Virus record (IMG/VR): IMGVR_UViG_3300045988_024297 | Span: 1 to 32,758 of that record | Origin: a virus | Length of the DNA stretch: 32,758 nucleotides | Strand: one strand, 5' to 3' | Part shown: positions 1-32,758 of the stretch, piece after piece | How positions within the stretch are numbered: position 1 is the stretch's first letter | How the letters are laid out: the number at the start of each line of letters is the position of its first letter | Made by a program: the position numbers and the translations under genes | Notes under the pieces: model-generated | Told to the model about the DNA's origin: nothing | The model's input: the letters and a program-made list of their open reading frames with translations, nothing else | Database searches by the model: none

Positions 1-55
1 ATGAAGCTTTTAAGCATCTCATGCAAAAGCAAGTCGGTACGTATCAGCGTTGCAA
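1..55. repeat. 55-bp terminal overlap, identical to 32704-32758 (circular-closure signature)
   Basis: Base-by-base comparison: ATGAAGCTTTTAAGCATCTCATGCAAAAGCAAGTCGGTACGTATCAGCGTTGCAA occurs at both window ends in the same orientation. Confidence 0.95.
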
Positions 56-296
56 TCTCTACGGCATCGTCTCGCATATAGGCTGATGTACCCATACAGC
101 GAATGACTACCGTGTAGGCGCTGCTGTTGGGTACGTTCGTGTCCGTGTAGCTTCCAGTCGTTACGTCAAGCGTAAAGAAGTCATCACTCAATTCGTTAGC
201 CGCTACGTTCTGTACGGCGGTATCTCCGAATATCAGCGTTTTGCCCAGTGCTGTAGCCCGGGCGTTCGCTGTGTTAATTATTGTTTCAAAAGTCAT
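1..296 (-). CDS. 5' part of a 134-aa wrap-around CDS (hypothetical virion/neck protein). It continues in phase at 32703 and stops at TGA 32595-32597.
   Basis: The ATG at 296-294 lies 2 nt after the TAG of the upstream gene, and the frame stays open to position 1. Because 32703 is divisible by 3, the frame continues across the junction. Hand translation: MTFETIINTANARATALGKTLIFGD...LKSFICGYEIGSLRIAKVQNQYDTIKSGWEATFDAYKYGA*. The ORF track misses it because the window cuts it. Confidence 0.55.
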   Translation of the reverse strand, partial: MTFETIINTANARATALGKTLIFGDTAVQNVAANELSDDFFTLDVTTGSYTDTNVPNSSAYTVVIRCMGTSAYMRDDAVEIATLIRTDLLLHEMLKSF

Positions 297-298
297 AA

Positions 299-910
299 CT
301 ATCTGTTTTTCATTTGTTGTTTCTTCATCTCTCGCTTCTCCTTCTCTATCTCGTCGTTACGTTTGGCGATAGCCAGCATAGCGTCCGAGTAGTTGATTTG
401 CTTCGCGTCCTCAAAGCTACAGTGGAATAGCTCGGCGGTAATCTGCACAAGCCCGAGAAGGTTCTTTGCTTGTTTAATCGTCTCGTCACCCGTCAACGCG
501 CTTTCACCGCCTTGCTTCATATTCTGAAACACGATTTGTTCGAGACCGTCGGCAATCTCCATCTGTGACACGATGAACTTATCGAGCTTCGCAGCGTCGA
601 GAATCGTTTCCGCTTCGTAGTTGTCATCAGTCCATGCCTTTATACGTCCGTTTGCGTCCTCTGCACGGCGCGTTTCAAGCATAGACCATAGAGTTATGCC
701 TTCAACGTCCCTAAGTCTGTACACGGCTTTCCCATTGCGCGTAGCAACTTGTGAGGGCTTGCAGTATTTAATCATATCCTTTAGCAACTTCTCCTCGTCC
801 TTGGTTATGCGTACCGTGCCGTTTGCTGGTAGGTTAGCAACTCGTAATAAAACCTTTCGGTTGTTAATCGCTGTTATGCGATATATCCATTTCAATATAA
901 ATTTCTTCAT
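299..910 (-). CDS. hypothetical protein, 203 aa, immediately downstream of terL
   Basis: Long ORF whose ATG shares 1 nt with the terL stop (TAATG). K/E-rich C-terminus. No motif recognised. Confidence 0.6.
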   Translation of the reverse strand: MKKFILKWIYRITAINNRKVLLRVANLPANGTVRITKDEEKLLKDMIKYCKPSQVATRNGKAVYRLRDVEGITLWSMLETRRAEDANGRIKAWTDDNYEAETILDAAKLDKFIVSQMEIADGLEQIVFQNMKQGGESALTGDETIKQAKNLLGLVQITAELFHCSFEDAKQINYSDAMLAIAKRNDEIEKEKREMKKQQMKNR

Positions 911-2055
911 TATTTGGGTCTGTATTTACGTATCAAGAAGTCCACACCGTAACGGAGCGCATCGAGTGCGTGGTTCCACGCGTCTATGGCTTCGTTGGTG
1001 TATGTGTCCGATACTTCGTCCTTAATCCATTTGTAGTTATCCAGCTCGTCAAGTAGCTTAACGGAACGCTTTGTTACGTGCAACTTGAACTGCTTCACCT
1101 GGGCAATACCAGCCGCCACAGAGCCTCGCCCCTTGACACACGGTATCGCTTTGATACGTTTTTGCTGTAGCTCCACAATACTCTTTTGCTCCGCACTGTC
1201 ACACACCGTTATCACGCGGTTCAGTGCATTGGCGTTCAAGTAGTCCGCTATATGGCTGTTAAGCAAGCCTTGTTCATAACAAAGCAGGTCTACGTATAAG
1301 TCCCAGCCCTCCATGCGTATGTCGACAATCGCGGTGGGGTCATTAACGAAACCAAAGTCAAGCCCCAGGCATCTGCCCGTGTAGGTTTCCGGCATATCGT
1401 CGATTACTTCGTACTCGGGGTAGACGTTACCCTCTACGCCGCCCGTCAAGCCCTCACCATACACGCGCCACCAATTGGCATCGTCCTTGTTCTTCTCGAT
1501 GGCTGCAACCTGCTCGGGGGTCAAGTACGGGTTATCCTTGTACGTCGAATGTATGGTAACGTATCTGTCACCTACGAACTCGGTCTCACCCCAAAACTTA
1601 CGTACCGGGTTGTAGTCGATGATAACCTTTTTACGGGTACGGATATCAAGTTGCCTAAAGATTTCACGCGGTATGCTTTGTGCCTCGTTGACGAAAAGTA
1701 TATCACGTGCAGGGCCGTGCACCTTCCCAGCGTTATCGCATGAGAAGAACTCTATTATCGTGCCGTTCGGGTATTCGTACGTACTTTCCGTCTTGTTGAA
1801 ACGGTTCTCCTCCCAATACCCCTCTGCTGCCACCATCGCTTTAAAGTCTCGGAGCATACCACGCTTAACCATTGGGAACGTAGCCGCTACGCACGAGATA
1901 ACGAGCGGTTGGGGGTTGTTCAATGCAAGTATGTGCAACATCTGTAGGGTTGCCCACGTCTTACCGCTACGCGTACCACCTTTAGAGGCTACACCGCGTA
2001 TCTTCGGGTCTACGAAAGCCGCCAATATCTTTTCAAAAGTAAATGTAACGTTCAT
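910..2055 (-). CDS. terL: terminase large subunit (PBSX/Terminase_3-like)
   Basis: Walker A KGGTRSGKT near the N-terminus, LFVNEAQ Walker-B-like segment, and a C-terminal nuclease-like region with LGLDFGF...DPTA and DSAE. Size and position after the small subunit fit. Confidence 0.88.
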   Translation of the reverse strand: MNVTFTFEKILAAFVDPKIRGVASKGGTRSGKTWATLQMLHILALNNPQPLVISCVAATFPMVKRGMLRDFKAMVAAEGYWEENRFNKTESTYEYPNGTIIEFFSCDNAGKVHGPARDILFVNEAQSIPREIFRQLDIRTRKKVIIDYNPVRKFWGETEFVGDRYVTIHSTYKDNPYLTPEQVAAIEKNKDDANWWRVYGEGLTGGVEGNVYPEYEVIDDMPETYTGRCLGLDFGFVNDPTAIVDIRMEGWDLYVDLLCYEQGLLNSHIADYLNANALNRVITVCDSAEQKSIVELQQKRIKAIPCVKGRGSVAAGIAQVKQFKLHVTKRSVKLLDELDNYKWIKDEVSDTYTNEAIDAWNHALDALRYGVDFLIRKYRPK

Positions 2056-2058
2056 GCT

Positions 2059-2685
2059 CTAAATGCCTCCTAGCTTCTGTAGGTTCTTAACCGCATCCTC
2101 GGAAAGCACGTTAACCTGCATAGCCTTCGTGCCCGCCTCCTTGCCGTTGCTTGTAACGTCCTTAAGGTCTCGTAGTCCTCTAAGCTTTGCCATGTAATTG
2201 GCATCAACCACCCCAGCAAGAGCGCTTTCGTCCATATCGGTCGCAATGAGTTCGGCGATAAGGGCGTACCCGGTCAATAGGTTGGCCGCGTCCCCGTTCC
2301 CATCCTCAGCCAGCTTTTCAAGCCGTGCGCCGTTCTTCTTGAACGCTTGCAAAGTCCACCCGATGAAAAGGCAGAAGCCGCCAAGCGATGGCGCGCGCTT
2401 CTTTTCTATAGGTACTTTCTGACCTGCTGCGTTTCCACCCTTTAGGACTTCATACGTGATGAACGGGTTTCGCGCGCAAAAGTTCATGTACTCGGCTACG
2501 TAATCTACGCACTCCTCTACGGTAGACAACGTTGCGCCTTTACAACCGCGCGTCTGCACGACTTCATAAAGTTCTTTGCATGCCTTCAAATCTGTTTTGG
2601 GGGCGGGGGCTTTGCCCGTCGCTTGTCCCTTGGTAATTGCCGCTTTTGTATCCGGGGCGGCTTCCTTCTTTGCTCTTCCTGCCAT
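2059..2685 (-). CDS. terS: terminase small subunit (putative)
   Basis: First gene of the late block, 3 nt upstream of terL. K/A-rich N-terminal tail and a PSLGGFCLFIGWT helix-turn-helix-like segment, as seen in small terminases. Confidence 0.6.
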   Translation of the reverse strand: MAGRAKKEAAPDTKAAITKGQATGKAPAPKTDLKACKELYEVVQTRGCKGATLSTVEECVDYVAEYMNFCARNPFITYEVLKGGNAAGQKVPIEKKRAPSLGGFCLFIGWTLQAFKKNGARLEKLAEDGNGDAANLLTGYALIAELIATDMDESALAGVVDANYMAKLRGLRDLKDVTSNGKEAGTKAMQVNVLSEDAVKNLQKLGGI

Positions 2686-2706
2686 ATTTTTGTTATTTGG
2701 TATTTA

Positions 2707-2806
2707 AGGTATCGTACGTGTGTGCTCGCGGTCTCTTAAAGAGACGCGCGAGTAGTATTCGGACTATCCCGGTATTGGGACGGCTCGGGCTTCACGGACG
2801 ATACCT
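2707..2806 (-). other. GC-rich structured leader between the putative late promoter and terS
   Basis: A 9-bp closing helix (2707-2715 / 2798-2806, AGGTATCGT/ACGATACCT) encloses an 11-bp hairpin with a 1-nt bulge (2725-2735 / 2741-2752) and a weaker TCCC/GGGA hairpin (2767-2780). Confidence 0.4.
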
Positions 2807-2839
2807 CGTAGTTCGTATTAACTGTTTTCAACCATGGCA

Positions 2840-2847
2840 CAAAGGTA
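2840..2847 (-). promoter_or_regulatory. putative late-operon -7 box TACCTTTG
   Basis: Plus-strand CAAAGGTA is TACCTTTG on the coding strand, the only TAnnTTTG match in the 660-bp gap upstream of terS. TTGG lies 19 nt upstream. Confidence 0.4.
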
Positions 2848-2980
2848 GGCAACAAATCGCGCCGGACCAACCTACGGTCAGTTAGGCCTTTTCTACAAAT
2901 AAAGTTTACAAATGAATTATATTTACATGGTTTTGGGCGTGAGCACGCTAACAACCTATCTTACTGAACGTTACAAGCAC

Positions 2981-3190
2981 TTACACAGACACACACTTTT
3001 TTTTCTAAACTTTAATATAGAGAATAGTATATTTTATACCCTCCGAAATACGCTTTTCTCCAGAATAATGTTTTAACCCCTTTTTATCTGTGTATCTGTG
3101 TAATTACATATAATATATTATGATATAAGGAGTTAGAGTGTACAAAAAACGACACAGTAGTGATTTTTTACTGTGTAACTGTGGTTAAAT
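2981..3190. repeat. composite non-coding element, copy A (partner at 19089-19312)
   Basis: The core 3054-3150 matches 19178-19273 with 2 substitutions and 1 indel over 97 nt. Tandem TCTGTGTA at 3087-3102, inverted copy at 2981-2996, AT palindrome at 3110-3121, hairpin at 3152-3176. Confidence 0.9.
3143..3176 (-). terminator. rho-independent terminator T2(A), part of the repeated element
   Basis: Minus strand reads ACACAGTA-aaaaatcac-TACTGTGT followed by CGTTTTTTG. Confidence 0.6.
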
Positions 3191-3221
3191 TCTGTTAATT
3201 TTTGAAGCTCTTTTTTCTGTT

Positions 3222-3267
3222 TATAAACAAAAGCCCAAATCTGACATTTTGTAATCAGATTTGGGCT
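3222..3267 (-). terminator. rho-independent terminator T1(A) ending the early block
   Basis: Perfect 13-bp stem AGCCCAAATCTGA/TCAGATTTGGGCT with a 10-nt loop, followed on the minus strand by TTTGTTTAT. Confidence 0.8.
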
Positions 3268-3286
3268 AATCGCTATCACTTGACTT

Positions 3287-3346
3287 GACACGTCCTTCAA
3301 GGGCGCTGACATTTGGTTCGACACGTCCTTTGAAGGTGCTTACATT
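3287..3346. repeat. two 27-bp imperfect direct repeats (period 33 bp)
   Basis: GACACGTCCTTCAAGGGCGCTGACATT (3287-3313) versus GACACGTCCTTTGAAGGTGCTTACATT (3320-3346), 22/27 identical. Each holds a CCTT..AAGG mini-palindrome. The second overlaps the stop of the 131-aa gene. Confidence 0.7.
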
Positions 3347-3740
3347 ATGTCAATTTCCACCCGAGCGAATCCCGATGCCAGTACCACGTCTGGACTGTTC
3401 CGTCCTTGAACGTGGATACCCTTTTTATCCTTCCTTCCGGGTCTATTCCGTAGGTTCTTGATATGTCCTGCTCGTTTCTTTTCTCCTCGGCTAACCGGGC
3501 TTCGTCTCTGATAAGATACTGCCTTTTATTAAAGGGCTGTTTATACGTGAAGTCCTGGGCGGCTACATACTTTGCCAGCCTATCAATCCAACCGTTGCAA
3601 AGATTGGCCTCCACATAACCGCGCCCGTACTTATCCTTTGCTACCCCGGCGGTATAACCGTATCTCCGTATGAACTCCCATATGATGAATACGTGGCAGT
3701 TGAGGCATACCGCCATATCCATAAAACTAACTTTCCTCAT
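3345..3740 (-). CDS. hypothetical protein, 131 aa (last gene of the early block)
   Basis: ATG-initiated ORF overlapping the upstream gene by 14 nt and followed by tandem terminators. Confidence 0.6.
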   Translation of the reverse strand: MRKVSFMDMAVCLNCHVFIIWEFIRRYGYTAGVAKDKYGRGYVEANLCNGWIDRLAKYVAAQDFTYKQPFNKRQYLIRDEARLAEEKRNEQDISRTYGIDPEGRIKRVSTFKDGTVQTWYWHRDSLGWKLT

Positions 3741-4038
3741 GCACGATGTTTTTAAGCTTTATATACTTGTAATATGCCCCGGCTCGTGGCTTCTCCACAA
3801 ACACGTCACAGCCACAAGGGCTCTTTAAGTCTTCGGGCAGGCTCCACGCGCGCACCTCGTCCGCTACGCTTTCGTGCACTTCGGCTATAATTACATCTCT
3901 AATTGCAGGACGTCCCACCGCCCTAATTGTGGTGTAGCCCACTATTCTGATACCGATAAGGTATTCCACTTCGTCGACCCTTGCGGCTGTCCTATCGCCC
4001 CATTTAAGCTTATGGGGGAGCTTTGGTTCTTTATTCAT
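3727..4038 (-). CDS. hypothetical protein, 103 aa
   Basis: ATG ORF with an A-rich leader, in series with its neighbours. Confidence 0.6.
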   Translation of the reverse strand: MNKEPKLPHKLKWGDRTAARVDEVEYLIGIRIVGYTTIRAVGRPAIRDVIIAEVHESVADEVRAWSLPEDLKSPCGCDVFVEKPRAGAYYKYIKLKNIVHEES

Positions 4039-4069
4039 TTTCTTATTCTTGTTTTAGTTAAACACTCCA

Positions 4070-4183
4070 TTACTCGTCGTACTCCCCATCTATATTACGG
4101 GCTGCGAATTTAGCCACAAGCCATAAGCCAGTTACCAAACCCGCCCCTATTGCTATTCCAAATAAACACATTAATGCTTCCAT
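4070..4183 (-). CDS. micro-ORF, 37 aa, single-pass membrane peptide (not in ORF track)
   Basis: Hand translation: MEALMCLFGIAIGAGLVTGLWLVAKFAARNIDGEYDE*. The ATG lies 5 nt after the stop of the upstream gene. Hydrophobic core followed by a charged tail. Confidence 0.4.
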   Translation of the reverse strand: MEALMCLFGIAIGAGLVTGLWLVAKFAARNIDGEYDE

Positions 4184-4188
4184 ACATT

Positions 4189-4455
4189 TTAAATTTTTGA
4201 TGATACATTTTCCAAACCGTCTCCTATACTAACAAGCTTCATACCTTCGTGCTTACCACGGATATAGGCGGCTTGTACATTGCCGTGCTCGTCCGTAGAG
4301 AACTGGATACCCCGCACGCCTTCGTGCTCCTTGATAAGCTCGCCTATCGTCTTATGCTTCGGGGCTTCCTCTTCTACCAGCTTTTCCAGCTTTTCCGGCT
4401 CTACCAGCGTCCCGGCGTTGCAGTATACATACGACATGAACTCATCGTCAGACAC
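4189..4455 (-). CDS. hypothetical protein, 88 aa (GTG start; an ATG alternative lies 6 codons in)
   Basis: ORF track entry. It is in frame with the upstream 45-aa ORF, separated from it only by TGA 4483-4485 and 9 sense codons. Confidence 0.55.
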   Translation of the reverse strand: MSDDEFMSYVYCNAGTLVEPEKLEKLVEEEAPKHKTIGELIKEHEGVRGIQFSTDEHGNVQAAYIRGKHEGMKLVSIGDGLENVSSKI

Positions 4456-4482
4456 GCCTATATCGTTAGCTCCCCAGGTCTG

Positions 4483-4620
4483 TCAGCCGTCCCCGTGGTC
4501 TACGCCCAGTATAACCCCGTGTATGTCGTTCCAACCGACTACCACACCAGCATACTCACCGTTCTTGTTGAATACCGCACGCCCTGCGTACAGCATCGCG
4601 AAATCTCTGTTTCTAATCAT
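4483..4620 (-). CDS. micro-ORF, 45 aa, ending at an in-frame TGA
   Basis: The ATG at 4620 sits behind a conserved promoter and leader (TTTAAAAACAGAAGATTATG). Translation: MIRNRDFAMLYAGRAVFNKNGEYAGVVVGWNDIHGVILGVDHGDG*. Confidence 0.45.
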   Translation of the reverse strand: MIRNRDFAMLYAGRAVFNKNGEYAGVVVGWNDIHGVILGVDHGDG

Positions 4621-4646
4621 AATCTTCTGTTTTTAAATTGCTAATA

Positions 4647-4688
4647 CAAATATAACGCTTTTCCCGTTATGTTGGTTCTTTCGTTAAC
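4647..4688 (-). promoter_or_regulatory. early promoter, conserved class (copy a)
   Basis: Coding strand: GTTAAC-gaaaga-ACCAAC-ataa-N12-TATATTTG, with exactly 28 nt between GTTAAC and the -7 box. Confidence 0.65.
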
Positions 4689-4689
4689 A

Positions 4690-4830
4690 TCATTTAAGTA
4701 TTAAACTATCCTTCAGTGATAGCCCGTACTCTAACTGCTGTAGCTTGAAATTACGTTGTATGCTGTCCGCGGCGTTCTGTACTACGGTGCAGCCTACCAA
4801 TAGGAGTAGGACTGCTATTAACTTTTTCAT
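4690..4830 (-). CDS. micro-ORF, 46 aa, predicted lipoprotein (not in ORF track)
   Basis: The ATG overlaps the SNF2 stop (ATGA). Translation: MKKLIAVLLLLVGCTVVQNAADSIQRNFKLQQLEYGLSLKDSLILK*, with a signal peptide and an LVGC lipobox. Confidence 0.5.
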   Translation of the reverse strand: MKKLIAVLLLLVGCTVVQNAADSIQRNFKLQQLEYGLSLKDSLILK

Positions 4831-6215
4831 TTCTTACTGTAAAATTCCATAAGTTCTTTAATACTCTGCATAAGCCCGTCCTGCGTCTGTTTCTTGCCGT
4901 CCAGGGCTTTTATTATCTTCTCGTCTATTGTATTCTTTGCAATGATGTGATGAATCATAACGGGCTTCATTTGTCCCTGGCGGTACAACCGGGCGTTGAA
5001 TTGCTGATACAGTTCAAGAGACCACGTCATACCGAACCATACGAGTATATGTCCGCCCTTCTGAATATTGATACCATGCCCTATGCTTGCCGGGTGCGCT
5101 ACCATAAGAGGCGCTTTACCTTCGTTCCAGTCTGCTATGTCCTGGGCGGTTTCCAGTTTACGCGGTTTGAACTCCTTAAGGGCTTCCATTATACGGGCTT
5201 GTTCATGCTTGAAGGCGTACGCTACAAGAACGGGCTCGCCGTTGGAAGCTTCTACTATTTCCTTTAGCTTCTCTATCTTTTCATCGTGAACGTCGATAAT
5301 CTTTCTATCCGAGTCGTACACCCGGCCACCTGCCATTTGCTGTAGTTTGTTACCCAGGGCGGCAGCACTCGCGGCGGTTAATGGCTCGTCTGAATTGATA
5401 AGTTCTAATACTTGTTCCTTCTCAAACTCCTTATATTGCGCCAGCACTTTAGGGGGCAATTCTACATAATCGTATATGGACATTCTATCGGGCATTTTTA
5501 GGTAGTCCTCTGCTTTCATGGATATTGTTATATCACTAATGAGGTCGCTTATCTGCTTCTCTGTTTCCTCCTGCGGGCTTTTCAGTGCATAACTGTACAC
5601 TATATCTCCGTTCCGTTTATCGGGTCTAAAAAACCTATCTCTGTATGCTGTGATTGATTTACCGAGCCTTACCCCTTGGTCTATCAAATACATTTGTGCG
5701 AATAGGTCTATTAGCCCATTAGGCGATGGCGTACCCGTCAAGCCTACAACGCGCGGTATGAATTTGCGGACTTTACGAAGCGCGCGGAAACGTTTGGAAG
5801 AACTATTTTTAAAACTCGTCAACTCGTCGATAACTACCATATCGTAGGGAAGCTTTACGCCTCCCAGCTCCGTTACCAACCAAACAATGTTATCGCGCCC
5901 TATGGTGTATATGTCGGCCTTCTTCTCCATCGCTTCTCGGCGTTCTTTCACTGTCCCGGCTATCACCGATATAGTGAGACCATTTAAGTGCTCCCAGTTG
6001 GCTATCTCATCTTTCCAAGTAACCTCGGCAACCCGTTTGGGGGCAATGATGAGAACGTTTGATATGATACAGCTATCTATCAGTTCTTTTATCGCTGTTA
6101 ACGTTGTTGCCGATTTACCCATACCGCAGTCGAGGAACAGAGCCGCACAATCATTTTCTATTATATGGCTTACACCCCTTACTTGGTAGTCATGTAAATT
6201 ATCTCTTTTTAACAT
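4827..6215 (-). CDS. SNF2/DEAD-like helicase
   Basis: Motif I GMGKSAT, motif II VVIDELTSF, a C-terminal helicase domain (RLYRQGQ), and the DYQ motif at the N-terminus. Confidence 0.88.
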   Translation of the reverse strand: MLKRDNLHDYQVRGVSHIIENDCAALFLDCGMGKSATTLTAIKELIDSCIISNVLIIAPKRVAEVTWKDEIANWEHLNGLTISVIAGTVKERREAMEKKADIYTIGRDNIVWLVTELGGVKLPYDMVVIDELTSFKNSSSKRFRALRKVRKFIPRVVGLTGTPSPNGLIDLFAQMYLIDQGVRLGKSITAYRDRFFRPDKRNGDIVYSYALKSPQEETEKQISDLISDITISMKAEDYLKMPDRMSIYDYVELPPKVLAQYKEFEKEQVLELINSDEPLTAASAAALGNKLQQMAGGRVYDSDRKIIDVHDEKIEKLKEIVEASNGEPVLVAYAFKHEQARIMEALKEFKPRKLETAQDIADWNEGKAPLMVAHPASIGHGINIQKGGHILVWFGMTWSLELYQQFNARLYRQGQMKPVMIHHIIAKNTIDEKIIKALDGKKQTQDGLMQSIKELMEFYSKK

Positions 6216-6724
6216 ATTCTGCCCTCCCCTTTCCGTGGTTATTATGAAAGTTAAATTTTAAATTGGCTTCCGCCCGTGCGGCGGCGGCTTCTTCCAATGT
6301 ATCGAATATTCCGAGGTATATAGCTTCCCGGTTTACCTCGATTTGGGCTATATACTTTTTCTCGGCTTTCGAGAAGTATACCCCCGTAACGCCCGAAGTG
6401 TTTTTGCCGCTTACTGATTGGTTTCTCATGTTCCCCCCTATGCGTTACAAACCGTAGGTTAACCAGGCGGTTATCATTTCTTACGTGATTTATGTGGTCT
6501 ACTTCGAGACCTTCTCCGTAGAAACCATAGCACATAAGCATCACGACGCGGTGCACCTGGTAAAGCCTTCCATGTACGCGAACACTTAAATATCCGCTCG
6601 ATTTATTTTGCGCTCCGGCTTCCAGTGTTTTAGGTACGCGGCTGTTAACGCGCCAGCGCCAATACAAAACACCCGTTTCGTAATCGTACCTAAATAATTC
6701 TAATGCTTCTCTATATTCTAACAC
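6199..6724 (-). pseudogene. HNH-AP2 homing endonuclease split by a 1-nt frameshift at a G6 run (plus-strand C6, 6433-6438)
   Basis: Frame 1 (6251-6724, GTG start) carries the HNH motif VDHINHVRNDNRLVNLRFVT. Frame 2 (6199-6429) carries an AP2 domain, NTSGVTGVYFSKAEKKYIAQIEVNREAIYLGIFDTLEEAAAAR. Removing one G gives ...VTHRGNMRNQSVSGKNTSGVTGV..., the usual HNH-AP2 junction. Confidence 0.7.
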
Positions 6725-6894
6725 AACATTGCTTTTATCATTAATAACTGCGAGTTGAACTCATGGAGAGCTGCCGGGGTTACGTGCCCCATTATGCGGT
6801 CGTAATCGGCAGCGCACTTAATGCGCTGACCGTTTATTACTATTTCGGCATGACCCGCGATACATTTTAACTTTAAATCTATATAGTTTACCAT
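6718..6894 (-). CDS. micro-ORF, 58 aa (not in ORF track)
   Basis: The ATG lies 6 nt after the stop of the 80-aa gene. Translation: MVNYIDLKLKCIAGHAEIVINGQRIKCAADYDRIMGHVTPAALHEFNSQLLMIKAMLC*. Its stop overlaps the HNH start. Confidence 0.4.
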   Translation of the reverse strand: MVNYIDLKLKCIAGHAEIVINGQRIKCAADYDRIMGHVTPAALHEFNSQLLMIKAMLC

Positions 6895-6900
6895 GGCTTT

Positions 6901-7143
6901 TTACTTCATTAATTTTGTTTTATAGAACACACAAATGCTTTTGAAATCCTGCTCCTCCGATATATACCCAAGCGTTTTACGCGAAAGGAAATTAACGTCT
7001 CGGGTGATATCGCGTTGCAACTGGTTTAGTATTTCCTCGGTGTTACCGAACTTATCGTCGCGCACATACAGCGCGCCGGACTTGATACCGAAGTACATAC
7101 CTAAACGGTATTCTATTTCTTCTTTTAAACTTCTCTTTTTCAT
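6901..7143 (-). CDS. hypothetical protein, 80 aa
   Basis: ATG ORF directly behind a conserved early promoter and leader. Confidence 0.6.
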   Translation of the reverse strand: MKKRSLKEEIEYRLGMYFGIKSGALYVRDDKFGNTEEILNQLQRDITRDVNFLSRKTLGYISEEQDFKSICVFYKTKLMK

Positions 7144-7166
7144 GATTTCTGTTTTTTAATTTGATA

Positions 7167-7505
7167 CTACAAAGATAACCCTTTTCCCGGTACGTTGTTT
7201 ATTTCCTTAACATTTCTTAAGAAGAAACTTATTGCAGCGTCCCGGCTTTCCAAATCGTCGATAACAAATACTTTGAAGCCTAAAGCCTCCAACTTGCTGT
7301 GTATCAGCAATTGTATCTTGGTTGGTTTCTTACCCGTGGTCTTTATCTCGGCGAAGCCTACATACCCACCTTGGCAAAGTATCATTCTATCCGGCAAACC
7401 TTTTATAAAGGTGGATAATAGTTTTATTACCCACACCTTTTTTGTTCGGTTAAGCTTTTCAGAGAATGTACGCTCTAAATCTTTTTCACTTATTATTTCC
7501 TTCAT
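7167..7505 (-). CDS. VRR-NUC family nuclease
   Basis: GLPDRMIL...GYVGFAEIKTTGKKPTKIQ matches the VRR-NUC core (PD...E-x-K...Q). Typical partner of SNF2 in this replication module. Confidence 0.72.
   Translation of the reverse strand: MKEIISEKDLERTFSEKLNRTKKVWVIKLLSTFIKGLPDRMILCQGGYVGFAEIKTTGKKPTKIQLLIHSKLEALGFKVFVIDDLESRDAAISFFLRNVKEINNVPGKGLSL
7170..7211 (-). promoter_or_regulatory. early promoter, conserved class (copy b), embedded in the 3' end of the VRR-NUC gene
   Basis: GTTAAG-gaaata-AACAAC-gtac-N12-TATCTTTG with 28-nt spacing. Confidence 0.6.
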
Positions 7506-7671
7506 TTCTCAATTTGCTTTTAAATACCACCGTCCCGGTAAGTCCCCAGTCTTCACGGTCTGCTATAATCGTATAGATGTGCCCGTTATATTCACCCCTA
7601 TACTTTAAAACCACTCCGTTATGTACTATCTCGTCTCCGATACCGTACGCGTATTCTTGTCTGCTTATCAT
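7486..7671 (-). CDS. hypothetical protein, 61 aa
   Basis: ATGA overlap with the upstream gene and a 20-nt overlap with the downstream gene. Confidence 0.5.
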   Translation of the reverse strand: MISRQEYAYGIGDEIVHNGVVLKYRGEYNGHIYTIIADREDWGLTGTVVFKSKLRNEGNNK

Positions 7672-8417
7672 AATGTAAATTGAATTGCTTTGTTTTCTAA
7701 TTTAATATTGCTTAAGACTTCGGGGTACATACCATCCGCGCGCTTTGCCGACATATTGCGATAGGTAAACTTGTCCCCTTTCATACCGAAGTAGCGGAAT
7801 AGCCGCCCGTCGTCAGTTACGATATAATCGTGTTTCTCGTAGTTCGTACCTACATGCCCTATCTTTAGCGAGCTTCTGTGATTGCCGAAACGGTTTAGCT
7901 CGAACGTTTTTGGTGGCAGGTGCGTTTCCGAGGTGTATAGCCATTGTTTTAACTCCGAAAGGTCTGTGTATAAGTGGTTGCCTGCTGCGTTGACACCTAA
8001 ATACATGTAGGGGGAGTTACCAGTCATGAACACCGAGTAACCTACGTACTTACCGTTCCACTTCTCACCCTCAACATAGAACATTGCTGGCTTCATTGTC
8101 TCGTCCAAGCAAAATACCGTTGTATCGTCGCTTTCCTCGTCCCCTACGGGCTTTTCTTCCTCAACTGGTGTAGTTATCTTGGTTTCCTTTAAAACTTCCT
8201 TGGATAGCTCCGCAATGCGATATTTGCAAATGTGGATAATCTTTTTGTAGTCAAGTGTCCGTTCCTCCCCCTCTTTGGTTCGGAGAATGCGCTTCACTAT
8301 ATCCGCGTCCCAGGGGTTAAGGTTATACTCTTTCCAAATGTCCCATGGCTGGATAGCATGTTTTGCATAATCGGACTTACCTACGTTGTAACTCTGTACG
8401 TTTTCACTTGTTGACAT
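7668..8417 (-). CDS. DUF3310-like N-terminal domain protein with an unknown ~150-aa C-terminal domain
   Basis: The N-terminus (KSDYAKHAIQPWDIWKEYNLNPWDADIVKRILR...DYKKIIHICKY) resembles the phage DUF3310/SaV-type domain from memory. An acidic linker follows, then a novel domain. Confidence 0.55.
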   Translation of the reverse strand: MSTSENVQSYNVGKSDYAKHAIQPWDIWKEYNLNPWDADIVKRILRTKEGEERTLDYKKIIHICKYRIAELSKEVLKETKITTPVEEEKPVGDEESDDTTVFCLDETMKPAMFYVEGEKWNGKYVGYSVFMTGNSPYMYLGVNAAGNHLYTDLSELKQWLYTSETHLPPKTFELNRFGNHRSSLKIGHVGTNYEKHDYIVTDDGRLFRYFGMKGDKFTYRNMSAKRADGMYPEVLSNIKLENKAIQFTL

Positions 8418-8565
8418 AACACAATATTATTTTATTTGTTTTGAACTCGTTTTTATAAAACTCCCGTGCCATCTCCACGGTTGGAAACACCCCATCTCCG
8501 GGGGTCGGATAATAAGAGGTACGTTCCCCTGCGTTTACTGCGATAACTTTTAAGATAGTAACCAT
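8404..8565 (-). CDS. micro-ORF, 53 aa (not in ORF track)
   Basis: Hand translation: MVTILKVIAVNAGERTSYYPTPGDGVFPTVEMAREFYKNEFKTNKIILCYVNK*. It overlaps the start of the next gene by 14 nt. Confidence 0.4.
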   Translation of the reverse strand: MVTILKVIAVNAGERTSYYPTPGDGVFPTVEMAREFYKNEFKTNKIILCYVNK

Positions 8566-8566
8566 T

Positions 8567-8770
8567 TTAATTGTTTTCTAAGTTAATACACTCCGTTAGC
8601 TCCTGCATGCTCGTTTCTGTAAGTTGGCGCGTGTATGTCTGCCCCAGCATACCGATAAACGGTTTGCCATCTACGTACATGATACGAGATACGTGTTCAA
8701 CGTTAATAAACTCTGCTTGCAATTCACCTTTAACTACGAACGTCAGTTCGATAAAGTTTCCACTTTTCTT
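8567..8770 (-). pseudogene. 67-codon open frame with a conserved leader but AAG where the ATG is expected
   Basis: The leader ACAATTTTAAAAAGAAAAGATT-AAG-AAAAG aligns with ACAATTTAAAAAACAAAAGATT-ATG-AAAAAG (gene at 9222). The frame is open from 8782 to TAA 8567-8569, and the first in-frame ATG is at 8680. Confidence 0.3.
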
Positions 8771-8811
8771 AATCTTTTCTTTTTAAAATTGTATATAATA
8801 AAAACACTTCT

Positions 8812-9222
8812 TTAATTTTCCAACGCCTCAACCATTTTCCTAAGTTCTCCGCGGCTTATGGCTATACTGAAAATCTCCGTTAACTTCTCGGTGATTACCC
8901 ATGTGCCATTCAGCTTTTGGAAATACGCTTCATTGTTGCTCGGGTTGTTTAGGTTCACCGTCTCGCCCTTACTGGGTTTGTATTCTGCAAGGCTTGCAAG
9001 CGTTACCGCCGCCTCCTTGGGTGTACCTAAATGGACTTTCATTATATACCTTTCGGTCTCACGCGTTACTGCCTCGATGGTTATCTCCCCGTTAGTATCA
9101 ACCAATTTGCAGACGCCCATACGGAACGATTTCAGTACATCGGGTTTACCCTGCGACGTAATTTGGCTAAACATTGATACACTTGTAAAAATTAACACCG
9201 CTAATACTACTAACTTTTTCAT
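8812..9222 (-). CDS. secreted protein, 136 aa (signal peptide)
   Basis: The N-terminus MKKLVVLAVLIFTSVSMFSQ is a typical Sec signal. It has its own promoter and an approximately 350-nt leader. Confidence 0.7.
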   Translation of the reverse strand: MKKLVVLAVLIFTSVSMFSQITSQGKPDVLKSFRMGVCKLVDTNGEITIEAVTRETERYIMKVHLGTPKEAAVTLASLAEYKPSKGETVNLNNPSNNEAYFQKLNGTWVITEKLTEIFSIAISRGELRKMVEALEN

Positions 9223-9577
9223 AATCTTTTGTTTTTTAAATTGTTATACTATATAAACGTTTGCGGCTCTGAAAAGGTTCGCCGCTTTCCCTTTTTCTTT
9301 TTAAAAAACTATTCGGCGTCTGAATCCCTTTCACTTTTCAGTCTTTCCCTTTCGGGTATCGTGCTCTTGGTTTTGGTGAAGAGCAGCCTCTTAGTTTTTT
9401 GTTTGTTGTAAGGTTTCTAAAGATTCGAGCTTTATAGCTTCATTTAATCGGATACCGAACTTTCATTTAACCCTTTCGAGATACGTTTGCTTTTTTTCTC
9501 GTCTTATGAATTTAATCTTTTAACCAGCCTTTTGCGTTTTAGTAAGCTGATGGGGTCTTTAGTTCCTTTCAACACTA
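9223..9577 (-). other. long untranslated leader or ncRNA with GAAAGGG repeats
   Basis: No ORF longer than 8 codons. GAAAGGG (coding strand) occurs at 9471-9477, 9347-9353 and 9326-9332, with a partial copy at 9289-9295. Hairpins TGCTCTT/AAGAGCA and GCGGC/GCCGC. Confidence 0.45.
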
Positions 9578-9619
9578 CAAATATACGGCAAATAACGATA
9601 GGTTGTATATTTTGTTAAC
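9578..9619 (-). promoter_or_regulatory. early promoter, conserved class (copy c)
   Basis: GTTAAC-aaaata-TACAAC-ctat-N12-TATATTTG with 28-nt spacing. Two more GTTAAC sites lie just upstream (9654-9659, 9665-9670). Confidence 0.6.
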
Positions 9620-9699
9620 ACCATTTAAGAAATAAATCTCATTTAGTTATTCTGTTAACAGTTAGTTAACATCTGGGGGCTTTTACACCCCCTCTGTTA

Positions 9700-12138
9700 T
9701 CACTCGTTAACAATACGCTCAAACCCTCGTGCGCGTCCGATACCCATAACTGACTTGGCATCTGCCGAACGTTTCCACCCTGGTATCTTAGACATGATGG
9801 CAGCTATTTCCCTGCTCTCTTTGGCAGTTACGCGCCCTACCTCCATCTCGAACACATCCGTAGCGATTTGCATGGTAGATACGAAGTCCATTTTTTCCAG
9901 TGTAAAATCTTCCGGGTCTATCTTTGACGCGTCGTACTCCCTAAAGTACATGCGTCGCTCATTCAAAAACATGCGCCGCCAATCCGAGGGCACAAGCATG
10001 TTCAAATATGCCTCTACTGATGCCGTACGAGGGTCTGCCTCGAAATGCTCTTCGCGTCCTCTCTCGGCTATTGCTTCGGCTTCACGGGATAACAACGTAC
10101 TTACTTTGCGGAAATACATTTGGACTGCCTCGGCCCAAAGCTGGTCTACATATTCGTCGAACTCCTTCTCAAAGATAAGATGTGTATTGGCGTTTGCCTT
10201 GACCTTCACTGGCAAAAAGCGTCTGCCGCCCGTATCGTCCTTTAGAAATTCGTCCCGGTTGGTTGTACCTATAAATATACATTGCCTGGGGAAGTTCTTA
10301 GTAACACGTCCGTATGCTGGTCTGAAGCTGTCCTCTGTTTTAGAGATGAAGTTTTTCACGCCCTCAACTTCTGAACGTCGCATTGCCGACAACTCGGCTA
10401 CCTCCAATATCCAGTTACCCTGCAATTGTTCAAACGCGCCCTTACCATCCATACTTGAAAGGCTATCAGAGAACCATTGCTTACCCAGCTTTCTGATGAA
10501 TGTGCTCTTTCCTGCGCCCTGCTCGGACTGGAGCACTAACATGCTATCGAACTTGCAGCCCTTTTGAAAGATACGCTTAACTGCCCCTACCATCATAATT
10601 CGGAATGCTTCTCGGGTGTATATGTTATCCTCGGCGTCCATGATGTGAATTAAGGCCTTATCAACTCTTTCGATACCATCCCACTTTAATTTTGTTAGGT
10701 ATTCCTGCACTGGGTGGAAAGAATTCATTTCCGCGGATAGTGCTATGGCATCGTCAATCTTCGCACTGTTGGATATGCCGTACACGTCTTCAATGTGTTT
10801 ACGTACACCCGAATAGTCCACGTCCTGGAAGTCCAAAGAACTATCCTTTGCACGCCAAAGGGGTACACGGGTAACAACCCGGCGTTCTTTAAATAGGTCT
10901 CGTGCAATAAGCCCCTTTAAATTGGGGTCATACTTCATTATCAGCCCTAAATTCTTTGCGGATGGTAGGTAAGCGCCGCGCTTATCGGTTTCGAGCTTTG
11001 CCATTGCGTCCTCGTACGTAGTTGCCACATCGGCATCCGTCGCTTCCTCTACTTCTATAACGTCGTCGAAATCGTCCATGATTTCACCAGCCTTAACTGC
11101 CAGCATACGGGCGCGCGCCGCTGCCACCTTTGCATCCTTGTTTACCAACTCGTTCATGGCTTCGGTGGAGTTCTTCCTATCCGCGCCCTTATCCAACTTA
11201 CCGAACTTGTGTACACGTACAAGGTCATAGGCGTTGAACACGTGGTTGCCTTGTATGGGGTCGTTGTTGTGGAACGAATAAGCGAACATATCGTTAAAGG
11301 TAAGCATACCGCCCGAAGTAGACCCACCCGTATACGTCCATCTGTCTTCCTGCTCGGTAGGTTCGTAAACGTCTGGTAGGTATTCCGCGATAACCTCGCT
11401 AATCGTGTAGGCCCTGCAAAAGTCGCCTACATTACCCTCTTTTAGCGTGGGGTCTTGTTGTTCTTTAGCAAGCGTCCGGGCTTCTCCCTTCTCGTCCTTG
11501 TGATATGCCCATTCGGTTGTATCGCTCCAATCGTCGTACATGCCCAAATACTTCTGCACGTCCAAAGGGTTTTCATTGAATGCCGAGTAATCTATAAACT
11601 CATATTCCACGTCTTTGGAAACCGATGGGAAAAACATGCAGCGCTCGGGTTGAAAGGTGGTGCGGTCGTACAAGTCGATACCCGTCAACTCTGCAACCTT
11701 TCGGGCGATGGCTTCGTATTGTTCCCCGTCCACTGGTTCGGACAACGGAATGATAACACGGTATCTAAGCGTATTGGCTTTCGGGTTATGCTTGTGCGTA
11801 CCGTGTATGATACACGCGCAATTGATAACCGAGTAGAACGCTTCCGGGAAGTTCTTTTCCCCGTAGTCAATGTCAAGCGCCAATATAGAGCGCTCACCGA
11901 CATTGTTTTTGTTTCTACGGCTACCGAACAATTCGCCACCCATGAACGCGCCTACGTCTTTAATATTACCCTGCTCGGCTTTGCTTGCGCTCATGAACTC
12001 CCGGTACGTCTCATCCGTAACGACTGCCCGTGTCAGCTTCTCGGTTAACTCGTCCCATGAGTAGGAGCGGTTTTTCCACGAAGTAGATTTCGCGCTGCTT
12101 GCTGTAGCAATTTTAAAAACCATTTTTCGCAAATCCAT
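9700..12138 (-). CDS. bifunctional AEP primase-polymerase / VirE(D5)-type helicase
   Basis: N-terminal AEP motifs (LALDIDYG, IIHGTHKH). C-terminal P-loop QSEQGAGKSTF and a Walker-B-like ILEVAEL. 812 aa. Confidence 0.85.
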   Translation of the reverse strand: MDLRKMVFKIATASSAKSTSWKNRSYSWDELTEKLTRAVVTDETYREFMSASKAEQGNIKDVGAFMGGELFGSRRNKNNVGERSILALDIDYGEKNFPEAFYSVINCACIIHGTHKHNPKANTLRYRVIIPLSEPVDGEQYEAIARKVAELTGIDLYDRTTFQPERCMFFPSVSKDVEYEFIDYSAFNENPLDVQKYLGMYDDWSDTTEWAYHKDEKGEARTLAKEQQDPTLKEGNVGDFCRAYTISEVIAEYLPDVYEPTEQEDRWTYTGGSTSGGMLTFNDMFAYSFHNNDPIQGNHVFNAYDLVRVHKFGKLDKGADRKNSTEAMNELVNKDAKVAAARARMLAVKAGEIMDDFDDVIEVEEATDADVATTYEDAMAKLETDKRGAYLPSAKNLGLIMKYDPNLKGLIARDLFKERRVVTRVPLWRAKDSSLDFQDVDYSGVRKHIEDVYGISNSAKIDDAIALSAEMNSFHPVQEYLTKLKWDGIERVDKALIHIMDAEDNIYTREAFRIMMVGAVKRIFQKGCKFDSMLVLQSEQGAGKSTFIRKLGKQWFSDSLSSMDGKGAFEQLQGNWILEVAELSAMRRSEVEGVKNFISKTEDSFRPAYGRVTKNFPRQCIFIGTTNRDEFLKDDTGGRRFLPVKVKANANTHLIFEKEFDEYVDQLWAEAVQMYFRKVSTLLSREAEAIAERGREEHFEADPRTASVEAYLNMLVPSDWRRMFLNERRMYFREYDASKIDPEDFTLEKMDFVSTMQIATDVFEMEVGRVTAKESREIAAIMSKIPGWKRSADAKSVMGIGRARGFERIVNE

Positions 12139-12142
12139 AATT

Positions 12143-14161
12143 TTAATCTTTTTTGTAATAATCAGTAATATAACCTGCTGCTCTTAATGGTATGCCCTTT
12201 GCCCAACTCGGGGCTCTGCACATGGCATCGCTCATTATTTGCAGCGTCTTTTCTTCATTTCCGTCCTTCGGTATCTCGGCGGCTATTTCATCGTGAACAT
12301 GCAGCACGATATTAAAGCCTAAATCAAAAACCTTGAAAATCGCATTTGCCAGCAAGTCACGGGCTATCGCCTGCACAACGTTCTCGGTTAACTTGCCTCC
12401 GTAGGTGTTTAGTTTAACCCATTTCCCGGAGGTTTGGTCTTGACCCATGTAGGAGATATCCTCAACTTCAAACGAGCCGTTAACGCCTTCTATGGTACGC
12501 TTCCCCATTCTTGCAGACGGGTAGAATAGCTTTCTACCGCTCGGTAGTTCAATAGTCATTGTGCCGCTCTCGTATCGGAAGATAATACTTGAAACGTCGT
12601 CTATCCTATAAACTTGTTCGCGTCTCGTTCCTATACATCGTTTTGCACAATCTTCTAACGAACGCCACAAAGATACTATTTTTTTATTAGCTTCTCTCCA
12701 TTTTGACAATATTTGAGGTTTTTCCTCATCTGTTAACGCTTTCTTAATATCCATTGTAGTAAGGGCATTAACGCCGCCGCCGTATCCGAGTGCAAGCTCT
12801 GCGACCTTTCCTCGCTGTCTTAAATCGTCTCCCTTGTGTACCGGGACACCGAACATTTTAGATGCCGAGGCGCAATATATATCAGCCTTTGGGTCGTTAA
12901 ATAAGTCTAAACGCCATTGTTCATTAGCAACCCATGCTATTACTCGGGCTTCGATAGCCGAGAAGTCAGCCACGGAGAACGTGTACCCCTCGGGGGCGAT
13001 AAACGCGGTACGTATAAGCTGCGATAGTATATGCGTAGGCTTGTCATATATTAATTCCATCATATCCAAGTCGTGCATTTTCGCCAGGTCTCGTGCCCCG
13101 TCCAGGTCTTCGATGTGGTTCTGCGGTAGGTTCTGCAATTGAACCAAGCGCCCAGCCCATCGCCCGGTACGGTTCGCCCCGTAGTAACGGAACAAACCTC
13201 TGATACGGTTGCCCCGTCCAGCGCTTGCAAGTATGGCGGTGTACTTGGCGTTAGACGTTTTGCCTATCTCCCTACGAAGGTCGATAACGTCTAACACTGC
13301 TTGCTTATCCTCGTCAGTAACGTTTTTAAGGCTCGCCACGGTCTTTATCACCTCCTCTATGCTATTCTTATTGAGCGAATCAATAACCACGCCCGTACGC
13401 TCTTTAATGAAGCCCTTAAGCTGCGGCATGGACTTTAAGGAGCTTAATCCGAAAACCTTTTCAGCTCTTTCGGTTAGGCGTGCTTTATATTCTTCGTCCA
13501 TATCCTGCGCGGCGTGTGCCAATTCGAGGTCAGCCAATATACCGTAATCGTTTATGCGCTGGTCTGCCGCATAAATGCGTTGTTCTTCTTCCGGGAATTC
13601 AAACCGGGATAATTTATCGAATATTTCCTTTTCTGAAAGCACATCGTAACGTAGGTAATCTTTGAACTCCTCCCAGTCATCGAGGGCGTGTTCGGGCAGA
13701 TTGCGTGTGCGCCCTCCGTTTGTTTTGGTAGGTTTGCACGGAATAGAAAAATAACGGATGAGGTTCTTTCCCGTGCCCTTCTTCTTATCGTCCAGGTTCA
13801 GAATATTAGATACTGCTTCAAGCGATGCAGGCATACCGCAATATAATGACATGTTAGCAGTACAGAAAAAGCGCATAGGGCTGATGTCAAACCCGTACTC
13901 GCGCAAACAGATACGCTCAAACGTAGCGTTGTGTGCTACTATCACAACGTCCTCGTTGTTCTGTACATACGTGAACAACTCGTTGAACTCACCCAGCCCT
14001 CCGGGCTTTGTTAGGTCAATAATTGAAACGTCCGTGTCGGTGTCCCACATGTAGCCGCAGAGGAGAATTTCGAAATTCTTGTCCTCGCAGTATTTATAGT
14101 TACCAGCGCTTTTAATGTCCGTTTCCGAATACGTTTCAAAATCAATAAATAGATGTCTCAT
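12143..14161 (-). CDS. family-A DNA polymerase with 3'-5' exonuclease domain
   Basis: Exo I FIDFETYS, motif A ADFSAIEARV, motif B RQRGKVAELALGYGGG, motif C VHDEI. Confidence 0.92.
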   Translation of the reverse strand: MRHLFIDFETYSETDIKSAGNYKYCEDKNFEILLCGYMWDTDTDVSIIDLTKPGGLGEFNELFTYVQNNEDVVIVAHNATFERICLREYGFDISPMRFFCTANMSLYCGMPASLEAVSNILNLDDKKKGTGKNLIRYFSIPCKPTKTNGGRTRNLPEHALDDWEEFKDYLRYDVLSEKEIFDKLSRFEFPEEEQRIYAADQRINDYGILADLELAHAAQDMDEEYKARLTERAEKVFGLSSLKSMPQLKGFIKERTGVVIDSLNKNSIEEVIKTVASLKNVTDEDKQAVLDVIDLRREIGKTSNAKYTAILASAGRGNRIRGLFRYYGANRTGRWAGRLVQLQNLPQNHIEDLDGARDLAKMHDLDMMELIYDKPTHILSQLIRTAFIAPEGYTFSVADFSAIEARVIAWVANEQWRLDLFNDPKADIYCASASKMFGVPVHKGDDLRQRGKVAELALGYGGGVNALTTMDIKKALTDEEKPQILSKWREANKKIVSLWRSLEDCAKRCIGTRREQVYRIDDVSSIIFRYESGTMTIELPSGRKLFYPSARMGKRTIEGVNGSFEVEDISYMGQDQTSGKWVKLNTYGGKLTENVVQAIARDLLANAIFKVFDLGFNIVLHVHDEIAAEIPKDGNEEKTLQIMSDAMCRAPSWAKGIPLRAAGYITDYYKKD

Positions 14162-14197
14162 AAATCACTGTTTTAATTGTTATTACTATTACAACGG

Positions 14198-14205
14198 CAA
14201 AGGTA
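14198..14205 (-). promoter_or_regulatory. putative -7 box TACCTTTG upstream of the DNA polymerase gene
   Basis: Plus-strand CAAAGGTA, 37 nt upstream of the ATG and directly after a strong terminator. Confidence 0.45.
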
Positions 14206-14221
14206 CGACAGTGTTTTTAAT

Positions 14222-14272
14222 AAACAAGAAAAAAGGCTATCAATTGCATTCATTTAACAATTGATAGCCTTT
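14222..14272 (-). terminator. rho-independent terminator after the metallophosphoesterase gene
   Basis: Perfect 15-bp stem AAAGGCTATCAATTG/CAATTGATAGCCTTT with an 11-nt loop and a T-run (TTTTTTCTTGTTT) on the minus strand. Confidence 0.85.
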
Positions 14273-14276
14273 TAAC

Positions 14277-15377
14277 TTAATCGGCAAAAATAGGTGAGTA
14301 GAAAATAAAACCTCGCTTCTCGTTAAGAATAACGTATGTTTGTTGCGGTTCTTCGTATGCCAGTCCGTGACCCATTGCGAACGCATCGAAACCCTTCAAA
14401 GAGCCGTTAACACAAACCTCTTTAGTATATACCATTTGGTGGTAATGCCCCAAAAAGGCTTTATCAATCTTTATTGTTTGGTTCATTTTGGCGTACCAGC
14501 GCATCATTGACGGGTAAATGCCCCCGATACCCCCAGCCGTGCGGAATTGATGCCCGTGCGCAAATAAAATTTTCTTTCCGTACACGTCTATATAGGCAAA
14601 CTCACTTTCGGGGATAATGAAACTGAATTTTGTAAGCCCCATAAGTGTTAGGGTGTGTTCGATGTCCTTGTAGAGGAAATATTCGTAGTTCATCTCGAAA
14701 CCGTTGCTAAACTGCATCTTTTTTGTAGTTCTTGAATGGTTTCCGCATATGCCGATGACAGTAATTTTGTTAACATCTGGTAACTGGTCGTGCAGATACT
14801 TAAGCCCGGAGATAATTAGGTTCTTGACGAAGTTAACACCGCGCATCGGAGACATACTGTTTGTTTGCTCGAGTTCGGGGTGTATGTAGCCGCCTATCAT
14901 GTCGCCAATCAAACCAATTACCAAGTTGTCCACGGGCTTTTTCTTTATCATGTACGCGGCGTTTGCAAAGAAATTAGTTATACGCTTTTCTGCGATATCC
15001 TTGTTATACTCGTTTTTGCCCAACACTGTAGAAGACTTCACGACCTCATCCGCGTGCCAGTCGGACGCGATAAGAAACCCGGTGTTACCCTCGTCAAGCG
15101 ATGTCTTTTTCTTCGGTGTGATGCGTACCAGTTCGACGGGTGGCGCGTCCTTCTTCAAACCGATAATACCCTTTAGTTCTTCCTCGTTGTAATAGCTTTT
15201 AAGCTCCTCTATCAACGGGTCTACCTCTACTGTAGGTTGCTGTACCCCTACAACTGCTTTGCCCTCACGGGCTGCCCAATATGCCTTGTTGACCTTATTA
15301 TACTTCTTCAACGGTTTACCCGTTACCTTTGAAATTCTAACACCTTCCGCATTTACATACGAATCGTATTTTCCCAT
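14277..15377 (-). CDS. calcineurin-like metallophosphoesterase
   Basis: Ordered MPE motifs: SDWHAD, GLIGDMIGG, GICGNHSR, FAHGHQF, FLGHYH. Confidence 0.8.
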   Translation of the reverse strand: MGKYDSYVNAEGVRISKVTGKPLKKYNKVNKAYWAAREGKAVVGVQQPTVEVDPLIEELKSYYNEEELKGIIGLKKDAPPVELVRITPKKKTSLDEGNTGFLIASDWHADEVVKSSTVLGKNEYNKDIAEKRITNFFANAAYMIKKKPVDNLVIGLIGDMIGGYIHPELEQTNSMSPMRGVNFVKNLIISGLKYLHDQLPDVNKITVIGICGNHSRTTKKMQFSNGFEMNYEYFLYKDIEHTLTLMGLTKFSFIIPESEFAYIDVYGKKILFAHGHQFRTAGGIGGIYPSMMRWYAKMNQTIKIDKAFLGHYHQMVYTKEVCVNGSLKGFDAFAMGHGLAYEEPQQTYVILNEKRGFIFYSPIFAD

Positions 15378-15439
15378 TTTTGCTTTTTATTTTTGGGCGG
15401 CATTACACCGCCCAGTTATTAATCTGTTCAATTGAAATG

Positions 15440-15982
15440 TTAGTTGAATAAATCGTCGTTCTCGTCTTCAAAATCGAAATCATCAATGCTTGTTCCGCCG
15501 TCCAGTCTTTCGTCGTCTCTGGTCTTCTGCACACCGTTCAAACCTACACCGATACCGTATTTCCCGGTAAACTCATAAGGGTAGAAAGATACGGCTACGT
15601 TGCCCCAAGAGCCACTATAAACCTCGTTCGGGTCTGTGATGTACTGTTTTCTACCGTCGATTACGATAGGCGCGCCTTGCTTCTCTTTACGCTTTGCGTT
15701 GATAAAGTAGCACCCTTGGTATTCCGCACCGTCTTTCTCTGTGTCCCCATCTCTTAACGGGTTAGTCCATACCTTCGGGTCTTTGCCGTTCAACTTCGGA
15801 TAACGTGCCTTAAGAGTTGAAAACTCAGCCTCGATAGCGGCCTTAATCTTTGGAACTTCCGGGCTATCCTTCGGAATCAATAAGCATACACTGTAACTTG
15901 CTTCTCCTTGTCCGTTGACTTGTTGCGCTTCAAACAATCTAACATAACTCAATCTCACGTTCTTAATCATTGCTTTTGCCAT
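15440..15982 (-). CDS. ssDNA-binding protein (DUF2815-type)
   Basis: The N-terminus (VRLSYVRLFEAQ...SYSVCLLIPKDS) and the acidic C-terminal tail (DDFDFEDENDDLFN) are typical of this phage SSB family. It sits next to the Cas4-like nuclease and the polymerase. Confidence 0.72.
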   Translation of the reverse strand: MAKAMIKNVRLSYVRLFEAQQVNGQGEASYSVCLLIPKDSPEVPKIKAAIEAEFSTLKARYPKLNGKDPKVWTNPLRDGDTEKDGAEYQGCYFINAKRKEKQGAPIVIDGRKQYITDPNEVYSGSWGNVAVSFYPYEFTGKYGIGVGLNGVQKTRDDERLDGGTSIDDFDFEDENDDLFN

Positions 15983-16045
15983 AATAACTTTTTATTGTTT
16001 TTGCCCTCTAATCGGTTCGGGCGTTCCGTTTTTAATTTGATGTTG

Positions 16046-16087
16046 CAAAGATAACAAATAAATCAATAGGTCGTTTATTCTGTTAAC
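16046..16087 (-). promoter_or_regulatory. early promoter, conserved class (copy d)
   Basis: GTTAAC-agaata-AACGAC-ctat-N12-TATCTTTG with 28-nt spacing. Confidence 0.6.
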
Positions 16088-16412
16088 CTTGTTTAACTTT
16101 AAAAGTTTTTGGTGCTATCGAAATAGCATAATCTAAATCACTTTGGTCTGCCATACATATTGTATACTCTGGACTCTTCCTTCCGTATGCCCTAAGGCTA
16201 TACACGTATGCTTTATAGCCATACTCTTCTAACTTTCTAATAGCCTCAATCTCGCCCAGGCTGAACTCCTTTATAGCTACCAAAAGATTTTGCATGTCTT
16301 TAGAGGTTCTTTCAAGTTCTTTTTTAGTCCATGTGCGGAATTGCTTTTTGTTCCAAAACTTTGTTCTTGCTTGAATCTCTTTCTCCGTTAAAATACCGTT
16401 GCTACTTTTCAT
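16083..16412 (-). CDS. hypothetical protein, 109 aa
   Basis: ATG ORF behind a conserved promoter and leader. Confidence 0.6.
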   Translation of the reverse strand: MKSSNGILTEKEIQARTKFWNKKQFRTWTKKELERTSKDMQNLLVAIKEFSLGEIEAIRKLEEYGYKAYVYSLRAYGRKSPEYTICMADQSDLDYAISIAPKTFKVKQG

Positions 16413-16438
16413 ATCGTTTTGTTTTTAAATTGATAATG

Positions 16439-16480
16439 CAAATATAACGCTTTATCTGATAGGTTGGTTCTTTCGTTAAC
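16439..16480 (-). promoter_or_regulatory. early promoter, conserved class (copy e)
   Basis: GTTAAC-gaaaga-ACCAAC-ctat-N12-TATATTTG with 28-nt spacing. Confidence 0.65.
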
Positions 16481-16485
16481 TTCTT

Positions 16486-17664
16486 TTAAGAATTTAATTC
16501 GTCGAAGTCGTCAATAGTAGGGCTTAATTCTTCCCTCTTATCGCTTTCCGGGGCTAACGTTGGCAGTCCTTGCGGCTTGACTATCAGCCCGTCAAGTGTT
16601 GCGGCGAGCGGCTTTTTACCAACCAGGCGTTCAAGGTCTCCAATACCTTTCAGTTTGCGGTTAGTTATGTCCTCGGTAGATAACCCGATAGCCTTTAGGC
16701 GTTCTATGGCTGTTTCCGCGTCGTTTATGACACGCGCTGACCTGCCCTCTACAAGCTTCCACCCCTTAACCTTTTCGCCTCGTAGGGCGGCTTGCATTGC
16801 AAATGTTTTGACCGATGCCAGCCAGTCGGTGAACATATCGGACTTGCTTAATATGTCCCCTATCTCGTCAAGAGTTAACGCCTTGGTGTCCCCGTGTGTC
16901 TCGAACTCGCTAACTAAAGCCTCTTTCTGTGCCCTGCATTGCGCTTTGAACTTGCAGAACTTACAATGACTACCTACTTTGGTTTCCCCTTGTCCTGCCC
17001 ATGCCTTCTCCGCGGTGGGACGTAGTACGTGTATCGCCCAGTGGGTCAAGTCCCGTGCGGACATTTCAAATACCGAGTAATTGCCTAACCGTACTTGTGC
17101 GATGTGCATACGTACTTTTTCAATCTTCGAGCGGTGGGGTGGTTCCAAGGAGTTAAGCGCCCCTACAGCATACATCATTAATTGACTATTTCCGTCAGCG
17201 TCTACTTGTACGCCCTTACCGTATTTTAGGTCTATGATGTTTAGAACTGTCTCGCCTACTATATCACAGTCACAGCTACCGAAACACTCGGGTACGTATG
17301 TGGTTAGGTCGAACTTTCGCTCTATACTCATTTTAGCGCCTTCCTCCAGCTCGTATATGTCGCACACATAGCACACGTAATCCGTTACGTAGTGTTCCAT
17401 TTCCGAACTATAGTATTTGTTGTTGCGTATCTCATTGGGTACGGGCAATTCGTCCAATAGCGGTAAATATTCTCCGGCTAAATACTTTTCTATGGCGTAT
17501 TCTGCCAACTCATGCGCTACTGTTCCTTCTTCTGATGCCGCGCTACTCGTGCTTTCGTATGGTTCTTCCAGCCGTGCGGATGGTGTGCAGTTAAGCCATC
17601 GGTGTGAGCTGCTCGGGGAAAGTAGGGCGTGTGCCCTACTTGTGTGGTCTACTTGTACTTCCAT
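16486..17664 (-). CDS. PD-(D/E)XK nuclease, Cas4/DUF2800-like with a Cys cluster
   Basis: IIDLKYGKG (D-x-K core), N-terminal Cys (WLNC) and C-terminal CKFCKFKAQC (C-x2-C-x5-C). I prefer the ATG at 17664, 4 nt after the upstream stop, over the TTG at 17688 given in the track. Confidence 0.8.
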   Translation of the reverse strand: MEVQVDHTSRAHALLSPSSSHRWLNCTPSARLEEPYESTSSAASEEGTVAHELAEYAIEKYLAGEYLPLLDELPVPNEIRNNKYYSSEMEHYVTDYVCYVCDIYELEEGAKMSIERKFDLTTYVPECFGSCDCDIVGETVLNIIDLKYGKGVQVDADGNSQLMMYAVGALNSLEPPHRSKIEKVRMHIAQVRLGNYSVFEMSARDLTHWAIHVLRPTAEKAWAGQGETKVGSHCKFCKFKAQCRAQKEALVSEFETHGDTKALTLDEIGDILSKSDMFTDWLASVKTFAMQAALRGEKVKGWKLVEGRSARVINDAETAIERLKAIGLSTEDITNRKLKGIGDLERLVGKKPLAATLDGLIVKPQGLPTLAPESDKREELSPTIDDFDELNS

Positions 17665-17668
17665 TCTT

Positions 17669-18256
17669 TTAGTCGTTATAGGTTTCAATACGTTGTTTTA
17701 ATAGCTCGTACTTCTCGGGCTTGATACGCATAAGAGACGCGCCGCCGAACTCCAACATGATATCCGTCAATTGCGGGCGGGTGATTTTCCCGGTTTTCAT
17801 TAAATCAATCATGAACGCCTGCATGTCCTTTGCCGTCAGGGGCTTGTTTGAGGCTTTCTCCGGGGCTTTCTCCTCTTCAACGGGAGCTTGTACGGGTTCG
17901 GGTTCAATCGTCGCTTGTGGGGCTTCCTTTACGGTCTTTGGATTTACGGGCTTTGGATTTACGGGCTTTTCAGCCTTTACGGGCTTTTCAGCCTTTACGG
18001 GCTTTTCCATTTCCTTTTTAACTTCGGCGATAGCTTCGGTAATCGTTTCTTGCTTCGGCTCTTCTTGAACGGGTGCGGCGGTCTGTGTAGGCTCGCTAAA
18101 CGTTGGTACGCTTGTACTGGTTACGGGGCTTTCTGTAGGCACTTCCATAGCCTTAAGCGGCACGCTTCCAAATAGACGGTTCATAAGGTCATTTACAAAT
18201 GCTACTTCTTGTTCGTTTGTAACGTCAAAATCAATTGTTAACGGTGTAATCTTCAT
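17669..18256 (-). CDS. hypothetical protein, 195 aa, with a Pro/Lys-rich repeat linker
   Basis: ATG ORF. The central segment KPVKAEKPVKAEKPVNPKPVNPK is encoded by tandem DNA repeats. Confidence 0.6.
   Translation of the reverse strand: MKITPLTIDFDVTNEQEVAFVNDLMNRLFGSVPLKAMEVPTESPVTSTSVPTFSEPTQTAAPVQEEPKQETITEAIAEVKKEMEKPVKAEKPVKAEKPVNPKPVNPKTVKEAPQATIEPEPVQAPVEEEKAPEKASNKPLTAKDMQAFMIDLMKTGKITRPQLTDIMLEFGGASLMRIKPEKYELLKQRIETYND
17936..18001. repeat. in-frame tandem repeats (15 bp x2, 18 bp x2) inside the 195-aa CDS
   Basis: CTTTGGATTTACGGG at 17936-17950 and 17951-17965. CTTTTCAGCCTTTACGGG at 17966-17983 and 17984-18001. Confidence 0.9.
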
Positions 18257-18288
18257 TTTCTTTTCTTTTTATATGGTGAATAACTAAT

Positions 18289-18564
18289 TTATGCTTCTTT
18301 GATTTGCTCGGCCTCCAAAATTGCTTGTGCAACCTTGATTATCGTCTCATTATAGAACTCTTCCCACTCGTCGCAGTAGATATACATTTCCTCAACGTTC
18401 ACGGGGTATTTCGTTCCTTCCATTGTAGAGACGTAGTAAGGGAGTATAAACCCCTCGAACGTCGGCATTTCCTGCACTGCATCAATAACTTGGTATTTGT
18501 TCTTCCTCGCACTTGCCTGCAAATGCTTTTTCACTTCGTCGATAATAAACTTTTGCTCTTTCAT
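18289..18564 (-). CDS. small acidic early protein, 91 aa
   Basis: ATG ORF behind a conserved promoter. D/E clearly exceed K/R. Confidence 0.6.
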   Translation of the reverse strand: MKEQKFIIDEVKKHLQASARKNKYQVIDAVQEMPTFEGFILPYYVSTMEGTKYPVNVEEMYIYCDEWEEFYNETIIKVAQAILEAEQIKEA

Positions 18565-18590
18565 AACTTTATCTTTTTAAACTGTTGATG

Positions 18591-18632
18591 CAAATATAAC
18601 GCTTTTGCAAATACGTTGGTTCACTTGTTAAC
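18591..18632 (-). promoter_or_regulatory. early promoter, conserved class (copy f)
   Basis: GTTAAC-aagtga-ACCAAC-gtat-N12-TATATTTG with 28-nt spacing. It overlaps the stop of the 74-aa gene. Confidence 0.65.
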
Positions 18633-18845
18633 CTTATTTAAGAAAATAGCTTCCATAAGGTCCTGCATGTGCTGGTATCCCATACCGTTGTATTGGTATG
18701 CTTCAAAGCTGCCGTTACGGCGTACCTCCGAGAAGGTATCGCTATACTCGTTGCCTGCCTCGTCTATAAATACTAATACGTGGCTCTTCATCTCGAACTG
18801 ACCCTCGGTCAGCGTTTCCCTAAAAATTAAATCAATTGCTTTCAT
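18621..18845 (-). CDS. small acidic early protein, 74 aa (first gene of the early block)
   Basis: ATG ORF downstream of two candidate promoters. Confidence 0.6.
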   Translation of the reverse strand: MKAIDLIFRETLTEGQFEMKSHVLVFIDEAGNEYSDTFSEVRRNGSFEAYQYNGMGYQHMQDLMEAIFLNKVNK

Positions 18846-18871
18846 ACTTTGCTTCGTTTTATACGTTAATA

Positions 18872-18879
18872 CAAATCTA
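18872..18879 (-). promoter_or_regulatory. putative -7 box TAGATTTG proximal to the first early gene
   Basis: Plus-strand CAAATCTA, preceded on the coding strand by GTGAACAAGTAAGAACG, which resembles the upstream half of the conserved element. Confidence 0.4.
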
Positions 18880-18966
18880 CGTTCTTACTTGTTCACGGTT
18901 ATTTCCCAATTTAATGTCTTGGTGACCTCATGCCTTCCGGGAAACCCTTGTTTCCTTTTGACATTG

Positions 18967-18996
18967 CAAGGATACGGCAAATATCAATAGGTTGTA
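18967..18996 (-). promoter_or_regulatory. early promoter variant (copy g)
   Basis: TACAACCTAT-N12-TATCCTTG, near-identical to copy c through TTGCCGTAT. It lacks GTTAAC at the canonical spacing (ATTAAC at 19008-19013 instead). Confidence 0.45.
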
Positions 18997-19088
18997 TCTC
19001 TTTTTGTGTTAATAAATATTAATCAAAAGTGAAAAGATGTAAAGGAACAGTCGATGCAGGCTAAAGTGCTGATAATCAGAGACGGGCG

Positions 19089-19312
19089 TTACACATACAC
19101 AGATACACACATGTTTTCGTAAACTTTAATTTCGGATATTGTGGTTTTTACAGTCCGTTATATAGTGGTAAATGCTATTTTCTCCAGAATAATGTTTTAA
19201 CCCCCTTTTATCTGTGTATCTGTGTAATTACATATAATATATTATAATATAAGGAGTTAGAGTGTACAAAAACCTGCACAGTAGAGATTTTTTACTGTGC
19301 AGCTGTGGTTAA
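19089..19312. repeat. composite non-coding element, copy B (partner at 2981-3190)
   Basis: Core 19178-19273, tandem TCTGTGTA 19211-19226, inverted iterons 19096-19109 (14/14), palindrome TATAATATATTATA 19233-19246, hairpin 19274-19302. Confidence 0.9.
19266..19302 (-). terminator. rho-independent terminator T2(B), part of the repeated element
   Basis: Minus strand reads CTGCACAGTA-aaaaatctc-TACTGTGCAG followed by GTTTTTGT. Confidence 0.65.
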
Positions 19313-19315
19313 CGA

Positions 19316-19356
19316 ATGTGAACAAAAAATGGAGAACTGTTAACAGCCCTCCATTT
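19316..19356 (-). terminator. terminator T1(B) ending the late block
   Basis: 8-bp stem AAATGGAG/CTCCATTT with a 14-nt loop containing GTTAAC, followed by TTTGTTCAC. It begins 6 nt after the stop of the last late gene. Confidence 0.55.
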
Positions 19357-19361
19357 CCTAA

Positions 19362-19952
19362 TTATTTTAGCTTTACCGCTAGGTCTATATCTATCTTTGT
19401 TTTGGGGTTTTTGTTAGATATGTCGTGCTCTATAGCCTTGACCCCCCATCTGAAAAACAAAAACTTTTTCTTTCGGACTGTAATAACACCCGTTATCGTG
19501 TCCCTACCTTGGTAAATAAGTTCCGTACTGTCTTGCCTAAGCTTTGCTTGTATCGTGTTCCATGCGTCCCGGTATTCCGCTATAAGCTCCCCGGCTAAGG
19601 TATCAGTACGCACCACCTCCTTTATTACGGTCTTGGTAACGGTACGGGTCGCCGATAACGCATCTTTCACTCGGACATTTAGCGCATCCACCTCTTTATA
19701 TAGGTCTGCGTTCGTTTTCTTTAGCTCCTTGTGCGACATCTCTAAGGCTTTACGCTTCACTGCCGCATCTCCGAGCTTGGTTTTGTACTCTATCTGCACG
19801 TCGTTCATCGCCTCAACGTTACGTTCTAAACGTCCTATTTCGGCTCTTTGCTTCCTTATGGTGTCTACCATCTTGGTTACCGCACCGAACAACACCATAA
19901 GGACTGCAAAGCCTATAATTGTCTTTTGTGGTTTACTCATAGCAAATTGCAT
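19362..19952 (-). CDS. membrane-anchored coiled-coil protein (spanin-like or lysis accessory)
   Basis: N-terminal TM segment (TIIGFAVLMVLFGAV) followed by a long K/E-rich helical region. It is the last gene of the holin-endolysin cassette. An alternative ATG lies at 19940. Confidence 0.5.
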   Translation of the reverse strand: MQFAMSKPQKTIIGFAVLMVLFGAVTKMVDTIRKQRAEIGRLERNVEAMNDVQIEYKTKLGDAAVKRKALEMSHKELKKTNADLYKEVDALNVRVKDALSATRTVTKTVIKEVVRTDTLAGELIAEYRDAWNTIQAKLRQDSTELIYQGRDTITGVITVRKKKFLFFRWGVKAIEHDISNKNPKTKIDIDLAVKLK

Positions 19953-20448
19953 TAATACGGTTCATCCATCCTTTACGGTATTTCTCGTTTTTGGGGCGGG
20001 CCTTGCATATCTCGTCGATGAACTTTGCCCTATCGTCTTTAATCATTTTAAAGAGCGTAGCCGCGTCCATAGCGTTAACGGCTGCAATGGTCTGTTTACC
20101 TACGATACCGTCCGCCTTGACGCCCAAAAGACGTTGAGGGCGCTTTATACCGTGCGACCCTGAAGCCCACACCCAGTCAACTAAGATATTTGCTACTGAT
20201 TGGTTTTTAATCTCATCGGCTTTCCACCTATCCCAGTACAAGGACTTGAATACATCGTGCCATTCGGCATCGGATATGTTTTTCAAGTCATTAACGGTAG
20301 GGGTCTTTTGCCCCTTCCGCTTCTTGTATTCGGTGAATGTGCCTATAGTGATACCTTTGTTTGTTGCGCCCCCCAGGTCATCGGGGTCATTAACGAAACC
20401 GCCTTCCCACTGTAGAATGAACGGTATTAATTTACTGCTGTTCGCCAT
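19933..20448 (-). CDS. endolysin, GH108 N-acetylmuramidase domain plus PG_binding_3-like domain
   Basis: ILQWEGGFVNDPDDLGGATNKGIT is the GH108 signature. LLGVKADGIVGKQTIAAVN is a peptidoglycan-binding repeat. Confidence 0.85.
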   Translation of the reverse strand: MANSSKLIPFILQWEGGFVNDPDDLGGATNKGITIGTFTEYKKRKGQKTPTVNDLKNISDAEWHDVFKSLYWDRWKADEIKNQSVANILVDWVWASGSHGIKRPQRLLGVKADGIVGKQTIAAVNAMDAATLFKMIKDDRAKFIDEICKARPKNEKYRKGWMNRINAICYE

Positions 20449-20911
20449 CTTCTTTCTCCTTTTTTTCTAAGGGTATTTCAAATTCGCCGTCCTTAATCTT
20501 TTTCTTAAGTTGGAAATACTTGCTATTCGCTATGCTGTTAAGCACCTTCACGAATTCATTCCCCGGCTGTACTACCCTAAGGTTTCTTGTCATGTTACGC
20601 GCGTATATAATAAGGAATATGCCAGTGAGCGCCTTAACTAAAAGCTGATAATCTATCCCCGGTTCGAGCATGCTGCACGTGAGGGCCACAAAGAATAGTA
20701 TTGCATTGGTTAAAAACAGCTCCTTAACCGCCTGCATAGTCTTTTTATGCTTGTAGGGCTTTCCTTTCGCCCTGTCTGCCAAATAACCTACCAACCAGTT
20801 CAACGCGGTAACGATAACCACTAAAAATATAAAGTCCCGTATATCCGTAACTACTGCCAGAACGGTAACAGCAAAAAATGTGCGGAAATAGGTCTCTAGT
20901 TGTTCTATCAC
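20432..20911 (-). CDS. holin-like membrane protein
   Basis: Three to four hydrophobic segments, a K/E-rich C-terminal tail, and a position directly upstream of the endolysin. I prefer the GTG at 20911 (GTGA overlap with the upstream stop) over the GTG at 20947 used by the track. Confidence 0.6.
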   Translation of the reverse strand: MIEQLETYFRTFFAVTVLAVVTDIRDFIFLVVIVTALNWLVGYLADRAKGKPYKHKKTMQAVKELFLTNAILFFVALTCSMLEPGIDYQLLVKALTGIFLIIYARNMTRNLRVVQPGNEFVKVLNSIANSKYFQLKKKIKDGEFEIPLEKKEKEDGEQQ

Positions 20912-21351
20912 TTGATTAACCCTATACGGGTATTCAATACTGTACACGCCTTTATAAACCCGTCTGCCTTCATTTGGCTAATCAACGGCTCTATAAAAAG
21001 GTCTGCCTTGCCCCGTTCGGCTTCAAACCTTTTAACCTTGCTTGTATCCGGAACGACTACCGAGCCCCCATAGGTCTGAATCTTCATGCCCGTGCTCGTA
21101 CTGTTTTGGTCTGCTATCTGCAAATACCGCGCAAACGCGTAGTAGCAAATAACCTTTTCAAGTCCTGCGAAGTTAGACCCGTCCGAGATATATTTCCCGG
21201 GGACAGCATCGTACATGCTGCCAACCTGGGGCAATATGTCGAGTAGGTCTGCCTCGAAGAACGCCTTTTCTATCTTGTTGCCCTTAACGTCCGTCGCTAT
21301 CTCAAACAACTGGCGGAACAATGCTATCGGGTATGCTTTCGGGTTTTCCAT
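20908..21351 (-). CDS. hypothetical virion protein, 147 aa
   Basis: ORF downstream of the portal. I prefer the ATG at 21351 over the TTG at 21363. It overlaps the portal 3' end by 50 nt. Confidence 0.55.
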   Translation of the reverse strand: MENPKAYPIALFRQLFEIATDVKGNKIEKAFFEADLLDILPQVGSMYDAVPGKYISDGSNFAGLEKVICYYAFARYLQIADQNSTSTGMKIQTYGGSVVVPDTSKVKRFEAERGKADLFIEPLISQMKADGFIKACTVLNTRIGLIK

Positions 21352-22474
21352 CTTCTTCTTCAAATTTATTATTAATTTCTGTAACCGACGGGTCTACCCC
21401 GAACACTTGGTACAACTCGCGTGAAATGCGCTGACGTATCTTTTGCAAGCTATTGCGATAGACCTTTTGCAACTCCTTTATAACCTCGCCAGAGGCGTTA
21501 GAATAGGTCATCAGAGAGCTATCAATAAGTGGTAACGGAATGTTATAAGCCGATATAGCGATGTCCTTTCTAAGGGGTTCTACATAAGCCTTGTAAAGCT
21601 CTCTATCTATCGGGCTGCCTAACTGGTCAACTTTGATAAATGGTTTGTCCGTAGCTACGTTTTCGTCCCTTACTGTAAGCACTGAGCCAGCGTTCTCGCT
21701 ACCCATCATATCAGCTAATGTATCGCGGAACTCTTGTTGTGCCTGCTCGGTCTCGAAATCGCCGTGCGACACGATACTGCACATGTGGAAGCCCCTGCCC
21801 AAAGTACGGTTAACGTATTTACCGTTCTTGTCCTCCGCGCCCATCTCGTTTCGTACCGAATGGAACGTGCTAAGGGGGTATGGGCGCGTTGTTCCAAGGT
21901 TCACATATAGTAGCTGCCCCTTATGGTTTTCAATACCGCCGCACTCCTCAACCTCTGATGCGAAATTTTCCGGGTCAAAGGTAGGATATACCGTGGAGTT
22001 CTGCGCGCTGCTCGTTGCCTTGACGTTCTGTCTGTCCCAATTATTGAAAACGCGCCACCTCTTTATGGTAGGGTCTTTCAAATAGTTGTCGTTCATCTCG
22101 GCACGGACATACTCAAACGGAACGTTGTACACGTTTCGGGGCTTGTAGCCTTCGGGTGTCAAACCGTATTGGACTATCCAAGCCCAGCCCCTAAAACGTG
22201 CGACATCGTTTGCCGTAGCCTCTAAAACATCGTCCATGTTACAGCCGTTTCCGTTTGTTATCGCCGCGAAATCCTTGTTTTTGAAGCCTTCACAAATAAT
22301 GTTCTCGGTCATTTTCTCAACTGCCGCGGTAGCTGTCTTTGAAGCATATATAAGCTCGGCTATTTCCTGCGGATATAAGTTGCCGTCACCGTAGTTAATA
22401 ATCTTATCGCCCGTGTTAGCGGACAACTTAAGCGCCTTTTCGACAACAAGCGCGAAACGTCTGTAACCTATCAT
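21302..22474 (-). CDS. portal protein (HK97-family-like)
   Basis: MMGSENAGSVLTVRDEN...KVDQLGSPIDRELYKAYVEPLRKDIAISAYNIPLPLID matches the conserved portal core (G-x-ENAG ... I-x-x-A-x-x-I/V-P). 390 aa. Confidence 0.78.
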   Translation of the reverse strand: MIGYRRFALVVEKALKLSANTGDKIINYGDGNLYPQEIAELIYASKTATAAVEKMTENIICEGFKNKDFAAITNGNGCNMDDVLEATANDVARFRGWAWIVQYGLTPEGYKPRNVYNVPFEYVRAEMNDNYLKDPTIKRWRVFNNWDRQNVKATSSAQNSTVYPTFDPENFASEVEECGGIENHKGQLLYVNLGTTRPYPLSTFHSVRNEMGAEDKNGKYVNRTLGRGFHMCSIVSHGDFETEQAQQEFRDTLADMMGSENAGSVLTVRDENVATDKPFIKVDQLGSPIDRELYKAYVEPLRKDIAISAYNIPLPLIDSSLMTYSNASGEVIKELQKVYRNSLQKIRQRISRELYQVFGVDPSVTEINNKFEEEDGKPESIPDSIVPPVV

Positions 22475-22476
22475 AT

Positions 22477-22833
22477 TTAATTCTCCTCTTTATTGATTTC
22501 TACGAAGCATTCCGCATATGCCGGGTTTTCAGTCATAAGGCGTTCCGCTATTTCGTCGGTCATGTTCGCGCTCTTATACACAACACCATCAACGTAATGC
22601 ACGATACGCGCCCCGGGCTTCATCGCCCATCTGTAAACCACCTTTGTCAGATACTTCGTTTCATACCACAAAGATAAATATTCCATATCCATGTGGCAAT
22701 TAGGGTCAAGTTTTAGACCCGTCATTGTGTAATACGCGTCCAACTTCTCTTGTAATGTTGCAACCTTCGGTTCAACAACAACGGGTGCAGTGCTTTCGCC
22801 CCGCCCCGTAGTATTTGTTTTTTCTTCTGCCAT
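22477..22833 (-). CDS. hypothetical protein, 118 aa
   Basis: ATG ORF, 2 nt upstream of the portal start. Confidence 0.6.
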   Translation of the reverse strand: MAEEKTNTTGRGESTAPVVVEPKVATLQEKLDAYYTMTGLKLDPNCHMDMEYLSLWYETKYLTKVVYRWAMKPGARIVHYVDGVVYKSANMTDEIAERLMTENPAYAECFVEINKEEN

Positions 22834-22849
22834 TTTCTTTTTGATTTAA

Positions 22850-23416
22850 TTAAGATGCGGGGGCTTCTGCTGGTGTGACCAACGCAGCATAAGTCGCCTC
22901 GTCTATGTAATGAACCGTCGTACCTACTTGCCAATCCTCTACGCCATAAGTGTATGTTACTTGGTCGCTCGCGCTTGAATCGCCGGACAACTCGGTACAA
23001 ACCAGTGGAGCACCCAAGCCGTAAATCTTATAGCGACCACCGTCATGCTTTACCGCGAATATGAGTTCAGCGTTAGCAAGTCTACCTACGCCGCCAAGAG
23101 GTGTTCCTAAGCTCGTCAAATCTCCGTGCCCGGAAAATGATTTGAACGTTATTGTGACGTCGTAAGCTCCCGGAATAATGTCCTGCGATTTGAGACCTAC
23201 CGTTATCACCATTGAGTTATTAACAGTAGTAAGGTCATACCCGACCGTTGTAGCTACCCTCGTAATGCTCGCCACTGCGGTATTCGGGTCTACTGTAAAG
23301 CTCGCGATGTCCGATGCGTTAATTACCCGTGCGCCTAATATCTTCCCCAAATCGGGGGTTCTCGGAGCACCACAAGGCATCACCAACCCCGAAGCTATTT
23401 TGCCAATACATGCCAT
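22850..23416 (-). CDS. paralogue 3 of a tandem virion-protein triplet (188 aa)
   Basis: MACIGKIASGLVMPCGAP...INASDIASFTVDP. It shares the C-x11-C N-terminus and the ADIASFTVD block with paralogue 2. Confidence 0.7.
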   Translation of the reverse strand: MACIGKIASGLVMPCGAPRTPDLGKILGARVINASDIASFTVDPNTAVASITRVATTVGYDLTTVNNSMVITVGLKSQDIIPGAYDVTITFKSFSGHGDLTSLGTPLGGVGRLANAELIFAVKHDGGRYKIYGLGAPLVCTELSGDSSASDQVTYTYGVEDWQVGTTVHYIDEATYAALVTPAEAPAS

Positions 23417-23447
23417 ATTATTTTTTCCTTTCTTTTTTAGTTAATTA

Positions 23448-23987
23448 TTATCCTACTGCTGCCGCGTACAATTCCGCGTATACCGATGACGGCATGTCTA
23501 AAGTGTCTTCTCCAATCACGTTTTCGGGTGTTTCCAAAGTGATTGTAGTCCAGCTACCGTTATCGTGCGAGTTGTTATCCGCCGCGGTGGCGGACATACC
23601 GTAATACAGACCGTAGACGTGCGGCGATGTATGCGCGGCACTTTTAGCTATAATAACGAAAGACCCGTTAGTAAATGCCGCCACGGTGCTACGCACACCA
23701 TCATTAAACTTTTCGGTGAGCACCATCGTAGCGGAATGTGAGTGTGCGTTCGGCGCGCCGTCGTTAACCTTTAGCGCGGAAGATAAAACGAGAGAACGCT
23801 TAACTGTGTCGATTTTGTAAGCTTTCGCCCCAGGAGCTAAGGTAATGACGGGAACTAACTTATTGCTGCTGTCAACGGTAAAACTCGCGATATCCGCTTT
23901 ATTTATAATCAACGCGCTAACTAAACCAGTCGCGCCGCTGTCGCAATCATAGGCAATTGCGTTTGCCAATTTTGAAATACATGCCAT
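23448..23987 (-). CDS. paralogue 2 of a tandem virion-protein triplet (179 aa)
   Basis: MACISKLANAIAYDCDSG...INKADIASFTVDS. Confidence 0.7.
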   Translation of the reverse strand: MACISKLANAIAYDCDSGATGLVSALIINKADIASFTVDSSNKLVPVITLAPGAKAYKIDTVKRSLVLSSALKVNDGAPNAHSHSATMVLTEKFNDGVRSTVAAFTNGSFVIIAKSAAHTSPHVYGLYYGMSATAADNNSHDNGSWTTITLETPENVIGEDTLDMPSSVYAELYAAAVG

Positions 23988-23991
23988 ATCT

Positions 23992-24528
23992 TTAACCTCC
24001 TACTTTTGCTTTGATTGAATCCATCGCTTCCTTCGAAATAGCCATAAAGTAATTACCTGCCGAACCTTCCGGGGCTGATAGTGTAACGGTAGCCAACCCC
24101 GCATTCGCATTGCTGTCCCCATCCATCCCGGAGCACTCCAATGGGGATATATAACCGACTAATGAGCGTGTACTGTCATTGCGTTCGACGGCCACATAGA
24201 ATTTCCCAGCCAGTAGCGAGCGTATCCGCCGATAGTCGGCATCCGCAATCATAGGCATTTTGAACACTACTGCAATATCTAATTTCGCGGAGGCGTCCAT
24301 AGCTCTGACGGAAGATGTGATTTGTATGTTTTGTTTATACCCTTCCACAAGAATCACAGCCGCGCCGGGACTCACCGAAGCGCTCGCTATGTCAATCCTA
24401 TCTGTGCCCCCTACTGTAAACGTAACGTCCTCCGTGTGCATCAGATAGATGTTTTTAATCCCTACCGGGTTGAAATTACATGCAACCGTGATATTGCCGC
24501 TAAGTTTATTCAAACAACTTTTTCCCAT
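23992..24528 (-). CDS. paralogue 1 of a tandem virion-protein triplet (178 aa)
   Basis: MGKSCLNKLSGNITVACNFNP...IYLMHTEDVTFTV. It has the same C-x11-C spacing and similar length, and is the most diverged of the three. Confidence 0.65.
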   Translation of the reverse strand: MGKSCLNKLSGNITVACNFNPVGIKNIYLMHTEDVTFTVGGTDRIDIASASVSPGAAVILVEGYKQNIQITSSVRAMDASAKLDIAVVFKMPMIADADYRRIRSLLAGKFYVAVERNDSTRSLVGYISPLECSGMDGDSNANAGLATVTLSAPEGSAGNYFMAISKEAMDSIKAKVGG

Positions 24529-24534
24529 ATTATT

Positions 24535-24574
24535 TGAAATAAAAAAGGGGCTGGGTTAATATCCCAACCCCTTT
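24535..24574 (-). terminator. rho-independent terminator after the major capsid gene
   Basis: Minus strand reads AAAGGGGTTGGG-atattaa-CCCAGCCCCTTT followed by TTTATTT (one G-U pair). Confidence 0.8.
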
Positions 24575-24592
24575 AATTAGTAAATGATTTAT

Positions 24593-25543
24593 TTATTTTC
24601 CTGCTTTCGCTGTCACCCACAACTGCATCTTCTCGGGCGCTACCAACATAGCATCAGCCGCGAACAAAGTTTGTGAGTAGTAGTTACGGCTCTTAGCATC
24701 CTGGATGAACGGAGCGATAACTGTACCAGCGCTTTCCAGTGCAATCTGAATGTTGTCCTTCGGAGTGAATGCGATAAACGCGGTATCTAAACCGTCAGCG
24801 GTAGCTGCGTTAGAAACGTGTCTCAACTCGTTAATCTTGTAACCCTCGAAGTAATACACCGGGCGACCGTCTACGATATCGGACTGTGCTACGCTGTTAT
24901 CACGGGTTTGCAACAAGTTCTTGTACAAGCGCATAACGTTAGACGTAACGAAGAACTCAGAGTTGTCAAGCGTATCGGGGCGTTGCGCGTCGATAGCACC
25001 ACGCAATGCAGCGAGAACACCATTAGTATCAAGAACCAATGCTTTTTCAGTCATTGCGCTGTCCTTGTACTGCCTGATAATACCGCCATTAGTGAAGATA
25101 CCGTAACCAGTTGCTCCTTCCGATACGTTACCGTCCAACCAAGCCAAGCGAAGCAAGTCAGCTTCCAATACCTTCAATACCTCGGACTGAATGAAGCCAG
25201 CCAATTCGGTTTCGGAGAAATTATCATCAAGGTTGATACCCTTTGCAACCATCTTACCCCACAAGCTTTGCAAGCAAATCTCAATAGGTAGTTCGATAGG
25301 TGCGTGCTGGTAATACTTAACCTTGTTGGCTACGCTATTATAAAAGTATTCACCTTTACACCCTGCCGATTTACGCAGCGCCTTGTCGGCTGCCGTGAGG
25401 GAAACAACGGGTGTACCGTTAGGGATACCGTTCATTACTGTAATACCTCGGGAGATTTCGCCAGCCAGCCCGACGATCAAGGAGATAACCTCATTAAGTG
25501 AGTTGAGGTTTAATTTGTTAAGGTCTGTAAATGTAAAAGCCAT
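24593..25543 (-). CDS. major capsid protein (HK97-fold-like)
   Basis: 316 aa, directly after the protease/scaffold gene and followed by a strong terminator. Composition and length are typical of this fold. No search was run. Confidence 0.7.
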   Translation of the reverse strand: MAFTFTDLNKLNLNSLNEVISLIVGLAGEISRGITVMNGIPNGTPVVSLTAADKALRKSAGCKGEYFYNSVANKVKYYQHAPIELPIEICLQSLWGKMVAKGINLDDNFSETELAGFIQSEVLKVLEADLLRLAWLDGNVSEGATGYGIFTNGGIIRQYKDSAMTEKALVLDTNGVLAALRGAIDAQRPDTLDNSEFFVTSNVMRLYKNLLQTRDNSVAQSDIVDGRPVYYFEGYKINELRHVSNAATADGLDTAFIAFTPKDNIQIALESAGTVIAPFIQDAKSRNYYSQTLFAADAMLVAPEKMQLWVTAKAGK

Positions 25544-25559
25544 AATCTTTTGTTTTTAG

Positions 25560-26519
25560 TTATTTGTTGTAAAATCTTTTAGCTGCTTCTGCTACAGCCT
25601 CTTTTGATAATTTCGTTTCTTTCTTCTTCGGCATGTTAACCGCTGGCGCACCGGGTTTCGCGGTCGCTCTGTTAAATTGAGCCGTCATAGCCTCCAGTGT
25701 TGCGGTAAGTTCGGTAACCGATGTTTCCAAAGCTGCCATACGGTTTGCAAACTCTTCAGGTACATCGGCGGTAACCGGGGTTTCGATTTCAACTTCGCTG
25801 TCTTCTACCTTAGCTTCTACGTTTTCAATAACACCGTTTGCAATGGTGATAACCAACACACCGTCCTCTACTGCAACTTCTACTTTGCCGTCTGGGTGAA
25901 CGTTGCCCTCGCTATCAAACACTTTGTCGCCGATAGCCATTGTTTCGCCTGCTGCTTCAATCGTGATACTTGCACCGTCTACGGTCTCAACCGTCTCGGT
26001 TGCAAAACTCGACTTCTTGAATAGGGAAGCGAAAGAACTAAAAAATTTGTTCATCTTCTTTTCGTTTTGATTATTAAATAAGCTTGTGGTGGCTGCTGGC
26101 AGCCCTACCAAATCGCATGAGTATAGCTCAAAAAATTCGGTAACGTCCAGCACATCACCGTTTAATGTCTGATTGTTGATACCCACCACCGAAACGCCCA
26201 GCATATCGGGTTCGTTCTTTATCATCTCGGAGATGAATTTTGCCTCCGATGGGTAGGCAGCTTGTAAGGCTTCGGATAATTCCAAATCGGCATAAGCTAC
26301 ACCGTCCTCGTAGACGAAGTTAGTGAATTTTCCTAAATACCCGTCCAACATATCTGCCCCGTTATGGGTACGCCTGCAATGGATAGGCTTAAGGTTGCCG
26401 AGCGTTACAACGCTTTGAACCGCGGTCTCCGTAATAACCAACGGGTATTCCTTGCCTTCGTATGCCCCGAAATTGGTAGTAACCCCGGCTTGGATAATTC
26501 TAAGTTTTCTAAATTTCAT
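25560..26519 (-). CDS. prohead protease / scaffold fusion (putative)
   Basis: N-terminal globular domain and an acidic, coiled-coil C-terminus (VEDSEVEIETP...LEAMTAQF). The start is moved to the ATG at 26519 because a TATCTTTG promoter box lies inside the track's longer ORF. Confidence 0.55.
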   Translation of the reverse strand: MKFRKLRIIQAGVTTNFGAYEGKEYPLVITETAVQSVVTLGNLKPIHCRRTHNGADMLDGYLGKFTNFVYEDGVAYADLELSEALQAAYPSEAKFISEMIKNEPDMLGVSVVGINNQTLNGDVLDVTEFFELYSCDLVGLPAATTSLFNNQNEKKMNKFFSSFASLFKKSSFATETVETVDGASITIEAAGETMAIGDKVFDSEGNVHPDGKVEVAVEDGVLVITIANGVIENVEAKVEDSEVEIETPVTADVPEEFANRMAALETSVTELTATLEAMTAQFNRATAKPGAPAVNMPKKKETKLSKEAVAEAAKRFYNK

Positions 26520-26545
26520 ATAATTTGTCTTTGTTGTAACACGTG

Positions 26546-26553
26546 CAAAGATA
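26546..26553 (-). promoter_or_regulatory. internal late -7 box TATCTTTG upstream of the protease/capsid genes
   Basis: Plus-strand CAAAGATA, 27 nt upstream of the ATG at 26519. Confidence 0.5.
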
Positions 26554-26595
26554 GGCAGTATATAGTAAACTGCCATCTCTGTACGAGTTAATGGT

Positions 26596-29103
26596 TTAAA
26601 ATGTCGCCAGCCCTTGAACTACCGAAACGTCGTTCTGTCCGCTGTTGATGTCCTGCACCGATACAACCGGGTTAGGCATACTCATTACTGCGTCGATAAC
26701 TACCCCGGCGAGTTGGTTAATGCTTTCGCTTGATAACTTCATGCTTTCAGCTTGCTTAACTACCCGGTTAGCTTCGGAAAGCCCGGCAACCATACCGCCA
26801 TCAGCGAACTTGTAAAGCCCCGATGTACCGAACGAATTGCCCCCGTGCGCTTCATTGAGCGCTGATAAGGCGTTAATCTCGGCGCTCGCTGTCTTCTTCA
26901 TGATGTAAACGTTCTCACCGCCTTCCGCCTCGAACACTTGCCCGTTATCGCCCCGGAACGTTACACCACCCTGGGCATGGGAGCGCCCGTATATCACACC
27001 TCCCTTTGCATACTTCTTGACCGATGTGTTGATTTTCGTATCGGGGTCTTTCTGTTTTGCAATCGTGGCGACTTGTTTCATACCGAATGCAATAACAACC
27101 GCGGCTTGTGCAATACCGAGAATACCACCAGTGGCGAGAGCTTTTGTTGCACCTAAGTAAGTATTTATTGTCGCTTGAACAACGCCAAATGCCTTACCTA
27201 TAGCACTTTGTTCCCCTAATAATGTTGACATTTGTCCTGCAAGTCCTGCGGTCATTGTCAGTTCTGCGTTAACGCGTGCCCTTGTGTTCTCCTCCTTTGC
27301 CTTCTCATATTTGGCTTGTATCAACGCGGTGTCCGCACCTATCTTCTCAGCTGCTGCAATCTCTTGCGCATATTGCGCGTCAAGTTGCGCTTGCCTTAGG
27401 TCGTACTCGTTTGTTATTTCTGCCATCTTAAGTTCGTGCAGGTTCGCCGCGTCCATCGCTTCGCGCTCCCTCATAAGAGCGTCCTGCTCCTCTTTACGCT
27501 GCATCTCCAACTGCTGTATGCCTAAATTAAATTCGGCTTCCTTGTTGGCGTATTCCTGCTTTGTGATGAGACCTTGCTCAAGTCTGTACTTTTCAAGCTT
27601 TAGACTCTCCTCGACGTATGCCTTTTCGTTTTCTAACTTCGTTCCGATGGTATCGTTTTCCAGTTCTTTAGCTTGCATTGAAAGGTTAAGAGCTGTTAGC
27701 GCTGTTTCCATCTGCTTTATTGTCTCGGCCTGCAATGCGCGTTTTTGGTTCTCCGCGTCTTGCGCTGCCTTTATTGCGGCTTGCGCCTTTGCTGCCTCAG
27801 CTGCCTTGTAAGCTGCTGCATTAGCTGCTATCTGCGCCTTTGCGATACCGCTCGCTTGGTTTTCCAACTCTTTACGCTGCGCTATGTAATCCGCTTGGCG
27901 TGCTTGCAGGTCTGCGAGTGCTTGCATCTCGGCGCGTCTGTCCTCTTTGCTGGTGTAACTCAGTTCGTTTTGCGCCTTGATTTGATTGTACTTCTGCTGT
28001 AGTACGTCTATCTCGGCTTTCTCCATCTGCTTGGAAATCGCTATAGCCTTTTGAGCTGCTGCGTTTCGTTCCTCCGCGGTCTTTAGCTGGTCTCCTACAA
28101 TGGTTCGTTGCGCCTCCAACTCTCTACGCATCGCCGACAACGTTACGAGGTTGTTTGTTTCTGCCTCATATATTGCGAGTTCTTGCTTGGTGAGCGCTTT
28201 GGCTGCGTTCGCTGCCTTCGTTGTCTCCTCGGTAATGAGACCGATAGACGAAAGCAAGTTTACAACCTTCTCCGTTATCCACTCGAAAGCCTTTGCTACA
28301 CCCCCGAGAAGCTCGGTTACGCCGTCGAGTATCCGAGAGAAGATAACCTCAAACGGAGCGAATGCCGCCTTTAGGTTTGTGGCCATCTCGCTGTTACGTT
28401 TCATCAGCTTCTCAACCGTGGATATGAGAACCAGTATAACCGACGCAACCGCCAATATCGGGTTGGCTTTCAACGTAGCGTTAAACACCTTTAGGATGTT
28501 CACACCGCCCGATAGAGACGTAGCCATAGCCGCCGTTGCCCCGGATAGCCCTTTTGTGCTGCTCATGGCTTCCTGGATGCTCTCCGCATAGTTACCTACG
28601 TTCCTGCGGTTATCGCCTACAGCCTTTTCCATGTCCTTAAGTCTGTCGCTTATCTCCTTTGTTTCGGTCACAAGCTTTTGCCCCTCGGCCGTGTTGTTGC
28701 GCGTCGCTGCACTCATCGCGTTTAGCTCCTTGGTGTTCTTCGCCAACTGTGCACGGAGCGCGTCCACGCTGTCCTCTTGACTGTTTAGGAGCGTCGTGTT
28801 CGTCTTTATCTCGCGGTTGTTGTCCGAGATAGAGGCGTTAACGTCCAACAACTGCTTTTTCAATTCGATTTGAGCTTTTGCCGCATCGCCTACCGCCTTT
28901 TTATACTCGTCTTGACCGATTGTCCCAGCCTTGTACGCCTTGCCTGCATCGTCCAGCTGTTTCTTCTCGTCCTTAAGCGCTGCCATTAACTGGCTCTTTG
29001 TTTCTGCCAGTTCGACGGACTTTGCTATAAGAGCGTCCAGCCCGTCAAGAGCTGATGACGTGTCAAACGAAAGGTCTAGTAGAGTAACTTTTTCTGTTGC
29101 CAT
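26596..29103 (-). CDS. tape-measure-like protein (835 aa)
   Basis: Long A/Q/K/E coiled-coil regions and central hydrophobic segments (ILAVASVILVLIS; GGILGIAQAAVVIAFG). The C-terminal Gly-rich motifs KKYAKGGVIYGRSHAQGGV and YKFADGGMVAG fall within 26599-27018. Confidence 0.6.
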   Translation of the reverse strand: MATEKVTLLDLSFDTSSALDGLDALIAKSVELAETKSQLMAALKDEKKQLDDAGKAYKAGTIGQDEYKKAVGDAAKAQIELKKQLLDVNASISDNNREIKTNTTLLNSQEDSVDALRAQLAKNTKELNAMSAATRNNTAEGQKLVTETKEISDRLKDMEKAVGDNRRNVGNYAESIQEAMSSTKGLSGATAAMATSLSGGVNILKVFNATLKANPILAVASVILVLISTVEKLMKRNSEMATNLKAAFAPFEVIFSRILDGVTELLGGVAKAFEWITEKVVNLLSSIGLITEETTKAANAAKALTKQELAIYEAETNNLVTLSAMRRELEAQRTIVGDQLKTAEERNAAAQKAIAISKQMEKAEIDVLQQKYNQIKAQNELSYTSKEDRRAEMQALADLQARQADYIAQRKELENQASGIAKAQIAANAAAYKAAEAAKAQAAIKAAQDAENQKRALQAETIKQMETALTALNLSMQAKELENDTIGTKLENEKAYVEESLKLEKYRLEQGLITKQEYANKEAEFNLGIQQLEMQRKEEQDALMREREAMDAANLHELKMAEITNEYDLRQAQLDAQYAQEIAAAEKIGADTALIQAKYEKAKEENTRARVNAELTMTAGLAGQMSTLLGEQSAIGKAFGVVQATINTYLGATKALATGGILGIAQAAVVIAFGMKQVATIAKQKDPDTKINTSVKKYAKGGVIYGRSHAQGGVTFRGDNGQVFEAEGGENVYIMKKTASAEINALSALNEAHGGNSFGTSGLYKFADGGMVAGLSEANRVVKQAESMKLSSESINQLAGVVIDAVMSMPNPVVSVQDINSGQNDVSVVQGLATF

Positions 29104-29114
29104 AATCCAAATTA

Positions 29115-30719
29115 TTAATTTTTAACTGCGATTAACGTAACGTTCGCATCTCCCGTTGACGGGTCCCAATTGCTTATCGTTCGGAGATAAAACCAGTAGT
29201 TAAGCTCACCTACGAAATAAAGCGCATCAGACTTCATGTTCTGTATATCGAAATATGATAGGTTCATTTTAGCCGTCACTTGCCACCCGGGGGAAAAACG
29301 GTAATAATGCCCTGCTATCGTTGCACGGTAGCCGCTCGCACGGTTGAAATAGTTATCGGGTACGTACGAGCCTGCCAACCTAATCATAGAGGCGTACGGT
29401 CTTTGCGCACCGGGATTTACCGGGAACGCGCTCTCGCCTACTGTCTCCTGCGTAGATATGGCACCACCGTAACCGCCTACCGTCTGTTTAAGCGAACCTA
29501 CCTGCACCGCGTATGTTCTTGCCGCGCCCGCGGCTTCCGCAACCTTTATACTTGATTGGTCTATTTTCCCCGTCCAGTCTACCCGGTACGTAGAACTCGA
29601 AGACGGGTTGATAAACGGCTTAAGTGTCAGCGCAAACGGTTCGGACTTAAATTCATACGTCCAACAAAATGCCTTGCAGAATGCCTGCACAATACCGAAA
29701 GGCGTATCTATACCCATTGTCTCTACTAAATCCCATGCATACTCCGGGGCGGTAGCCGAATTAATCTTGAACGATATAAAATAGGCTTCCGCATTCGGTA
29801 CGGTGGTAATCGGTGTGCCCGAATACACCCCCGATACGGCGGACGTGGTAAAGCCGAAATTCAAGTCGTGTGAAGGCCTCGGAGTAACCAAGCATGATGT
29901 AGAACCCGGGTCTACCGGGTAGTACGGGTGATTGCCGTCGGGTCTTACCGCACCGCGCTTAAACGGCAAAGCGAATGTACCGCCGTTGCTTCTAAGATAA
30001 ACGGTAGAAGGCGCGGAAGGCGGAAGGACTACAAACGAATCCTCCGTAAACCTTAAATCGAATGCAGAGCCAACCATGTATGTAAAACACGTGGCTACCT
30101 CATTGCTTTCCGCTATCATATAGTTAGCCGAATATACAGAGCCGTCCAGCCCGTCATGCGCACCTTTAAAAACCAACTGGCTTTCGGCGTCCTTGTAATC
30201 GCCTGCTTTTTTTGTAACTCGGTCTGCGATGTATGACATAAGCACGGGAGTTGTCCCGTTTGCCGCGTATAGTGTAGGCATAGTAACGTCGTTCGGGTAC
30301 GCGTAATTAAGGCTATCTATATACGTTGAAAACTGATAAGCCAGTGATTCAAATTTAGGTATTGCGACCACCGGGGCGCGCAATGACGAAAGCTTTGATA
30401 TGTTTTCTATCAGTTCAAGGCTATAGCCGTCTTCGTCTGCCGTTACACGTACACGGAACAAACCGCTGCCGAACGGAATATTGAAGCCCCCGAAATACAA
30501 TTCGGCTCGGTACGGGGATGTCCTTATGAACTTCCCCGGGAAACGCTCGGAACGGAACACCCGGTCATTTACTTCTGACCGGGGTACGTTGATTGTCCCG
30601 GAGTAACTGACCGTTTGCTCCGTGAATTTTAAAGGGTCTGGGTTGTTGATAGTAAGTTTCACCGAGTTCGCGGTTACGCCGTCTATCACTACGCCATCAA
30701 TTCGTATTGTTAAATCCAT
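29115..30719 (-). CDS. tail/baseplate-like structural protein, 534 aa
   Basis: Large beta-rich ORF adjacent to the tape-measure-like gene. No catalytic motif seen. Confidence 0.5.
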   Translation of the reverse strand: MDLTIRIDGVVIDGVTANSVKLTINNPDPLKFTEQTVSYSGTINVPRSEVNDRVFRSERFPGKFIRTSPYRAELYFGGFNIPFGSGLFRVRVTADEDGYSLELIENISKLSSLRAPVVAIPKFESLAYQFSTYIDSLNYAYPNDVTMPTLYAANGTTPVLMSYIADRVTKKAGDYKDAESQLVFKGAHDGLDGSVYSANYMIAESNEVATCFTYMVGSAFDLRFTEDSFVVLPPSAPSTVYLRSNGGTFALPFKRGAVRPDGNHPYYPVDPGSTSCLVTPRPSHDLNFGFTTSAVSGVYSGTPITTVPNAEAYFISFKINSATAPEYAWDLVETMGIDTPFGIVQAFCKAFCWTYEFKSEPFALTLKPFINPSSSSTYRVDWTGKIDQSSIKVAEAAGAARTYAVQVGSLKQTVGGYGGAISTQETVGESAFPVNPGAQRPYASMIRLAGSYVPDNYFNRASGYRATIAGHYYRFSPGWQVTAKMNLSYFDIQNMKSDALYFVGELNYWFYLRTISNWDPSTGDANVTLIAVKN

Positions 30720-30723
30720 ATTG

Positions 30724-31743
30724 TTAAGGTTCTATAATTTCAAACTTGCATTTAAACGCCGCTACCCGTCCCGTCGCACCGCCTTGTATGTTCAGAGCGT
30801 TCGGGTTCTGTATCGTGACCCGTGCCCACTGGTTGGTAGCCAAAGGGAATACCCCGGCAACCTCGCCCGAGCGTGAAAGCCAGTACAGCGCGTTTTGATT
30901 ATCATCGGTTACTACTACGCTTATTGTAACGTCGTAGGACAACACGCGGTTGCCGCCCGAGAAGTTAACCAAGTAAGTAGGCACAATGCGGTATTGGTCG
31001 AAATACATCGTATCATAAGCCCCTTTGCTGTTAAGCCATCGAAGCGTTACGCGTTTGTTGGGGTCTGGGCAATACGGGTATTTACGTTCAAAACGTGCCC
31101 ACCCCCAGGTATACGCGTCGTTTGCGGTTCTGAATTCTCTCGCTGGGGAGTCTGCCGCCTGCGATACAGACGAGTTAGCCCATATACTGGACGCCCCCAC
31201 ACCGTTGAACCTCATCCGTAGTCTACCGTCCGAGTTCGCCGTAAGCTGCCCGTATCGCAAGGCAAAGGTAAAAGGCACACCCGTTAACGGACTGTTAAGG
31301 AACGACGAGCAACTAAAATCCAATTGGTTAAACAGTCCGTTGCCGTAGTCGGATAGATTACGGTCGTATGGCTGTGTTGCAAACCTGCCATCTGCTACGG
31401 GGGCGTGGATAACGTTCAAATCAATAGACTTTAATGTACCCTCGGTGTATAATATCTGAACTTTATCGACGAAGTCGGTAAACCCCGGCCCCGTGTTAAT
31501 GCTCTCCGTTATGCCCGGCGTGGCTGCCGCCATCACCGACAAGTCCAGTACGGCGCCCTCGTATGGGGTTACGGTAGCCGTTGCCTTCTGTGCTCCGTTA
31601 CGTGAAAAGATAAGTGCTATACTGGTAACCGAGCCTACCCGCTCCAGGCGTATAGGGCGGTAGATACCTGCGCCGATGCCATACAGAAAGCGCGAACCGC
31701 CCTCTCCTACGGTTCCGTTTGCTATTAAATCTCTTACTATCAT
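30724..31743 (-). CDS. tail-like structural protein, 339 aa
   Basis: ATGA-coupled to the upstream gene, with beta-rich composition. Confidence 0.5.
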   Translation of the reverse strand: MIVRDLIANGTVGEGGSRFLYGIGAGIYRPIRLERVGSVTSIALIFSRNGAQKATATVTPYEGAVLDLSVMAAATPGITESINTGPGFTDFVDKVQILYTEGTLKSIDLNVIHAPVADGRFATQPYDRNLSDYGNGLFNQLDFSCSSFLNSPLTGVPFTFALRYGQLTANSDGRLRMRFNGVGASSIWANSSVSQAADSPAREFRTANDAYTWGWARFERKYPYCPDPNKRVTLRWLNSKGAYDTMYFDQYRIVPTYLVNFSGGNRVLSYDVTISVVVTDDNQNALYWLSRSGEVAGVFPLATNQWARVTIQNPNALNIQGGATGRVAAFKCKFEIIEP

Positions 31744-32180
31744 TGCTTTTTAGTTAAAATGGTTAATATCTCCGCCCGTATTATCCGGGACACCTCTACT
31801 GTGATACGCTGCACCATCTCGGGGGTTAGTATCTTACTTGCTACGCCGCCTTCGTTGTGCTCGTTGGGTACTTTAATACCATCGCGCTTGATAACGTATG
31901 CTATCGCGTATGCTGCTTCTTCGGGTATGTCCGTTCCGGCGTTCGCGTTCTTGTCTTTAATCCACTGCTTGATGGCAGAAACGGGTGGGAAGCTACCAGC
32001 CGCCCTCCCGTCTTCCATCTGGTAGATGTACGCCGGGCTTTCTATCTTCACGCCGCCTGCATACTCTACCACCTCTGTTTCTCTATCGAAGCGACCCGAA
32101 GCGTTAAGCCTCATGCGATAGTAGTTAGCTACTATCTCGTCGCGTATCTGCCTAACTAATTGGGTAACTTCCTTGTTCAT
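31740..32180 (-). CDS. hypothetical virion protein, 146 aa
   Basis: ATG ORF in the structural operon. Confidence 0.55.
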   Translation of the reverse strand: MNKEVTQLVRQIRDEIVANYYRMRLNASGRFDRETEVVEYAGGVKIESPAYIYQMEDGRAAGSFPPVSAIKQWIKDKNANAGTDIPEEAAYAIAYVIKRDGIKVPNEHNEGGVASKILTPEMVQRITVEVSRIIRAEILTILTKKQ

Positions 32181-32182
32181 AG

Positions 32183-32527
32183 TTAAATATACTTAAACCA
32201 GCTAAAATGTTTCCTCGTCTTCGGGTAGTCTACGTCGTGCTCGTTGCCGTATGCCTCCCTCTCAAAACTCATGCGGTCATAGGGCTTGTCGTTCGGGTCA
32301 CAAGGTTTCTTCTCGAAGCTCCAACCGAAGAAGCGGATAACGTACTCAACGCCATACCACAAGTAAAATGGCACGTACAGCATCTCGCGCATCTGCATCG
32401 TGTGGATGTGTTCGTGTCTTAACGTCTTCTCGCTTATAACCGCGTTACCACGTACGAAGAGAATGCCGAATAGGTTAATAGCTTTGAAGCCCTTAACCGG
32501 GATAAAGTTGTTTCTGATGATTTTCAC
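32183..32527 (-). CDS. small HExxH zinc-metallopeptidase-like protein, 114 aa
   Basis: LRHEHIHTMQMRE contains HExxH with a downstream Glu. GTG start behind a canonical promoter and the leader GTTTAAAAACAAAAGAAC. Confidence 0.55.
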   Translation of the reverse strand: MKIIRNNFIPVKGFKAINLFGILFVRGNAVISEKTLRHEHIHTMQMREMLYVPFYLWYGVEYVIRFFGWSFEKKPCDPNDKPYDRMSFEREAYGNEHDVDYPKTRKHFSWFKYI

Positions 32528-32551
32528 GTTCTTTTGTTTTTAAACAGTGTA

Positions 32552-32583
32552 CAAAAGTACGAAGTAAACCATCAGAAAACAAA
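32552..32583 (-). promoter_or_regulatory. canonical Bacteroidota-type promoter (TTTG-N20-TACTTTTG)
   Basis: Plus-strand CAAAAGTA (32552-32559) and CAAA (32580-32583) with a 20-nt spacer. It lies between the wrap-around CDS stop and the HExxH gene. Confidence 0.55.
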
Positions 32584-32594
32584 CGGTATTAAGT

Positions 32595-32758
32595 TCACGC
32601 CCCGTACTTGTAAGCGTCGAACGTTGCCTCCCAGCCCGATTTGATGGTGTCATACTGGTTCTGCACTTTGGCGATACGCAGCGAGCCAATCTCGTAGCCG
32701 CATATGAAGCTTTTAAGCATCTCATGCAAAAGCAAGTCGGTACGTATCAGCGTTGCAA
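32595..32758 (-). CDS. 3' part of the wrap-around 134-aa CDS (32704-32758 duplicates 1-55)
   Basis: In-phase continuation of the frame leaving position 1. Stop TGA at 32595-32597, followed by TAA one codon later. Confidence 0.55.
   Translation of the reverse strand, partial: ATLIRTDLLLHEMLKSFICGYEIGSLRIAKVQNQYDTIKSGWEATFDAYKYGA
32704..32758. repeat. 55-bp terminal overlap, identical to 1-55
   Basis: See feature 1-55. Confidence 0.95.

Follow-up and report, generated by a model that had tools for sequence, protein, structure and literature searches.

In the alpha protein of satellite phage P4, one polypeptide joins a primase and an SF3 helicase to an origin-binding domain of the winged-helix type at its C-terminus (PDB 1KA8). 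P4 needs two cis regions, ori and crr, whose octamer iterons are both direct and inverted and which are bound by this one protein; the alpha protein, ori and crr were reportedly described by Ziegelin et al. in 1993 and 1995. In lambda (nutL/nutR) and HK022 (putL/putR), two operons each have, close to their start, one of two similar elements with a hairpin. The Reps of Staphylococcus aureus pathogenicity islands (SaPIs) are initiator-helicases that load themselves and read iterons of 5-6 nt with their C-terminal winged helix. Of the 6-12 iterons in a SaPI origin, no fewer than two stand on either side of an AT-rich centre, the two sides having opposed orientations; in SaPI5 the primase and Rep are fused into one protein, PriRep5 (PMC9371898). 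In the Bacillus phage SPP1, oriL and oriR are similar in organisation, with repeats and an AT-rich unwinding element, one origin-binding protein binds both, and fork stalling at gp38-bound oriR has been proposed to trigger the switch from theta to concatemer replication (PMC6316719, PMC3485210). The literature we searched assigns no origin to the group of gut Bacteroides siphophages analysed here. To our knowledge, no origin is known for any cultured Bacteroides siphophage. Our best reading of the sequence is that a phage of this group carries a duplicated iteron origin of the SaPI-Rep type together with a co-evolving winged-helix reader.

Position, anatomy and conservation of the duplicated element

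The window, i.e. the whole stretch of 32,758 nucleotides that was analysed, covers an entire circular phage genome (~32.7 kb), bases 1-55 being identical to bases 32704-32758, and its minus strand carries all of its long ORFs. The relatives matched by BLASTN are siphophages of Bacteroides uniformis/xylanisolvens. A preliminary description, made from the sequence alone, had reported a composite non-coding element in the gene-free stretch between the stop of ORF 3345..3740 (minus strand) and the start of terS (2059..2685, minus strand), with a 97-nt core (3054-3150) recurring at 19178-19273 with two substitutions and one single-base gap. The duplication and all coordinates given there were borne out by a direct check of the sequence, but the extent had been set too small. 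Since the repeat finder extends the pair beyond this core (3046-3188 against 19170-19312 at 92% identity and, as a weaker second block, 2978-3036 against 19092-19150 at 75% identity), the homologous unit measures ~230-240 bp, adding ~100 bp to each copy. Alignment of the two copies with 20 orthologous copies placed copy A at 2967..3198 and copy B at 19080..19322, both on the minus strand and with the parts in the same order.

In transcriptional order, copy A (from 3198 to 2967) follows the early-operon terminator and precedes terS, which agrees with the early-to-late junction named previously; copy B (from 19322 to 19080) follows the end of the late operon and precedes the first early gene, a late-to-early junction that the preliminary description had missed. 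The intrinsic terminator of the early operon (3228..3267, minus strand), a 14-bp stem followed by a T run found in the terminator scan, directly precedes copy A. Copy B is likewise directly preceded by a hairpin with a T run at the end of the late operon (19323..19355, minus strand), which was read by eye and is conserved in relatives; the terminator pattern scan of 18700-19500 called no terminator, this one included. As each copy sits between an operon terminator and the next operon, the element marks both module junctions. Around the circle the two copies are spaced 16.1 kb one way and 16.6 kb the other, and they lie 6.5 and 6.9 kb from the primase-helicase gene.

Each copy of the element contains at least seven copies of one word, (G/A)CACAG, in both orientations. 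RCACAGW matches the window 19 times, and 10 of these matches fall inside the pair of elements, 1.4% of the window by length, where 0.17 would be expected (Poisson P ~5e-15); beside the primase-helicase gene the matches in the window form no cluster. Two inverted pairs of the word flank a 35-bp tract of 17% G+C. In copy A, where all sites are given on the minus strand, s1 (3179..3186) is a forward iteron-like word, AACCACAG, and is followed by s2 (3170..3178), a forward iteron TTACACAGT whose general form on the transcribed strand is (C/T)T(G/A)CACAGT. An A-rich loop of 11 nt separates s2 from s3 (3150..3158), an inverted iteron ACTGTGTCG of the general form ACTGTG(C/T) on the transcribed strand, after which comes T6. 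The second inverted iteron, s4 (3138..3146), is degenerate in the window (TTTGTACAC) and reads TCTGTGCAC in most relatives. Then comes the AT-rich tract (3103..3137), a candidate DNA-unwinding element with 6 G/C in 35 bp, and beyond it the tandem forward iterons s5 and s6 (3086..3102; TACACAGATACACAGAT), which have an 8-nt period and each read TACACAGAT on the transcribed strand. A conserved spacer (2997..3085) leads to s7 (2980..2996), two inverted iterons GTGTGTGTCTGTGTAAG complementary to s5+s6; the s7/s8 region as a whole comprises two or three inverted units. In copy B, again on the minus strand, s1, s2, s3 and s4 lie at 19303-19310, 19294-19302, 19274-19282 and 19262-19270, the AT tract at 19227-19261, s5+s6 at 19210-19226 and s7/s8 at 19088-19110.

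Several of these parts had been recognised before and were found exactly where they had been placed: the tandem 8-mers TCTGTGTA at 3087-3094 and 3095-3102, their inverted counterpart TTACACAGACACACAC at 2981-2996, the tract 3101-3128 with only two G/C and its palindrome ATAATATATTAT at 3110-3121, and the hairpin arms at 3152-3159 and 3169-3176. The hairpin arms, a AAGGAGTTAGAGTGTAC block before the AT tract and CTGTGGTTAA had, however, been taken for separate parts, and all of them proved to be further copies of the word (s1-s4), the 5' arm of the hairpin being s2 and its 3' arm s3. The earlier statement that no ORF lies behind the conservation holds, and a conserved small ORF in the element was rejected: indels of 1 nt and 10 nt between the copies break the frames, and the ORFs which some records annotate within the element are on different strands.

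The spacer, about 90-100 bp long and with a 10-nt insertion in B copies, contains the near-invariant TAAAACATTATTYTGGA (3056-3075 in copy A) and a further near-invariant sequence, AAAGTTTAG, and is partly recognisable in relatives with a primase-helicase 73-76% identical. It is conserved far more strictly than mere unwinding would call for. Priming sites, a promoter or a site for a host factor may be located in it, and the origin model developed below leaves it unaccounted for.

The BLASTN comparison with related phages that had been suggested as a check showed both copies to be kept. Matches were obtained in 13 phage records, each in at least two places, and among the 10 of these records that were fetched, all of them independently sequenced isolate genomes, 10/10 carry one copy of the A type and one of the B type at these two junctions, each in its own unique flanks, which rules out an assembly artefact. 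The ends of the isolate records are scattered and away from the element, save for one assembly overlap, as expected for circularly permuted genomes. With the addition of IMG/VR contigs, which were retrieved with a 17-nt invariant of the spacer, the collection grew to 75 distinct element copies, with dozens of metagenomic contigs among their sources. Some B copies (about 13) have other, still AT-rich sequence in place of the AT tract, which speaks for an unwinding element more than for a promoter. Furthermore, the two-copy element is present in the distant relatives L160, L162 and L181 (one locus per group, both copies aligned), where the copies flank the replication module at a distance of 15.5-17 kb from each other. 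The arrangement thus persists even where the primase-helicase is only 43% identical, which raises the question why a small phage keeps two origins.

Concerted switching of the word and the protein that tracks it

The word varies among phages, any change being shared by every site of the two copies. TGCACAG is the commonest form, carried by the majority of phages; the window and its nearest relatives have TTACACAG, and some lineages GACACAG. In BU183P1 and three IMG/VR contigs, GACCAG replaces GCACAG at every site of both copies; in these GACCAG-type phages the inverted sites read CTGGTC or CTGGGC, i.e. CTGG(T/G)C, and s1 reads GCCCAC. The words of distant relatives are TGGCACAG (primase-helicase 76% identical), TGTCACAG (73%) and CTATTACAC (43%), and the wings of their proteins differ too. 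Sites s2, s5 and s6, which have the same orientation and are unable to pair with one another, switch jointly (7/7 versus 68/68). Between copies A and B the motif columns match at 0.85 within a genome and 0.73 between genomes, as against 0.79 and 0.76 for the other columns. This agreement within genomes, together with the concerted switching, points to a trans-acting reader rather than to wholesale gene conversion or a single helix, the latter being insufficient because sites in the same orientation co-vary. The independent switches are few, roughly four or five in the close family and three in deeper lineages. An all-against-all scan for column covariation over the 75 copies was swamped by the split between A-type and B-type copies and was dropped.

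To find which protein tracks the word, the divergence of 20-aa windows was compared with motif-column divergence over 1721 such windows from the 46 ORFs of the window, in ~49 contigs. The primase-helicase supplied 17 of the 30 top windows, covering aa 461-495 and aa 706-810 (windows starting at 706-791). Three of the 30 came from a spurious ORF that overlaps the element itself; with this ORF set aside, the best-tracking windows are those of the primase-helicase. When the GACCAG clade was removed, the protein still supplied 13 of the 30 top windows, and four low-diversity windows of the tape-measure protein ranked first, with a comparably high correlation to the non-motif columns. The region aa 461-495 correlates with the motif columns at rho 0.64, as against 0.15 with the non-motif columns, and includes Q478R (R in all four GACCAG contigs, Q in 22 others), a position outside the winged helix. 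In the scans for discriminating columns the primase-helicase alone stood out: no small regulator or lineage-specific gene tracking the word was found among the 46 ORFs of the window, no BU183P1-type-specific gene tracking it was found in the reverse scan of 51 BU183P1 ORFs, and TerS and TerL had no column or window that tracked it.

The C-terminal signal is centred on a hypervariable patch, aa 791-796, in a protein which is otherwise 95-98% identical among these phages. This patch (9751-9768, minus strand) forms the tip of the wing in the AlphaFold2 (AF2) model described below, and with further loci added its correspondence with the word is near one-to-one. The tips SADAKS, AAEARP and SAEAKA, which are acidic at position 793, go with TTACACAG: Asp or Glu at this position, in three wing haplotypes, was found in 8/8 contigs with that word and in 2/46 otherwise (Fisher 4e-8, kinship ignored). 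AAGRRA and SAGRKA, with Arg 794, go with GACCAG (4/4 versus 0/50; Fisher 3e-6, again with kinship ignored), AANARP and AANAKP with GACACAG, and AANGKT, SAGQKA, SAKARP, SARQIA and others with TGCACAG. Some pairs of wing and iteron variants differ by one base and one or two residues. By this co-variation, the word is matched to the C-terminal domain of the putative initiator, whose wing-tip haplotype tracks it.

The primase-helicase, our proposed initiator, is a protein of 812 aa (9700..12138, minus strand) identified by matches in Pfam, PHROG and the PDB. Its aa 481-698 match the VapE-like domain PF05272 (2e-79), and PHROG 256/9765 assigns a primase to its N-terminal half and a helicase over its full length. 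A phmmer search of the PDB gave a single match, the SaPI1 Rep-DNA complex 7PDS (E=3e-78, aa 393-732), and the protein is hence homologous to a SaPI Rep. The AF2 model of aa 647-812 has pLDDT values of mostly 82-92, dropping to ~70 in its last C-terminal residues, and was built from a shallow alignment, as the homologue search with the C-terminal 166 aa gave 8 matches; the model shows a helix, a second helix and a beta-hairpin wing in its C-terminal part. When these 166 residues were submitted to Foldseek, the significant matches among the best 50 listed were the six chains of 7PDS alone (E ~2e-6, over the whole length), followed by weak matches to the winged helices of forkhead, IRF and PerR proteins; the origin-binding domain of P4 (1KA8) was absent from these best 50. 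The model and the 7PDS match define a predicted C-terminal winged-helix domain at aa 741-812 (9703..9918, minus strand). It may be noted that the phage also encodes its own PolA and, as judged from the annotations of relatives, exonucleases, an SSB/annealing protein and a VRR-NUC nuclease.

A candidate origin and the competing explanations

We consider it likely, on these sequence comparisons, that each copy of the element is an iteron-type replication origin for the phage's own self-loading primase-helicase. The origin-like architecture of iterons around an AT tract, which the preliminary description had already connected with the primase-helicase of the phage, gains from two results: the word co-varies with the wing of the C-terminal winged helix, and the protein is homologous to the SaPI Rep initiator-helicases, whose origins share this layout. 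The early-expressed 812-aa protein joins an N-terminal primase, an SF3/VapE-type helicase and the C-terminal winged helix, and the wing and recognition helix of the latter would bind iterons of 6-8 nt. Sites s3 and s4, inverted, would serve one side of the AT tract and the tandem s5 and s6 the other, with s1, s2, s7 and s8 lying outside. Hexamers could then assemble at both sides, melt the 35-bp tract and load themselves, after which primers would be made by the primase domain and extended by the phage PolA. The two sites, ~16 kb apart on a circle of 32.7 kb, may both fire. Alternatively, the second copy may be a barrier bound by the initiator or an auxiliary cis site, roles that have been suggested for SPP1 oriR and P4 crr, and a stalled fork could be processed by the phage exonucleases, the SSB/annealing protein and the VRR-NUC nuclease. 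GC skew, uniformly negative across the window, is uninformative as an origin marker, the genes all being on the same strand. Compensatory changes of the base-pairing kind are seen in the inverted arms, and copy A of BU1-1/BU3-1 has a matched double change in s3 and s5; a hairpin/cruciform or RNA role could thus coexist with origin function, and extrusion of a hairpin or cruciform at the origin is possible.

A wider reading, which we offer tentatively and regard as rather doubtful, is that pairs of wing tip and iteron define replicon "specificity groups" among phages of 95-98% identity that co-circulate on one host species, diversifying selection making each origin private against co-infecting relatives in a phage analogue of plasmid incompatibility, and that the second copy is in addition an initiator-bound boundary which couples replication to the early/late switch or triggers the transition from theta to concatemer.

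Three other functions were weighed against an origin. The presence of the element at both operon junctions, the T run that follows the hairpin in the window and a sigma-70-like sequence, TGTACA-16-(C/T)ATAAT, on the transcribed strand of both copies would suit a transcriptional control module, with the s2/s3 hairpin and T run as a back-up terminator, the AT tract as a promoter and the words as operators for an early/late regulator. The primary sigma factor of Bacteroides, however, uses TAnnTTTG at -7 and TTTG at -33 with a spacing of 19-21 bp, and reading of both strands by eye, with correct spacing required, found no promoter of the TAnnTTTG type in the element; the motif is present in a separate repeat family of 6-8 copies upstream of early genes. 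Furthermore, about half of the relatives lack the T run (GGTCTCTG, GGTTGCTG), the TATAAT-containing sequence is the one replaced in ~13 B copies, and s2/s3 makes a poor intrinsic terminator, its stem having three G-C pairs, its loop 9 nt, and the terminator scan not calling it. Among the plausible candidates it is the primase-helicase alone, and no small protein or regulator, that co-varies with the word, which also counts against the operator function suggested at the outset. We regard such a module as improbable; it would be compatible with an origin, since transcription may activate an origin and an origin may have an insulating function. The resemblance of the word to the 3' part of the DnaA box TTATNCACA, which s1 (TTAACCACA) matches at 8/9 positions, was likewise discarded, because the GACCAG-type phages infect the same host species and yet lose the resemblance.

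That the element acts as a structured leader RNA, with the s2:s3 hairpin and a helix of 13-15 bp between s5+s6 and s7 serving nut/put-like antitermination or making a processed small RNA or a stabiliser, is in our view somewhat less probable again. Nut and put sites are likewise two copies at the start of two operons; pairing in the inverted arms reaches 91% over 18 copies, with 8 pairs changed on both sides, a number that 0/500 shuffles reach, and the copy A segment folds at z=-4.0. However, the other strand folds just as strongly (z=-4.9) and copy B weakly (-1.8); the low folding energy thus reflects the inverted repeat alone. The direct repeats s2, s5 and s6, which cannot pair together, nevertheless switch jointly; the arms of GACCAG-type phages are imperfect on either strand (GACCAG against CTGGGC; 10/13 pairs in the long helix), and base pairing would not require a protein domain to co-vary with the word. 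RNAalifold gave no convincing conserved structure in the 105-nt interior, Rfam returned nothing credible for the whole window at gathering thresholds or for 2600-3400 at permissive ones, and the window has no tRNA or tmRNA genes. The co-variation of same-orientation sites, the empty Rfam search and the lack of conserved internal structure speak against the nut/put-like RNA that the preliminary description had put forward as its other alternative. Least credible of all is a DNA packaging (pac) or recombination site for the terminase or a recombinase. Copy A lies directly upstream of terS, and known pac regions, e.g. that of SPP1, do contain repeated boxes, but half a genome separates copy B from terS, neither TerS nor TerL tracks the word, the ends of the isolate records do not coincide with the element save for the one assembly overlap, and no integrase or recombinase is annotated in the records of 10 relatives or was found among the 11 window proteins scanned. 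Two further candidates were set aside: a mimic of a CRISPR repeat (the Cas12a-like TCTACTGT) is a chance 8-mer that is not conserved in relatives, and the template and variable repeats of a DGR would call for a reverse transcriptase and a coding copy, neither of which is present.

A candidate origin and its cognate initiator domain open replication in this abundant group of gut phages to direct testing, and they provide a handle for engineering, e.g. of origin-bearing shuttle constructs or phagemids for Bacteroides. The series of wing-tip and iteron variants is, moreover, a ready data set on how winged helices read DNA.

Comparison with described systems

The nut and put sites act as RNA and do not need a repeated word, unlike the phage element, whose word is repeated, independent of orientation and tied to a predicted DNA-binding domain. 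SPP1 resembles the present phage in being a lytic siphophage with two regions of similar organisation, one of them intergenic in the late module. There is no homology between the two systems, however, and in SPP1 the initiator gp38 is a separate protein that needs the loader gp39 and the DnaB-type helicase gp40, and oriL lies inside gene 38. P4 shares with our phage the order of domains (primase, helicase, winged helix) and the presence of two separate iteron regions, but ori and crr differ in structure and are ~4.5 kb apart, whereas the phage copies are near-identical in layout and lie about half a genome apart.

The closest likeness in both protein and site is to the SaPI Rep/ori systems. 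The candidate origins of the phage lie 6.5-7 kb from the gene of the putative initiator, whereas a SaPI origin is immediately downstream of its gene; the phage has two copies, one at each early/late junction, and its element carries extra outer sets of iterons and a strongly conserved 90-bp spacer. The carrier, too, is no satellite but a virulent-looking Bacteroides siphophage with its own PolA. On the other hand, the SF3 (VapE/D5-like) helicases are homologous (E=3e-78) and the C-terminal folds match, and the phage helicase is fused to a primase as in PriRep5 of SaPI5. The inverted s3/s4 and forward s5/s6 around the AT tract reproduce exactly the core layout of a SaPI origin, and in both systems the iteron word matches the variant of the initiator, as judged here by co-variation.

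Conservation of the element and its proposed reader

The two-copy arrangement of the putative iteron origin was also seen in the more distantly related locus L181, whose primase-helicase is 43% identical, with copies at 3290-3560 and 18780-19060. The iteron word is different there: CTATTACAC instead of the window's, present in 12-nt tandem arrays (CATCTATTACAC twice) and in inverted copies (GTGTAATAG). As L181 keeps the two-copy element with another word, the architecture of the element is older than its sequence. In the primase-helicase itself, the proposed reader of the iterons (window 9700-12138), the substitution Q478R (codon at nt 10705-10707) was found to be fixed in all four contigs carrying the GACCAG-type word and absent from 22 others. 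Residue 478 is located outside the winged helix, at the N-terminal boundary of the VapE-like helicase domain.

ORFs have been called or annotated across the element at window 3133-3324 (minus strand), at 19553-19777 in PQ571283 and at 33455-33658 in PQ571281. Their strand differs from record to record and, because indels between the copies break their frames, they are probably spurious gene calls.

Flanks of copy A

Copy A is separated from the start codon of terS by a 270-nt leader (window 2690-2960, minus strand) which is G+C-rich and folds strongly (MFE z=-3.06). This leader region may harbour the late promoter and, more tentatively, might perhaps also hold the pac site. The copy A-terS intergenic region of phages C2_18_80S2P, BU241P1 and BU241P2 carries an insertion of ~650 bp, with an annotated ORF in this region of BU241P2. 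On the early side, two tandem 33-nt repeats (3271-3336) were noticed after the last early gene's stop codon and ahead of the early terminator. Both contain a short palindrome (CCTTCAAAGG / CCCTTGAAGG), with GACGTGTC coming after it.

Genome ends and local divergence

Since positions 1-55 are identical to 32704-32758 (55 nt), the window is a complete genome of 32,703 bp, circular or circularly permuted. Three consecutive late genes (22850-24528) encode proteins just 50-76% identical to their isolate orthologues, and the flanking structural proteins are 93-98% identical to theirs; these genes thus form a localised hot spot, either of divergence or of module exchange, in the head-tail region. Long in-frame tandem repeats were also observed in an early gene of three relatives, L160 (4001-4193), L168 (3477-3701) and L162 (4630-4713), with periods of 33 nt, 15 nt and 18-24 nt and rich in Ala, Lys and Glu; the position of this gene matches the region of the window's gene at 17669-18256.

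A second repeat family upstream of early genes

Separate from the element, a second repeat family is present in 6-8 copies, each directly upstream of early genes (4608-4705, 7131-7228, 9219-9262, 9576-9636, 16016-16104, 16400-16497, 18552-18649 and 18952-19005), and it also occurs in the distant relatives L160, L162, L168 and L184. Its sequence in the direction of transcription is GTTAAC..AACCAACGTA..(T)TATATTTG, followed after ~30 nt by ATG. The family contains TAnnTTTG, which is the -7 promoter motif of Bacteroides, and therefore its members are probably host-type early promoters combined with a phage-specific upstream box.
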